A DNA stretch of 64,000 nucleotides from an uncultured Armatimonadia bacterium (GTDB lineage Bacteria > Armatimonadota > Zipacnadia > CAVVLO01), in assembly GCA_963749155.1 (NCBI GenBank), contig CAVVLO010000002.1:192001-256000 (forward strand), read 5' to 3'. Each line of letters begins with the position of its first letter. The first letter of the stretch is position 1. The notes under the pieces were generated by a model. The model saw only the letters and a list, made by a program, of their open reading frames with translations, was not told the origin of the DNA and ran no database searches. Positions 1-64,000 of the stretch are shown here, in pieces. A program made the position numbers and the translations under genes.

Positions 1-1869
1 GAGGGGCAGAATACCTTGCGTCAGACTGTAAGCGAACGGGCAAGCGGGGCCCGGCCTCCCTCGGCAGAGCCTCGTGTACGCAGGCGCGAGCGACTGCGCG
101 CCGAGTCCGAACCTGCCACCCCATCAGAGGCAAAGGGATTGCGCGAGGCTGAAGCCGACCTTGAACAAGCCCTGAAGGCACTGGAAGATGATTCGCCTGT
201 GCCCGCTCCGGAAATCGTGGCAGCCGAAGCAAAGCGCAAGGAGCGCGAGTACAAGCCGGTTGTTGGAGCAGAGCAGGGCGAGACACTGGGCGCCAGCAAA
301 GCTGCTGCTGTAATGAGAGCCCAGCGCATCAAGCTGCCGCCACTTGCTTTACTTAATCTGGATGACCCGGAAAGTGGGCGAAAATCTCAGGAACACGCGC
401 GCAAGGGAGTCACCTTACTCGAGCGCGCCTTCAGTGATTTCGGCGTGGATGCGAAGGTTGTCCACCATGTGGTTGGCCCAACTGTTACGCGATATGAAGT
501 AGAACCTGCGCCTGGTGTGCGCGTCAGTCGCATCTCCCAGCTCGATGATGATATACAACGCATCCTGGAAGCGGTGGGCGTCCGCATCGAAGCACCTGTG
601 CCTGGCACTTCGATAGTCGGCGTAGAGGTCGGCAACCAGAAAGCAGCCACGGTCTCTCTTGGCTCGGTTATGAACACCCCGGAATTCAAGCGTCCTGCCG
701 CAAGACACCCCCTGACCTGTGCTTTTGGGCGAGATGTGGCGGGAACTCCCATAGTGGGAAACCTGGCCGAGATGCCTCACCTGCTGGTTGGCGGCACGAC
801 TTACTCAGGCAAGAGCGTCTGTCTCAATGCGATTATCCTGAGCCTGGTGATGAACAACACCCCCGACCAGGTGCAGCTTGTGCTGGTCGATCCAAAGCGC
901 GTAGAGCTTACTTTGTACCAGGGGATGCCCCACCTCTATGCGCCTGTTATCTCCTCTCCCAAAGCCGCAGTGGCCGTTCTGCAACAGGTAATGCGAGAGA
1001 TGGACAGGCGTAATATGCTTTTCCACAAGCTGCGGGTTCGGAACATGGGCGAGTATAACGAGCTGACCAGTCGAGGCGATGCGGGCGACTACGAGAACCT
1101 GCCTTATATCGTAGTCATAATAGATGAGCTGGCTGATCTGATGTCAACGGCACCGGGAGAATTCGAACCGACAGTCTGCCGCCTGGCCCAGCTTGCCAGG
1201 GCATCGGGTATCCACCTCGTATTAGCGACTCAGCGACCCTCAGCCCAGACAGTCACAGGTGCTATCAAGGCCAACATATCAGCCAGGATAGCTTTCCGAG
1301 TTGCCCAGCAGATAGAGTCCCGCATCATCCTGGACGTGAACGGCGCCGAGCGGCTGCGCGGACATGGCGACATGCTCTACTATGATGGACGCACCTATCC
1401 AATCCGAGGGCAGGGCTCACTGGTGACTAGCGCCGAAATCCAAAAGGTGCTAAACTACCTTAAGGACCAGCTTACGCCTTCTTACAGCTTTGAGCCCGCT
1501 GAAGAAAACGAGCAGGAAGTGAGCGGCCAGCGCGCAGCCGATGATATCCTCGACGACGACAAGTTCGAGGCGGCCCTGCGTCTTGTGCTGGAGCGTCAAG
1601 AGGCGTCTGTGTCCATTATCCAAAGGAATTTCGGAGTCGGCTGGAGCCGGGCTGGGCGCTTGATGGATATGATGTATCGCCTTGGCATTGTTGGGCCGTA
1701 TGAAGGTTCCAAGCCCAGGCAGATCCTCGTAGATCCCGCTGAATATCTTGCTTTGCTTGCCCAGGGTGGTATCGAAGCCCTGCGCAAACGCAAGCCAGAT
1801 CAGGAGCCGAAGCCTCAGCTTCCTCTGGACGAGGGAGAACCTGACGACGCGACAAGTGAAGAAGAGTAG
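1..1869 (+). CDS. ftsK: DNA translocase FtsK/SpoIIIE, probably 5'-truncated by the window edge
   Basis: GPTVTRYE alpha domain, Walker A variant GGTTYSGKS, Walker B IVVIIDELADLM, LATQRPS, GAERLRGHGDML, and C-terminal gamma domain ASVSIIQRNFGVGWSRAGRLMD. No N-terminal TM region within the window. Confidence 0.95.
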   Translation, partial: EGQNTLRQTVSERASGARPPSAEPRVRRRERLRAESEPATPSEAKGLREAEADLEQALKALEDDSPVPAPEIVAAEAKRKEREYKPVVGAEQGETLGASKAAAVMRAQRIKLPPLALLNLDDPESGRKSQEHARKGVTLLERAFSDFGVDAKVVHHVVGPTVTRYEVEPAPGVRVSRISQLDDDIQRILEAVGVRIEAPVPGTSIVGVEVGNQKAATVSLGSVMNTPEFKRPAARHPLTCAFGRDVAGTPIVGNLAEMPHLLVGGTTYSGKSVCLNAIILSLVMNNTPDQVQLVLVDPKRVELTLYQGMPHLYAPVISSPKAAVAVLQQVMREMDRRNMLFHKLRVRNMGEYNELTSRGDAGDYENLPYIVVIIDELADLMSTAPGEFEPTVCRLAQLARASGIHLVLATQRPSAQTVTGAIKANISARIAFRVAQQIESRIILDVNGAERLRGHGDMLYYDGRTYPIRGQGSLVTSAEIQKVLNYLKDQLTPSYSFEPAEENEQEVSGQRAADDILDDDKFEAALRLVLERQEASVSIIQRNFGVGWSRAGRLMDMMYRLGIVGPYEGSKPRQILVDPAEYLALLAQGGIEALRKRKPDQEPKPQLPLDEGEPDDATSEEE

Positions 1870-3226
1870 TCACTCCTCTAACCAGGCGAAGCCTCTGGCC
1901 GGCGTGAAATTGACTTTCGTCCCCCTGGGTTGCGCGAAGAATCTCGTTGATAGCGAGCGGATGCTTGCCGCGTTGCTTGCTGCGGGTATTCAACTGGTCG
2001 AGGAGCCAACCGAGGCCGATGTGGTGCTCATCAACACTTGTGGCTTCATCCGCGCTGCTCAGGAAGAATCGCTTCAGGCTCTTGAAGAAGCCCTGGAACT
2101 CAAAGCAGATGGGACGATTAAAGGTGTCGTTTGCGCTGGTTGCCTTTCCCAGCGATTCTCTGATGAACTCACCGAGCATCTGCCTGGCCTTGATGCCGTG
2201 CTTGGTATAGACTCGGCACCCGATATCGTGCGCGCAGTTTTGGCCGCTACAGGTGACCAATCACTGGTCGAGATACCCGCTCTGGAGACTCTGGTCGAAC
2301 ACTGCCTGCCCAGAGAACTGACCACGCCCCCCTGGTTTGCCTATCTGAAAATCGGTGATGGTTGCGACAATTGGTGTTCCTATTGTGCTATCCCGATTAT
2401 CAGAGGACGCGCGCGCAGTGCCTCACTGGATGAACTGGCGGTTGAGGCCAAAGCCCTGACCGGTCGCGGGGTCAGAGAACTCAACCTGATAGCCCAAGAC
2501 CTGGGGCGATATGGGCAAGACCTGCCCGACGCGCCTTCACTTGCAACGCTGGTATCTCGACTGCTTGAGGAAACTGGGCCAGACTTGCACTGGCTCAGGT
2601 TGCTTTATCTGCATCCCGAGCATATCCAGGACGACCTCCTGACCTTGATGGCTGAACAACCTCGACTGGTCCGATATCTGGATGTCCCCTTCCAACATGC
2701 CTCGGGGCCAGTTCTTGCACGTATGAATCGAAAAGGCGATCTGCAGTCCCAACTGGCGCTCGTGCAGCGGTTGCGCGATGCTTTACCAGGCCTGGCTTTG
2801 CGCACTACGCTACTTGTAGGCTTCCCCGGCGAGACGGAGTCAGACTTCGAAGCCCTGATGGAGTTTATAGAAAGGGGCCGGTTTGACAGGCTTACGGCCT
2901 TTGCTTATTCGCCCGAAGAAGGCACGGCAGCCTTTGACTTGCCTGACCGAGTGCCCGAAGAACTCGCCCAACAGCGTCTCGAGGCGGTCTTCGAGTCGCA
3001 ACGCCTTGTCTCTGCCGAACTCACCTCCGCCTTCGTTGGCCAGAAGCTCGAGGTGCTTCTCGAGAGCAATCCCTCACCTGGCCAATATGTCGGTCGCAGT
3101 TACCGAGACGCTCCCGAAGTGGACTGTGAGGTCCAGGTGAAGGGCTCCGGGGTTGCGGTTGGCCAGTTCGCAAGCGTCCATATAACAGGCGCAGACGACT
3201 ACGATATGAGGGGTGAGGTTATCTGA
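1856..3226 (+). CDS. rimO: Ribosomal protein S12 methylthiotransferase RimO (radical SAM, TRAM domain)
   Basis: LGCAKNLVDSE, NTCGFI, GCLSQR, AYLKIGDGCDNWCSYCAIP (CxxxCxxC), GRSYRDAPEVD. Start uncertain (GTG 1856 or 1904); the ORF-track start at 1748 overlaps ftsK. Confidence 0.93.
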   Translation: MKKSSHSSNQAKPLAGVKLTFVPLGCAKNLVDSERMLAALLAAGIQLVEEPTEADVVLINTCGFIRAAQEESLQALEEALELKADGTIKGVVCAGCLSQRFSDELTEHLPGLDAVLGIDSAPDIVRAVLAATGDQSLVEIPALETLVEHCLPRELTTPPWFAYLKIGDGCDNWCSYCAIPIIRGRARSASLDELAVEAKALTGRGVRELNLIAQDLGRYGQDLPDAPSLATLVSRLLEETGPDLHWLRLLYLHPEHIQDDLLTLMAEQPRLVRYLDVPFQHASGPVLARMNRKGDLQSQLALVQRLRDALPGLALRTTLLVGFPGETESDFEALMEFIERGRFDRLTAFAYSPEEGTAAFDLPDRVPEELAQQRLEAVFESQRLVSAELTSAFVGQKLEVLLESNPSPGQYVGRSYRDAPEVDCEVQVKGSGVAVGQFASVHITGADDYDMRGEVI

Positions 3227-3940
3227 TGAAGAAGGAACTGCCCCCGATAAAAGGCTTCATACCCTTCAACCATGCTGGATTGGGAAGGACGGCTTGCCTC
3301 GACCCTTTTTCTTGGAGGCTGCAACTTCAGGTGTGGCTATTGCCATAATCCTGAACTTGTGATAAACACGGGCGAAGTTGGCGATATACCCTGGCAGCAA
3401 ATCGAGGAGCGCTTACATAGCCTGGGCAGTTGGCTCGATGGCGTCTGTATAACTGGCGGAGAGCCAACTCTGGATGCCCGATTGACTGCTTTGTGTGAGC
3501 GCCTTGGGGAGCTTGGTTTACGAGTTAAGCTGGACACCAATGGCACCCGGCCCGATATATTGGAATCTCTAATGACGAAAGGTCTAATCCATTGTGTGGC
3601 AATGGATGTAAAGGCTCCCCTCGACAAAGCAATTTATGATAGAATCGCAGGCGTTGCGGTAGATATATCTTTACTGCAGCGATCCGTTCAGCTTATTCAG
3701 GCCAGTGGACTGGAGTATGAGTTCCGCACAACCGCGGGCGAAGACTTCCTTTCACTGGAGGAGCTAGGGCAGTTGGCCGGGCACCTTCAAGGCGCCCGGA
3801 AATGGGTGTTGCAACGGTTTCTACCCGACCACTGCCTGAGTGAAGAGTTCAGGGCAATGTCCCGTGCCTCGGATGAGTATCTCGAGGCAGCCTGCAGGTT
3901 AGGGGCAAATTGTATAGAGCAGTGTGTGGTGAGGGGTTAA
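3226..3940 (+). CDS. nrdG: Anaerobic ribonucleoside-triphosphate reductase activating protein (NrdG-like radical SAM), with an apparent +1 indel near 3262-3270
   Basis: GCNFRCGYCHNPEL, GVCITGGEPTL, VKLDTNG, AMDVKAP, YEFRTT. ATG at 3226 overlaps the rimO stop (TGATG) and gives MKKELPPIKGFIP, which joins the 3272 frame if one base is removed. Confidence 0.8.
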
Positions 3941-3961
3941 CCCTCCCCAGGAGGAAGAGCT

Positions 3962-5920
3962 TTGACAGCCAAGATTGGAGAGAAGAAACTGGCCCTTGCA
4001 AGTCAGCGACTTGGGGACATTATCTTCGATCTCTTGCTTGAGGCGGGGCGTCCCCTCGACCAGCGAGAGCTTGATGAAGGGATAAAGGGAACACTGGGCA
4101 AGTCCATCTTCCCGTTGGCTACACGGCGAGTACTTCGCCGAGATAGTCGACTTCAGGAGACAGAGGGCGACTTCGATCTTCTGGCGCGTCAAGTGCTTCC
4201 AGATCGTTCTCTTGATAGCGGAGTTAAGCATCTGCTTCTGGCCGCTGGCAGGCCGCTCAGTCTGCAGCAGCTAGCCAATGAACTAGCCCTGGCAAAGACC
4301 AGATCAGCCGACAGTATCGCCGAGTTGATTGCCAAACTCGCCGAGCGCGATTTTTCTTCTTTTATACTAGCGGGAGAAAGGTTGTTCTTGCGTGAGTGGC
4401 TGCTGTTCGTGACCGATAACGAGGAGGAATTTGTCCTTCTCGACAACTTCGTCAACGAACTGCCCACGCTGGAAGAATTCGAGAAGCATATCAAGTTGCC
4501 TTCCCGCAAGCCTGCCACACCGCTTGCGCTGGCCGAGAAGCTCCTCGAAGCCGCAAATGAGCCTGTTTCTAACAAATACCTGCAGTGGGCTATTTGGAAG
4601 GTCTTCGGCGAGTTCCCGGATGCGATCGGTTTCTACGAGCAACTTGAAAAGTCAGACTTCACCGCTCTGCTTAGCGGACCCAACTGGTTGCCCAGCAAGG
4701 ACACCGCAGGTTTGGCGACAATGCTGGTCGACTTCAGCGTCGAACTCCAGGAAGAGGACCGCGAGCAGCTTTCCAAGCTCAATCTGGCCGTTCTGCTCAA
4801 GCAGCCTGCCCCGCGCGATCAGCAATATCACATCTCGGCTCGCGATAAAGAGCGCGTTCATACTTTCCTTGCCGAGCGCGAAGAACCGAGCGACCTGGCT
4901 GACATCTTGCGCGAGGTGTTCGCCGTTTATCCAAGTGACGACACTTTCCTGGCGGCTGCTCATGCCCTGACCGAGCGTCTGCACCAGGATGAACGCTTTA
5001 TCGCTGGCGAAGCTTCAGAGACAAGCTGGATGGTCACCGAGGAAGTACCTGAAGAGGTGCGTATCATCCCCGAGAGACTCATCCCGATACTATCGGAAGA
5101 GCTGTCAGCAGAAGGCGACCCAGTAGATGCCGAACTCGAGGACGAAGGTCTGACCAGAGGTATGGTCAATCTGGCCGATTTCGTCCATCTGCCCGAACTT
5201 GAGGACATAGGCGAAGAAGAAGAAGTCGACCCGGATATCATCCCGGACGAGGCGCCGGCGGAAGTTATCCTGCCTGTTATGTATCACCATTTCGTGACTG
5301 GTATGTTGAAGTATCGCAAACTCGACTGGGGCTTCTTCCCCGAGGACGAAGACCTGGTTCGAGTTACTTTCCTGGACGATCGCGGCGAGCTCTACAATGG
5401 CTGGGTCAACAACGAGCTGGGGCTTGTTTATGGGCTTGCCAAGTGGTTTGAGCGCCAGCACGAGCAGGGGCTCACCCAGGCGGGTTGCCTCATCCATCTG
5501 AAGCCAGGCGCCGAGAACAACCAGTTCATCGTCACCTACGAAGGCGACCAGCATGAGAAGACTTTCGTATCAACGGAGCGTCTCGAAGAGCTGATTACTC
5601 TGCGCCAGAATTATAACCTGGCTACGGCGACGACCTTTGATCTGGTCTGCGCGGTGCTGGAGAACCAGAAGGATGGGCTCTCGCCCGAGGCACTGTGGGC
5701 CGAACTCAACATCCTGCGCCGCACCAGCAAGCGGGCCATCGCATCACTGCTTGCGAGTTATATGTGCTTCAACCAGTCACGGCTGCGGCCTGATCGGTGG
5801 ATATATGACTCCAAGCGTCGCGGCCAGGGCCGCATGAAGGACAAGCGCCAGTACATCATCAGTCAGGAAGCGACTGGCGAAGAGGAAGTTCAGGTAGACC
5901 GCGATACACTGGTCGAATAG
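3962..5920 (+). CDS. Acidic hypothetical protein with about five tandem winged-helix-like repeats
   Basis: 652-aa ORF, TTG start with GGAGG RBS upstream, followed by a terminator. Repeated hhLLxAxxPLxxxEL-like segments are visible by eye. Confidence 0.75.
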   Translation: MTAKIGEKKLALASQRLGDIIFDLLLEAGRPLDQRELDEGIKGTLGKSIFPLATRRVLRRDSRLQETEGDFDLLARQVLPDRSLDSGVKHLLLAAGRPLSLQQLANELALAKTRSADSIAELIAKLAERDFSSFILAGERLFLREWLLFVTDNEEEFVLLDNFVNELPTLEEFEKHIKLPSRKPATPLALAEKLLEAANEPVSNKYLQWAIWKVFGEFPDAIGFYEQLEKSDFTALLSGPNWLPSKDTAGLATMLVDFSVELQEEDREQLSKLNLAVLLKQPAPRDQQYHISARDKERVHTFLAEREEPSDLADILREVFAVYPSDDTFLAAAHALTERLHQDERFIAGEASETSWMVTEEVPEEVRIIPERLIPILSEELSAEGDPVDAELEDEGLTRGMVNLADFVHLPELEDIGEEEEVDPDIIPDEAPAEVILPVMYHHFVTGMLKYRKLDWGFFPEDEDLVRVTFLDDRGELYNGWVNNELGLVYGLAKWFERQHEQGLTQAGCLIHLKPGAENNQFIVTYEGDQHEKTFVSTERLEELITLRQNYNLATATTFDLVCAVLENQKDGLSPEALWAELNILRRTSKRAIASLLASYMCFNQSRLRPDRWIYDSKRRGQGRMKDKRQYIISQEATGEEEVQVDRDTLVE

Positions 5921-5960
5921 CCACCAACTGACAAGGAATCACAATTGAATAACCACTGAC

Positions 5961-5995
5961 GAGGGAGCGCACTCAGGTGCGCTCTCTCTTTGTTT
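5961..5995 (+). terminator. Rho-independent terminator of the ftsK-rimO operon
   Basis: GAGGGAGCGCAC-TCAG-GTGCGCTCTCTC followed by TTTGTTT. Confidence 0.8.
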
Positions 5996-6069
5996 GGAAC
6001 GCAGGAAGCCCTCCGTCTTACCCCGAATAAAGCGCAAGCCTCACCACCTGATGCCTTGAAGGATGGCTT

Positions 6070-9000
6070 ATGGCCGGTTCCTGGCGCACCGTGCGAGTGT
6101 TTGTCTCCTCTACCTTCCGTGATATGCACGCAGAACGGGACTGGCTGGCGCGGGTCGTCTTCCCGGAGCTGCGCGAACGCTGTGCAGCAGCGGCAGCTCT
6201 ACCTCACCGACGTGGACCTGCGCTGGGGGGTGACTGAGGCAGAGGCCGAACAGGGCAAGGTGCTGGCCGTTTGCCTGGAGGAGATAGACCGCTGCCGGCC
6301 TTTCTTCCTCGGCCTGCTCGGAGAACGCTATGGCTGGGTGCCGGAGACACTTCCGGAGGAAGCAGTAATCGAGTTTCCGTGGGTAGATGACCGAAAAGGG
6401 CACTCTGTAACAGAACTGGAGATACTCCACGGGGTGCTAAATAACCCGGAAATGGCGGGCCGGGCGTTCTTCTTCTTCCGCGAACTGTCAGCAAAGACTC
6501 CGTTACCTGCTGATTACCAGGCTGAAACACCGGAGGCTGCCGAGAAGCTCGCAAAGCTGAAGCAACACGATCCGGGACGCGAAACTTCCTGTAACAGAAT
6601 ATGCCTGCCGGTGGGAGGGCAAGGTCGTCGGGCTGGAGGACTTCGGCAAGGCGGTGCTGGAGGCTCTCTGGACGGCCATCTCGCGAGGAATATCCCGAAG
6701 ATGCCGAGCCACCGGATGCCCTTACCGAGGAGATAGAGCTTCACGAGGCGCAGGCGGCGCGGCTGGTGGCGGGCTTCGTCGGGCGGCAGGAAGAGAAGCG
6801 CAAGCTCACCGAGTACGTCGAGTCTGACACCCACCGGGCGCTGGCGCTGACCGGCCCGGCTGGCAGTGGCAAGTCGGCGCTGCTGGCGGATTGGTCGCTG
6901 GAGTATCGCGAGGCTCATCCAGAGGCTGAAGTGGTGCTGCACTTCGTCGGGGCAAGCCCTTCCTCGACCAGTCATATCCAGACGATGCGTCGGATTGGCG
7001 AGGAGTTGAAGCGTCGGCTTGGCCTCTTCAGCGAGCTTCCGGACAAGCCAGAGGGGCTGGAGGAGGCCTTCCGCAACCTGCTTGATAGAGGCCGGCAGCA
7101 AGGCCCAAGGGCCGGTCGTGCTGGTGCTCGATGGCCTCAACCAGCTCGAAGACTATCGGCGGGGCGCTGGGCCTGGCGTGGCTGCCGGAGTTCCTGCCGC
7201 CGGGCATCCGGATCATCGCCTCGACGCTGGAAGGGCAGCCTCTGGAGGCACTGCGCCGGCATCAGGCTGAGGAGCTTCTGCTTGCCCCTCTGACCACCCC
7301 GGAGCGGAAACAGCTTGTTACTGACTTCTTAGGGGAATATCGCAAGAAGCTCTCGGACTCTCAGCTTGAGGCGCTGCTGGCTAACGAGGCAACGGAGAAC
7401 GCCCTCTACCTCAAAGTGGCGCTCGAGGAGTTGCGCCTGTTCGGCAGCTTCGAGGAGCTGACACAGCGCATCGAGCGGCTGCCAGCGACGACGGAAGAGC
7501 TGTTCGGGCAGGTGCTGGACCGGGTAGAGGGCGACCACACAGGCGTCTTCCCCGTGGCGGAAGGGCTGGCGCTGCTTGCGGCTTCGCGGTCGGGTCTCTC
7601 AGAACGCGAACTGCTGGAGCTTGTCGGCGGCGAGGTAACAGCCCTGGCCTGGGCGCGCGTCCGGCGGAGCCTTGCGCCCTACCTCGTCCAGCGCGGAGAG
7701 CTGCTGGACTTCGCCCACCGCACTCTCTGGAAGGCCGTGAAGGCGCGCTTATGGCGACTCCCCCGAGCGCCATCTGAAGCTGGCCGACTACTTCCTCACT
7801 GCCGACATCGACTCGCCGCGTGACCGAACGCCCCTGGCAACTCGAACAAGCCGAGGCCTGGGAAGCCCTGAGAGACGAACTGGTAACCCTTGAGGTGATG
7901 GAGTGGTTCTACAACCAGAACCAAGCGCATGACTGGTTCGCCTACTGGAAGCCACTGGCGGGCAGGTATGAGCCTGGGGCCAGTTGCCTGGAAGCGGTCG
8001 AGAGAGACGGCGATGAGCTGGGAAGGGCCAGCCAGGCTAATGCGGCTGGGGCTGTTACTCAAAGCTGCCGGGCTCTACCCCCAGGCGCTGCCCCTGTATG
8101 AGCGGGCACTTGCGATAAAGTGAGGCGCAGCTTGGGGCCGACCACCCCTCCACCGCCACCAGCCTGAACAACCTGGCGGTGCTGTATGAGTCGATGGGGC
8201 AGTATGACAAGGCGCTGCCGCTGTACGAGCGGGCGCTTCGGATAAGGGAGGCGCAGCTTGGGGCCGACCACCCCTACACCGCCTTAAGCCTGAACAACCT
8301 GGCGGTGCTGTATAAGTCGATGGGGCAGTATGACAAGGCGCTGCCCCTGTGCGAGCGGGCGCTTCGGATAAGGGAGGCGCAGCTTGGGGCCGACCACCCC
8401 GACACCGCCCCAGCCTGAACAACCTGGCGGGGCTGTATTAGGCGATGGGGCAGTATGAGCAAGGCGCTGCCCCTGTATGAGCGGGCACTAGCGATAAGGG
8501 AGGCGCAGCTTGGGGCCGACCACCCCTGACCGCCGCTACAGCCTGAACAACCTGGCGGTGCTGTATTACGCGATGGGGCAGTATGAGCAAGGCGCTGCCG
8601 CTGTATGAGCGGGCACTGCGCGATAAGGGAGGCGCAGCTTGGGGCCGACCACCCCGACACCGCCACCAGCCTGAACAACCTGGCGGGGCTGTATGACGCG
8701 ATGGGGCAGTATGAGAAGGCGCTGCCCCTGTATGAGCGGGCGCTTGCGATAAGTGAGGCGCAGCTTGGGGCCGACCACCCCTCCACCGCCACCAGCCTGA
8801 ACAACCTGGCGGGGCTGTATCGAGTCGATGGGGCAGTATGACAAGGCGCTGCCCCTTTATGAGCGGGCGCTTGCGATCGATGAGGTCGCAGCTTGGGGAT
8901 GATCACCCCGACACCGCCACCAAGCCTGAACAACCTGGCAGTGCTCTATAAGTCGATGGGACAGTATGAGCAAGGCGCTGCCCCTGTATGAGCGGGCACT

Positions 9001-9350
9001 TGCGATAAGGGAGGCGCAGCTTGGGGCCGACCACCCCGACACCGCCCCAGCCTGAACAACCTGGCGGGGCTCTATCAGGCGATGGGGCAGTATGAGAAGG
9101 CGCTGCCCCTGTACGAGCGGGCACTTAGGATAATGAGGCGCAGCTTGGGGCCGACCACCCCTACCACCGCCACCAGCCTGAACAACCTGGCAGGACTGTA
9201 TTACGCGATGGGCCAATACGAGCAGGCGCTGCCACTTCTCCAGCGCGCGGCCAATATACTAGAGAAGACTTTAGGGCCTGACCATCCTAATACCAGGACA
9301 TGCCAAGCCAATATTGAAGCCCTGAGGCAGGCGATGGGGCAGGGGAAAGG
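6070..9350 (+). pseudogene. NLR-like STAND protein: DUF4062 + NACHT/P-loop NTPase + C-terminal 42-aa TPR array; multiply frameshifted (real pseudogene or assembly error)
   Basis: ATG 6070 gives [24 protein letters not shown], then in other frames DVDLRWG, CLEEIDRCRPFFLGLLGERYGW, SVTELEI (DUF4062), Walker A GPAGSGKS (6853-6876), Walker B VLVLDGLNQL, WLPE, NALYLKVALEELR, and TPR units LGADHPxTAxSLNNLAxLYxxMGQY. The true stop is unclear. Confidence 0.85.
8080..9320 (+). repeat. Tandem array of about nine near-identical 126-bp coding repeats (TPR) with degenerate ends
   Basis: GCGCAGCTTGGGG recurs at about 8125, 8251, 8377, 8503, 8632, 8758, 8886, 9014 and 9138 (period 124-129, nominal 126). Confidence 0.95.
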
Positions 9351-9354
9351 TTAC

Positions 9355-9491
9355 TCTCGAGGGTGCAGGGATTGTATCTCTGCACCGCGTCGATTAGCCA
9401 GTTCAGGTGCAAGGGTAGAACCCTTGCACCATCGAACTTTAGCGAACCCTTGCGCCACCTCGAACTTAAGCGAACCCTTGCACCCTCGAGA
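9355..9491. repeat. 137-bp palindromic element (MITE/REP-cluster-like) with 13-bp terminal inverted repeats
   Basis: TCTCGAGGGTGCA (9355-9367) and TGCACCCTCGAGA (9479-9491) are perfect reverse complements. Internal hairpin GGTGCAAGGGT-AGA-ACCCTTGCACC; GAACCCTTGC repeated at 9418, 9444 and 9472. Confidence 0.65.
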
Positions 9492-9565
9492 TTTTTGGAT
9501 ATGGCCCTTCGACAAGGCGGCCTGGCAGCCGCCTGCTCAGGACCTCGGCCTAACGGCCTCGGGCT

Positions 9566-9590
9566 GGGCGGGGCTTAGACCCGCCCCTAC
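9566..9590 (-). repeat. GTAG-type REP-like palindrome
   Basis: Minus strand reads GTAGGGGCGGGTCTAAGCCCCGCCC: a GTAG head followed by a GC-rich imperfect hairpin. Confidence 0.6.
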
Positions 9591-9625
9591 AGAAGGCGAA
9601 GCGCCGCGATGGAGTCTTCCTTTCC

Positions 9626-9654
9626 TTGACCCGGCCCGCAGGATAAGCCAGAAT
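9626..9654 (+). promoter_or_regulatory. Candidate sigma70 promoter for glnS
   Basis: TTGACC-N17-CAGAAT about 70 bp upstream of the glnS ATG. Confidence 0.4.
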
Positions 9655-9724
9655 AAGCCAAGGCGCCGCAAGAAGACTCGCGCAACGCGCGCCCTAATCC
9701 CTGTAGAAGATGAGACAGACCAAA

Positions 9725-11440
9725 ATGAGTGATCCTGGCAGCACAGAACCACTAACTGGTGACAGGCCCGAGCCAACTGACTTCATCCGCGAGGCGGTGA
9801 AGCAAGACCTGGCCGAGGGACGCTTCGACCATGTCCAGACGCGCTTCCCTCCCGAGCCAAACGCCTATCTGCATATCGGCCACGCAAAGGCAGTCTGGAT
9901 TGATTACGGCATCGCCGAGGAGTTCGGCGGGCTGTTCAACCTGCGTTTCGACGATACCAATCCGACAAAAGAAGAGCAGGAGTTTGTGGATGGCATCATT
10001 GAGGATGTCCACTGGCTTGGCGCCGACTGGGGCGACCGGTTGTTCTTTGGGTCGGACTACTTCGAGCAGATGTACGAGTGGGCGCTTGTCCTCATCAAGA
10101 AAGGCCTGGCCTATGTCTGCGACCTGACGCCTGAAGAGGTAATTGACTCGCGGGGCGCGCCTACTCGGCCAGGTGTCGAGAGTCCCTATCGCGGTCGCAG
10201 CATCGAAGAGAATCTCGACCTCTTCGAGCGGATGCGCGCCGGGGAGTTTCCGGATGGCACCAGGACGCTTCGGGCCAAGATTGATATGACCTCGCCCAAC
10301 TTGAATCTGCGCGACCCGATTATGTATCGCATCCGGCACGCAGAGCATCATCGCCAGGGCAACAAATGGTGCATCTATCCGATGTACGACTGGGCGCATG
10401 GACTGGAAGATTCCATCGAGGGCATTACGCATTCGCTGTGTTCGCTGGAATATGAGAATCACAGGCCGCTCTATGACTGGTTCCTCGAGGCGCTTGAGAT
10501 CTATCATCCAAGGCAAATTGAGTTCGCGCGGCTTAATCTCTCTTATACGGTGATGAGCAAGCGGCGCTTCATCGAGCTGGTGCAGGGCGGTTATGTAAGC
10601 GGATATGACGACCCTCGACTGCCGACCCTGGCTGGCATGCGCAGGCGTGGCTACACGCCGGAGGCTATCAAAGACTTCTGCAAGCGCATTGGGGTCGCCA
10701 AGTCAGACAGTATCGTGGACATCGCCATGCTGGAAGACTGCGTGCGAGAGCATCTCAACAAGACGGCCGCGCGTGTAATGGCCGTTATGAAGCCGCTCAA
10801 GGTCGTTCTGATCAACTATCCAGAGGACCAGATCGAAGAACTGGACGCGATAAATAATCCCGAGGACACCTCGGCTGGCAGTCGCAAGGTGCCTTTCGCC
10901 CGTGAGCTGTATATCGAACGCGAAGACTTTGCCGAAGACCCGCCGCCAAAGTTTTACAGACTGGCTCCAGGTCGCGAAGTGCGACTGCGTTATGCGTATT
11001 TCATCAAATGCGAGGAAGTAGTGAAGGACGAGAGAGGCGATATTGTCGAACTCCGCTGCACTTACGATCCTGAGACTCGCGGGGGCGATGCGCCCGATGG
11101 ACGCAAGGTGAAGAGCACTCTCCACTGGGTTGCGGCAGCCTCTGCTGTGGAAGCCGAGGTGCGCTTGTTCGACCGGTTGTTCCTGAAGCCTGATCCGGAC
11201 GAGGTAGAAGAGGGGCAGGATTATCTTGCCAACCTCAATCCTGAATCCCTGGAGATAACCTCCTGCTTCATCGAACCAGGTGCTGTCGGAGCCGAACCTG
11301 GCACGCGCTTCCAGTTCGAGCGGCAGGGGTACTTCTGTGTCGATCGTGATTCGACCCCTGAGAAGCTCTGCTTCAACAGGACGGTCACCCTGCGCGACTC
11401 ATGGGCAAAGATTGCCCAGGCCACAAAGCAGGGGAAGTAA
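9725..11440 (+). CDS. glnS: Glutamine--tRNA ligase
   Basis: [17 protein letters not shown] (HIGH motif), [24 protein letters not shown] (KMSKS-like), [23 protein letters not shown]. Start taken at the second ATG. Confidence 0.97.
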
Positions 11441-11463
11441 GGGCCATCCGGAGCCGTCAGCAC

Positions 11464-11493
11464 TTGACATAAGGCCCCCAGCCTTGTAAATAT
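11464..11493 (+). promoter_or_regulatory. sigma70 promoter for tRNA-Gln
   Basis: Perfect TTGACA at 11464-11469, then an AT-rich TAAATAT -10 region 17 bp later, directly upstream of the tRNA. Confidence 0.6.
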
Positions 11494-11504
11494 ATGGGCC
11501 ACGC

Positions 11505-11580
11505 TGCCGAATAGCTCAATTGGTAGAGCGCGTGCCTCTGGAGCACGATGTTCTAGGTTCGAGTCCTAGTTCGGCAGCCA
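11505..11580 (+). tRNA. tRNA-Gln (anticodon CUG)
   Basis: Acceptor stem TGCCGAA/TTCGGCA (U1-A72), D arm GCTC/GAGC, anticodon stem CGTGC/GCACG with loop CT-CTG-GA, T arm CTAGG-TTCGAGT-CCTAG, encoded CCA. Confidence 0.97.
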
Positions 11581-11593
11581 TCTAGTAAATCGT

Positions 11594-11630
11594 CAAGGGA
11601 GCGCATACATATGCGCTCCCTTGTTGTTTT
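11594..11630 (+). terminator. Rho-independent terminator after tRNA-Gln
   Basis: CAAGGGAGCGCAT-ACAT-ATGCGCTCCCTTG followed by TTGTTTT. Confidence 0.85.
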
Positions 11631-11695
11631 CCTCGCAGGAAAGCCTCCCCTATACACCGAACCTCTCCCCACAGACGCTGTGGATGGTGAATCAG

Positions 11696-14436
11696 ATGCG
11701 TTTATCAAGGCTAGTGCTTCTCATACTGCTTGCTTGCACAGCTGGCACCGGGGTGAGTGATGTGGCAAAAGGATATATTGACCTGGAAACCAGCACCAGT
11801 TGGCAGCTTGATTTTCCTGCAGGTAGAATTGGTGGCCATGCCCGCACTGGCGTACGCTGGACCGCGCCTGAAGCGGGGGTAATCTCGATCCAGGGCGGGG
11901 TGTGGAAGCTACGCAATAATGACGCGGTCAGAGTCACACTGTGGCTTAAGAGCGAGAAGCTCCTGGACCGCGTGACGCCGCCGCCTCAGTCGCCGACCTG
12001 CAACTCTAGTCGGCCCTGGCCCTTCGTACTGACCGACCTTCGTGTTGAGCGGGGAAACGACGTTATCCTCGAGATCGATGGTAATGACTTTGTGGGCATC
12101 GACCTGGTCATCTCGGATGGGGAGACCACCTGGGATCTGGCGGATGGCTTCAGTGACACCGAGAACCCTTCTGGTCCCTGGGCCTGGGGCGAGGTCGTGA
12201 TGGACGCGGCCCTGCGGCCGCATCTTGCCCCCTTCCCTGTCCACGTAGATGATTATGACGCGCCGGATATGGGGCTTGGCCAGCCGGCATGGACTGGCGA
12301 GGAACCCTTCTGGTACTACTCACTGCTGAAAAGCCGCGGCACGATAAAGCCAAGTCGCGCAGTACGCTTCACTTCCGACCTCACAGTCTGTGCCGAAGCG
12401 GCCGCAGGAGGCACCTGGGCAGGACGTTTCTGGGCAACCAACGGTCGTCAGGAACTCGCTTATGGCCTGATGCAGGAGCCGGCTTTTGCTCTCGATATCG
12501 CAGGTGAACCGCTTGTAGCTGGTTGGAACTGTGCCCAGGCCCTCGAGGTTGAGCCAACAGAGCGTGGTGAACGGCACTTCGTGGTGGAACTCTCTCACGA
12601 CAGCCCAAGGCTGACCTGCAGGTTGCACACACTGCTGGATGGCACCGCAGTGATGACTCGGTGGCTCGAGCTGACTAATGAGTCAGCTGAGGCGTTACCA
12701 CTCACTGGTGTTTGGCCCTGGACGCCTACCTTCATCGCGGGAGCCAACTTCTGGGGCAACGCCAACCCGCCGAAGGTTGCGGACAACGCCTTTACCCTCG
12801 GCTACTTCACGAAGCCCGACCACTGTTGGGAAGGCTGGTTTGACTGGAAGCCGCTGCCGGTTGGCAAGACCGTTATTGGCTGTGACCGCGGCCAGTGCTA
12901 TGACGATCCTTTCTTCATCATTCGCAACGAGGGGACAGGTGAATACGCCATCGGGAGCCTGGCCTGGTCGGCCAACTGGCAGATGGAGCTCGATTACGCC
13001 CAGGAAGGCACTCACACCTTGCGCTGCAAGATAGGCCCCTGGGCGAGTGATGCACTGCGAGTTGTGGCGCCCGGAGAGACCATCACCAGCCCCGCAGTGC
13101 ATCTGGGGCTGGTCGCGGGTGATCTCGACGCCGCGGTGCAGGCGATGCACGAGCATATACGGCGTTCAGTCCTGCCTCCACGTAACCTTGACCGGGCCTA
13201 CCTTGTGCAATACTCGTTACCTGGCGACCAGGGGTACCTGTCCCAGCGATTCGGCGATGCCAGTGGTTACACCGAGGAGAGTGTCCTCGCCAATGTTGAC
13301 CTGGCTGTCTCACTCGGAGCGGAACTCTTCATAATGGATGCCGCCTGGTGGGATATCCAGGGCGATTGGACTGCCTCGCCGACGCGCTTTCCGCACGGGC
13401 TAGACCCGATCATCGACTACTGCCACAAGAAGGGACTGCTGTTTGGGCTCTACGCCGAGATCGAGAAGGCCAGCCCTGGCAGCAAGGCCGCCCAAGAGCA
13501 TCCAGACTGGATCGAGTGGCATGCTCCGTATCCTGTGCTCAATCTGGCCGATCCTGAGGTTGCGGCCTATATGGAGGAGCAACTTGCCAGCCTGATAGAA
13601 CGTTACCGGCTGGATCTCTTCCGCCTTGATTTCAACACGCCGACCTCTGAGCGCTTCGAGGGAGCAAGCTTTGAGCGTGAGGGAAACGTCGAGAACAACT
13701 TCTGGCGTTACTATGACGCCTGCTACGGCATATTCGAGCGCATCCGGGAGCGCTTTCCCGACGTCATCCTCCAGCAAGCGGCCTGTGGCGGTGGCCGCAA
13801 CGACCTGGGCATCGTCGCGCGCTTCGATGAGCAGTATCTCACCGATGGTCTGAGGGTACCGTATGAGCTACAGAACTATGCCGGGCAGACACTCTCACTG
13901 CCTCCGGAGACACTGATCATCGCCCATGGGGCCGATGGGGGACAGGGCTTTGGCGCTGCAGAGAATCTCGACACGGTGCTAAGGACGACTTTCGCCCTGT
14001 CGCCTCCCTGGCTATTTGCAGGCGACAGTAGGCCCGGCTGACACCCCGATGCATCCAGAACGACTCGCGCGTATCCGCCATTACTGCGATCTTTACAAGA
14101 GCTTCATCAGGCCACTGCTGCCCACTTGCAAGGTCTTCCACCACGAGCCAGTCAGCGCGACTGGCGGGGTCGAATCGAGCGGCTGGTTTGTGCTGGAATA
14201 TGCCTCGCCCGACCGCAAGCAAGGGTGGGCAACGTTAGTGCGGATTGCGCGTAAGGGTGACGACCTAGTACTTCCTCAGGCCGCGCGGGCTCGATCCAGC
14301 CAAAACTTATGAGGTTACTTTCGACAACTTCGGCTCGAAGGTAAAACTCACGGGCCTGGAACTGATGCGAGAGGGCATACCTGTAAGGTTAGAGGCCTTA
14401 GCCTCCTCTGAACTGCTGCTCTTCAAGGCCAGGTGA
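11696..14436 (+). CDS. Secreted GH36-like alpha-galactosidase with an N-terminal beta-sandwich module; two apparent frameshifts near 14025 and 14270
   Basis: Signal peptide MRLSRLVLLILLACTAG; ELFIMDAAWW, GDW, RFPHGL, FGLYAEIE, LFRLDFN, ACGGGRNDLG. A GH36-type C-terminus (YEVTFDN...SELLLFKAR*) is recovered in shifted frames up to TGA 14434-14436. Confidence 0.8.
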
Positions 14437-14446
14437 GGAGGCCCAG

Positions 14447-15772
14447 ATGCGAATCGCTCTCTTGCTTGCTCTGGGTTTGATTCTGGCTGCGGGCTGCGCA
14501 TGGCCGAAAGGAGGCGGTCCAGTGGGGCTGTCAGGTTACACGCTGGAGGATGACAAAGGCCCCTTCCTTGGACTCGGCGTTACCTATATGGCGGCGCTGC
14601 GCCACTCGAAATATGACTACCCACTGCTCTGCAGCAACCTCGAACTGCTCTCCCAGAACGGCTTCGGCTACATCCGCGTCCTCTCAATGGTCGGTTGGTA
14701 CTCCGCCTGGGAGGGCATCGAGATAGCCCCAGTAGACTTTACAAGCCGCGAAGGCAAGCCGGTTGCCGCCTGGCCAGACTATGACGCTCAGCTTGCACGG
14801 CTTATCGACACAGCCTACGACAAGTATGGCTTGCGTGTCGAGTTGACCCTTTTCGCGGACGCTCAACTGATGCCGGAACGCAAGCAGCGTCTTGCCCACC
14901 TCGATCGGGTGCTTTCCGTAGTAAAGGGAAGAGAGTCCAAAGTCATCCTGCTCGAGGTCGCCAATGAGGCCTGGCAGAACGGCTTTCCGGGCGAGACTGG
15001 CGAGCGAGAACTACGTCACTACTCTGATTACCTGAGGAAGAGAACGCCTGTACTCACTGCGCTTAGCGCACCGCCGGACTCGTCTCTGGAAGGTATCCGC
15101 AAGCTATATGATGGGAGTGTTGCCGACATCGCCACAGTGCACTTCTCCCGCGACATGCACAGCCAGGAAGGCCCCTGGCTTCCTGTCAGAGATTGTTGGG
15201 CAGCAGCAAGAAATGCTGGTCGCCCCATCAGCAGCAACGAACCGATCGGCCCTGGTTCTTCGGTTGACAGCGAATCTGATCCTGTGCGGCTTGTTTCAGC
15301 TGCCCTGCTCGCCTGGACGGCCGGTCTGCCGATGTACGTCTACCACACCTCGGCGGGTGTCTTCGGCAAGGTGCCCTTCGAAGAGATGGCCGGTCTGGCG
15401 AGTTTTGCGAAACTGCGCAAGCTGCTGCCACCCGACCTTCCAAACTGGACGAGGGACGATGGCACAGCACAATATTTCCCTGTCGCCAGCAACTGTGAGC
15501 GCAACTGCCTGGGTGCAGCGTTGCGCGCGCCAAGCGAGGCAGGTTGCATATACTGCCCAGGTGCTACTCAGGATAAAGAGTTCGTTCTCATCCCGATGGG
15601 TGTGCGAGAAGCAGGCATCGAACTTACGGCACATGTATCGGTGGAAATGCGCGTCTACAATCCCTTTACCGGCGAGTTGGTGCTGCGTGGCAAATACGAG
15701 CCGGGAGAGCGCCTCATCCTGCCGCAAGGGTCGGGAGTCTATATCATCTGGGGCAAGCTGAGGGAGAGTTAA
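14447..15772 (+). CDS. Putative lipoprotein with a TIM-barrel glycoside-hydrolase-like domain (clan GH-A-like)
   Basis: Lipobox LAAGC; LEVANE acid/base-like motif, ATVH, and ISSNEP nucleophile-like motif; GGAGG RBS. Confidence 0.55.
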   Translation: MRIALLLALGLILAAGCAWPKGGGPVGLSGYTLEDDKGPFLGLGVTYMAALRHSKYDYPLLCSNLELLSQNGFGYIRVLSMVGWYSAWEGIEIAPVDFTSREGKPVAAWPDYDAQLARLIDTAYDKYGLRVELTLFADAQLMPERKQRLAHLDRVLSVVKGRESKVILLEVANEAWQNGFPGETGERELRHYSDYLRKRTPVLTALSAPPDSSLEGIRKLYDGSVADIATVHFSRDMHSQEGPWLPVRDCWAAARNAGRPISSNEPIGPGSSVDSESDPVRLVSAALLAWTAGLPMYVYHTSAGVFGKVPFEEMAGLASFAKLRKLLPPDLPNWTRDDGTAQYFPVASNCERNCLGAALRAPSEAGCIYCPGATQDKEFVLIPMGVREAGIELTAHVSVEMRVYNPFTGELVLRGKYEPGERLILPQGSGVYIIWGKLRES

Positions 15773-15776
15773 CGAG

Positions 15777-18536
15777 ATGAAGGCTGTAAGCCTGGGGACT
15801 ACTGTGCTCTTGCTTATTGCAGCTTGTTGCCTGGCTGCAGCAGAACCGGTTCTGCTTGTCGCGATGCACGACACAGGCTGCATCGAAGCCTACGAAGTGG
15901 CCACTGGCAAGTGGCTGGGTACGCTGACAGAGGGGCTGGAATCACCAAATGCCCTCTGCGCAGGGCCTGAGGGCGCGCTCTACGTGGCTTGCGGCGTGAG
16001 TAACGGGCCTGGTGTGGTCGTAAAGGTAGATGGGAAGACAGGTGAAGTACTCGAAGAGTCCGTTAGCTATCCTGATGGCGATCCAGCCCAGCCTCGCAGA
16101 GCAACAGATGTGAAAGTGCTTGGAGAGGCTCTCTACGTAGCAAGCTGCGATGATGGCCGACTGCTGCGCTATGCGTTGTCAGATGGCGTCTTCCTCGGAG
16201 AGGTTGCGAAAGGCAGCGCCGGAGGAGTAACAGAGCTTGAGCTGCATGACGGGTGGCTCTACTGGGCCGATTTTCAAACTCACTCGGTCAGGAGAAGCTC
16301 CCTGGAAGACAGCCAGGTGGAATCGTTCACAACCCGAAGTGGTTTTGCCCCCTGGGGTCTGGCTTTCGATTCGGACGGGAATCTCTTCTGGAGTGGCTCA
16401 GACCACACTATCCAGCGTTGCAAGGAAGGTACAAATACGACCTGGGTTGGACCTGAAGCAGGGCTTACGACGCCGATCCACCTGGAGCTAGTGGCTGAAA
16501 GGCTTTTTGTCTCGGATTATTCAGGGGGCACTATAACCATCTGGAGCGCGCAAGAGCCCGATAAACTGCTGCTGACAATCAAGGGAGACGAGGTGAAAGG
16601 TCCAATGGGTATGGCCTTCAGTGAGGAGGCTCCAAACAAGGGCAAACCGAAGTTGGTTGGCCTGGAAGCTGGCTCCGGCGGCAATCCGGTAGTCCGGCTC
16701 GAAGCGCGCGCCGACAGGGCGAGAGTGGATTTCCTCGGTTGGGATACCGAAGGCGGTGACCGCGCCCGGGTGAATCTCTTGAGGCGTCCTGCCCAGCTTC
16801 GACTGCTATTGGATTCTCGTTGGAAGTCTAGCCAAAACTTGCCGGCAACGTTAACCCATTCCGAGAAAGATGCCCTTGAATACCGCCTGGACTTAGGCGA
16901 GGGAACTTTCCTTATCTGGCGTCTACGCCTCTTTGAGGGTGGCCTTGATATCCGTCTAAAATTGGAAGGTGTGAAGTCAGAGCGGTTGCAGGGGGTGCAG
17001 CTTGAGCTACCCCTTAATCCGCGTAACTCATGCGCTACCGTCCTCAATGATAAGTGGTCCGAGGACGGTAAAGCTCTGCTTCCGTGCGTCTTAAGTGCGC
17101 CTGACCTCGGCCAGATGCGTCTTTCCTGCAATCGTTACCCGGACCTACCGGTCGGGGTTGAGGGATCTCGGTTGGCCGGAAAACTTACCCTAACCTTCGA
17201 TTTGCCGGTTCCCGATCAGCGAGGGTATGCATTGAGCTTTCGTCCTGTCCTGCTGCCAAGGCCAGCTGGTTATGCCAACGAGGCCAGATGGAAAGCAGCC
17301 CGACGTGGCTGGTTCAACTTTCTCGAAGCGACAGCCCACCGCCCCGCTGAAGGAAATCACACCGAGACGACACCTGGTTTGTGGGCCAACAACACCCTCA
17401 GCGATCCTGTAAGCTCCACAATATTCTGGCTTGGAGAGGCGGTGCTGCTAGTGCCCGAGCTTGCAGAAGGTGTCACAAGCACCGCTCTGCTGAGGCGCAC
17501 GCTTGATGCCTGGCTCACTAACCGAGTGAACGAAGAAGGTCAGGTGACCTATGTCTGGACTGGTGGCTATGGGATGATGGACGCCCCGCCGGCACTGCTA
17601 ATCGCCGCTTGGTCCTATGTCGAGGCAACGGGGGACCTGGCCTGGTATAAAGCCAACTACGAAGTGCTGAATCGCATTGCCGGCTATGTTGCGGGGCGTG
17701 ATGTGGACGGCGATGGCCTGGTCGAGTCGAAACAAACCGGCAACAGCGGTACCTACCTGTTTGGTGACACTGCCTGGGATACTTACAGTTCTGGCCACAA
17801 GAATGCTTATGTCAACGCGCTAGCCTATCGAGCTTTCCTGTGCCTGGCAGATCTGGAGAGCAAGGTGGGTGACCTCGAGAAGGCCAGCGTGTGGCGCGAC
17901 CGGGCTAGCAAGCTGAAGGCTGCCTTCCACGACTGTTTCTATAATCCTGATTCTGGCTGGCTCGGTTGGTGGCGTAGCGAGGACGGCGTGCTCCATGACA
18001 TCAACAGCGATGTGCCGACCGACCTGGCTATTCTCTACGGGCTCATCGAGGAGGCAGAGGGCGCCCAGATGCTGGACAAGTATTGGGCAGCCCTACAACA
18101 AAGTGGCTTTAAGCGTTTTGATTTGGGGGTACCGCTAAATATCAGGCCTGTACCACGTGATGACCAATACCAAGGGTGGGGCGGACAGAATCCTGATGGT
18201 TCGGACACCTTCGGAAAGTATCTCAATGGTGGTTGTTGCGTCAGCAACGCCGGATTGTTCCTCGCTGCTAACTGGGTTGCTGGACACACAGACCGCGCCG
18301 ATATGGTGCAGGATGCGATGCTGAAGCGGCAGGTGGAGGGATTTTTCTCTAACGGCGGAGGGTTCCAGAATGGATTCGTGGACCGCTACCCCGAGGGGGC
18401 AGAGTTCTATGACTGGGAGGGCAACACCTGCGGTTATGAAGGCCATCTGGTTTACTCCTGGATTTTCTTGCAGGCAATGCTGATGGAAGAACCAGCTTTG
18501 CGGCAACGCGTGTTTGGGCCAGTGCTTAGTGACTAA
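15777..18536 (+). CDS. Secreted protein: N-terminal beta-propeller fused to a C-terminal (alpha/alpha)6-barrel glycosidase-like domain
   Basis: Signal peptide; propeller blades (PNALCAGPEGALYVA, PWGLAFDSDGNLFW); barrel motifs DVDGDGLVE, AYVNALAYRA, YLNGG, EFY. Confidence 0.7.
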   Translation: MKAVSLGTTVLLLIAACCLAAAEPVLLVAMHDTGCIEAYEVATGKWLGTLTEGLESPNALCAGPEGALYVACGVSNGPGVVVKVDGKTGEVLEESVSYPDGDPAQPRRATDVKVLGEALYVASCDDGRLLRYALSDGVFLGEVAKGSAGGVTELELHDGWLYWADFQTHSVRRSSLEDSQVESFTTRSGFAPWGLAFDSDGNLFWSGSDHTIQRCKEGTNTTWVGPEAGLTTPIHLELVAERLFVSDYSGGTITIWSAQEPDKLLLTIKGDEVKGPMGMAFSEEAPNKGKPKLVGLEAGSGGNPVVRLEARADRARVDFLGWDTEGGDRARVNLLRRPAQLRLLLDSRWKSSQNLPATLTHSEKDALEYRLDLGEGTFLIWRLRLFEGGLDIRLKLEGVKSERLQGVQLELPLNPRNSCATVLNDKWSEDGKALLPCVLSAPDLGQMRLSCNRYPDLPVGVEGSRLAGKLTLTFDLPVPDQRGYALSFRPVLLPRPAGYANEARWKAARRGWFNFLEATAHRPAEGNHTETTPGLWANNTLSDPVSSTIFWLGEAVLLVPELAEGVTSTALLRRTLDAWLTNRVNEEGQVTYVWTGGYGMMDAPPALLIAAWSYVEATGDLAWYKANYEVLNRIAGYVAGRDVDGDGLVESKQTGNSGTYLFGDTAWDTYSSGHKNAYVNALAYRAFLCLADLESKVGDLEKASVWRDRASKLKAAFHDCFYNPDSGWLGWWRSEDGVLHDINSDVPTDLAILYGLIEEAEGAQMLDKYWAALQQSGFKRFDLGVPLNIRPVPRDDQYQGWGGQNPDGSDTFGKYLNGGCCVSNAGLFLAANWVAGHTDRADMVQDAMLKRQVEGFFSNGGGFQNGFVDRYPEGAEFYDWEGNTCGYEGHLVYSWIFLQAMLMEEPALRQRVFGPVLSD

Positions 18537-18554
18537 TCCAAGAGGAATAGCTCT

Positions 18555-20544
18555 ATGTTACGTCAAGTTGTCTTGGCTTTATCAATATTGATAATATCAA
18601 GAATGCTGATGGCAGCCATGACGCCACCAGAGCCAGTCAAGGCTCGCGTGAGGCTTGGTTCGTACTACTTCCCCGGTCACTTCCATGCGGGTCGATGGGC
18701 GCCGATGAAGTCATATGGCAGTCCGACTCCCCTACTTGGCTATTACCGAGACGGCGCGCCTGGGGTAGCTGACTGGCACATCAAATGGGCAGTTGAACAT
18801 GGAATCTCATACTTCGTATTCGACTGGTATTACGACCATCACACTGGCACTGTAGCAGAGCATAACACCGCACTGGACCAGGGCTTCCTCCAGGCCCAGT
18901 ACCGTAACTTGATGGAGTTTGCCATATTCTGGTGCAATGAGGAGGCACTGACCGAGCCCCTCTATACAGAACCAGAGCTTGTACTATTTGGCAAGACTCT
19001 CGGGGAGCGCTATTTTGCGCAGCCAAACTACCTGCGCGTTGAGGGACGTCCGGTGGTATTCATCTCCCGGCCGTCTCGCTGGATTGCCAGCCTGGGTGAT
19101 CGCGCAGGCGAGTTGCTGGCAAGAATTAGTGCGGCAGCTGGACTGCCCGAGGGGCAGTTGGTCTATTTCGTCGCCCTGCAATCACATAATCTGTCTGGGC
19201 TGAAGGCTGCTGGCTTCAGCGCCTGCAGCGCTTACAACTATGCTAACGAGCGCACGGCGGACGAGGGCTCTCCCCTGCGCGCGACCTATGCGGATATGGT
19301 GACAAGCTACGAGCGGCTGTGGAAGCAGGTGCGCGAGGACGGTACGCTTCCTTATATAGTGCCCCTTTCACCGGGCTGGGACAGCCGCCCCTGGTATCGT
19401 GAACACGCCCTCGTGCGAACGGGGGCAACGCCAGAGCTCTTTGAGGCGATGTGCAGGCGCTCACTGGACTATGTGGACCTACGCTGCCCCCTCGTTATCG
19501 CCGAGTGCTGGAATGAGTTCGGTGAGGGCAGCTATCTCGAACCCACCGAGGAGTCTGGCTTCGAGGCGCTCGATGTGCTGAGAAAGGTCTTCTGTGATAC
19601 TCGGTGACTGGCCGTCCAATGCAGTGCCTACGGCAGAGGAGAATACCAATTTGGTATTCCAAGACATACCTGATGATCCACTCCACCTTCCGCCGGGTCA
19701 CCAGACTGGTAATCTGCTTGCCGCGGCCGATATGGAACAATCCACTGGCTGGGCTACGTTCGCTGGCAGCCCGACGCGTTTTACATCCGAGGAGCCGCAC
19801 TCTGGCAATCAGTGTCTTCTGGTAGAGCCTGACAAGCAAGCCAAGTCACTCGCTCGTGTCGCGCTGGAGTTCGGTCGCGTCTATCACGTCGAAGCCTGGG
19901 TGAGATGCGCGCCTGGGGCAAGTGTCACCGTGAACTGTGCCCTCTTCGATTCGAAGGGGAATTGGCTCCAGCGCTACATCCAGGTGGGCGCAAGCGCCTC
20001 GCCCGAGTGGACGGCTGTCTCCCTCGACCTGCCTGCGACAGACCGAGAGGTGGCGTCAGTAGACGTGGAGTTCGTTGTGAGCGGAGGTCTGGCCTATGCC
20101 GACGATGTCTCGGTGACCGCTGGTGGCTATATACCTGGTGTAGAGACGTTGTTCGACTCCAGTAGCGGTGCGGACTGGGAGCGTCTTGATGGCGCCGCCG
20201 TTGACGCCTGGCCGCTTCTAATGAAGGCAGGGACAGGCATCAAGACAAAGCGGCCTTTCCCATATATGCCCCGTGCGATATGGCTTGTGCAGGCCGAGGT
20301 GAACTGCTCCGAGCTGGCTACGCTGGAGCTTCACTTGCCTGACTTTGACGCCGAGGACCACTGGCTTGGTAGCTACGCCCCTGTTGAGGCCTCCCAGGTC
20401 AGTTGGCAGGATTGGGGCACAGTGACCTGGCGCTTCGATGCACCTGAGGAAGCAGAGAAACAAGCCTTCCGCCTGGAGTTCCGCGCCCTGGGTGGGCCGT
20501 GTGAAATTCGCAGTATAAGATTATTGCGGATCCCAATCCCATAA
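18555..20544 (+). CDS. Secreted GH99-like/WbsX-like glycosidase with C-terminal CBM-like beta-sandwich domains; probable frameshift near 19600 joins ORFs 18555-19607 and 19594-20544
   Basis: YYFPG, PLLGYY, HGISYFVFDWY, FWCNE, PGWDSRPW, CWNEFGEGSYLEP. The downstream ORF has GNLL...HSGNQCL...YHVEAWV...YADDVSV (CBM4/9-like) and no start signal of its own. Confidence 0.75.
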
Positions 20545-20578
20545 AACAGGGCGCCCGGCAGCCACCGGACGCCCTTTG
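20545..20578. terminator. Bidirectional terminator between convergent genes
   Basis: AAACAGGGCGCCCGG-CAGCCA-CCGGACGCCCTTTG hairpin. Confidence 0.6.
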
Positions 20579-20594
20579 GAAACTGACTTGGTAA

Positions 20595-21617
20595 TCAGAT
20601 GATTTCTCGCGGCTCCAGCCAGGCCTCGAAGACTGCTTCGACGTTCTCGGCAGGGGTATCCATCCCCCACTCGCACTCGGCAATGACGCCGCCCTGACCC
20701 TTGTCAAGCGCGCGGCGCACACGATGCACCGCTTCCCTGGCTTGTTTCGGCGTGCCAAAGGGCAGCACCCACTGGCGGTCTATCTCTCCCCACCAGGTGA
20801 TCTTGCCCTGGTACAGTTCACCCAGCTTTTCGATGTCCATACAGAAGAGCTGTGAATTGAGAGCGTCTACGCCGACCTCGATAAGGTCTGGGTAGATGGC
20901 CTCAATGAAGCCATCCGAGTGGAAGAAGACCTTCTTCCCCGCGCCGCGGATAATCGAACAGTATTCCGCGTACATCGGCTTGAAGACCTGTCTCCACATC
21001 GCTGGCGAAATCAGCAAGGCGTTCTGCGAGCCCCAGTCATCCATAAAAGAAATGCCATCCACGTCGGTTGCGGCAAGCATCGCGAGGTCTCTGCACTCGA
21101 ACTCATGAAGTCGCTCGAGCAGCTTCAGTAGTCTTTCATCACCGTAGGCCAGCCCCATAAGCGTCTGTTCTGTCCCCAGCAAGAACTGAAGCCGCTCGAA
21201 GGGGCGAGTAAGGCTGCCTGCCAGGATGAAGAGGTCGCTCGCCGCGCAACTGGCGTTAGCCTGCGAGAAATCAGCCCCATCCAGCAACTCCCAGGGCAGT
21301 TCGTAGGAGGCAGCATCGTCCAGATTGGCGATCGCAGGTTCCTTGACTTCTCCAATAACACCTGGCTCTCCCACATGCCAGACGCTGCCGAATTCATCTA
21401 CGTATTCGCCAACTTCCGATGGGATACCACGCGCCCGCTTCGGGACGCCATAACGTAGCGCCGGCCCACCGATATCGCCTGGATACTTTTCGTTGAAACA
21501 CTGCCAGGCCTCGGTGTAGTATTTCGGCACGCCCGGAAGCGCCCACACCTGACGCGGCGCGCGGTCTACCGGTTCGTGGTTCAGAGTCTTGTAAACCCGT
21601 TCGCGAGAAGTCATCAT
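20595..21617 (-). CDS. Uroporphyrinogen decarboxylase / MtaA-CmuA-family protein
   Basis: MTSRERV...EPVDRAP, DEFGSVW, DDWGSQNALLISP, FFHSDG, WGEIDRQWVLPFGT. Confidence 0.85.
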   Translation of the reverse strand: MMTSRERVYKTLNHEPVDRAPRQVWALPGVPKYYTEAWQCFNEKYPGDIGGPALRYGVPKRARGIPSEVGEYVDEFGSVWHVGEPGVIGEVKEPAIANLDDAASYELPWELLDGADFSQANASCAASDLFILAGSLTRPFERLQFLLGTEQTLMGLAYGDERLLKLLERLHEFECRDLAMLAATDVDGISFMDDWGSQNALLISPAMWRQVFKPMYAEYCSIIRGAGKKVFFHSDGFIEAIYPDLIEVGVDALNSQLFCMDIEKLGELYQGKITWWGEIDRQWVLPFGTPKQAREAVHRVRRALDKGQGGVIAECEWGMDTPAENVEAVFEAWLEPREII

Positions 21618-24097
21618 CTATTCCTCCATCAGGTTGCACTCGGTCAGCTCACCATCATCGAGGCGGAAGCTCTTCAGCTCAAAGGCCCCGAGTGTTAGTG
21701 TCTGGTTCAAGCCTGCCACAGGCACAGCCAGCTCAGTCACACGCGGCTGACCGGTTGGGTTGAAGAGACGTACGATGTAGCCCTTCCCGTCCTCGGCCTG
21801 CTTTATAGAAGTGATCTGGACGGCCTTGTCCGACAGTGTCGCGAGCAGCGCGGGTGCCTCGCCAGCCCCGCTCGGGAAGAAGGAGATGACATAGGGCTTC
21901 TCAGAATGCGCCAGTGCCTCGCGGTCCACTACTTCAAGCCGTTCAGCAGCGGGTCCGGGCTTCAGCCAGAGGCGGAACTGACGCTCTCCCTGGTCCTGAT
22001 GCAGGCTGTACCTGTCACCTGGGATGGCAGACTCGAACTTGCCTTCCTTTTGATGGATTGGGTGCCCCGAGTAAGCTGGCGACCGCAGCAGCGTGATGCG
22101 CAATTCGCTACCCTCATAGCTGAAACCGTAAACGCCATCGTTTATGCAGGAGACAGCCTGCTGGCTCCCGGCGTCTGTCAGCGCGACCCACTTCTGAGCA
22201 ACGAGTTCCTTCCCCTCGAACTTGAACTCCTCCACCCCATACGCTACCTGCCCGAAGACCTGCGGCGCTTCGAAGGCGGTTGGCACGGCCAGCTTTAGCA
22301 GCTTCTCCTTCTCGTTCCAGTAGACCCGGGTCTGGACCTCTACCTCGACGCCTTGCTTGGGCAGCAGATAGCGCTGGATGATGAAAGAATCACCCCACGA
22401 GAGGACCGTCTCGACGATGGTGCGCACTGGCCCATCTTCAACAACACGTACAGTCGGCAACGGCTCTGGCAGAGCGCAGACACGCTGGCCGCCAACTTCG
22501 TCCATCAGCGAGAACTCGCCGACCATCTCCCGGTAGTCCATCACAGTCATTCCCCAGGAGTCCTCATTGTCCGCCAGCACCAGTGGCCTGAAAGCCGGCC
22601 CGTCGAGGTACTCGGTACCGTCGACAACGAGGCTCTCGAGGAAGCCTGTCTCACAACTGACGGAAGCGGTCAGGTCCTGGCCGCGGAAGACGAACTTACC
22701 GCCCTCGGGCACGAGCGTCAGTTTCGGCTTCTCAGGGAGCACTTCAAGCTTGCAGTCGAACCGGTTGACCTGTCCAGGTGCCAGCGTCGCCTCGAAGGCG
22801 ACGCGCTTGCGCCAGTCAATGGGCACGCTGGAGAGCTCTTTCTCGACCTGCGTTGGCACAGGCGTGGCGCCCTGGTAGACGTGGACATCGGTGAAGGTGC
22901 CCTCCCACCCCTGGTTCGCCAGGTTGAACTCGCACTCGAACACACCATGTACCGGATACGGATGCGGGTTGTAGGCCATAATTGGGATCTCGCCTTCAAC
23001 CGCTTTCGGCTGGCCTGCGCAAAGGAAGAAGAAAGCGCGCGCCTTGAGCCTGCTGCAGATCTCGAGTGCATGGTCCTGAAGCCTGATCGCCGCATCCTCG
23101 ACCGGCTGGATGGACGAGCCGGGCAAGATGTCGTGAAACTCAGAAAGCAGCAGGTCGCGCAGAGCCGACTGCAACTCGCTGGCGGGGTATTCGGTGAGGC
23201 CCGCCAGGGCGGCGTGGCTCATCAGCTTCTCGGTCACGTATAACTCGTCCTCGAGCTGCCTGTGCTTCTGCTTGATGCGTATCTGGCTGGTGTAACAGCC
23301 AACTGCCCAGGAGTTGAGGTCGCCCTCGTGCCGGGGGGCTCATAGCCGCTTGCCCGTAGTTCGGCGAAGAAGGCCTCAGGTGTGGATTGGGCGATCTCGA
23401 CCTCGGGCCGGTCCTTCACAAGCTGGCGCAGATCGTTCAGGTCGCCACGTGAAGCTCCGCCGCCATGGTCACCCACGCCCCAGAGCATAAGGCCAAGGTC
23501 GCCAAGCTCCCAGTTTTCAATTCGGTGTTCCGTCCACTTGCGCGCCTGGCCAAGCAGCGTGCCATAGAAAGGCTGGCGGCAGCCGGTAACAGTTGAACCA
23601 TCGTAGCCGACCCAGGTGTAGATATCCGCCGGCAGGGGGCAGTCGTGCTGGCCTGGCCGGCAGTGGATGTAGGAGTCATAGCCCGACTTGGCGAGAATCT
23701 GCACCAGCCCACGGGTATGACCGAAGGGATCGAAGTTGATGGCGGTAGTCGGCCTCTTGCCGAATTTCTCAGCGAAATAGCGCCTGCCAAGCAAGGCCTG
23801 GCGAAGAAAAGACTCTCCACTTGGCATATTACAGTCAGGCTGGACGTACCAGCCTCCCATTATGTGCCAACGACCTTCGGCAACAAGACGCTGGATTCGC
23901 TCGAATAGGGCCGGCTCGAATTCTTCCACCCAGCGGTACAGGATGACCTCGTTGTGGCAGAAGACAAACTCGGGGTATTCATCGAGCAAGTCAGCGGCGG
24001 TGCGGAAGGTCGAGATAGCCTCGGCGGCGCCTTCCTCCCACTCCCACAGCCAATAGGGATCGAGATGGGCATTGCAGACCAGATGCAGCTTCTTCAT
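21618..24097 (-). CDS. GH38 alpha-mannosidase, cytoplasmic; one frameshift at the G6 run 23333-23338
   Basis: HLVCNAHLDPYWLW, GGWYVQPDCNMPSGES, DPFGH (nucleophile), GVGDHGGG. After the shift: GCYTSQ..., FHDILPGSSI, TLLRSP. Confidence 0.9.
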
Positions 24098-24226
24098 AAA
24101 CAGCCACTCCAAAACTATGTTGTTGGGCTCTACAGCCGATTCCGGATTCTACAGAGGGAGAGAACCTACTGCAATGTTAGAGGGAGACAATTTTTACCGT
24201 CGAACCAGCGCTCGGAGGGATGTCTT

Positions 24227-27200
24227 ATGTTCGCAGGCAAGCACTCGCTGTGTAGTGTGTATATATTGGCAGTCGTCTTTCTTTCAGCCTGGCTGCTTAC
24301 GGAGGGATTTGCTGTGACAAGTGGTGATGGGTACATCCAGCGTCAGCAAGACACCTGGCGGCTGGGCACTGGCCAGGTGGAACTCATCCTGACTTTCGAG
24401 CAGGGCAGCCTGCTCGTTAGGGAGCTAACCAACAAGTCGGCAGGGACTTCGCTTATTCCAGCAGGACAGCCGCAACCTGACTTCAGCTTCGCACTGGGTG
24501 AAGTTGAGGCACGTGTGACCAGTGCAAGTGGCGACTGGCGCCTGGTAGGTGCCCAAGAAAGTGTCTTGTCACAAGGCGAGTTACAACTTGTGATTACCCT
24601 TGAACGCAGCCCGCTCCAAATCGTGAAGACCTGGATCGTCTTTCCGAACACTGGGCTTATCCGCCAGTGGATAACGGTCACCAACACAGGCGGCCAGCCT
24701 GTGCTGGTGCGCGACCCGAGTTTCTTGAAAGTGGGATGCAACATTGCAGCGCCAGACGCGCTGGACTTCTACTGGATGACAGGCGCCGAGAATTATGGCG
24801 GTTCCTGGGAGCTTCGAGAGGAGCAGTTAAAGGTCGGCGCCACGCGGAAGTTTGATTCTTTCGACCCGATGGACGCCAAGCCTACCAAGCCCCTTGGTGA
24901 CGGGGTCAACTGCTATGTGATGCAGAACGGCAAGCAGGTCTTCCCCGCTTCAGGTTATCTCTACACCGCCGATGGGATGGACAACCAGTCGTATGACTTC
25001 TGGGTGGACGTCCAGCAAGGCGACAAGCTGGCTTTCTCTGACTAATATGAACACCAATCTAGGTTACGACACGACCTATTTCGACCCGACACTGACCTAC
25101 GAAGACGGCGAGACCCACAGGGCTTCTGCAGAGTTTTCGGATCAGCAGGGCGCTGGCGGTTGGAATTACCAATACCTCGAAAAGGGCCAGTGGGTAGATT
25201 TGGTCTACTACCCTCAGCCCAAACAATGGCGGAAGGCGATCGACAATCCTACCGGCACGCCCTTTGTGGGCGTCAGCGACCAGCACCCCGATGGCGGTCA
25301 GGATGCCGCGCGCGTCTGGACCGCTCCGAAATCTGGACGCGTCCACATCCTGGGCCATGTCTGCAACACGGGTAACTGGGCAGGAGCTGACCCCAACTAT
25401 CACTTCAGGATGGGCACTGCAAGCTACGCGCCCTGGTATGCACTTACCAATGGGAAGTCTGGGCTTGTCATCGGCTGGGACTACTTTGGCCACTGGACTT
25501 CTGGCTTTGATCTGGCGCCAGATGGCCTGGTAACCTCCGAGTTGCGCGTGGCTGAATACAACAAGACACTTGCCCCTGGCGAGAGCTTGACCACTCCGAT
25601 GGCCTTCTGCTGTGTCTACACAGGTGACCTCGATGAGGCGGGCAACGCCCTCCTGGACTGGCAGTATGGCTATCTGTGGGACTATGCGAGGCCCGAGTGG
25701 TTCCCCGCCATCAGGATGCTTGGTTACTGGATGAAGGGCACTCACTGGAACCTGGGCTGGCTGGGTGGCCAGCCCGAGTGGGACAGTTGTATGAACAAGG
25801 TCTTTCGCACTGCCGACTTTATGCGCTATGTTGGCGGTGATGTCTATCATCGCGACTGGGGCTGGTGGGACAAAGCCGGCGACTGGAACGGCCCCGACTG
25901 GCGCACCGCCAACGAGTATCTGGCCGAAAACGATATGGGCCTGCTGATCTACGCCTTCCTCTACACCGTCGAGCACGACTCGAAAGTCGCCCAAGAGCAT
26001 CCTGAGTGGCTGTGTGATGACGGCGCGACGCTCGATATGAGCCTGCCTGAGGTCGTCGAGTTTATGAAGGGTCAGCTAGATGACTTCTACGCCAAGTGGG
26101 GGGCCTTCGAGTGGCGCAACGACAGCGGGCCAATGTCGAGGCGCGGCAAAGATGACACTGTGTTGCTCAGGCAAGATGCAGGTTTGCGCAAGGTTATACA
26201 AGATTTCCTCGACAAGCATCCCGATTGTGGCTTCCAGGGTGTGAATGGCGGGGGCAACCTGGCCGGCTACGACTATATACGTCTAGGAGCTGGTTTCCAG
26301 TTCTCGGACGGAGCCGTTGGCATCCTTGGTAACTACTGGGCTTCGCAGCTGCTGCCCCCGGACAAAATCAATAATATGCCTGACATCTGGGATCCTGCCA
26401 GGTATGAAAACGCCACCTGGCGCGGCCTGCTCGCTAACAACTTTGATCTGACAGGCGACACCTGGGATCCCGCCAAGCTCGAAGGCTTGCGCCTGGTCTG
26501 CGATATCTACCACTATCTGCAGACCCAAGGGCTAGTGGGACGCTGGGTGAAAGTCTATCGTCCCCGGGTTGAGGGCGATGACGAGACGATGTATTTCCAG
26601 CGGCTGTCCCAGGATCGCCAGCGCGGGATCCTCATCACCAAGCATCTGGTAGAAGGGCCTATCACCCTCTGGCCCAAGGGGCTGCTTGCTGATCGTCCCT
26701 ATTTCGTCTCCTACCAGGATGGCTCTGGCCCTGAGGAGACTCGCACTGGCGCTGACCTGATGGCCAAGGGATTGTATCTGGCGAAGGTCGCGCCAGGAGA
26801 GCTCATCTACCTCAATGTGCCACTCCACCCAGGCAGCAAACTCGATACAACTGCGCCCAGCGCCCCCCTCGAGTTGCTCAAGGCGCGCGCTGAGTATCTC
26901 GGCTACCCCGGCATCGAGCTCAACTGGGAAGCTGCCTCAGATGATAACTGGCTCTCCTATTATGAGGTCTGGCGAGATGGAGAGCTCATCGACAAGGTCT
27001 CGAAGGGCACCTTCTACTTTGACCATTCGGCAGGCGCTGAACTGGCTGCCGTCTACTCGGTGCGCACAGTTGATGGCGCAGGCAACACTTCTGAGCTTGT
27101 TCAAGCGACCGGTCCCTCTGCAGCACGCTGCCATATCGTAGATGACGCTGCCACGCGCGCCCTGACTTACACCGGTAGCTGGACCAGAGAGCTGAACCTT

Positions 27201-27512
27201 CAGCCTGCATACAAGGGAACCGTCAGTTGGGCCGACGCAGCCGGGGCGAGTGTTGAGTGGACTTTCGAAGGCAGTCGCATCATCTGGATTACCAAACTCG
27301 GCGCCGACTGCGGGCTGGCCGAGGTCAGCCTGGATGGAGGCGCACCTGAGCAGGTCAACACCTATACGGCCGATGATGTGTGGGGAATCGGGCTCTGGCA
27401 GAAGGAGCTTGCGCCAGGGCGCCACACAATTCGAGTAGAAATATTGGGAGAGCGCGAGGCTCGCTCCAAGCATACTCGGGTGTATCTGGATGGATTCCGG
27501 GCCGAACCATAA
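24227..27512 (+). CDS. Secreted GH36-like (clan GH-D) glycosidase with an inserted beta-sandwich module, FN3 and a C-terminal CBM-like domain; frameshift near 25040
   Basis: GGAGG RBS and signal peptide; DWGWWDKAGDW, HPEW, LDMSLPEV, WRND, GVNGGG; FN3 DTTAPSAP...WEAASDD...YSVRTVDGAGNTS; C-terminal VYLDGF. Confidence 0.75.
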
Positions 27513-28628
27513 CTAGAGACGTTTCCGAAAAGTAAGGGCGCCTGCCCCAACGAGCAGCAACCCCAGCCCAAGCATCGCCAGGAGCTGGGGCCAGAGTTCG
27601 ACGAGGCCGGCGCCCCTCAGCATAATTGACCTGAGGCACACAAGGAAATACCGCATTGGCACTGCATAGGTAAGCGTCTGTAGCCACTGGGGCATATTGG
27701 CAATCGGGAAGATGAATCCACTTAGCAGTATGTTTGGGAACATAATCAGAAACATCAGCATCTGGGCTTGCTGCTGAGTAGTCGAAAGAGTCGATACAAG
27801 CAGACCCATCCCAGAGGCTGTCATCAGATAGAGCAAACAAGAGAACAGAAACAACACCAGGCTGCCCGAATGGGGCACTTGGAACCAGAAGAGCAATACT
27901 GACAGCACCAGCAACGCATCTACCGAGCCAACCACCATATACGGAACAAGCTTTCCAAGTAATAACTCTCGGGCCCGGATTGGCGTCACCATTACCTGTT
28001 CGAGGGTGCCTGCCTCACGCTCCTTCACGATGGCAAGCGCGGTCAGCGTGCCACTGATGATCATCAGTACCATCCCCATAACTCCAAGCACCATAAAGAA
28101 ACGGCTTTCCAGGGCCGGATTGTAGAATATCCGGGGCTCGGTCTGGATGGTAGGCACGCGTGAATACATACCACTCGCCTTCAAGCGTTCTATCAGGTAT
28201 AGTTGGCCATGCTGAACCACCAGCCCAGCCAGGTAGCCTGCTCCCACTCCGGCACTATTGGAATCACTGCCATCCACAATCAGTTGCAGTGGGGCTGCCC
28301 CCTTGCGCAGTGCGTCTGAAAATCCAGGGGGGATGTGCAGGGCGAGCTGGGCCTTTCCAAGGTCCAGGAGTTGCTGCAGGTCTTCGGTCCTTTGGGTCTC
28401 CTCCACCAACCGGAAATAGCCTGTCTGCTCAATTTCTGCGACCAGGCGCCTGGACTCACTCGAACGGTCCTGATCACAGACAGCAACTGGAAGCTGTTGC
28501 ACATCCAGGTTGGCCGCATAGCCTAGCAACAAAAGCTGCAGAACCGGCGCAACCAAAGCCATTACGACCATACGTCGGTCGCGGCGGAACTGCCGGAACT
28601 CTTTGGCTAGCAAGGCAAGCAGGCGCAT
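27513..28628 (-). CDS. ABC-2 efflux permease (YbhR-like)
   Basis: KEFRQFRRD, YNPALESRFF, IVKEREAGTLEQ, LSGFIFPIANMP. Confidence 0.92.
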   Translation of the reverse strand: MRLLALLAKEFRQFRRDRRMVVMALVAPVLQLLLLGYAANLDVQQLPVAVCDQDRSSESRRLVAEIEQTGYFRLVEETQRTEDLQQLLDLGKAQLALHIPPGFSDALRKGAAPLQLIVDGSDSNSAGVGAGYLAGLVVQHGQLYLIERLKASGMYSRVPTIQTEPRIFYNPALESRFFMVLGVMGMVLMIISGTLTALAIVKEREAGTLEQVMVTPIRARELLLGKLVPYMVVGSVDALLVLSVLLFWFQVPHSGSLVLFLFSCLLYLMTASGMGLLVSTLSTTQQQAQMLMFLIMFPNILLSGFIFPIANMPQWLQTLTYAVPMRYFLVCLRSIMLRGAGLVELWPQLLAMLGLGLLLVGAGALTFRKRL

Positions 28629-28639
28629 TATGTCTCTCT

Positions 28640-29776
28640 TTAGAGCTGTTTCTTGAAACGACGCATACTAAGCAAGATGAGTACCAGGGCAATCAGGCTC
28701 AGCTTGATCAGAGAAGGCCAGAAAGCCCAGAGCCCAACCCCCTTAAGGTAGATTACTCGAGCCACAATCAGGAAGTGAGTCGCGGGCATCACCTCGGCAA
28801 TTGCCTGCAAGATGGGCGGCATATTGCGCAAGGGAAAGACGAAACCTGAGAGCAAATTGCTTGGAAGCAAAGTCACTGTAATTGCGCCAATCATTGCAAA
28901 TTGCTGGGTACTGGCCACGGAAGAGGCAAGCAGCCCGATTGCCAGGGCACAAAGCAGGAAAAGTGTCGCGCAGGACACGAAAAGCAAAGCGCTGCCTGCC
29001 ACATACACATCGAAGACCAGCGCGCCAAGCACCATTGTCAGCAGGATATTGAGTAGTCCGAGCAAGAGATAAGGCAAGGCCTTACCAAGCAGGATCTCCA
29101 GAGCTTTAACTGGAGAGGCAGCCAGCAACTCGAAACTGCCGTTTTCCTTCTCGCGAACAATGGTGCCTGAAGTGAGCAAAGCGCCAAGGATGACCAGGAT
29201 GATAACAATCAACCCAGGCACTATAAACTGGCGACTTTCGAGGGCTGGATTGTAAAGCACCTTCCGACTCAACTGGATTGGTGACTGGATTCGGCTTGAA
29301 GGCACCCCTTGGCGCCTGGCGTGTTGACTCACAAGCTGCTGGGTCCAGGTCGCCAGGAAGCCTTCGAGATAATTCATCGCGACACTGGCTGTGTTGGAAT
29401 CCGTACCATCGACCAATACTTGTACCTTGCCAACCTGGCCGGCTTCCAGATCCGCTTCAAAGCCAGGTGGAATTACAAGCGCTGCCAACGCTTTCGTCTC
29501 GAGGAAGAATTGCTCAGCCTGGGTGGGATTCGCTGGAGCAGCCTCTAGTTCGAAAAGATCAGTATTTTCGAGATTGCTCATCAAAGCTCTGCTGGTCTTT
29601 GACTGGTCGAAATCGCAAAGCACAAAGGGCAACTCGCGCAAATCCAGGTTGAAGCCTGACCCAACCACAAAGAGCAATATCAGGGGCAATAGGATAGCTA
29701 CCCCAAGACTCCTGGGATCTCTTTGGATATGGAGCCATTCCTTGCGCGCGATGGCCAGTAGTCTACGCAGGTTCAT
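28640..29776 (-). CDS. ABC-2 efflux permease (YbhS-like)
   Basis: RKEWLHIQRD, YNPALESRQFIVPGL, VREKENGSFE, LSGFVFPLRNMP. Confidence 0.92.
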   Translation of the reverse strand: MNLRRLLAIARKEWLHIQRDPRSLGVAILLPLILLFVVGSGFNLDLRELPFVLCDFDQSKTSRALMSNLENTDLFELEAAPANPTQAEQFFLETKALAALVIPPGFEADLEAGQVGKVQVLVDGTDSNTASVAMNYLEGFLATWTQQLVSQHARRQGVPSSRIQSPIQLSRKVLYNPALESRQFIVPGLIVIILVILGALLTSGTIVREKENGSFELLAASPVKALEILLGKALPYLLLGLLNILLTMVLGALVFDVYVAGSALLFVSCATLFLLCALAIGLLASSVASTQQFAMIGAITVTLLPSNLLSGFVFPLRNMPPILQAIAEVMPATHFLIVARVIYLKGVGLWAFWPSLIKLSLIALVLILLSMRRFKKQL

Positions 29777-30717
29777 CGGACGCCCTCCGAGACCGCGTCT
29801 CCTGTGAGATACAGGAAGGCATGCTCCATACTGCGTCTGACAGGACGTAATGATTCGGGAAGATATCCCCTCTGTCCAAGCAGCTCTCGCAACCTGGTTT
29901 CTGGGTTGGTAACCGCATCGCTTAACACAACGTGCAGAGAAGAACCAAACAGGCTGGCATCAAGGATCTCCGGAAGTCCTAGTAGTGCTCTCTGGGCCTC
30001 CAGGGCGTCTGGCAGTTTTACTTCGAAGAGTTTGCCTGGCACCAGAGCGCGCAACTCGGCAGGAGTGCCCTCGGTCACCTTTCTACTCTGGTATATCAAC
30101 AGCAACCGATTGCAGTATTCTGCTTCTTCCATTACGTGTGTTGTAATGAGGGTCGTTACGCCTTCACCGGCAAGCTCGGAGATGAGATCAAAAAATAGCC
30201 GGCGGACAAGAGGATCGACCCCGCTGGTAGGCTCGTCAAGGAAGAGGATGCGGGGTTTATGGATTAGCGCACAAGCGAGTGCCAGCCGCTGCCGCACTCC
30301 AGTGGACAAGGTCCGGGTAAGCCGCTCTTCAAACTCTCCAAGTGCAAGCCGCTCGAATAAAGCCTTCGACCGTTCGGAAAGCTGACTTTTGGAGACCGAG
30401 TATACGCCAGCGTAAAACTCCAGGTTTTCCTGTACTGTAAGATCGCCATACAGCGAAAAGAGCTGCGACATATAACCAATGCGTCGCTTCACTTCTTCCG
30501 GCTTTCGCTTGACGCTGAAGCCATCGATACAGGCGTCTCCCCTGGTTGGACGCAGCAGGCCACATAGCATCCTGATAGTAGTGGATTTACCCGATCCATT
30601 GGGGCCAAGGAAGCCATATACCTCTCCAGGCTGGATATCGAAAGACAAGTCCTCAACGGCTACAAAGTCGCCGAAGTGCTTCTCCAATCCCTGGGCGCTG
30701 ACAGCAGGTTCAGCCAA
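29773..30717 (-). CDS. ABC transporter ATP-binding protein (YbhF-like half)
   Basis: GPNGSGKST, LSTG signature, LFLDEPTSGVDP. TTG start at 30717 behind GGAGGAGG. Confidence 0.92.
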   Translation of the reverse strand: MAEPAVSAQGLEKHFGDFVAVEDLSFDIQPGEVYGFLGPNGSGKSTTIRMLCGLLRPTRGDACIDGFSVKRKPEEVKRRIGYMSQLFSLYGDLTVQENLEFYAGVYSVSKSQLSERSKALFERLALGEFEERLTRTLSTGVRQRLALACALIHKPRILFLDEPTSGVDPLVRRLFFDLISELAGEGVTTLITTHVMEEAEYCNRLLLIYQSRKVTEGTPAELRALVPGKLFEVKLPDALEAQRALLGLPEILDASLFGSSLHVVLSDAVTNPETRLRELLGQRGYLPESLRPVRRSMEHAFLYLTGDAVSEGVR

Positions 30718-31648
30718 GGTCAACCTCCTCCCTGGCAAGCGCAGCGGCAAAGGCATCTTCAAGCCCCGGTTCTATCTGTTCAGCCTGGGTTACTTCAAGG
30801 TGTGCCTGGTTCAGAGCCGCCACCAGAGCACTTGTTTCGACACCTGACCTGGTTGCTATATGCAGCGAATCCCCAAACACAATCACCGACTGCACATACT
30901 CCAGAGCCTTGAGCACACCCCGAGCTGAGCGCTGAGGCTGCACGGTTATAGAAAACAGATTGCCTTCGACAGCCACTTTCAACTCGGCAGGTGTGCCGTC
31001 AGCAAGCAGTTTGCCTCGATTCAGCAGCACTAATCGATCGCAGCGTTCAGCCTCATCCATATAGGGAGTGCTAACGAGCACGGTGACTCCCTGGGCTGGT
31101 AGATCGTGAATCAGTTCCCAGAAATCCCTGCGCGAAGCAGGATCAACCCCAGTTGTTGGTTCATCCAATAATAAAACTTCGGGGGTATGGATAAGAGCGC
31201 ACATCAATCCGAGCTTCTGTTTCATTCCTCCACTGAGCTTGCCAGCCAGGCGCTCTGTAAAAGGGGCAAGCCTGGTGATTGCAAGCAGTCGGTCTGCTCT
31301 TTCGCGGTATTCGCGCTTCCTGACACCAAAGAGCTCTGCGGTAAAACGCAGGTTCTCGGCCACGGAGAGATCAAGATAGAGAGCAAAACGTTGGGGAAGA
31401 TACCCAAGGTGGGGCTTGGCACTCTCCGGATTATGCACTACATCCCTTCCAGCGATGGAAATCTGGCCCTCATCCGGACTCATTACTCCTGAAAGCAAGC
31501 GCATAAGAGTGCTCTTGCCAGCCCCGTCCGGGCCTAGAAGCCCGAGGACCTCACCGCGCCTGGCCTTGAAGCTGACACCATCAAGTGCCGTCACCAGGCC
31601 AAATCGCTTTACAGCGCCTGTAACCTCAATTGTCAGCGCCTCGTTCAC
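30710..31648 (-). CDS. ABC transporter ATP-binding protein (YbhF-like half)
   Basis: GPDGAGKST, LSGGMKQKL, LLLDEPTTGVDP. Confidence 0.93.
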   Translation of the reverse strand: MNEALTIEVTGAVKRFGLVTALDGVSFKARRGEVLGLLGPDGAGKSTLMRLLSGVMSPDEGQISIAGRDVVHNPESAKPHLGYLPQRFALYLDLSVAENLRFTAELFGVRKREYRERADRLLAITRLAPFTERLAGKLSGGMKQKLGLMCALIHTPEVLLLDEPTTGVDPASRRDFWELIHDLPAQGVTVLVSTPYMDEAERCDRLVLLNRGKLLADGTPAELKVAVEGNLFSITVQPQRSARGVLKALEYVQSVIVFGDSLHIATRSGVETSALVAALNQAHLEVTQAEQIEPGLEDAFAAALAREEVDLG

Positions 31649-33291
31649 CTGGTCTGAGTCGCCTGCCTCAGGTCAGCGGGCATCCCAGGTTTCAAGACGC
31701 CTTCGCCCTCTCCCAGTGCCACCTTCACCCAGTACACTTGCTTGGTGCGTTGTTTGGCGGTTTGGACGTCCTTGGGAGTGAACTCTGCCTGGTCAGAGAT
31801 CCGGATTATTTCGCCCGTAAACTCATGACCGCGCGCAGCTTCGGTAGTAACCGGCAGCCGGTCTCCCAGCCTGATCTGGCCTAGAGTCTCAAAACCGAGG
31901 TATGCTCTGAGCCACAATTGGGTGAGGTCAGCTATTACCACAACTGGCGCCCCGGCGGGCACAATCTCTCCGACCAAGGCGACCTTCTGGGTCACGACGC
32001 CGGCCGTTGGAGCGACAACATCACAATAGCTACGTTTCACCTGGAGAAGCTCGAGAGCGCTTTCTGCCTGGGCAACCTTTGCACTGGCAAGTTCAATGGC
32101 TTCTTTGGTGGCTCCAGCAATCAGCAAATCAAGCTGAGCTTTGGCGAACTTCTCCTGTTCTCTGGCAGCCTGAAGTCCAGCCTCCGCCGCATCTTTACTT
32201 GAACGCGCCTCCAGCCTGTCGTTATAAGCCTCGGTAGCCCTTGCCAGGGTACTCCTGGACGCTTGTTGCTCTGCTTCGGCAACCGCTACTAACGCCTCGG
32301 CCCTGCGTATACGCTCCTCTCTTGTGCCAGCGAGCAGCACGTTTAATTGAGCCTGAGCGGTGTCGCGCGCGGCTTTGGCCTGGGCCACCGTGTCTTCGGC
32401 GGCATCCAGTCCTTGCCTGGCCTTGGCACGATTAAGTGCAACTTGTTCTGCCGCATCGGTGCTCATCTGCTGAGCGCCCTCAGCTCTTATGGCTGCGCTT
32501 TCTGAGGCGGTCCTGGCCTGGTCAAGTGCCTGGGGAGTCGCAGCGTCGGAGTCTGCCATCTGGGTGATCCTGGCCAGTTCTCGCTCGGTCAGTCCCGCCT
32601 GGGCACTGGCGAGCTGTTGTTCGGTCGCGGCGGCGATAGCCTGAGTCTCGAGCTTCACAGCAGAATCATATATCCTGCGCGCATTACCAGCATTGGTGAT
32701 GGCGCTCGCAACTGCAATCTCGGCTTGGCGCACAGCCGCTTTGGCCGTCTCGGTTTCTTCCGCCGTCGGACCCCGCTCTGCCTCATCCAGCGCAGCGTAT
32801 GCGGAGCGCCCATTGGCCTCGGCGGCAGCGAGTTTTGCCTTCGAGGCATCGACCTGAGCCCTCAAATCCGTTACTTTGCTCCAGGCCTCTTTTGCGGTCG
32901 CAGCCTGCAACTCAGCGCCTTTTCGACTTGCAATCGCCTGTGCATACTGGGCTCTTCCTGCCCGCAGTTGCTCTTCTCTGGAGCCTCGCTCCAACTCGGC
33001 CAGTCCTGCTCTTGCGGCAGCTGCAGCAGCTTCAGCCTGGGCAACTTCGGCATCTACATCCTGGTGTTCAAGCCTCGCGATAACCTGGCCAGCCTTCACT
33101 TCGTCGCCCTCTGTGACCAGCAACTCGGCGAGTCTGCCTGGCAGTTTGGAACTAACCTCATATTCATCCGCTTCGATTAGTCCACTACCGAGGAGGGTCT
33201 CATCTGTCCTGGGACGCGACACCAGTTGCAGCGCAAGCACAACAAGCGTAATAAGGGCCAGGGGTATAAGCAACCTGACTAGCTTCTTCAT
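31645..33291 (-). CDS. HlyD/YbhG-family periplasmic adaptor with an unusually long coiled coil
   Basis: N-terminal TM, SSKLPGRL...EGDEVKAGQV lipoyl half, APTAGVV, AEFTPKDVQT, LKPGMPAD. Confidence 0.9.
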   Translation of the reverse strand: MKKLVRLLIPLALITLVVLALQLVSRPRTDETLLGSGLIEADEYEVSSKLPGRLAELLVTEGDEVKAGQVIARLEHQDVDAEVAQAEAAAAAARAGLAELERGSREEQLRAGRAQYAQAIASRKGAELQAATAKEAWSKVTDLRAQVDASKAKLAAAEANGRSAYAALDEAERGPTAEETETAKAAVRQAEIAVASAITNAGNARRIYDSAVKLETQAIAAATEQQLASAQAGLTERELARITQMADSDAATPQALDQARTASESAAIRAEGAQQMSTDAAEQVALNRAKARQGLDAAEDTVAQAKAARDTAQAQLNVLLAGTREERIRRAEALVAVAEAEQQASRSTLARATEAYNDRLEARSSKDAAEAGLQAAREQEKFAKAQLDLLIAGATKEAIELASAKVAQAESALELLQVKRSYCDVVAPTAGVVTQKVALVGEIVPAGAPVVVIADLTQLWLRAYLGFETLGQIRLGDRLPVTTEAARGHEFTGEIIRISDQAEFTPKDVQTAKQRTKQVYWVKVALGEGEGVLKPGMPADLRQATQTR

Positions 33292-34631
33292 TGGATTTCC
33301 ACCTCAGGCTGGCGAGTGTCCAGCAGTTCGCGCAACAGTCCCAGGGCGCGCGCATAGTTCAGACTAGCAGCATCAAGTGCAAACCCAGCGCGCGCAAGCC
33401 CAGCTTCGGCCTGAATCCTGGCGGTTGTTGCTTCAAGCAGCTCTCTCTTGAGCAAGGCGCCTGCTTTATATGCAGCCTCTGCCTTGTTGGCTGCGAGCCT
33501 CCTAGCCTCCAGACTTTGCTGAGCCGTACCATAACGTGTCTTGCCCTCTGTCACCTTGAAAGAGGCCTCCGCGACCTGCAACCGGATTGCCTGTTGCAGT
33601 TGCTCTCGCAAGGCAGCCACCTCTCGCGTGCCAGCTTCTGCGCTTTCAACCTGGCCGCTTTGGGTGGGATCAGAAAAGGGCCAGGAAAACTCCAGCCCAA
33701 CAAGCTCATGATGGCTGGGCAAAGTATCCGTTGGCGTCTGTACAGTATATTGGCCAAGTAGTCCAAGCTGCGGATCGGCTTCTGCTTTGGCGCGCTCAAC
33801 CGCATACCGGGCCGAATCTGCTCGATGAGACAAGGCCAGCAGTTCCGGACGGCGTTCTAGCGCGAGTTCATAGGCAGCCTCTTGCTCAGGCAAATCGCCT
33901 AAATCCAGAACTGCAGGCAGAGGTTCAATTGGTAAAACGAAGGGCCTGCCAAGGGCGGTGTTAAAAGCTTTGGTTGAATAATCGAGGGCATTTTCTGCTG
34001 TGCCCAAGGCTTCCTTTGCCTGAGCCAAGGCGGCTTTTACCAGAGCCACTTCCGAGGTATTTACATAGCCACTTTTCAGAGCTGCTTCGGCATAACGGAG
34101 TTTCTCTTGCGCTTCGTTTACCTTCGCTTCAGCAGCCAGCTGTTGTTGTCCGGCGTCCAGCACCGAGTAGAAAGCTAGTCCCACCTCGAATATCAGTTGC
34201 TCTACAGTCTGTTGCAGGTTGGCTTCCTTGGCGGCCAAATCTGCCCGAGCCAGACCCTTCGCAGCCTCGATACGACCGCCTCCCCAAAGGGGCCAGACAA
34301 TCTGGAAGGTCGCACTGGCCGGGTCTTCACGAGTTATCTGGGTAGCTGTCGGTGAGCCGGCAGGACGCATTTCCTGGATTGGATTCTGCAACCGCGCGCT
34401 GGCCGAAAGAGTCATATAGGGTGCTTCGATAGCTTTCGCAACTCCAAGTGAGGCCTGAGCGCCTTCCACCTGAGCCAGAGCGGCTTGCATCCGCGGGTTG
34501 TGGGTCAAAGCATAAGCGATCGCTTGCTCCAAGCCCATCTGAACCGGCACCTCAGCTTCTTCAGCCCAACTGAAGAAGGCAACTGGTATTAGCACAAGGC
34601 AACAAATCAAAGCTGTCAGACCTGGTTTCAT
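33288..34631 (-). CDS. TolC-family outer-membrane efflux protein
   Basis: Signal peptide, LEQAIAYALTHNP, WPLWGGG, ALERRPEL; located in the efflux operon. Confidence 0.88.
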   Translation of the reverse strand: MKPGLTALICCLVLIPVAFFSWAEEAEVPVQMGLEQAIAYALTHNPRMQAALAQVEGAQASLGVAKAIEAPYMTLSASARLQNPIQEMRPAGSPTATQITREDPASATFQIVWPLWGGGRIEAAKGLARADLAAKEANLQQTVEQLIFEVGLAFYSVLDAGQQQLAAEAKVNEAQEKLRYAEAALKSGYVNTSEVALVKAALAQAKEALGTAENALDYSTKAFNTALGRPFVLPIEPLPAVLDLGDLPEQEAAYELALERRPELLALSHRADSARYAVERAKAEADPQLGLLGQYTVQTPTDTLPSHHELVGLEFSWPFSDPTQSGQVESAEAGTREVAALREQLQQAIRLQVAEASFKVTEGKTRYGTAQQSLEARRLAANKAEAAYKAGALLKRELLEATTARIQAEAGLARAGFALDAASLNYARALGLLRELLDTRQPEVEIQ

Positions 34632-35227
34632 AAAAGCTCTTTCTCCTCCCCTGCTACCAGGTCCACCAGGCTGGAAACCAGGCGTTCTGTAGCTAGCTCT
34701 GGCAGTGGTGGGGTCATCCGCAGTGTCCACATCATATGGGTTAGTATGGCGCCCAGTAGAGACCTGGCTGTGACAAGTGGATCCAGGGCTCTTAATTCGC
34801 CCTTCTCCTGCTTGGCCCTCAGATAGGTGGCAAGCAAAATTGCTCCTTCTCCCATAACTCCAGCCATCTTTTTTGCGACTTCAGAGCTTGTTGCGATTTG
34901 CGCCCATACCAGGACAAAGAGTTGCGACTTCTCGGTCAGGCGATTGATCAGGTTGGTGAGTATAAGGGGCAGTCCGTCGCGTAGCGGAATAGTGGCCAGG
35001 TGATCTTGTTGTTCCTCAATCCAGGAGAGCAGAGATTCTCGGCGCATAAGTTCGCCAAGCAACGCTTCCTTATTGGTGAAATAATGGTAGATAAGTCCTT
35101 CTGCAACTTTGGCTTTGTGAGCGATCTGTCGAATAGTGCCACCCTCGAAACCGCGCTCGGAGAAGACAGCAAGCGCTGCATCCAGGATACGCTCTCGAGC
35201 TGGTTGTTGCGGATTAGGTGATTGCAT
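34628..35227 (-). CDS. TetR/AcrR-family regulator
   Basis: RERILDAALAVFSERGF...IRQIAHKAKVAEGLIYHYFTNKEAL HTH. Confidence 0.93.
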   Translation of the reverse strand: MQSPNPQQPARERILDAALAVFSERGFEGGTIRQIAHKAKVAEGLIYHYFTNKEALLGELMRRESLLSWIEEQQDHLATIPLRDGLPLILTNLINRLTEKSQLFVLVWAQIATSSEVAKKMAGVMGEGAILLATYLRAKQEKGELRALDPLVTARSLLGAILTHMMWTLRMTPPLPELATERLVSSLVDLVAGEEKELL

Positions 35228-35248
35228 GGCTATCTTGTTACCTGTTGA

Positions 35249-35264
35249 TTGAGCGTTCACTCAA
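35249..35264. promoter_or_regulatory. Probable TetR operator palindrome
   Basis: TTGAG-CGTTCA-CTCAA just upstream of tetR, downstream of a minus-strand TTGACA (35299-35294). Confidence 0.6.
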
Positions 35265-35315
35265 GCTCATTGTGGGAGTTCGCACCTTCCGCCTGTCAAG
35301 ACAGACTGGACTTTT

Positions 35316-36008
35316 TCAGACTACTTTATCGCCCTGGGAAGAGGCCAGGGCATAGGCTTTATTCTGTACCTGTATTCCGGCAGTAAACGGAGTGATCGTC
35401 ACCTGGCCTGGTTCCAGGCTATGTCGAATGAAGAAATCAAAATCTACTCGCCCATACCGCGCTGTCTTCCAGGAGCGCAGTTTGGTGTAATCATAGATCT
35501 TCCCGTCTGTGCCAAGTGCGCCGATATGACTGATATTGGAACTGGCCGAGGGGGCATACCAGGGAGAATGGCGGACATTGATGACATCGCCAGGTAGAAT
35601 TGCCACTCCTGGTTGCCATTCCAGAGTGTAAAACAGCCCTCTTCCGCGCATCGCCAGATGCTGATTTGAGTCTCTGCGGAATCGCGCCTTCGCCCCTAGC
35701 GCATCGTCAACCAGACACTCTACAAAGTCCGAGCAGTCATTCTTGTGCAGCACAAATTTGCCCTGAGGACGCTCTTTGTAATAGCGTTCTGCTGCTTTTC
35801 CTATAAGCCAGTTTACAGGCTGTTCTCCGGGATGCTCCGTTACAAAGGTCGCGCGACACTGAGATTCCCATTCCTCCATCGAGAGCACCCGGGGGTGTCC
35901 TTCCGAAACAGAGAAATGCGGCAGAGTAATATGTCCATAGGCTGCCAGCACCCACACCGCGAACATCAGGCCAAATATGCAGAAAAGCCCCTCGAACAGT
36001 TTTCGCAT
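35316..36008 (-). CDS. Membrane-anchored NlpC/P60-like (papain-fold) protein; C-terminus possibly frameshifted
   Basis: N-terminal TM; NDCSDFV, LPGDVI and SHIG match the Cys...GD...His order of NlpC/P60 enzymes. Confidence 0.5.
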   Translation of the reverse strand: MRKLFEGLFCIFGLMFAVWVLAAYGHITLPHFSVSEGHPRVLSMEEWESQCRATFVTEHPGEQPVNWLIGKAAERYYKERPQGKFVLHKNDCSDFVECLVDDALGAKARFRRDSNQHLAMRGRGLFYTLEWQPGVAILPGDVINVRHSPWYAPSASSNISHIGALGTDGKIYDYTKLRSWKTARYGRVDFDFFIRHSLEPGQVTITPFTAGIQVQNKAYALASSQGDKVV

Positions 36009-38951
36009 TCAGTCCCCTGCCTCTACCGGTACCCCATATATGCGTAGCTCCGGGATGCGCGCATATGTATCTTCAAACTGGCTGCCATGCGTTACTTCCA
36101 GCCTTATGTGTTGGTAAACTCCCTCAACCGGTAGTAAGGTCCGCGGCTCAGAGTTGCCCAGGTATTCGCCAAGTAGCGTCCAGTCGCCTTCTTCGGAAGC
36201 CCGGGCAAGCAACTTGAAATCACGAGTGGTATATTGCGCCTCGTGGACAAAGCCTTCGTGAATCAACTCAAGCCCCGTCAGCTCACACGGGGTACCAAGG
36301 TCGAGTTCCAACCAGTGGCTGGCGCCTGCGCCACTCGTCCATTTCGACTCTGGCAGCCCATCTACAGCGCGCTCAGGCCCTTCTCCCTCAGAATGAGAAC
36401 TGCTGGCAGTTGTCCGTGCGCCCTGGGAGAGCAACCTGCCTGTGAAGGGAGGCTCGACTACCTGGCAATTCGCCAGGCAAATTGGCTCAATTCGCCCTGC
36501 TCCCGCAGCAAGCTGCACTGTATGCTGGCCAGTTGCCCCATAAAGCCCCACCAGGCGGGCATTTGGATTCTCTACCCAGCTTCTGGCGAGTGCCAAATTG
36601 GCTTGCCGCACTTCGACAGTGCCTTGTCCGCGTAGATCCAGAGCATGACCATAACCCCAGAAGGAGCTGTTCACAAGCTCCAGTCGCCCAGTGAAGTCTT
36701 CAGTCGTCACTAGTCCCGTTGGGCGGCTCCCCATGAAAGGCGCGCAGTTGGTATTCACAAGCTGAACCTCTGCATCGCCGCTGACTTGTACACCAATCTC
36801 TGCCGCATCAGAACCATGCAGGTGCACTGTGCCCCTGAAGCCATCTCCGAGGGCCAGACCTAGCCTGTCGGCATAGACAAAAGTCTGAAAGACGAACTCA
36901 TCGGCGCAGCGACCGAAGTTAAAGGCCTCTAGTTGAGCTGCCATGAAGTCTATACCTGCCTGGGTTGCAGGCAGTGTGCCCGGGAAGTGAGAGTCATTGC
37001 GATCCCAGTAGTGGATGACAAACTGCACGTTCGCCACATAGCCAGGTGTACTCGCGTTATCAACAAACAAGCCCCGTCTCAGAGGTGCCCCGGTTAGCCC
37101 CTGGATGACGTGTCCGCCCGTCTCGGAGGCTGAGGCGAAATCGACTGCTTGCCAGGGATTAGCCAGAGCGACATCTCGCACCCAGCAATCTGGGCCAAGC
37201 GCTCTGATGGTCCACGGGTAAGGTTGCAAGGCAGCGAGGTCCTGCTTTGGATACCAGAGGACCAGGCCCCGCGCGCCAGCACCGGCTTGCAGGCTGATGA
37301 AGGGCGCGCCGTCCTCCTGCCCCTCTCCGCAGTCGACGAATAAGCAACTGCCAGGCACCATTGTATGGGTTGGGCCTTCGAAGATGCCGCGTAGCTCAAC
37401 CCCCGAAGGCACCAACAAAGGGGAGGAGATACGATAATGCCCAGCCGGCACATAGACAGTTCCTCCCCCTGCCTCCTGGGCCGCCTCCAGAGCTGCCTGG
37501 AAAGCTGGCGCATCATCGGTCACCTCGTCACCCTGTGCGCCATACTCGCGCACATCAAAAAGCTTCTGCGTCGCCGGCCCTTTGGGTTGGACGTAAGGAT
37601 AAGGATGGTATGGAAGCTCCAGCTTCGGAGGCGCCTCCAGGTAACTTACCTGGTCAGCTTTGCTGGCTTTTACTGCTTCCATGGGCAGATTACAGCCTGC
37701 CAGCACAGCGCCTCTTGCCGCGGAACCGAGGGAGATACTCGCATCTTCCTCGAAGCTGCAATTTACGAAACCCAGCAACCCACCTTCTGAACTAGCTGGA
37801 CCGGTGATCTGGCAGCTCTCAAAAGTAAAGGCTCCCGAGCTCCCAGGTTCGAGCTTCACTGGACCAACTGTGCAGGAATGAAACTGCACTGCGTATTTTA
37901 GCCCCGACCCGCCAACGACAGCCCCGTTATCCTCGCCCGGGGCAGTCTCAATTGTACACTTGGAGATCAGCCAGGCAGGATGCTGAGCGGCGTCTACCAA
38001 CAGACCAATCCGACCTTCAGTTATCTGGCACCCGTACATCTCTCCATTTGCTGGCCCCTGCCAGACGGGCGGACCATCAGGCTTGGAGGTCAGGTGTATC
38101 CCCAGTCCATAACCTTGCAATTCCACCTCATACAGGGGCGCCCAGTCGAAACGCCTCAGTGTAATCCCAGTCGCCTGGTTATACAGCAGTTCACTCAAAG
38201 CCTGCTTTGCCTCATCGCTTTCGGGTGCGCTCGGCAAGCCTGACTTTTCCCAATACCGTGGCGCAAAATGGACTCGATCGATACGCGTAATATCAAGCAC
38301 CAGCTCAATCCAGATACCGTGATTCAGCGGGGTGCCGTACAGGTTGCTGTAATATGCGACGTTATATCCCCGGCTGGTCTCGGCGCCATTTGAGAGCGCC
38401 CGCCAGGAGTTGACGAAGGTCACGTTGCGCACTGTGTAGCCACAACTCGACTCGTCAGTAACAGTTATTGTCCACGGATAAGGGCTTGGCGCTTCGACAC
38501 TTTGCTCTGGGTACCAGAAAGAGAGATTTCTCACACAGGAGACTTTCTCCATCGTGAGGAAAGGCGTCCCATCGACCTGGCCTTTGCCAGCATAAATGGC
38601 CAAAATAGTACCGACTACCTTGCCCTCTACCTTGTCAGGTTGGACCCACTCACCGCGCAAGCTGACGCCCTTCTTTAGACGCAGTTCTCCATCAAACCGG
38701 TAGGTGCCCGCCGGCGCGAACACGACCGCGCCGCCCAGTGCCGCGGCATCGTCAATCGCTTGCTGGAAGGCCGCTGTGCAGTCAGTGTTGCCATCGCTTG
38801 CCGCGTTGTAGGGAGCCTCTGTGACCACAAACTGCGCGACCGGCAGGTCCTCAGCAGGCAGAGTAGTACTCATTACACGTGGAGCCTGAGCCCAAATCGC
38901 ACAGGAAACAAGCAGCAACAGACAACAGCAGAGCAAGCCAGTCTGAGTCAT
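36009..38951 (-). CDS. Secreted double beta-helix (pectate-lyase-3/GH55-like) protein with a C-terminal F5/8 type C (CBM32) domain
   Basis: Two repeats of V.dYGA.gDg.TD..aAFQ.A...A...GG..V..PAG.Y; C-terminal ASSS...AVDG...KW...WLELDLG...PELRIYG. Confidence 0.8.
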   Translation of the reverse strand: MTQTGLLCCCLLLLVSCAIWAQAPRVMSTTLPAEDLPVAQFVVTEAPYNAASDGNTDCTAAFQQAIDDAAALGGAVVFAPAGTYRFDGELRLKKGVSLRGEWVQPDKVEGKVVGTILAIYAGKGQVDGTPFLTMEKVSCVRNLSFWYPEQSVEAPSPYPWTITVTDESSCGYTVRNVTFVNSWRALSNGAETSRGYNVAYYSNLYGTPLNHGIWIELVLDITRIDRVHFAPRYWEKSGLPSAPESDEAKQALSELLYNQATGITLRRFDWAPLYEVELQGYGLGIHLTSKPDGPPVWQGPANGEMYGCQITEGRIGLLVDAAQHPAWLISKCTIETAPGEDNGAVVGGSGLKYAVQFHSCTVGPVKLEPGSSGAFTFESCQITGPASSEGGLLGFVNCSFEEDASISLGSAARGAVLAGCNLPMEAVKASKADQVSYLEAPPKLELPYHPYPYVQPKGPATQKLFDVREYGAQGDEVTDDAPAFQAALEAAQEAGGGTVYVPAGHYRISSPLLVPSGVELRGIFEGPTHTMVPGSCLFVDCGEGQEDGAPFISLQAGAGARGLVLWYPKQDLAALQPYPWTIRALGPDCWVRDVALANPWQAVDFASASETGGHVIQGLTGAPLRRGLFVDNASTPGYVANVQFVIHYWDRNDSHFPGTLPATQAGIDFMAAQLEAFNFGRCADEFVFQTFVYADRLGLALGDGFRGTVHLHGSDAAEIGVQVSGDAEVQLVNTNCAPFMGSRPTGLVTTEDFTGRLELVNSSFWGYGHALDLRGQGTVEVRQANLALARSWVENPNARLVGLYGATGQHTVQLAAGAGRIEPICLANCQVVEPPFTGRLLSQGARTTASSSHSEGEGPERAVDGLPESKWTSGAGASHWLELDLGTPCELTGLELIHEGFVHEAQYTTRDFKLLARASEEGDWTLLGEYLGNSEPRTLLPVEGVYQHIRLEVTHGSQFEDTYARIPELRIYGVPVEAGD

Positions 38952-39080
38952 ATAATAACTCCTTCGATGCCTTTGGTTGGCAGACAGCACCAGCCTGCCC
39001 TAGTTTCGCACTTTGGAGCCTGGTTCCTGTAAAATGCCAGCAGCAGGGCAAGTTGCATCTCTCGTCTGGAGGAGCCTTAT

Positions 39081-41468
39081 ATGAGCCGTGTCTTCCTTGA
39101 CCACGAACCTTTTGGTGATCCCTCGCAAGTCTTTTTCGGAGAGCGCTCTTACTGGCCCGCAAGCTGGGTAGACTTGCCCGGCAGGCGTCCAGAGGAGCCT
39201 TCAGCCTGCCTTTTCCGGCTGGCCTTCGAGGCGCCTGAAGACGCTGTAGTACGCTTGCATGTTTCGGCTGACAACCGGTATCGGCTCTTCCTCGATGGCA
39301 AGCAACTTGGGCGTGGTCCCGAGCGCGGCGACCCGATGCACTGGCGCTATGAGAGCTATGAGGTGGCGCTGGTTGCAGGTCAGCACACACTGGTTGCGCT
39401 CACCTGGTGGCTTGCTGAACATACCCCTTATGCCCAGATGGCCGTGAGGCCTGGTTTCATCCTGGCCTCCGAGGGCAGCTGGAACGACCGCCTGGCCACT
39501 GGCAGCGCCGCCTGGCAGGCCAAGCTGGTCGAAGGGCTCATTTTCACTGGACCGAGCCTGGCCTGGGGCACTGGCTCTCGCTTTGAGGTGGACGGGTCTC
39601 TTTTCCCCTGGGGCTTCGAGTACGGCGAAGGTGAAGGCTGGCAGTCAGTAGTCAAAATCGCTCGAGGCCGCATGGCAGCCACCGCCAACGAGACGCCCCC
39701 CGATTGGCGACTGACTCCTGCAACTCTCCCTCCCATGAAAGAGGACGGGCTTCGCGCCGGACGCTTGCGCTACCTCGTAGAGGGAGAGTTTGCCTATCCT
39801 GTCGACTCGAGCCGTCACTTGGCCAGTGAAGCCGCCGAAGCCCAGGCGCTGCTCCGGGAGGGACGCCCCCTCGAGGTCCCGCCCCATACTGTCGCTACCG
39901 CAGTCATCGATCTGGAAGACTACTTCTGCGCCTACCCCAGACTCACCATCAGCGGCGGGAAAGACGCCAGCCTCGCTATCAACTGGGCCGAGGCGCTCTT
40001 CCAGTACGAACCTGAACCGGTACTCGGCCGCGCGCACAAAGGCAACCGGAGCGAGATCGAAGGCAAGTTCTTCAACGGTGTGGGCAGCCTCTACAAGCCT
40101 GATGGCGGCTCCCATCGCGTGTTCGAGCCTCTCTGGTGGGAGGCCGGGCGCTATGTAGAAGTAGTCGTAAAGACAGCTGACCAGCCTCTTGTGATTGAAG
40201 ACTTCTCTCTGGTCGCTACTGGCTACCCCCTGGCTTTCGAGGGGGCCTTCTCGGCAAGCGACAAGCGGCTTGAGGAGATCCTTCCCCTGGCGATCCGCGT
40301 GCTACAGAGCTGCTCTCACGAGACCTACCTGGACTGCCCCTATTATGAACAATTGATGTATGTCGGGGACACGCGCCTCCAAGTACTGGCGACCTATGCC
40401 TTCACCCGGGACGATCGTCTGCCCCGCAAAGCTGTCAAGACCTTCGACGAATCGCGTCAGTTGTCAGGCTTCACCCAATCGCGCTTCCCCTCCAAGATGA
40501 TGCAGATCATCCCAGGCTTCAGCCTGTGGTGGACCCAGATGGTCTGGGACTACTGGCAGTGGCGAGATGACGCCGATTTCGTGCGCGACCGGTTGCCAGG
40601 TACCCGCGCCGTGCTGGAAGGCTTCCGCGCGCTGCTGCGAGAGGATGGCCTGATGGGGCCGCCGCCCAGTTGGTGCTTCGTGGACTGGGTCCTCGGCTGG
40701 CGCCCCTGGGGCACCCCCCAGACCGCCGAAAAGGAGCCATCGGCTCTCTTCAACCTGCATTTTGCCCTTTCACTGGTGAAGCAAGCCGAAATCGAAGACT
40801 GGGCTGGGGAGCCTGAGCTGGCCCTGCGCAACAGGAGTCTTGCTCGACAGCTTACCGAGTTGGTAGTGGAGCGATTCTGGAACGAGCGACGCGGGCTAAT
40901 CGCCGACGACCTGGCGCAAACCAGCTTCAGTGAGCACGCCCAGTGCCTGGCACTGCTTGGCGACCTGCTGCCCGAGCCCTACCGCGCCCGCGTGGCGGAA
41001 GGATTGCTCACCGATCCCGATCTCCACAGGACTACCATCTACTTCACACATTACCTGTTCGAAACCTACGGCTTGCTTGGCCGCACCGACAAGCTCCTCG
41101 AGCGGATGCAGCTCTGGTTCGACCTGCCGGCCCTCGGTTTCAAGACAACTCTTGAGGAACCCGAGCCAAGTCGCTCTGACTGCCATGCCTGGGGCGCGCA
41201 TCCCGTCTACCATTACTACGCGACCCTCCTTGGCATCAGGCCAGCTTCGCCCGGTTTCCGCACCGTGCGCATCGCGCCCAAACCAGGCCCGCTGACCACA
41301 CTCGCGGGGAAGCTGCCCCATCCTCGAGGTTTTATCGAGGTGACGTGGGAGAGCCAGGACGAAGGCTGGACTGCTGAAGTTACGTTGCCCGATGGGGTTA
41401 CCGGTACCTTCGTTTGGGAAGGTCAGGAGTATCCACTTGAATCCGGCACCCAGCAAGTCTCGCTCTAA
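39081..41468 (+). CDS. GH78 alpha-L-rhamnosidase
   Basis: VSADNRYRLFLDG, ETYLDCPYYEQLMYVGDTR, FVDW, E.PEPSRSDCHAWGAHP; GGAGGAG RBS. Confidence 0.92.
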   Translation: MSRVFLDHEPFGDPSQVFFGERSYWPASWVDLPGRRPEEPSACLFRLAFEAPEDAVVRLHVSADNRYRLFLDGKQLGRGPERGDPMHWRYESYEVALVAGQHTLVALTWWLAEHTPYAQMAVRPGFILASEGSWNDRLATGSAAWQAKLVEGLIFTGPSLAWGTGSRFEVDGSLFPWGFEYGEGEGWQSVVKIARGRMAATANETPPDWRLTPATLPPMKEDGLRAGRLRYLVEGEFAYPVDSSRHLASEAAEAQALLREGRPLEVPPHTVATAVIDLEDYFCAYPRLTISGGKDASLAINWAEALFQYEPEPVLGRAHKGNRSEIEGKFFNGVGSLYKPDGGSHRVFEPLWWEAGRYVEVVVKTADQPLVIEDFSLVATGYPLAFEGAFSASDKRLEEILPLAIRVLQSCSHETYLDCPYYEQLMYVGDTRLQVLATYAFTRDDRLPRKAVKTFDESRQLSGFTQSRFPSKMMQIIPGFSLWWTQMVWDYWQWRDDADFVRDRLPGTRAVLEGFRALLREDGLMGPPPSWCFVDWVLGWRPWGTPQTAEKEPSALFNLHFALSLVKQAEIEDWAGEPELALRNRSLARQLTELVVERFWNERRGLIADDLAQTSFSEHAQCLALLGDLLPEPYRARVAEGLLTDPDLHRTTIYFTHYLFETYGLLGRTDKLLERMQLWFDLPALGFKTTLEEPEPSRSDCHAWGAHPVYHYYATLLGIRPASPGFRTVRIAPKPGPLTTLAGKLPHPRGFIEVTWESQDEGWTAEVTLPDGVTGTFVWEGQEYPLESGTQQVSL

Positions 41469-41485
41469 CTAGTGGCCCGTCCAAT

Positions 41486-41520
41486 AAAAGAGGCGCCCTC
41501 GGAATCCGGGGGCGCCTTTT
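41486..41520. terminator. Bidirectional terminator between convergent genes
   Basis: AAAAG-AGGCGCCCTCGGA-A-TCCGGGGGCGCCT-TTT. Confidence 0.8.
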
Positions 41521-41539
41521 GCTTGCGTTCTTTCGATGG

Positions 41540-44500
41540 TCAGCGCTTCAACTCGTAGGTCTGCGCGCGCCACGGCATCAGATTGAGTTTGCTGCCCGAT
41601 TCCAGGCTCTCAGTAAGGGCCAGGTTGCTTGCAGCGGTAACCTCCCGGCAGGTTGCGCTAACCTTGGCAGGACTCATATTAACAAGGCGTAGCCACAGCT
41701 TGCCCTCCTGAGGGAAGAGCGCCAGTACTTGGGTCTCAGCTCCAGCTTGCTCCAAGTCTACGAAGGAACCTTGCATCGGTGCGCTGCCACCGGTTCCGGT
41801 GAATTCGATGGCATAAAGCGGTGCATAAAACGCTTGCGCCTGTTGTTGCACCCAGGGCCGGTCGGTCTTGCCTGCATATGGGATCAACGCAAACTCCTGA
41901 TCCCAGGCGCCGGTGAGGAAGTTGTCCCCCCAGACATATTCGCCGCTGTAGGCAAGTAGGAGTTCCAGTGTCCCACCTACCGCCCGGTAACCAGACGAGC
42001 CGCGGTTCGCAATCGCAAGGCCCAGGTTGTCCTGCTCCAGGCCAGCCCACATATTCGCGTCGATGTCTACTGTCTTGGCGGGCAACTCGGAGATTATTAG
42101 AGGCAGATGACGTACCTTCGTAGGATAGCTACGTCCCCACACATAATCCCCTGCATATTTGGGATCAGCCAGAGTCGTCGCCAGGCTGTACCGCAGCTTC
42201 TCATCATGCTTGTGAGCGCGATACGAGCGCCTTTCCTGAGGCGTCTCTCCCTTGTCCGGACAACCGATACGCGTGCCCCGAGGCACATCTAGACTAACTG
42301 TAAGGCCGATCTTGGGATCACCTTCAGTGAAGTGATAGGTCAGCTTGTAACCAACTACCCCGACCCGGCCCTGTTCGACAACTTCCCAGTAGTCAGAGCC
42401 AGCAGCCGTAAGCTGCGCGCTGCCCTGGGAATAAGCCCAGTCGCTGTCTATCACGCCTGAAAGGGTGCCTGTCCGCACTCCGGGAGCGATCAGTTCCTTA
42501 CCAAGCTGTTTGTCGAAAAGCCGCGTCAGGCCACCGGTCGGCGCCCACTCGACGGTATAGCGGTCCGTCTCCAGCTTCAATTGGTCCGACTGCGAAGCCG
42601 CCGGTTGCAAGGCTTCCTCGGTCGAGAAGACCTTATACCCAAGCGCCGGGACGTCTTTTGCGACCAGTATACGGCCATCAGAGAGCGCCACTTTCTCCGT
42701 GCGTGGCTGGGCCGTTGGGTTGAAGACGAACACCGAGGGCCCCTTTGCCTCCGTCTGCTGTGCCAGATAAGTTGCAACCTCTTTGGCAAGCGCACCTGAG
42801 AGTTGCTCGGAGGGCACTGTGAAGTCGCGTCCTTCATCGTAGATAGCGCAGATGAGCGTATCGTGATGCTCGGCTATCAACAGTTGCTTCCAGGCCTCAT
42901 CCAGTCGCTGTTGATGTTCGGCAGTCCATTGGAATCCACTTCGGATTGCCCCTACTGCTAGCGCCTCGGCTGTCAAGGCTTTGCTTGAGGCAACGCGAGG
43001 GTTGGTCCAGGTGCGGTTGCCGGTATAGCCCCAGGGCTGCTGGGTGCTGAAGTCGTTTGGCCCGACTTGCCAGTCAACAGGCTCTATTCCAGCCTCAGTC
43101 AGAATTGCAAAATAGTCCTCATTCGTAACCCACTCGGTCCCCTGGCTTGAATGTCCAGCAGCGTCCTTCAGCAGTTGCTCACTGGGCCGCGTATACCAGT
43201 CCTCGCAGCGTGAAATGACCGGGTGGCTGATACCTCTGGCAAGCACCTCGGATTTCCAGTGCTCGACCTCCTTCCAGGTGGACGCAGCCCCGGTATTCCA
43301 TTCGATGCCAGGCTCGTAGTTGATGATGAGCCACTCGTTGCCGAGTCCATCGTTCTGGCGCACTGTATAAGCAGGTACCGAGAGGATCCGACTGCCATCT
43401 GGGCCTGTCCAGTTGACCAGGTCGGCATCCTTGTATGGACCATCTCCCCCGTAGGTCATATGGGTGCGGAATATGGCCCCCTCATAGCCCATCCCCGCAA
43501 GCACCTGGGGCAGCTGGGGCATCGTCTCATGCTCGCTATACATATAGATGGTGTTATCGTAGCCGAAGTGTTCCTTGATGGAGCGAGTGCCGTAGAAGAG
43601 CTGGCGGATGCCAGATTCTTCAGAAATAAAGGTGAAATAGGGCTGCCCATAGGAGCCTCCGCCCGGTACCCAGCGCCCCTGATATTTCTGGAGCCAGCCA
43701 CGCGCCTCGTCCATAAAGGTCGGATCGTTTTGCTCCAGCCAGTCGAGGGTATATCCCTCGGCTTGCAGCCCGATTCGCAGTTCCGGATGACTTTCCAGGT
43801 CTTCCACCGACCGCCGGGCTTCTTTCTGGATCTTCGGATACCCAACAGCATGATCATAACTGATCAGATAGAGTGGCCCCGAGGCTGGATCTGGCAGTGG
43901 TTTCACGTTCGAGATCACCTTTCCCGAGGCGACCAACGCCTCTGTTTTGCTTACAAGTCCAGACAGCTGCTGATTTATGTCAGCAGCGCGCGCATCGCCC
44001 GCCCAGAGCGCTACGAGATAATCCTTCCCGAAGTCCTGGACACTGCCGCACCCTGTATACCAGTAGTTGCCCCCATCAGTGTAGAGCTGCAACTGGCGCG
44101 TCTTGCCGAACCAGAGGTCACGCTGAAAGGGATAGGCCACAGCGAAGGCAGCCCCGCTCTCTGGATCGTCCAGCATCAGCCAGGGCTCAGAACGCGAGAA
44201 TTCGCCAAATCGCTCGGGGCCACCCCAGGCGCGCGCGCCAACATAGAATTCGCGCTGCTTGTCCGGCAGCGTCCCCTCGTACCGCAGCCGCGCATCTCCC
44301 GTGCAGGAATAATGGCTGAGAAAATCGACATCCACGTCCAGCTTTGGCCCCAGGCGTACCAGCACGGCCTTGCCGGGCCATCCGTTGGCCCCATACATCG
44401 ACTGAATGATTACGCCCTCGTCCAGGCAGTAAAACTGAGCCAGGTGCCGGCCTCCGGTCGCCTCGTCAAGCTGGCAACGCGAGGTTACCAGCACGCCCTC

Positions 44501-44800
44501 GGGCCAGGGCTGGATGGCAAGCACCGGTTTTACGGCACTGGTAGAAGGCAACTGTCCCGAGTCTGTGTTATAGCCGAACCAGCCAAACTCGCCTTTAGGC
44601 CGCATCACCGAACGCCATTCGCCCGAGCCTGGCAGTCGCACCAGCATATCGAAGACACCGCGATCGCGTTCAAGAACCAACTTAAAGGATTTCCCAATAA
44701 TAGAAATCGCTTTGGCATCCTCGACGACCGTCGGTTTGGAATAACCCGGCCAGGCCAGCACAGCTAGTAAACCGATAACCAGCATGGCCAGTGGTCTCAT
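41540..44800 (-). CDS. Secreted GH38/GH57-like glycosidase with an extra N-terminal beta domain
   Basis: Signal peptide; GGSYGQPY...SEESGIRQLFYG, PQLPQVL, WTGPDGSRI, WKQLLIAEHHD, FVFNPT (GH38 architecture). The canonical HxD..W and DxFG motifs are absent. Confidence 0.7.
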   Translation of the reverse strand: MRPLAMLVIGLLAVLAWPGYSKPTVVEDAKAISIIGKSFKLVLERDRGVFDMLVRLPGSGEWRSVMRPKGEFGWFGYNTDSGQLPSTSAVKPVLAIQPWPEGVLVTSRCQLDEATGGRHLAQFYCLDEGVIIQSMYGANGWPGKAVLVRLGPKLDVDVDFLSHYSCTGDARLRYEGTLPDKQREFYVGARAWGGPERFGEFSRSEPWLMLDDPESGAAFAVAYPFQRDLWFGKTRQLQLYTDGGNYWYTGCGSVQDFGKDYLVALWAGDARAADINQQLSGLVSKTEALVASGKVISNVKPLPDPASGPLYLISYDHAVGYPKIQKEARRSVEDLESHPELRIGLQAEGYTLDWLEQNDPTFMDEARGWLQKYQGRWVPGGGSYGQPYFTFISEESGIRQLFYGTRSIKEHFGYDNTIYMYSEHETMPQLPQVLAGMGYEGAIFRTHMTYGGDGPYKDADLVNWTGPDGSRILSVPAYTVRQNDGLGNEWLIINYEPGIEWNTGAASTWKEVEHWKSEVLARGISHPVISRCEDWYTRPSEQLLKDAAGHSSQGTEWVTNEDYFAILTEAGIEPVDWQVGPNDFSTQQPWGYTGNRTWTNPRVASSKALTAEALAVGAIRSGFQWTAEHQQRLDEAWKQLLIAEHHDTLICAIYDEGRDFTVPSEQLSGALAKEVATYLAQQTEAKGPSVFVFNPTAQPRTEKVALSDGRILVAKDVPALGYKVFSTEEALQPAASQSDQLKLETDRYTVEWAPTGGLTRLFDKQLGKELIAPGVRTGTLSGVIDSDWAYSQGSAQLTAAGSDYWEVVEQGRVGVVGYKLTYHFTEGDPKIGLTVSLDVPRGTRIGCPDKGETPQERRSYRAHKHDEKLRYSLATTLADPKYAGDYVWGRSYPTKVRHLPLIISELPAKTVDIDANMWAGLEQDNLGLAIANRGSSGYRAVGGTLELLLAYSGEYVWGDNFLTGAWDQEFALIPYAGKTDRPWVQQQAQAFYAPLYAIEFTGTGGSAPMQGSFVDLEQAGAETQVLALFPQEGKLWLRLVNMSPAKVSATCREVTAASNLALTESLESGSKLNLMPWRAQTYELKR

Positions 44801-46197
44801 CCGATGACAACCTTGTCAAAGCCAGCCAGATCAGCCAGATCCCCTAGTGCGCAAGCTCGCTCGCCTGGTATCAAGGCTGAATGGTGGCTTCCGCCGGCCT
44901 TGCTATACGCGGTCAGGAACTCGCCAACCGGTATGCGCGGCTTCAGTTTGAAGTGCGGCATAGTCATACTCTCCAGGACTGGGAACTCTGGTATGTCCAC
45001 CTCGGCGATAGTCAGACGGAAGCTCCCCTTCCCCACTGCGACGAGATTAGCCAGTGTCGCTGGCCCGGTCTGGAATCCGCCCATCACAATCACGGGGTCA
45101 GCCAGGTCGCCAAACTTGAAAGGCACCGCTTGCAGCCTGGCTCGCTTTCCAGCAAGCGCTGGGTTGCACTCGCCCATATGTGCCATCAGTAAGGTGTCGC
45201 CTTGCCAATCTGGACAGAACATCTCGGTAAACATCGCCCCACCGAAAGCTCTCATAACAGTGGCCACCAGGCTTGCGCACGCCACATCGCCCTCGCCAGC
45301 ATAACCAAGGCCCTCGGCCTGCAGTTTGCTGACACCAAGAAACGGCACCGTTGGCATATCCGGGACGTCGTTGAACGCCATAAAATGCATCGCGAAGGCA
45401 TCCAGGTCATAGACCTTGATCGCCTTTTTCAATCCTAACCCGGCGCGTACAGAGGCCGCATGCAGCGTAGCATCCAGGTCTGCGGGCGCCGTAAACCTGG
45501 CCAGGTCTGCCTGGCGTTCGGTCTCAACCTCGGCTTCACTGACCTCCTGGGCGAATCTGGCCACTTCGCGTGGGTCTAGGTTCACAACTTGCGGTCCTGC
45601 CACAAGCTGCAATTCGGTGAAACCGACGCTGAAGTCGCCCATCCCCTCGAACGGATTGCCAAGGAGTCCAACGCGCAAACGCTTCAGTTGCTCAGCAGCA
45701 GCAGCAACTCGCGCCCAGGCAATCGCTCCTTCGACCAGTGCCGGATCATCCAGCGCGCCACTGATAATCTGGTAACGCTTCCCGGCGCGCAGCAGGATGT
45801 TCGCCAGGTCCTGCGCGCCATGGATGCCGTGATTCTCCAGTATGTGCTGGCCTGTCAGAGTCTCGTCCAGATATGAGTCAGGAGTGGTGTTGAGCAGCAA
45901 AAGGGGCAGTCTTGTCCGAGTGAGTGCCGAAGCCGATATCAGGCTGGGCGCGTAAGAAAGGTGCAACACCATCAGCGCCTCGGTCCCGGCCGCCTCGAAA
46001 CCTGCTACTGCAGCGTCTACCTGCTCGCGTGTGTTACAGACCGGCGCCAGGGCTAGCTCAAGCTTGCCCTTGAAGGCTTCAGCGACCTTCTGGGCAAAAC
46101 TGGCCTGAAGTGGCTTCAGTTCGGGTACCGCGGCATCGTAAAGCTCGAGCATCAACGGCAGCAGTCCAACTTTCGGCAGTCGGTCTTCCATCATCAA
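44797..46197 (-). CDS. L-arabinose/L-fucose isomerase-family protein
   Basis: NHGIHGAQD, EGMGDF, GYAGEGD, FTEM, AHMGECNP, GGSHHSAL. Confidence 0.85.
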   Translation of the reverse strand: MMMEDRLPKVGLLPLMLELYDAAVPELKPLQASFAQKVAEAFKGKLELALAPVCNTREQVDAAVAGFEAAGTEALMVLHLSYAPSLISASALTRTRLPLLLLNTTPDSYLDETLTGQHILENHGIHGAQDLANILLRAGKRYQIISGALDDPALVEGAIAWARVAAAAEQLKRLRVGLLGNPFEGMGDFSVGFTELQLVAGPQVVNLDPREVARFAQEVSEAEVETERQADLARFTAPADLDATLHAASVRAGLGLKKAIKVYDLDAFAMHFMAFNDVPDMPTVPFLGVSKLQAEGLGYAGEGDVACASLVATVMRAFGGAMFTEMFCPDWQGDTLLMAHMGECNPALAGKRARLQAVPFKFGDLADPVIVMGGFQTGPATLANLVAVGKGSFRLTIAEVDIPEFPVLESMTMPHFKLKPRIPVGEFLTAYSKAGGSHHSALIPGERACALGDLADLAGFDKVVIG

Positions 46198-46213
46198 ACG
46201 CCTCCCATTGGCG

Positions 46214-47245
46214 CTAGCGAGCTACAAGTGGCGGTATCAGCCGCCAGGCGTTGTCAAATAACACTGAGTCCACTTCGTCCTGGGTCAGTCCAGCCCTCTC
46301 GGCACCAATACGCAGCCCCTTTAGGGCCTCGTAAATAAAGTAGGTAAAGTCAGCTTCCACCTCGGGCGGTTGCCTGTCCTTGTTCCAGGGGAAGTCGCCA
46401 CTCACGATATTGCGATAAGTCTCGCCTTCCCAAACTCGGTAACCTCGCATCCGGGACAGCACCGGAAAATCAGTGCCCCAGAGAATCCTTTGCGGGCCAA
46501 GGACTTGAAAGGCCAGTTCAAACACGTCAGGATTCAACACCGCGCAGCAATCAAACAATATCCGGTCTGCTTCGGCAAGCTCGGGAAACGCTGCTTCTGC
46601 GAAGGGCAAACAATAGGAGCGCCCCAGGTGAGCTATTACCAGCCTGGCTTTGCGATACTGCTGGTTCCAGCGTTTCAGCACTTCCAAAGTATGCTTGTCC
46701 CGCAGACGTTCCGCCCCCGGCACATGCACCGTCGCCATAAGACCAAGCTCGTCCAGCACTTCGACATGCTGTTCTGGAAGCATCTCTTCCAGTGCTACTT
46801 CCGCCTCAGGCTTGCCGGTAAGCCCCCAATAAGGCTTCACTCCGCAAAATTGGCCCTGTACCAGCACATCACGCAAGTGCTCTTGTGACCAGTTTGGGTC
46901 CAGCACTGCAAGTGCCCAACTCTGCTTCCCATCTGCAACTGACGCCGAGTAGGCATTAGCGGTCTCGATATTCGTGCCTTTCGACACCGGCCCAAAATGC
47001 AGTCGAAAAACTTCGCTCTGGGGAAATAGCTTCTCATAGTCAGCCTCCATATCTTCTGCAAGATACTGAGGATAAGAGACTGCGTTCGCCCAGTTCGACT
47101 GGATTAACTCCTCGGTAAGCTGAGGGCAATCCTGGTCACGCTTGACATGCGTGTGGGCATCGAAGAGCTTTGAAGGCAGCCAACTTCCCAGCTCTTTATC
47201 GTAAAAGTCGCGGTCTACTTCTCGCCACGCAAGCAGATCTTCCAT
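46214..47245 (-). CDS. Amidohydrolase-family (TIM-barrel metal-dependent) protein
   Basis: FDAHTH, GVKPY, TVH, IAHLGR, ILWGTDFP. Confidence 0.88.
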   Translation of the reverse strand: MEDLLAWREVDRDFYDKELGSWLPSKLFDAHTHVKRDQDCPQLTEELIQSNWANAVSYPQYLAEDMEADYEKLFPQSEVFRLHFGPVSKGTNIETANAYSASVADGKQSWALAVLDPNWSQEHLRDVLVQGQFCGVKPYWGLTGKPEAEVALEEMLPEQHVEVLDELGLMATVHVPGAERLRDKHTLEVLKRWNQQYRKARLVIAHLGRSYCLPFAEAAFPELAEADRILFDCCAVLNPDVFELAFQVLGPQRILWGTDFPVLSRMRGYRVWEGETYRNIVSGDFPWNKDRQPPEVEADFTYFIYEALKGLRIGAERAGLTQDEVDSVLFDNAWRLIPPLVAR

Positions 47246-47248
47246 TAA

Positions 47249-48739
47249 CTACTCCTTTGCGTAAAGCACCGTATAAGCCTTCTCAAAACGCTCATAACAC
47301 GCTTCGTAGCCAGGCCCCAAAGCAGCCTCTGGCTCGAAGAGCCGGTCAGCCGAATACCAGGCTGTGGCGGCGTCTTCGATTGATGTAAAATGGCCAGACC
47401 CCACCGCGGCAAGCAAAGCAGCGCCCAGGGAGGCTGCCTCCGAGCAGGCAGGACGCTCCACTGGCAATCCAGTCACATCAGCCAGTATCTGCAGCCATAA
47501 AGCGCTTTTGGCGCCTCCACCAAGTGCCCGGATGATCTCGCAAGGCCCAGCTACGGCTGCCAATCTTTCTACATGTTCGCGCAGGCAGAAAGCGATTGAT
47601 TCCAGAATAGCCCGCACCAGATGGCCGCGCGTATGAGCAAGTGACAATCCGATGAAAGCTCCTCGTGCCTCGGCATTGAAGTCAGGTGAAGCCGTCCCAG
47701 TCAGGTGAGGCAGCATTATCAATCCTTCAGCGCCTGGTTGCACCCTGGCAGCTTCCTCATCAAGCTCGTGAAAAGTACTAGCTTCTCCTGCCAGCGTATT
47801 GCGGAACCAGGCCAGTGCCATTGCTGCCGTCTGCGTAAAAGATAACAAGCCATGCAAGCCCTCGACGGCATGCGCTCCGAAGCTGACGCCAAAACGCCAG
47901 CTAGCTGGAGCTTGTTCACTACTTGCCATCACCGCTAGTGCGGTACCCAGATTGGCGCTAACCAGTCCGCATCGCACATTGCCCGCTCCCAGCATCGCCG
48001 TCGTCTGGTCGTTTGCGCCTACTACGACCAACGTCTCACTGGCTAGCCCAAGCCTGGCCGCGACTACTGGTAGTATCCTGCCCACAACCTCGCCCGACTT
48101 GCCTATACGTGGAAGCTGTTCAGGCGTCACACCCACCACTTCGAGCATCTCCGGCCACCAGTCGCCTGTGCCTTCGTCCATTAGCGCCATCGAACTCAGA
48201 TCCTGGGGATCGCCAACCAGTTCGCCGGTCAGTTGCCAGATCAGATAATCAGGCAGCATCAAGTATTTGGCAGTCCTCGCGAAGACTTCAGGCTGATGAC
48301 GAGCTAGCCACATTATCTTGGGCGCCGAGGCTATCTCGTTAAAATTCGGTACGCCGGTCCGCTGGTAGAATTCCTCTCTGCTGAACTTTTCAGCCAGCCT
48401 TCGAGTCTCTTCGGTTGCCCGGGTATCGAGCCAGCTGAGCGCGTTGGTCAGGGGATTCATCCCCTCATCGAAGGCAGCGAAGGTCTGCCCCTGGCTTGAG
48501 AGCCCAATAGCGAGCACTGCTTCAGGTTGCTGTCCAGCCAGGCACTCTGCAACTCCTGCCGAGAAAGCCTCGAAATAGCGCTCTACAGGTAGTTCCACGA
48601 AACCAGGCCTGGGCTTGTGCAGCTCATAACTCTGACTGGATAGCGCAATCAGCTTGCCCTCGGCGGTGAATAGTCCAACCTTCATCGCCGTGGTGCCAAT
48701 ATCTACCGACAGAAACAGTTCTGGGCAAGGACTGCTCAT
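47249..48739 (-). CDS. FGGY-family carbohydrate kinase
   Basis: SVDIGTTAMK, SSQGQT, WLDTRA, GANDQ, LGT, LPHLTG, GGGAKS. Confidence 0.92.
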   Translation of the reverse strand: MSSPCPELFLSVDIGTTAMKVGLFTAEGKLIALSSQSYELHKPRPGFVELPVERYFEAFSAGVAECLAGQQPEAVLAIGLSSQGQTFAAFDEGMNPLTNALSWLDTRATEETRRLAEKFSREEFYQRTGVPNFNEIASAPKIMWLARHQPEVFARTAKYLMLPDYLIWQLTGELVGDPQDLSSMALMDEGTGDWWPEMLEVVGVTPEQLPRIGKSGEVVGRILPVVAARLGLASETLVVVGANDQTTAMLGAGNVRCGLVSANLGTALAVMASSEQAPASWRFGVSFGAHAVEGLHGLLSFTQTAAMALAWFRNTLAGEASTFHELDEEAARVQPGAEGLIMLPHLTGTASPDFNAEARGAFIGLSLAHTRGHLVRAILESIAFCLREHVERLAAVAGPCEIIRALGGGAKSALWLQILADVTGLPVERPACSEAASLGAALLAAVGSGHFTSIEDAATAWYSADRLFEPEAALGPGYEACYERFEKAYTVLYAKE

Positions 48740-49530
48740 CCCTCACGTCCCGAGCGCCAGAATTCCATAAGAAAACGTGCTCCTACCTCTACTGCCGCCT
48801 CCAATATCACCTTGCCGGTCTCAGCGCTTGCCACCAGCGGGTCTCCATAGATCCCCTGCACGCTTGGCTGCAGGTACCAGGTGGACCAGGTTACCTTCTG
48901 ACTGCCCTCGAAGTTGTCTCCCGCGACGAATTCCGACTGGTAACGCATAATGTCCTCTGAGGTGGCTTTGGAAAGGTCTACTACTTCAGGGCTGATATGC
49001 ATCACAAGTGATGTCTCCCATTCTCCCCCGTGAATGGAACCACCTCGCGGAGACTTCCGGATGGCCTGATAAGCGGGTGTCGAGAGCTTTGCCGGACTCA
49101 AAATTGCTATCGGTTTATCTTTCGCATCACACAGTTCGCGCGATACCACATTGAGGGCGCCACTGTGATGGCCATGACAGTCGAGGAGTGCGATTTTAGT
49201 GAAACCCATCTCCATCAGCGAATTGCACAAGTCGTAGATATAGTCCATAAACACCCGGCTCCGCACGATAATTGTGCCAGGCCAGTTGCGCATTATCTTC
49301 ATCGAGTAGCCATAACGCACCGTGTCAAGCAGCAGCAACGGCAACTGGCCCTCTAAGGCTGCCGCCAGCCCAGCCCCATAAGCCTCGGCGATGCGCGCAT
49401 CGGTATCTACCGGTAAATGCGTTCCGTGCTCTTCCGTAGTGCCTATTGGCAATATCAATAGTGAGTCCTGCCTGAGATGCTCCGCCAGGCTCGCGGTGTT
49501 CTGGTCTCTGTACAGGTAACTCATCATCAT
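48736..49530 (-). CDS. Creatininase-family amidohydrolase
   Basis: PIGTTEEHGTHLPVDTD, DCHGHH, HGGEWETS, GIYGDP..ASAETGK. Confidence 0.92.
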   Translation of the reverse strand: MMMSYLYRDQNTASLAEHLRQDSLLILPIGTTEEHGTHLPVDTDARIAEAYGAGLAAALEGQLPLLLLDTVRYGYSMKIMRNWPGTIIVRSRVFMDYIYDLCNSLMEMGFTKIALLDCHGHHSGALNVVSRELCDAKDKPIAILSPAKLSTPAYQAIRKSPRGGSIHGGEWETSLVMHISPEVVDLSKATSEDIMRYQSEFVAGDNFEGSQKVTWSTWYLQPSVQGIYGDPLVASAETGKVILEAAVEVGARFLMEFWRSGREG

Positions 49531-49539
49531 AACCTCACT

Positions 49540-50661
49540 CTAGACCTTCTGCCAGGTGCCGGTCTCGGCTGAATGTTCCATTACAGCTAGTGTATGTTGC
49601 ATCGAAAGCCCATGTGCAATCGAAGGCTCGCCTTGTTGTCCTGCTGCGATAGCCTCGATGAAAGTGAAAATCGAATGGATATGCCCTCTCAGCCAGCCCG
49701 GGGTAGCTTTGGGGGTAGGAAAGCTCGCCGGTTTCTCATATCGCTGCACGGTAGCTATCTTCTTCCATCCTCTGGTGCCCCCAAGTGGGCTTTCAGGATC
49801 TCGCATGTCATAGGCTTCGAGCCAACTCGTGTCCATCAGATTGAAGCGTAAAGCCCCCTGAGTGCCGTGTATCTCAAATCGCATCTCGTCTTCGGCACCT
49901 GTTGCGATTTTTGAGGCTTCGATTGTTCCCACCGCGCCGTTAGCAAGCTTGCATAAAGCTACCACATTGTCTTCTGCATCAACAGTTATCCGCTCATCAT
50001 GCCAGATGCGCTCGGGATAGAGAATATGCGTCGCTGTCATCACACTCTCCAGCGGACCTAACAACCAGACCATTAGATCCAGGATGTGTGATCCCAGGTC
50101 CTGCAGTACTCCCCCGCCTTCTGACTTCATCTGCTTCCAGCCCATTGGGCGGCTCGCATCGAGGCTGCCGGCATGCAGATATGCTCCCCGAAAACCTGTG
50201 ATTTCACCGAGGAATCCTTCGTCGATAAGCTGCCTGGCCTTCAGCGGGGCTGGATAGAAACGATTGTGGAAGGAGACCTGGCCAATTCCATGCCAGGTTT
50301 TCATGGCCTCAGCCACCTGAATCGCTTCCGCATCACTCACTACGAGAGGCTTTTCGCAGTAGATGTGTTTGCCTGCCTTCATTGCAGCCACAAGCTGCTC
50401 GGCGTGCATTCTGTTTGGAGAACAGATATCTATAATATCGACATCTTCACGTTCTATCAGTGCGTGCCAGTCACAGGTCCACGACTCAAAGCCTCCCTGG
50501 CTGGCCGCCTTGCGAGCAGCTGTCTCATTCAGGTCCGCAACTGCCACCTGCCTTATCTCAACCGGAAGTGGATCATAAAAAAGTGGCAAGCTACGATAAC
50601 AATGAGTATGGGTTTTCCCCATAAAACCAAATCCGATCATACCAATACCAAGTGGCTTCAT
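49540..50661 (-). CDS. Gfo/Idh/MocA-family NAD(P)-dependent oxidoreductase
   Basis: IGFGFMGKTH, GKHIYCEKP, GGGVLQDLGSHILD. Confidence 0.93.
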   Translation of the reverse strand: MKPLGIGMIGFGFMGKTHTHCYRSLPLFYDPLPVEIRQVAVADLNETAARKAASQGGFESWTCDWHALIEREDVDIIDICSPNRMHAEQLVAAMKAGKHIYCEKPLVVSDAEAIQVAEAMKTWHGIGQVSFHNRFYPAPLKARQLIDEGFLGEITGFRGAYLHAGSLDASRPMGWKQMKSEGGGVLQDLGSHILDLMVWLLGPLESVMTATHILYPERIWHDERITVDAEDNVVALCKLANGAVGTIEASKIATGAEDEMRFEIHGTQGALRFNLMDTSWLEAYDMRDPESPLGGTRGWKKIATVQRYEKPASFPTPKATPGWLRGHIHSIFTFIEAIAAGQQGEPSIAHGLSMQHTLAVMEHSAETGTWQKV

Positions 50662-52149
50662 TCCTGGTCCTCCCCAAGCCCGACTCCAGAGGCATATAGC
50701 AACTCACAACTGGCTCGGTAATTCTGATAGTACCTTGCATATCTGTCTACTTCCGAGGCTCTTGGTTCAAACCGCCTGGCCGGGCGGTGCCAGGCAAGCG
50801 AGGCTTCTTTTAGACTTGCGAATTGCCCGATTCCCGTTGCGGCAAGCATCGCTGCGCCAACTGAAGCCGCACTCGGGCACACTGGCTGCTCTACGGGAAC
50901 CCCTAACACATCAGCCTTCACCTGCAGCCAGAAACCACTTGCAGCCGCCCTGCCCAGTGAGCGCACCTCTGACACCGAGACGCCGGATTCTGTGACTGGC
51001 AGCAAACAGTCTTTCAGCAAATAGGCGGTTGCTTCAACCATCGCTCTGGCTATGTGACCGCGTCCATGCGCCAGATTTAGTCCTAGCAGCGCCCCTCTTG
51101 CCCGGGGGATAGGCTTCGGCAGTGTAACTCCCTCGAAACCCGGCAGTACCAGCAAGCCTTCCGAACCGGCCGGGACAGCCTCAGCCTGCGCCAGCAGCTC
51201 CTGGATTGTGATAGAAGGACGAGACCACTCTCTTAGCCACGAGAGCAGTACCCCAGAGACCTGGGCATAAGGCATCAGATAACTAAGGCCAGGCACCGCG
51301 TGGTTGCCAAGATAAACCGGTGCGCCTTCAAGCGGCTCTGCGAGGGTAACAATGCCCGCAAGCGCTGTACCTGTTGTCTCGGACACCAATCCAGCTTCGA
51401 CATTCCCGACTCCAAGTGCTCCGGCCAGTTGATCATTGCATCCAAGACAGACTGGTGTACCCTCAGGCACTCCGAGCAGATCGCGCAGGCTCGTTCAGCA
51501 GTTTCCCTGCCAGTCTGCCGGGCTCTGCAATAGCCGACAATTGCCCGCTCGTCACTCCAGCGATTGCCAGCAGCTCTGGCGACCATTGTTTTGTCTGCTT
51601 GTCCATCAGTCCGCTCATCTGGCCAATCACATAATCAGTCATAAACTCGCCAGTCAGGCGCCAGATGAGGTAGTCGGGCAGTTGGGGGAACTTCCACGCG
51701 CTGTGGACGCCGGGAGCATGGTGTGCAAGCCAGGCCAGCTTGAATACTGTCAAAGCCGCGGGTATGCCTGGATAGCCTGTCAGTTGCTGAAAATGGTCTG
51801 CTGAGAGCCCCTGGTCCACCAGACCCTCCGCAATCCCCTGCGCCCGGTTATCTACCCAGACGATAGCATCGGAAAGTGGCCTGCCCTTCGGGTCCAGAGG
51901 TACGAAAGTCTGCCCCTGCGAGCTAAAGCCAATAGCCAGCACTTCCTGTCCAGCGGCAGCGTCAAGCACTTCTCGCGCGCCAGCAAGCAGTGCCTGCCAA
52001 TAAGTGTCAGGGGCCATCTCGGCCCAACCTGGCCTGGCCGCGCGAAATTGATATTCCTGGCTTGAGAGCGCCAAAACTTCACCCTCGTCGCTAACGAGAG
52101 CGGTCTTCAGCGCCGTAGTGCCCAGGTCAAAGGTCAGATAGCTTGCCAT
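50658..52149 (-). CDS. Second FGGY-family carbohydrate kinase; frameshift near 51480
   Basis: FDLGTTALK, SSQGQT, WVDNRA in ORF 51463-52149; GCNDQ, TGT, ARGALLGL in ORF 50658-51470. Confidence 0.88.
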
Positions 52150-52155
52150 CGGCCT

Positions 52156-53526
52156 CTACTCGTAGCCGAACTCGCGTTCAACTTCGCTGATGGACTCCTC
52201 GATTATATCCATGCCTTTGGCGGCCAGCTCAAGGCTCATCACAATCGGGGGAGACATCCGCAATATATGCCCTGCCGGCACCCAGGCCAGCCCCTTGCTG
52301 AAGGCGCGTTGATATACCAGCTTGCCCGCCTCGTTGAAGGGTTCCTTTGTGGCTTTGTCTTTCACTAGTTCGACCCCAAGCAGGCAACCCTTGCCCCGGG
52401 CGTCACCCACAATGGGATGATCCGCAATCAGCGCTTTCAAGCGACCATCGAAATACTTGCCCAAAAGCTGCGCGTTCTCGAGTAGCCCCTCCTCTTCGAT
52501 CGCTTCGATGCTCGCCAGTGCTGCCGCGCAGGCCATCGGATTACCACCATAACTCGTTGAGGCGGAAATCTTTTCTATCGCGTCCTTATACCGCTCTGAC
52601 ACCAGCATCGCGGTTACAGGGAAGCCATTACCAAAACCTTTCCCCAGAGTCACAACATCGGCTCTGGTATCCCAGTGCTCCATCGCCAAATAGGTACCCG
52701 TGCGTCCCATACTGGTAAGCACTTCGTCCGCGAAGAGCAGGATGCCTCGTGCATCACAAAAAGCTCTCAGCTTGGGGAAGAAGTCATCCGGCGGGAAGAT
52801 AGAGCCGGCCCAACCCTGGATAGGCTCCAGTACGAAAGCCGCCACCTGACCTGTAGTGGCCTGTTCGATAAACTCGCCAAAGAAGCTTATATACGCGTCG
52901 GTGTCGATCGTCCCATCGGCTTTCTTCCACATCGGGCGATAAGGATCAGGACGCGGCACCATATAAAAGCCCTGAGCCCTGCCTGTCCCGCTTGTTGAGT
53001 TCATTTTGGCCAGGCTAATGGAGTGGCCGGTCTTCCCGTGGAAATCCATAAAGCATGAGATAAACTCATGCTTGCCCGTCGCGGCGCGACAGACTCTTAG
53101 TCCCGCTTCGACTGCCGTTGTCCCACTGTCATACAACTGGATTCCCGTCAGGTCCCAGGGCTGGATTTGGGCCAGCTTCTCAAGCAACTCGACTTTTATC
53201 GGCGTGTTGAAGTCGTGACAGTTCATCAGCGTGTTTGCGTAATGAGCCACAGCCTCGCTCACCTTGGGATGACAATGCCCCAAAGTCGTGACGTAGATGC
53301 CACTTGAGAAGTCGAGATAAGTGTTGCCATCTACATCGGTCAGTGTGACGCCATGACCCTTCTCGAATACCACGGGGAAAAGTTTCACCTGGCCAGAATA
53401 GCCAATCATCAGCTTCATCCCGCGCCCGTTAAGCTCCTGCGAGCGAGGGCCGGGCAGTTCTGAAGTAACCAGATGAGGGAGTGCGGCTGGGTTCACTTTG
53501 GCCCATTCAATATTGATCGTAGCCAT
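52156..53526 (-). CDS. Class III PLP-dependent aminotransferase
   Basis: DVDGNTYLDF, LGHCHP, FHGKT, EPIQG, ADEVLTSMGRTG, LGKG (PLP lysine), STSYGGNP. ATG at 53526 behind AGGAG. Confidence 0.93.
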   Translation of the reverse strand: MATINIEWAKVNPAALPHLVTSELPGPRSQELNGRGMKLMIGYSGQVKLFPVVFEKGHGVTLTDVDGNTYLDFSSGIYVTTLGHCHPKVSEAVAHYANTLMNCHDFNTPIKVELLEKLAQIQPWDLTGIQLYDSGTTAVEAGLRVCRAATGKHEFISCFMDFHGKTGHSISLAKMNSTSGTGRAQGFYMVPRPDPYRPMWKKADGTIDTDAYISFFGEFIEQATTGQVAAFVLEPIQGWAGSIFPPDDFFPKLRAFCDARGILLFADEVLTSMGRTGTYLAMEHWDTRADVVTLGKGFGNGFPVTAMLVSERYKDAIEKISASTSYGGNPMACAAALASIEAIEEEGLLENAQLLGKYFDGRLKALIADHPIVGDARGKGCLLGVELVKDKATKEPFNEAGKLVYQRAFSKGLAWVPAGHILRMSPPIVMSLELAAKGMDIIEESISEVEREFGYE

Positions 53527-53546
53527 CGCTTGCTCCTGTGTGTGTT

Positions 53547-53558
53547 TATGTTCGATAA
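53547..53558. promoter_or_regulatory. Candidate DeoR/GlpR operator half-site in the aminotransferase leader
   Basis: TATGTTCGATAA resembles the GlpR operator half-site WATGTTCGWT. Confidence 0.5.
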
Positions 53559-53578
53559 ACTTGCAGGTTCGCGCCTTT

Positions 53579-53607
53579 ATCGTAACGGTGGCCTGCATCA
53601 CTGTCAA
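53579..53607 (-). promoter_or_regulatory. sigma70 promoter of the aminotransferase operon
   Basis: Minus strand TTGACA-N17-TACGAT. Confidence 0.75.
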
Positions 53608-53629
53608 GCACTTTTTTTCATAAATGGTC

Positions 53630-53658
53630 TTGACAGTAACCCTTATCGGGCTTACCAT
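53630..53658 (+). promoter_or_regulatory. sigma70 promoter of the deoR-isomerase unit
   Basis: TTGACA-N17-TACCAT. Confidence 0.75.
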
Positions 53659-53661
53659 TGG

Positions 53662-53676
53662 TGTTCGAAGCGAACA
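53662..53676. promoter_or_regulatory. DeoR/GlpR-type operator palindrome
   Basis: TGTTCG-AAG-CGAACA overlapping the predicted +1 of deoR. Confidence 0.65.
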
Positions 53677-53690
53677 GTATGGAGGGCCCT

Positions 53691-54449
53691 ATGAGAACAA
53701 GACACGCCAGACTCCTCGAAGAGCTTAAACGCGCCGGTCAGCTCCGGGTTGCCGATGTCGCCAAGCGTTACGATGTGTCTACAATGACCATCCGGCGCGA
53801 CCTGGAAGAACTCGAAGAGCAAGGCCTTGTTGTTCGCACCCACGGCGGCGCAGTTCCCGCGGGGCGAGTTCGTTTACTCGGTTGGTCAGGCCCCTCAGGC
53901 GCGACCTCACCGACCAAGGCGGCAATCGGTGCCCTGGGCGCCTCCCTTGTCGAACCTGGCCAGACAGTGATGATTGACACCGGCACGACCGCGCTGGAAG
54001 TCGCCCGGCATCTCCCTCAAAATATCGGCCTTACCATTGCTACAACCTCTCTGCTCGTCGCGCAGGAACTCTATGCCAGCTCTATTGGCGTGCTGCTGCT
54101 GGGTGGACTGCTTCGCCGCGAGTTCCCAAGTCTTTATGGCCCCGTCACCGAATCCAACCTTATGGACCTGCACGTGGATATCGGTTTTGTAGGATGCGAT
54201 GGCGCCGATAGCGCTACTGGTTTCTACACCGCCGACGTGCATCTCTCCAATCTCGAACGCCAGATGGTCGAAGCCGCTGACAAGCGCGTGGTAGTTACCG
54301 AGAGCGCCAAGTTCGCCAGGCGCGCTTTTGTCCGGTATGCAGGGATAGAAGAACTGCATCTGCTCGTGACTGACCCTGCGCTCTCACCTGAAGACCATTC
54401 TCGCCTTGAAGAACGTGGGCTGAAGATTCTCTATACCGATGGAGAGTGA
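53691..54449 (+). CDS. DeoR/GlpR-family transcriptional regulator
   Basis: VSTMTIRRDLEELE...RTHGGA HTH, IDTGTT, LLGG; GGAGG RBS. Confidence 0.95.
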   Translation: MRTRHARLLEELKRAGQLRVADVAKRYDVSTMTIRRDLEELEEQGLVVRTHGGAVPAGRVRLLGWSGPSGATSPTKAAIGALGASLVEPGQTVMIDTGTTALEVARHLPQNIGLTIATTSLLVAQELYASSIGVLLLGGLLRREFPSLYGPVTESNLMDLHVDIGFVGCDGADSATGFYTADVHLSNLERQMVEAADKRVVVTESAKFARRAFVRYAGIEELHLLVTDPALSPEDHSRLEERGLKILYTDGE

Positions 54450-54929
54450 TCCAGTTGGGCAAATATGACGAAGTTGAGGTCCTGGGCCCCAAGCGTGAGC
54501 AGGTCATCGCCGAGGTCAAAGCCCAGATCGCCGAGTGGGGCCTCACGATGCCTTCTGTAGAGCCTCTCCCTCTCCACTTCGGCCTGCACGATTTCCGTGT
54601 GACGGGCGAGACCGAGTTCTGGGTGGCCAATGAGGAGGAGGCCGGCTGATTGCGGCAAGTTCCTTTTCGTCTTCGATGGCCAGACCTGCCCTTACCACCA
54701 GCACGTGATGAAGAAGGAGACTTTCTTCGTCCTCAAGGGCCAGGTGCGGATGAAGGTCGGCGAGGAAGAGCGGGTCCTTTCCGAGGGCGATCTGCTGACG
54801 ATGCCGCCTGGTGTCGCGCACAGTTTCACTGGCCTCGGCCCGGCCCTGCTGCTCGAGGTCTCGATGCCCTCAATCCTGCAGGATAACTTCTTCGCCGACA
54901 AGCGGATAGGCGAGGACGGCGTCATCTAG
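54446..54929 (+). CDS. D-lyxose/D-mannose isomerase-family cupin; one-base insertion at about 54648
   Basis: HFGL.DF..GETEFWVAN, [Y]CGKFL, GQTCPYHQH..KKETF, H.F, EVS, DNFF. The sequence GGC TGAT TGC restores G-Y-C if one G is removed. Confidence 0.85.
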
Positions 54930-54951
54930 CGCGTCCTACCTCAACGCAAAG

Positions 54952-54988
54952 CGAAGCCCCGGAGCACGAAGCCCCGGGGCTTGTTTCT
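54952..54988. terminator. Hairpin terminator between convergent genes
   Basis: AAGCCCCGG...CCGGGGCTT followed by GTTTC. Confidence 0.55.
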
Positions 54989-55007
54989 TCGCATGCGAGA
55001 ACCGCGA

Positions 55008-56426
55008 CTACCAATCGAGCCAGAGGATGCGGAAGGAGTCACCGATATCGAAAGTGCGGCCAGGCCCTTCATCATGTGCCGTTCTCATCGCGACAGAATC
55101 CGGGCTGTAAACCGCCAGGGACGGCAGGGCCCCCTCGGTCACTGGTGGGCCCAGCACTGCTCGCCCACCGACCAAGTCGAAGATGGACGGCCAGGAGCCG
55201 CCTGGGGAGAGCCGGCACGAGTAGGCCCTCAACTGCCAGTTGCCGTCCTGGCAGTATGCCAGGAAATGGCCACCGGACGGCATATCCGCGCCTTGCGCTA
55301 TCAACTCGCTCTTGAAGTGCCGCTGTATCTCCACCAGCAAGTAGCGCCCATCGTCCGACCATTCCACCGGCCTTTCGTTTGACTGACCCCAGCCGTTACT
55401 CTCCCAGCCTGCCGGGAAGGGCACAGAGGGCAGCGGACCCGGTGGCAGCCACACATTTTCGCCCTCGGCGTTGGCTGGTGGCCAGAGTCCTATGCAGCCT
55501 GAACCATCTGGTCGGGCAACAAAAGCACCTGCCCAAGATTCCTCAGGATTCACCGCTGTGAAGGCGACCCACTCGCCATCGGGGCTCCACTGCGGCGCCA
55601 TCTCTGTCACAGTGTCGGGCAAGCCGGTGAGCCGTTCAGGCTTCCACCAGGCACTGCTCATCCCAGTGTCCGCGAAACACGTCTGATGCTCCTTTCTCTC
55701 GGCCTTCGACCGGGAGCGATAGGTGTATAGCTTGCTGTGCTCATTGCCGAGTCCGTAGGGCAGAAACGGAGCTTCTTGAACGACGATCCCAGAGCTGTTG
55801 GGCGCATAGTCCATATCGCGGACGATGAGCAGGTCAGACCACTCGACATCTGTTGCGTAGTGCTCGCTGATCGGTTTACGCAGGGCCAACACCGGTGGCA
55901 GGGGCAGGAGAACCCAATCGACTGCTGCCTCGTCTTCTGGTAGTTCGGGCGCGGTCTGCATAACCAGATAGGTGAACTGACCGATCCGGTCGGACACCGC
56001 AACGGCCAGCAGTGTGCCATCCGCGGTCCACCTCAGTTGCGCCTCAGGCGCGCGGAGAGCGCGATCCCAGCGCGTGCTCAGCGGCGAGAGGACGCACCAG
56101 GCCCTGCCGTCAGTCCTTGCGACGAACACAGACCCCAGGTTTAGATACGCGAAGTATGTGTGAGCAGGATTCCACACAGGCCGCTCTCCGTTGCGGAAGA
56201 GCAGCTTGGGCTCAGGATTCTCGGCAAAGGGATCCAGGGCGTAGATGCCCGAGGGCCGCTTGCCGGAGGGGTCCTCGAGCTGCACTAGCATCTCCCGGCC
56301 GGTCAGCGGGCCATCGAAGGGCGCGGCGCGGTCGAACACCGTTGAAGGTTGGCAGCCAGCAATACTCGAGACAGCCATCGTGAAACCGAGTGCTATGCGC
56401 ACTAGCATTAAGGAATTTGTCGCCAT
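55008..56426 (-). CDS. Putative lipoprotein with TolB/PD40-like beta-propeller repeats
   Basis: Lipobox IAGC; PVWNP...FAY, PQWSPDGEWVAF, EWSDDGRYLL. Overlaps the upstream gene by 19 bp. Confidence 0.7.
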   Translation of the reverse strand: MATNSLMLVRIALGFTMAVSSIAGCQPSTVFDRAAPFDGPLTGREMLVQLEDPSGKRPSGIYALDPFAENPEPKLLFRNGERPVWNPAHTYFAYLNLGSVFVARTDGRAWCVLSPLSTRWDRALRAPEAQLRWTADGTLLAVAVSDRIGQFTYLVMQTAPELPEDEAAVDWVLLPLPPVLALRKPISEHYATDVEWSDLLIVRDMDYAPNSSGIVVQEAPFLPYGLGNEHSKLYTYRSRSKAERKEHQTCFADTGMSSAWWKPERLTGLPDTVTEMAPQWSPDGEWVAFTAVNPEESWAGAFVARPDGSGCIGLWPPANAEGENVWLPPGPLPSVPFPAGWESNGWGQSNERPVEWSDDGRYLLVEIQRHFKSELIAQGADMPSGGHFLAYCQDGNWQLRAYSCRLSPGGSWPSIFDLVGGRAVLGPPVTEGALPSLAVYSPDSVAMRTAHDEGPGRTFDIGDSFRILWLDW

Positions 56427-58837
56427 TTAGGCACGTCACACATCCCTTGGATATCGCGGATCTCCTCAAGACTGCACCATGGGAGCCCGTTAGTGCCGAC
56501 GTTATAGAGAAGTGCCTTGAACTCTTCGCAGATCTCTGCGCGGATGGCACAAGTAGTCCTATTCACTGCGCAGTGCCAGAACCTCTCCGACGCCGCATGT
56601 GTTATTTCGTGTAAAGCAATGTTGGTTGCGGCATACCTCCTGTCTGCCCACTCAATGTCTGCAGCTGCGAGGAAGTCCGGTAGCTGCAAGGTGTTGAGCG
56701 CACATATGCCAGGGTTGTCTGGCTGCGCATTACGCCACGCCCCTGCACTGTGGTGCACGTTAACTTGCTGGAGCACCTTCCAGAACTTAGGCCGCGGGGG
56801 CTTATTCTGGGCAACAGTGCTCAAGTTCACCGGCGCAACGAACAAGCCAGTCCATATCACCGTCTTTATGGTGTCGTACACGATGTGTTCTGGTTCCTCA
56901 TTCGGTTTCGCGATCCACTCGCCGGCTTTGGCGAAAGCCTTATGCGCCGCGATCTGGGTCGCAGACAACAGCTTGATCGCGTGAGGCCCGCCGAGTACAA
57001 ACGGTACCGTCTCTATCTCGCCCTCTGTCCAGCCCATTTGGAAGAAACGAACGCCAATTTCTCGAAACTGAGCCTCTACCCACGGCCAGTCGATGAGATA
57101 CGTTGACCAGATAGGACCCCAGTTCAGACTGTCTAAGTAGACATACAACACCTGCGGTTTTGTCTTGGAGTTCAACGCCAGGGCCTGCCGGTCCCGGTGA
57201 TCTCTGTACTCTATGGCATGGCCGTCAGTGCATTCAAGCACAAACAAGTAAGTGCCGCCCTTGTCGAACAGCGCAGTTGGTACTCCAAGGTACAGTCCGT
57301 GGGTGCTGCCGGTGGAGCTTGCCGTAAGACCGTCTTGCGCATCGTGCAGCGCACACTCAAGCGAGGCTACGTCCCATGAACCACGAAGCTGCATTTCGCT
57401 ATCGTACAGCCAGATTCGCCCCGCTTCGGCATCTGCATCCATGGCGTCTTTCAGCGCATACCAGCGTATGTAGTAGTAACTGACATCATCAGACGCATCA
57501 TCAGGTGTGCCGTTATCTACCTGCGCTTCGAACTCAACATCAAGAATGGGCTGCCCGTTCTCATCCAGCGCCCTTAGGATCGAGAGATATGGGCTGTTCA
57601 ACGCGATGCCGTCAGTGATCTGGAGTTCTGGGTACTCGTTGTCCTGGTCTTGCTGGGACACTTCGACATTGTAGGCGTAGGTCCACGGATCCACATACTC
57701 GCCTGCATCGTCCTTGCCGTCCCAGTTGAACACGTGCATGGCTCCAGTAACGCCAGTCTTAACCATAGTCCTGATAGGGGTGCGGTTGGTGGCATCTGAG
57801 ACACCTGTGTCATAGAGCTTCAGAGTCACGTTCATCAGGTCATTGAGGTCGTTGTCGGCGAGTTCTACGGTGATGGGGATGGTAGTGCTTGGCGTGCCAT
57901 CCCACCCAACCACCGGGGCTGGCGTTACCGTCTCGATAGTCACGTTCTTGACAGTCCGCGTGGTCTCGGCTTCCGCCTCCAACTGGCCAGTCAGTCCACC
58001 CACCAGGTAGCTGACGACAGTCGCCGTCAGCGCGTGGGGGCCGTTGTGGGTGGTCGTCGTTGTCCAGTTGACTCTGTACACAGCAGTAGTTACGCCGTCA
58101 GTCGTGCTGGAGGTTTCAAGTATCGCGGGTGGCCCATTGGTGACGTGGATGACGGGGCACTCGTGGAGCTCGGTCTGCTCCTGGGCATCGAGTGCCAGCG
58201 TTGCCACTATGCAGCCCCGGGTCACGACCTCGAGCTTGATGGGGGCTATCCCACCGAGCGTGCCACTTCCGATGAAGCTTACTTCACAGAGAGGCTTCTT
58301 GAGACTAATCATATCGCCGGCAGGGGCATCGTCACGCGATCCTGTGGCGGGCGGCGTGACAGTCGCTACATCATCAGCCGTGCATATGATCACCACGTCA
58401 TCGTTGTTGGTAAACTCTGCCGGCGCCTGCCAGTTAACGGTGGCTCCAGTGTTGCCGTTGGGGAAGGCGCCCTCTGAAGCAGACCATGTGTAGGTTAATG
58501 TGTCAGCGAATGCGGCGGCCATGCCGTTCAGCAAGCATTGGTCCAGATCTGAGCCGATCGCAGTGCACTGGGTGGTCGTGCCCGGCCCGGCGACCATACC
58601 ATCAGAAGGGGCCATGATGCTGACCGTGATAGGGGTGCCAGGACTCCACTCGCCAGAACCACTCGGTGGCGGAGGAGGAGGTGGTGGTGGTGGCAGGAGT
58701 GGCGGTATCTGCGCAATCGCTGGCATAACGGAGAGGGCGAGTAGCGCCAAGCTAATCAGCGCTACAATTGGAAAGAGGCTTCTTCCTCCGCCCCTTCGGG
58801 GGGGGGGGGGGGGGGCTACTTGGGGCCTTTGTTTCAT
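56408..58837 (-). CDS. Large secreted protein: signal peptide, poly-Pro linker, PKD/Ig-like and FlgD-Ig-like domains, C-terminal zincin-like (HExxH) domain
   Basis: ATG 58837 with AGAGGAG RBS; hydrophobic core ending AIA-Q; LTYTWSASEG...VNWQAP (Ig/PKD), FNWDGKDDAG (FlgD-Ig), ALHEITH...HC...C (56597-56611). Confidence 0.75.
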   Translation of the reverse strand: MKQRPQVAPPPPPRRGGGRSLFPIVALISLALLALSVMPAIAQIPPLLPPPPPPPPPPSGSGEWSPGTPITVSIMAPSDGMVAGPGTTTQCTAIGSDLDQCLLNGMAAAFADTLTYTWSASEGAFPNGNTGATVNWQAPAEFTNNDDVVIICTADDVATVTPPATGSRDDAPAGDMISLKKPLCEVSFIGSGTLGGIAPIKLEVVTRGCIVATLALDAQEQTELHECPVIHVTNGPPAILETSSTTDGVTTAVYRVNWTTTTTHNGPHALTATVVSYLVGGLTGQLEAEAETTRTVKNVTIETVTPAPVVGWDGTPSTTIPITVELADNDLNDLMNVTLKLYDTGVSDATNRTPIRTMVKTGVTGAMHVFNWDGKDDAGEYVDPWTYAYNVEVSQQDQDNEYPELQITDGIALNSPYLSILRALDENGQPILDVEFEAQVDNGTPDDASDDVSYYYIRWYALKDAMDADAEAGRIWLYDSEMQLRGSWDVASLECALHDAQDGLTASSTGSTHGLYLGVPTALFDKGGTYLFVLECTDGHAIEYRDHRDRQALALNSKTKPQVLYVYLDSLNWGPIWSTYLIDWPWVEAQFREIGVRFFQMGWTEGEIETVPFVLGGPHAIKLLSATQIAAHKAFAKAGEWIAKPNEEPEHIVYDTIKTVIWTGLFVAPVNLSTVAQNKPPRPKFWKVLQQVNVHHSAGAWRNAQPDNPGICALNTLQLPDFLAAADIEWADRRYAATNIALHEITHAASERFWHCAVNRTTCAIRAEICEEFKALLYNVGTNGLPWCSLEEIRDIQGMCDVPKWRQIP
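58798..58815 (-). repeat. 18-nt G/C homopolymer inside the 5' end of the CDS
   Basis: G18 on the + strand (C18 on the coding strand), about 8 codons after the ATG, read as poly-Pro. Confidence 0.9.
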
Positions 58838-58930
58838 TGGCAACTCCTCTTGAGTCAAAGATGATGAGTCTTCGCTGCTTCGAGTGTCGCTTCGCCCCGG
58901 CCAAAGGGTGCGTGCTGGACGTCCAGATTT

Positions 58931-58959
58931 ATCTTATCGCGAACCTATCCAACTGTCAA
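58931..58959 (-). promoter_or_regulatory. sigma70 promoter of the zincin/lipoprotein cassette
   Basis: Minus strand TTGACA-N17-TAAGAT with an AT-rich upstream tract (58960-59010). Confidence 0.7.
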
Positions 58960-59131
58960 TAACTTAATATGGTATATCTCTTTGTGCAAAGATTGTTATA
59001 TATTTTTGCAGTCCGGTATGCTGGTTTCGGGAGCGAAGATCCCGAAACACGCCAGCGAAAGGTAGGGGCGGCGGGCTAGCACTCCTGCCTTCCCACTCTC
59101 GCTTCCTGGCTGTTTCGAGGCTAGCCAGTTG

Positions 59132-60407
59132 CTAGCCCAGCGGATACCTTCCCCCTTCGACCAGCGCTTCGAACATCGCCACGACGTTCTCGGTGGGGGT
59201 CCGGGCCTGGATATTGTGGATGGCGTTGAAGACGAACCCGCCCCCTGGGCCGAATATCCGCAGTCGCTGCTTCACTTCCTCGCGCACCTGCTCGGGGGTG
59301 CCGAAGGGTAAGGTCTTCTGCGTGTCTACACCGCCACCCCAGAAGGTCGAGCCGGCTGCCATACTTTGCCTTCAGCTCGCGAGGCTCCATACAAGCCGCC
59401 GAGCACTGCACCGGATTGAAGATATCGAAGCCGGCGTCCAGGAAGTCTTCGATAAGCGCCTCGACCGAACCGCAAGAGTGGATTAACGCCTTCCAGCCTG
59501 TATGCTCGTGAACCCAGTCGCACACTCGTTTGTGGAAGGGCTTGAACAGCTTGCGATAAGCCGCCACCGAGATGAAGGGCGCGTTCTGCGTGCCGAAGTC
59601 CGTGCCTGTCACAAACACCGCCGCCACGCGTTCGCCAACCACCTGATGTATCCGGGCCAGGTTCTGTATGCCAATCTCGCACTGGCGCTCGAAGACCTCC
59701 CAGACATAGTCCTCGCGCATTATGGTGCTGACATACCATTCCTCGATATCGCGGATGCCTTTGGGATGTTTTAGCCAGGGCGCTGGTACGAGGGCAATGT
59801 CACCAAAACTGGTGCCGCCAAAACTGCCTACCAGCGCGCGTGAGGTCTTCGTCCAGAGGCGCTCTGCCTCGCAAGCAAACCAGTTCAGGTCATCATCGCT
59901 TATCGGCCCGAACTCTTCGAGGTTGTCGGCAGGGTCGAGAGCGTCATCATCGATTGGTTCTTGCCGCACGATTGAATCCACATACCAGCCTTCCGCTGGC
60001 AGTTTGCCACTGGGCGCAACTGACTTGTCACCTTCGGGGTAGAGCAGCAGGCTGCCATCTGGCTCGGGCTCGGTGTTAAAGCCCTCAGGCACCAGCAGGG
60101 GCGTGCCATCGTGGAAAGTCCACGGCTTCCACCCTTTGTTAGCGAAGCCGTAGAGAGTCTTCCTGCCTTCCAAAGGTACGGTATCAATACCAAGGGCATC
60201 TCTGAGGTCATCGTCGATCTCGCCAAGCAACTGGAAAGGCTCAACGACCTTGATGGGAGTACCTGGCGCGTCCAGGCCAAGAGCCTGACGCAACTTGTAG
60301 ATGGTAGTAGCATGCATACCGGTGACGGCAGTTGCGCCGAAATCCACTGGCACGCGGTCCGGCTCGCTGTGGTTGAGAGCTAGCGTGACTCGTTCTCTTG
60401 AGGTCAT
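59132..60407 (-). CDS. Uroporphyrinogen decarboxylase / MtaA-CmuA-family protein; frameshift near 59350
   Basis: MTSRERV...EPDRVPVDFG, TDFGTQ, IHSCG, NPVQCSA. The C-terminus FWGGGVDTQKTLPFGT...NAIHNIQ lies in ORF 59132-59362. Confidence 0.87.
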
Positions 60408-60422
60408 TTGGTGTCTCCTCCT

Positions 60423-61892
60423 TTACCTGCTGGGAAGTATCTCGACAGGACCAAAACAGGGCGCGGCCATATCGTCCGCGTCGGTGACATTGCAGTAGGG
60501 GTTGCAGCCTGCGCCGTACCACAGCACTGTGCCCTCCGGCAGCGGTGCCGCAGCCCAAAGCACGATGCGATTTGGATGATCGGCATCGAAAGTAGCGTTG
60601 TAGAGGGCATCCAGGTCATCGCTGGTGAACGAATTACGCAACCTGAAACCTGCTGGCATCCCCTGCGAGGTCAGGCGTCCCTCTACCCCTTCAAATTCAA
60701 CGAATATCCGGGAGCCGACAGAATCGCCATACTTGACCTGAGCAAGGCGCAGCTCGGTTTTTGGCGGCAGAGAGCCGTCCACCAGCGGCGCGGCGACGCG
60801 AGCGATACGTCTGCCGAGTCTGAGCTGGCCCTCCCATCCGATGTGGATGGGATCAGACAAGTCGAGGTCAATGGCTGGCACCACTCGCAGATTTGAGATG
60901 GCCTCCGGCAGCCGGCGTTGCATATCGCGGAAACGCTCCCAGGGGCCATCGAAGCCGGGGTCGAGCTGCGCCCAACGCCCAAGCTGCACCATCACGACAG
61001 GCGCCTCGGACGTTGCGAACTCGGTACGGAAGGCGCGCGCCAGCGCATCGAAGCGCCTGCCATACCGGCCATAGCGAAATTCGTCCAGGTCAGAATCGGT
61101 AAACTCGGGCTCGAAGTCGGGCATCCGGGCATCAGATTCACCCTGGTACCACACGAGCCCCCTCACGTGGCCGCCGGCCAGGTTGATCTGGCGTTCCATA
61201 AAGTCGTAGAAGTTACCGCCCTTTTCGCTGCGCTTGTCCGGATCCCATTCGGCGATGGCACTTCCGCCATAGGCGGTAGGGATCAGCCCAACTGGTACAC
61301 CGGTCTGCTGCACCATTGATTTGGCGAAGCTATAGCCAGCGTCCATCCCTCCCCAGGGAGTGCCTTCTTCCGAGGCCGCGCGGTTGGCAGCTAGTTGTTT
61401 GTCTGTAAGCTGATAAACGGTGTGGTGATGCAACTCGAAGAAGGGGTGGTCGGCCTCAAACAGGCGATGGAGAGGGGGCACTGCGGGTTGCCACTGACCA
61501 CTCATCCCCAACATATTGACCTCAGGCAGGGCAGGGAGCTGCTCGAGGATGGGCGCAAGCCCCTGCATATTTGACTGGCCTGCAAGCACCCACAGGTCGC
61601 CCACCAGCACATGGGCAAGGCCAAGGGCAAGCTCCTCACCAGCGAGCAAGGTCACTTCATAAGGGCCACCGACAGGTAGCCCCTCAATCTGCAGGAAAAC
61701 TCCCTCACCCGAGAGTGCCTGGTCAAGCAGCGCGCCGTCCGGCCCGATAATCTTCACCTGCGTGATGCCCGCGGGAGCTTCCAGCGCGCAACTGGCCTGG
61801 TCTTCTTCATCGCGTTGCAGCACCTGATAATCGGCCGTAAGCTCGGTGACGCCGGCCTGCAACTCGTTAACCAATCTTGCGCTCGGATTCAT
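60423..61892 (-). CDS. Sialate O-acetylesterase / SASA (SGNH) carbohydrate esterase
   Basis: VGDLWVLAGQSNM, GGS, WYQGESD, DPIH. Confidence 0.88.
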   Translation of the reverse strand: MNPSARLVNELQAGVTELTADYQVLQRDEEDQASCALEAPAGITQVKIIGPDGALLDQALSGEGVFLQIEGLPVGGPYEVTLLAGEELALGLAHVLVGDLWVLAGQSNMQGLAPILEQLPALPEVNMLGMSGQWQPAVPPLHRLFEADHPFFELHHHTVYQLTDKQLAANRAASEEGTPWGGMDAGYSFAKSMVQQTGVPVGLIPTAYGGSAIAEWDPDKRSEKGGNFYDFMERQINLAGGHVRGLVWYQGESDARMPDFEPEFTDSDLDEFRYGRYGRRFDALARAFRTEFATSEAPVVMVQLGRWAQLDPGFDGPWERFRDMQRRLPEAISNLRVVPAIDLDLSDPIHIGWEGQLRLGRRIARVAAPLVDGSLPPKTELRLAQVKYGDSVGSRIFVEFEGVEGRLTSQGMPAGFRLRNSFTSDDLDALYNATFDADHPNRIVLWAAAPLPEGTVLWYGAGCNPYCNVTDADDMAAPCFGPVEILPSR

Positions 61893-64000
61893 TGCGCGCT
61901 CCTCTTTACTTCGATCTTTACAGGACGCAGACTGAGCAGCACCCGTATGCGCCCATCGGAGAGTTGCTCCCAGGCATGGTAGGGCTTGCCAGCGACCCTT
62001 ACATCCGGCACGCCCTGCCCGGCTGGGAAGGTGACCTCCAGTCTCGAGCGATCTCCCGGCTTGATATGGCTTCCTTCCAGACTTACATAACCAGTTCCTG
62101 CCTCGATAGTCAGGTGACTGCCTCGGTAGAAGACCTTGCGCGCGCCAAGTTTGGGCAGTTCAGCAGGCAAGGCAGGGGCTATCTCCAGCACCCCATCACG
62201 CCAGGTATTTACTCCGAGGAAGGCATACAGGGGGAAGGTTGTGCCGCAGGAAGAATCCGAAAGGAACTCTCTGTCCAGCCCCAGCCCGCCGGATGCGTCG
62301 CCCCCTTGTTGCCGACCCCGTTCAGGATGGCCTGCGTAATAAGCGCGATAAAAGTCTCGCCCTTCTCCGCCAGCGGCCTTCACATCGGCATACCAGGCCT
62401 CGATAACCTTCGTGCGCTGCCAGGCGCGTTCAAGCTGTTCTGGCTGCCCGGTCTGGCAGCGGGTAATAAGCTCCATCAGGCTGGTCATCGGCACGGCGCC
62501 GCCGTTCTGCATCTGATAGCCCCATTGCCAGTTGTAATGGTCAGGGGCGCGCTCGTGCTCCCAGTTCCAGGGCCAGAACCAGTATTTTTCGTTATGGCGC
62601 GTGGTCGTGCGCGGGGCAAAACGCCAGTGGTAGATATCCTCGCCAGTCGCGGTGTCCCCCGGTATGATGCGCCCATCAAGCCAGGAGAGGATACTCTCAT
62701 GTTGCTCGGTGGTGCCAACGCCGTAAACCAGCGCCATCAGGTTGAAGTGGAGGAAGCCATAATCGTGTTTTGCTCCCTTCACATCAATATTGCGGCAGAA
62801 CCGGCCAGTCTCGGGCACCCAGAAGCGCCGCTCGATAGCGGCCTTTGCTTGGGCGGCAAGGCTAGCCAGAGACTCGGCTGTCTCTTTATAAACGATATGC
62901 GTCCTGTCGTCAGGGCCAATCACACTGACCTCGGGGAAGCTCCAGCCCCGCGCGGTGGCAGCGCGTTCCATCTCAGCCAGGGCCCTGAGCGCGTTGTAGT
63001 AGAAGAGTGAACTCTCGATATCAAACCTGCCTGCCGGCAGCAGATCCCAATAGCTGCCGATTAGGCCGTGCCCAGGCTCATCGCCGCCCAGCCCATCGTG
63101 GCCGACCAGCCAGGAGAGGTCCAGCAGGCCTTCCTGCCGGCCCCTGAGGTGCTCCAGCATAAATAGCATCGAACGCCTGAGCTTTGGCATCATCAGCCTG
63201 AGAAACTCATCATCTCCAGTCCACAGCCAAAACTTGCTTGCCGAGAAGGTGAGAAGGCCATTCATCACCGGCATCCGCACATCATAGCTGGCGCGCAGAT
63301 AGTTCAAAGCGATCTCGACGCCCTCGGCTGACAGCGTCGTCGGAACGAGTTTGAGGCGAGTTATACGCGCCCCTTCGCGTCCCCACTCGGGATGGAGATA
63401 CATTGGGAAGAAGAGCGGATAGCGAGCTTTCTGAGGTGAAGCCATCGGGGCGAATACTTCAGGAAAATCCGCCGGCGGCAGATCGCAGAAGTCGACTCCC
63501 ACACTACGTGCCTCGCTCCAGTCCGGCGCGTTCCGTAGTCGTCCAGCAAAGCCTTAGCCCTTCGATAAACTGGCGGGCGTCTCGCTCATCGGGGCTGATG
63601 AATTCAAGGTCGACCTCGATGATGGGAATCTGAAAAACATCGCAGTCGAAGGCCGGTGAGACCAGCTCCGGCTGCGGCCCGGTTATCTGCCCCACCAGGC
63701 GGAAGTCCTGATACTCCTCTTCAAGGGCCAGGTCACCTGACTGCCACTCAGTGTGCTGGACGTCCTGTGCGGCAGGCTGATTGAATTCCCAGCCGGTTGG
63801 CCTGTCGACTAACGTGTTGCGGTTGTATTTGGGCCAGGGCCAGGAGAAATTTGGTCGGTAGCCGCCCAGGCTGTTGTTTGGCTCAGGCAGGAAATACCCC
63901 CCATAGCAATAGCCCCACTTGTCCACCGGCACATTAAGGAGCGTATTCAGGACGTCATCTTGAGGCCCAGTATACTGGCGATTGAGCCCCATCGCGCCCC
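61889..64000 (-). CDS. (alpha/alpha)6-barrel glycosidase-like protein with an inserted CBM-like domain; 5'-partial, frameshift near 63525
   Basis: YWLWTGD-like FWLWTGDDEFL, YWD, FW.PETGRF, DYGF, QNGG; C-terminal beta-sandwich (LEIAPALP). ORFs 63504-63992 and 61889-63502 join as ...PDWSEARSVGVDF. Confidence 0.65.

Follow-up and report, generated by a model that had tools for sequence, protein, structure and literature searches.

In two preprints of 2026, DUF4062 is described as a TIR-like NADase, and catalytic Glu residues are reported at E97 of KpSwz and E1008 of TEP1 (Osinski et al. 2026 preprint). The domain forms the N-terminus of the single-protein anti-phage systems Swarozyc (KpSwz) and Evangelion (Eva01), which, as outlined in the preprint literature, display a conserved aromatic residue in the first strand and a conserved Glu and possess a short auxiliary (AUX) domain for binding the phage portal or responding to recombinases, the sensor part triggering NAD+ hydrolysis and abortive infection. 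The eukaryotic proteins NPHP3 (with TPR), TEP1 and NWD1/NWD2 (with WD40) share one order of parts: DUF4062 comes first, next a NACHT-type NTPase, then a helical domain and finally repeats. According to Osinski et al. (2026 preprint), TEP1 functions within the vault particle, and in their in vitro assays TEP1 and KpSwz were active, whereas full-length human NPHP3, NWD1 and NWD2 displayed no NADase activity. According to a further preprint, NACHT proteins that couple an N-terminal effector to a repeat sensor protect against phage; such bNACHT and Avs proteins are tripartite, with the effector at the N-terminus, a STAND NTPase whose Walker A Lys is essential and, at the C-terminus, a repeat sensor, which in Avs is most commonly TPR-like (preprint). 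The main text of the bNACHT and Avs preprints contains no occurrence of DUF4062.

Here we analysed a window of 64,000 nucleotides from an Armatimonadota MAG-like assembly, in which a coding region of ~1090 codons, with the frame followed across its breaks, spans 6070..9340 on the plus strand, on which all its features described below also lie (motif and domain coordinates were counted by hand from an alignment). This gene, designated copy A, encodes a DUF4062-NACHT-TPR protein, the architecture of NPHP3, TEP1 and NWD, and the STAND effector-NTPase-repeat identity proposed in the initial annotation was borne out, with all three parts, although spread over several frames, found where that annotation had placed them. 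The family is large and already known, comprising more than 3500 homologs with the same architecture at E<=1e-10, many of them automatically named 'nephrocystin-3', and copy A adds an Armatimonadota example to it. The best identity to a database protein was 53%, and a protein search for close orthologs returned only the genome's own 411-aa ORF (100%), the next match being 50% identical.

The DUF4062/TIR-like domain occupies 6070..6560. Its piece at 6185-6559 matched Pfam PF13271 with 34.0 bits, above the cut-off of 24.7, while the piece at 6070-6234 scored 23.1 bits, below it, because a frame shift at ~6190 splits the domain (a second lies at 6568); the corresponding score for paralog D was 50.2 bits. 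In sequence alignments, the copy A piece matched the TIR-like domain of TEP1 (PDB 11gz_A) at E 1.6e-17 and paralog B did so at E 1.1e-28 over 185 residues that included the SVTE.E motif. Together with the preprint reports of NADase activity, this lends experimental backing to the earlier suggestion of a TIR-like, nucleotide-degrading role for DUF4062. The likely catalytic residue is the second E of SVTELEI (codon 6419..6421) rather than the E of ERYGW; this candidate pairs with the second E of SVTEMEV in TEP1, does not vary among the eight family members aligned and, judging from the chain numbering, may correspond to TEP1 E1008. Copy A shares with KpSwz and Eva01 a conserved Glu and a conserved aromatic residue in its first strand, which reads VRVFVSSTF, and the same logic of a sensor part triggering NAD+ hydrolysis and abortive infection may be proposed for it. 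However, it belongs to neither system: KpSwz and Eva01 have no NACHT NTPase or TPR array, whereas copy A would be activated through STAND oligomerisation.

The NTPase carries the Walker A motif GPAGSGKS at 6853..6876, which fits GxxxxGK[ST] and whose G, K and S do not vary across the eight-member alignment. A Walker B region containing VLVLDGLNQ lies at 7115..7144, with frame shifts on either side at 7082 and 7153 and with its D, L and Q invariant; it reads DGLNQ in copies A, B and C and D[GA]L[DN]Q in copy D and the homologs. This differs from the D[GAS]hDE signature given for NACHT proteins by Kibby et al. (preprint), and thereby from bNACHT and Avs, in that the small residue is kept and the acidic pair is replaced by N/D-Q. 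The Pfam NACHT model (PF05729, cut-off 26.7), which is precomputed on most database homologs, scored 17.0 bits on the copy A piece, since the two shifts cut the domain, and 27.4 and 48.2 bits on paralogs B and D, respectively. A helical (winged-helix or NPHP3_hel-like) region follows at 7152..7770, weakly matched by NPHP3_hel (16.6 bits) and alignable along the homologs, and a linker with the TPR_NPHP3-like start of the sensor at 7800..8045, within which near-identity to paralog B stops near 7978. Likeness to NPHP3 is seen in the Pfam models NPHP3_N, NPHP3_hel and TPR_NPHP3, all matching weakly to moderately.

The TPR array (8070..9335) consists of ten tandem units of 126 nt (42 aa), ~89% alike as DNA, and TPR_12 scored 148.5, 95.2 and 131.3 bits on three frame pieces, which marks the sensor as a TPR_12/TPR_10 array of the kinesin-light-chain type. 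The units are highly homogenised, with variation concentrated at two or three positions, including unit positions 27 and 40. Copy A differs from the eukaryotic NPHP3, TEP1 and NWD proteins in being bacterial, devoid of TROVE/vWA or WD40 parts and equipped with ten near-identical 42-aa units. Fungal NLRs of the HET-E type are likewise NACHT proteins with a near-identical tandem repeat sensor and few variable positions, and copy A resembles them in this repeat homogeneity, but their effector and kingdom are different.

The gene is a solitary unit, preceded by a terminator and followed by glnS, as the initial annotation had it. A hairpin at 5961..5988 (12 pairs, 8 of them G-C, then the T-rich tail TTTGTTTGGA) forms a terminator-like end to an upstream ORF of 652 aa and marks the DUF4062-NACHT-TPR gene as its own unit; glnS (9710-11440), 96-97% identical at the protein level to two database proteins, adjoins it on the 3' side. 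Window neighbours are ftsK, a MiaB-like enzyme, a radical-SAM enzyme, the 652-aa protein, glnS, a GH36-like enzyme and other glycosidases. The description of an insertion between housekeeping genes fits these surroundings as far as glnS, ftsK and the radical-SAM genes are concerned, but the 652-aa ORF has no Pfam match and the insertion itself found no support, as the 20 nearest genomes are kin at class level only and yielded no synteny. The 652-aa ORF was considered as a partner protein and rejected, being single-copy and absent beside the paralogs. Between the gene and glnS, a dispersed intergenic repeat without strand (9406..9601) combines 28-nt tandem units with a G+C-rich hairpin; it lies outside the gene, although the last open frame of copy A crosses it and the first stop past the end of the homologous proteins comes at ~9730-9732. 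The element recurs elsewhere in intergenic arrays with a period of 202 nt. A CRISPR identity for the 28-nt repeats (9406-9490) was rejected, the units abutting one another with no spacers, and an Rfam scan of 5800-9800 returned only two chance-level lncRNA matches, far under the gathering scores.

As assembled, copy A has no uninterrupted frame from start to stop and cannot make the protein because of ~24 indels, each of a single base, and an in-frame TAG. Eight single-base shifts lie upstream of the TPR array between 6190 and ~8045, and 16 lie within it (11 insertions and 5 deletions); the TAG falls in the third TPR unit (8439..8441), where the same codon elsewhere reads TAC, CAG, GAG, AAG or GAC. 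Open frames of at least 250 codons cover 92.7% of the window outside the gene and 20.3% inside it.

The genome carries four DUF4062-NACHT-TPR loci, copy A in the window and the paralogs B, C and D, and all four are frame-broken, with ~24 breaks in A, 4 in B, many in C and one in D. The three paralogs lie within C2:557300-560700, C5:34500-38400 and C3:357500-361900 of the assembly. Copies A and B share an effector-NTPase module that is 93% identical and carry TPR arrays that are unrelated. Across the 554 codons compared after frame correction, A differs from B 19, 4 and 81 times at codon positions 1, 2 and 3, with a dN/dS of 0.082 (0.14-0.15 against C) and no nonsense codon in either copy within this span; set against their 22 non-synonymous changes are 12 indels, and were these real, far more non-synonymous change would be expected. 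A three-way alignment of A, B and C contains 19 gap runs, 17 of a single base and 2 in-frame triplets; no indel that breaks the frame is longer than one base. Most extra bases resemble two alleles of one synonymous site written side by side. For seven of the ten insertion events found in A and B, on our reading of the alignment, the extra base equals that of another paralog at the same third codon position, as in GAC+T at 7153, CTT+G at 7082 and GCA+G at 6190; the codon position taken by itself is a weak argument, as an insertion slot chosen at random has a two-in-three chance of touching a third position. Within the array, GAGCAAGG recurs in three TPR units and merges the variants GA-CAAGG and GAGCA-GG. 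Homopolymer slippage was rejected as the cause, most shift sites lying outside runs; those within runs are ~8045 (GGGG) in A and a CCC run in copy D.

The same pattern was observed elsewhere in the genome. An RHS/YD family, multi-copy but unrelated, with copies at C1:956-982 kb, has six single-base events, four of which fall at sites where the other copies show a SNP, and single-base gaps likewise separate further repeat pairs. Short-read contigs of relatives, from four runs in four studies, have one base fewer at 6188, 6562/6568, 7152, 7812 and 8825 (the base at 7152 being missing in three runs, across all the depth at that site) and one base more at 8412, where copy A has a TPR unit of 125 nt; these contigs come from other samples, are mostly 90-95% alike and represent in-frame relatives or paralog-like copies, not the copy A locus itself. 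One contig of 4.9 kb from a ~91%-alike relative begins ~40 nt inside the gene and extends out past 5900. When the source reads were sought among public runs with 396 sampled words, 10 runs from 6 studies were listed, none with more than 0.07 of the words, and no RNA run containing them was among those listed.

Some features of the breaks speak against errors. The shifts common to A and B (~7745) and to A and C (6684) are of the kind that inherited mutations would leave. An in-frame TAG in copy C requires two substitutions, copy A has its own TAG at 8439, and copy D carries its +1 in CCC with no close paralog at hand. In addition, A and B are only 93% alike, so accurate reads should separate both copies.

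The breaks are probably consensus errors in repeated sequence rather than gene decay. Copy A would then be a genuine gene, one of four paralogs, for a STAND protein of ~1090 residues; the errors would have arisen where reads of near-identical paralogs, of its own 126-nt repeats or of co-existing strains pile up, and the organism most likely carries the gene intact. The main contender, serious but doubtful, is that all four paralogs are true pseudogenes with real indels, recently inactivated in this lineage, for instance as a costly family of abortive-infection NADases. Such decay would account for all four copies being broken while neighbouring genes are intact, for the shared shift positions, for the TAG codons in C and A, and for a protein database with no intact close ortholog beyond the genome's own ORF, the best matches being those of 53% and 50%. 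It fits poorly with the low dN/dS on the corrected frame (0.08-0.15) and with third codon positions accounting for 81 of the 104 differences between A and B; the shift common to A and B would predate their divergence, so constraint on that divergence should have been lifted, and the ratio of 12 indels to 22 non-synonymous changes is far above that of neutral decay. Neither the uniform one-base length of the indels, nor extra bases that equal the alleles of other copies, nor the same break pattern in the unrelated RHS family is what pseudogenes would predict. Purifying selection on a frame that is shifted in the assembled DNA is also the sole point in favour of recoding, in which ribosomal frameshifting or RNA editing reads through real breaks at each site, and which we regard as scarcely conceivable: the break sites have no motif in common, A needs ~19 one-base skips and 5 additions while C needs mostly additions, so that no single mechanism fits, and the RHS family would require the same treatment. 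To our knowledge, bacterial recoding at such density has no precedent. It is also very improbable that the indels are real products of a recent process that adds or drops one base exactly where paralogs differ, across the whole four-member NLR-like family and the RHS family, for which error-prone heteroduplex repair during gene conversion between copies would be a candidate; if true, it would be a natural way to switch off or shuffle immune-receptor and toxin families.

If consensus errors account for the breaks, the function of the intact protein may be considered by analogy with the described systems. The C-terminal TPR array would bind a trigger, perhaps a phage protein, upon which the NACHT NTPase would exchange nucleotide and oligomerise; oligomerisation would gather the N-terminal TIR-like DUF4062 domains, which would use the SVTELEI Glu to hydrolyse NAD+ and would bring the cell to a halt. 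NADase activity in the DUF4062-NACHT-TPR branch is presumed, given that NPHP3, NWD1 and NWD2 were inactive in vitro. Alternatively, the gene could be intact and encode a STAND-type signalling or regulatory NTPase with a housekeeping or developmental role, its DUF4062 catalytically silent like that of NPHP3. The neighbours (ftsK, the MiaB-like and radical-SAM genes, glnS and glycoside hydrolases) would suit such a role, and no defence gene or defence island was found around copy A in the window. The contig that runs from inside the gene through its upstream flank hints at a stable locus, and a silent domain would accord with the lack of NADase activity reported in the preprint for full-length NPHP3, NWD1 and NWD2. 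A search of PADLOC-DB 2.0, whose library dates from 2023 and is older than the description of the DUF4062 systems, gave no family match among four proteins scanned: the best of five weak hits for paralog B was Avs2 (E 2.1e-5, 20.5 bits, P-loop region), an intact homolog (P0009) matched a generic TPR model and, weakly, PDC-S20, and the window piece 7152-7769 and paralog D had no hits. This non-immune role is nonetheless unlikely, as the candidate catalytic Glu is invariant in all eight members and the gene is multi-copy here and patchy in its class, DUF4062 being found in 27 of 79 same-class genomes searched with 0 to 13 matches each. Moreover, the unrelated arrays of A and B on a common module and the homogenised TPR units are typical of fast-evolving receptors. 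The receptor reading gains from the non-universal distribution, the multiple copies and the homogenised TPR units and loses from the surroundings, the PADLOC result beyond the weak Avs2 hit and the broken assembled gene; the literature searched contained no defence phenotype for DUF4062-NACHT-TPR proteins. The domain identity, the paralog family, the signature of selection and the pattern of the breaks are observations, while the error origin of the breaks, the NADase activity and the defence role are inferences. Overall, with moderate confidence, consensus or polishing errors in the gene of a putative NADase defence receptor offer the best explanation.

The bacterial DUF4062-NACHT-TPR branch is very large and experimentally untouched, although it has the architecture of human NPHP3, and the 2026 preprints give its DUF4062 head a testable TIR-like NADase activity. 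Two paralogs with a common module and unrelated arrays, together with a ten-unit array that varies at few positions, have the look of a fast-evolving receptor family. In this assembly, the frame breaks concentrate in repeated genes only and resemble two alleles written in succession. Where NLR-like, RHS or other multi-copy genes of such assemblies are called pseudogenes, the call should not be accepted as it stands.

The DUF4062-NACHT-TPR gene, here copy A, runs from 6070 to about 9340 on the forward strand; no single frame is open throughout, and pieces in three frames sum to one protein. Pfam placed DUF4062 in two pieces (+ strand; 6070-6234, 23.1 bits against a cut-off of 24.7, and 6185-6559, 34.0 bits, cut-off 24.7), the P-loop/STAND models AAA_16, nSTAND1, NACHT and NB-ARC at 6595-7290 (+), weak NPHP3_hel and TPR_NPHP3 matches in the two pieces that follow (+), and TPR_12 in the last third of the gene (+; up to 148 bits). 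On positions counted from the paralog DNA alignment, GPAGSGKS (Walker A) occupies 6853-6876 (+) and VLVLDGLNQ (Walker B) 7115-7144 (+). A terminator-like hairpin of 12 pairs (5961-5988) lies upstream and glnS (9710-11440) downstream. The domains, motifs and flanks named in the initial annotation were all found and, as it cautioned, the protein could be put together only by crossing frames. The G+C content of copy A is 0.64-0.66, against 0.53-0.58 upstream and 0.56-0.60 downstream.

In the source genome (G000; 4.17 Mb, 7 contigs, completeness 100, contamination 5.87), DUF4062 profile matches fell at four loci, the same places matched by tblastn with pieces of copy A, and all four copies are frame-broken. 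Copy B (C2:557.6-560.5 kb) is 93% identical to A in DNA over 1.9 kb and carries four +1 shifts; copy C (C5:34.7-38.1 kb) is 80% identical and shifts many times, chiefly by -1, besides carrying one TAG; the divergent copy D (C3:358.5-361.7 kb) stays open for 809 codons, after which a CCC run carries one +1. The likeness of A and B ends at about 7978; beyond it the two TPR arrays, at 38-51% as protein, show no relation. Locus L010 (G000:C3:449748-450355), with no DUF4062 match nearby, also has TPR units that are 81-84% identical at the DNA level to the array of copy A, and it may have donated or received sensor repeats.

Alignment of the first 1.9 kb of A with two paralogs gave 19 gap runs, 17 of a single base and 2 in-frame triplets. 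Following the protein, the +1 shifts of copy A fall at about 6190, 6568, 6684, 7082, 7153, 7745, 7813 and 8045. Its TPR part consists of ten units of 126 nt, with anchors spaced 126, 125, 128, 128, 127, 128, 126 and 126 nt apart and, relative to the unit consensus, 11 single-base insertions and 5 deletions; once the frame is corrected, all ten read cleanly as TPRs of 42 residues, apart from a single in-frame TAG (8439-8441). Past the homologous end the assembled frame meets its first stop only at 9730, and the true end of the gene (about 9340) is therefore approximate. This last open frame (9082-9732) extends about 130 codons beyond the homologous C-terminus, running across an intergenic repeat to overlap the first bases of glnS (9710), which reflects either a lost stop or one more shift near 9340. 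Paralogs B and C stop 5 to 11 codons beyond the equivalent point.

The breaks of copy A are probably consensus errors of the assembly. Across 554 codons with the frame corrected, A-B differences at codon positions 1/2/3 number 19/4/81 and neither copy has a nonsense codon, and dN/dS (Nei-Gojobori) is 0.082 for A-B, 0.139 for A-C and 0.151 for B-C; the low ratios, the mostly third-position differences and the absence of nonsense codons in A and B indicate that the copies diverged as working genes. Each frame-breaking indel in the three-way alignment is exactly one base. In our judgement of the indel contexts, A and B show 10 insertion events, of which 9 are readable as a base at the third codon position with a second allele of it appended; in 7 of the 10 the appended base is the one found in another paralog at that column. 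Such doublets are GAC+T at 7153, CTT+G at 7082 and GCA+G at 6190 in A, and GAG+A, GGA+G and CTT+G in B (at the alignment columns that correspond to 6135, 7235 and 7480 in the window); TCG+C in A stands opposite TGC+G in C at 6684. This argument rests more on the allele match than on codon position, which is weak by itself. Within three TPR units, GAGCAAGG is a merger of the unit variants GA-CAAGG and GAGCA-GG. An unrelated multi-copy RHS/YD-repeat family behaves similarly: in a four-copy alignment, 4 of 6 single-base events lie at sites of a SNP among the other copies, with both alleles kept or both dropped, and one copy stays open for 1177 codons, its twin being broken. Other repeat pairs in the genome also show single-base gaps between members. 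We count as further support the clean single-copy flanks, since open frames of at least 250 codons cover 92.7% of the window outside copy A against 20.3% within 6070-9340. Consensus errors are supported as well by contigs assembled from the short reads of four metagenome runs, each of a different study and none being the source. These matched at a likeness of at least 88% and were one base shorter at 6188, 6562/6568, 7152, 7812 and 8825, the base at 7152 being missing in three runs across the entire depth at that site, and one base longer at 8412, where the unit of copy A measures 125 nt. For the most part, however, their likeness is 90-95%, and they could represent paralog-like copies.

It is rather unlikely that the breaks are real and the copies recent pseudogenes, although the shift near 7745 is common to A and B and that at 6684 to A and C, both TAG codons (in A and C) require substitutions, and copy D is broken yet lacks a close paralog with which it might be mixed up. 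Against decay, A and B together hold 12 breaks with only 22 non-synonymous differences, too many for so few, which is unlike neutral decay. That the breaks are overcome by recoding is extremely improbable. The pseudogene look of copy A most likely stems from the assembly.

The intergenic repeat at 9406-9601 comprises 28-nt tandem units (GAACCCTTGCACC...) and then a G+C-rich hairpin (GGGCGGGG...CCCGCCCC). Over 20 sites in the genome have it again, among them 1746-2325 of locus L011 (G000:C1:427500-436500) and G000:C3:540.5-544.3 kb, and on C1 it forms an array of 202-nt period; it matched no Rfam family and looks REP- or MITE-like. The RHS/YD copies (G000:C1:956-982 kb, C4:155-159 kb, C6, C5:529-534 kb and C3:678 kb) are 90-98% alike, with single-base gaps at SNP sites, and lie in repeats that cluster at or near several contig ends; the assembly may break at these repeats, which might also contribute to its estimated contamination of 5.87%.

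Copy A neighbours ftsK, a MiaB-like enzyme, a radical-SAM enzyme, a 652-aa protein, glnS (relatives about 80% identical are named Armatimonadota) and glycoside hydrolases, with no defence island among the neighbours as annotated in the window. The 652-residue protein directly upstream (3962-5920) is acidic, single-copy in the genome and without a Pfam match. PADLOC, a check proposed in the initial annotation, returned only a weak Avs2 match over the P-loop. The presence/absence comparison also proposed there found DUF4062 to be non-universal, in 27 of the 79 class genomes searched (G000 counted) and 12 of the 41 good-quality ones, and each genome had between 0 and 13 matches. The family is thus patchily distributed and able to expand.

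Searching with 366 residues of copy B (E<=1e-10; proteins of 642-2000 residues), we found 3518 homologs among 8000 scored candidates, the best at 53% identity. Nearly all combine DUF4062, NACHT and TPR_12, some with WD40 in place of TPR_12, under source names such as 'nephrocystin-3', 'TPR repeat protein' and 'DUF4062 domain-containing protein'; one 1315-aa homolog (P0002) has two tandem DUF4062 domains before the NTPase. Pfam NACHT scored above cut-off in copies B (27.4 bits) and D (48.2 bits); the signature D[GAS]hDE, in the wording of Kibby et al., is absent, the family having D[GA]L[DN]Q. Kibby et al. (10.1101/2022.07.19.500537) describe anti-phage defence by bacterial NACHT proteins, and a 2026 STAND survey (10.64898/2026.01.04.697583) gives TPR-like sensors as the commonest; the main texts of both leave DUF4062 unmentioned, and their supplementary tables may list the clade. 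Osinski et al. 2026 (bioRxiv 10.64898/2026.05.01.722283) report DUF4062 as a TIR-like NADase, with Klebsiella Swarozyc activated by phage portal and requiring E97, human TEP1 requiring E1008, and full-length NPHP3, NWD1 and NWD2 inactive in vitro; the Evangelion preprint (10.64898/2026.06.25.731849) reports a second DUF4062 defence family. The N-terminal region aligns with the TIR-like domain of human TEP1 (PDB 11gz_A; E 1.1e-28 for copy B, 1.6e-17 for the window piece), the second Glu of TEP1 SVTEMEV falling on that of SVTELEI (6419-6421 in copy A). All 8 of the family members aligned share this residue, and chain numbering suggests that its column is the catalytic E1008. The Glu in ERYGW, to which the initial annotation pointed, is Q in one of the eight, the homolog P0004. 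Most likely, the TPR array would bind a trigger, the NTPase would then oligomerise, and the clustered TIR-like heads would hydrolyse NAD+. Copy A is a real gene, newly added to an architecture that is already known and widespread.
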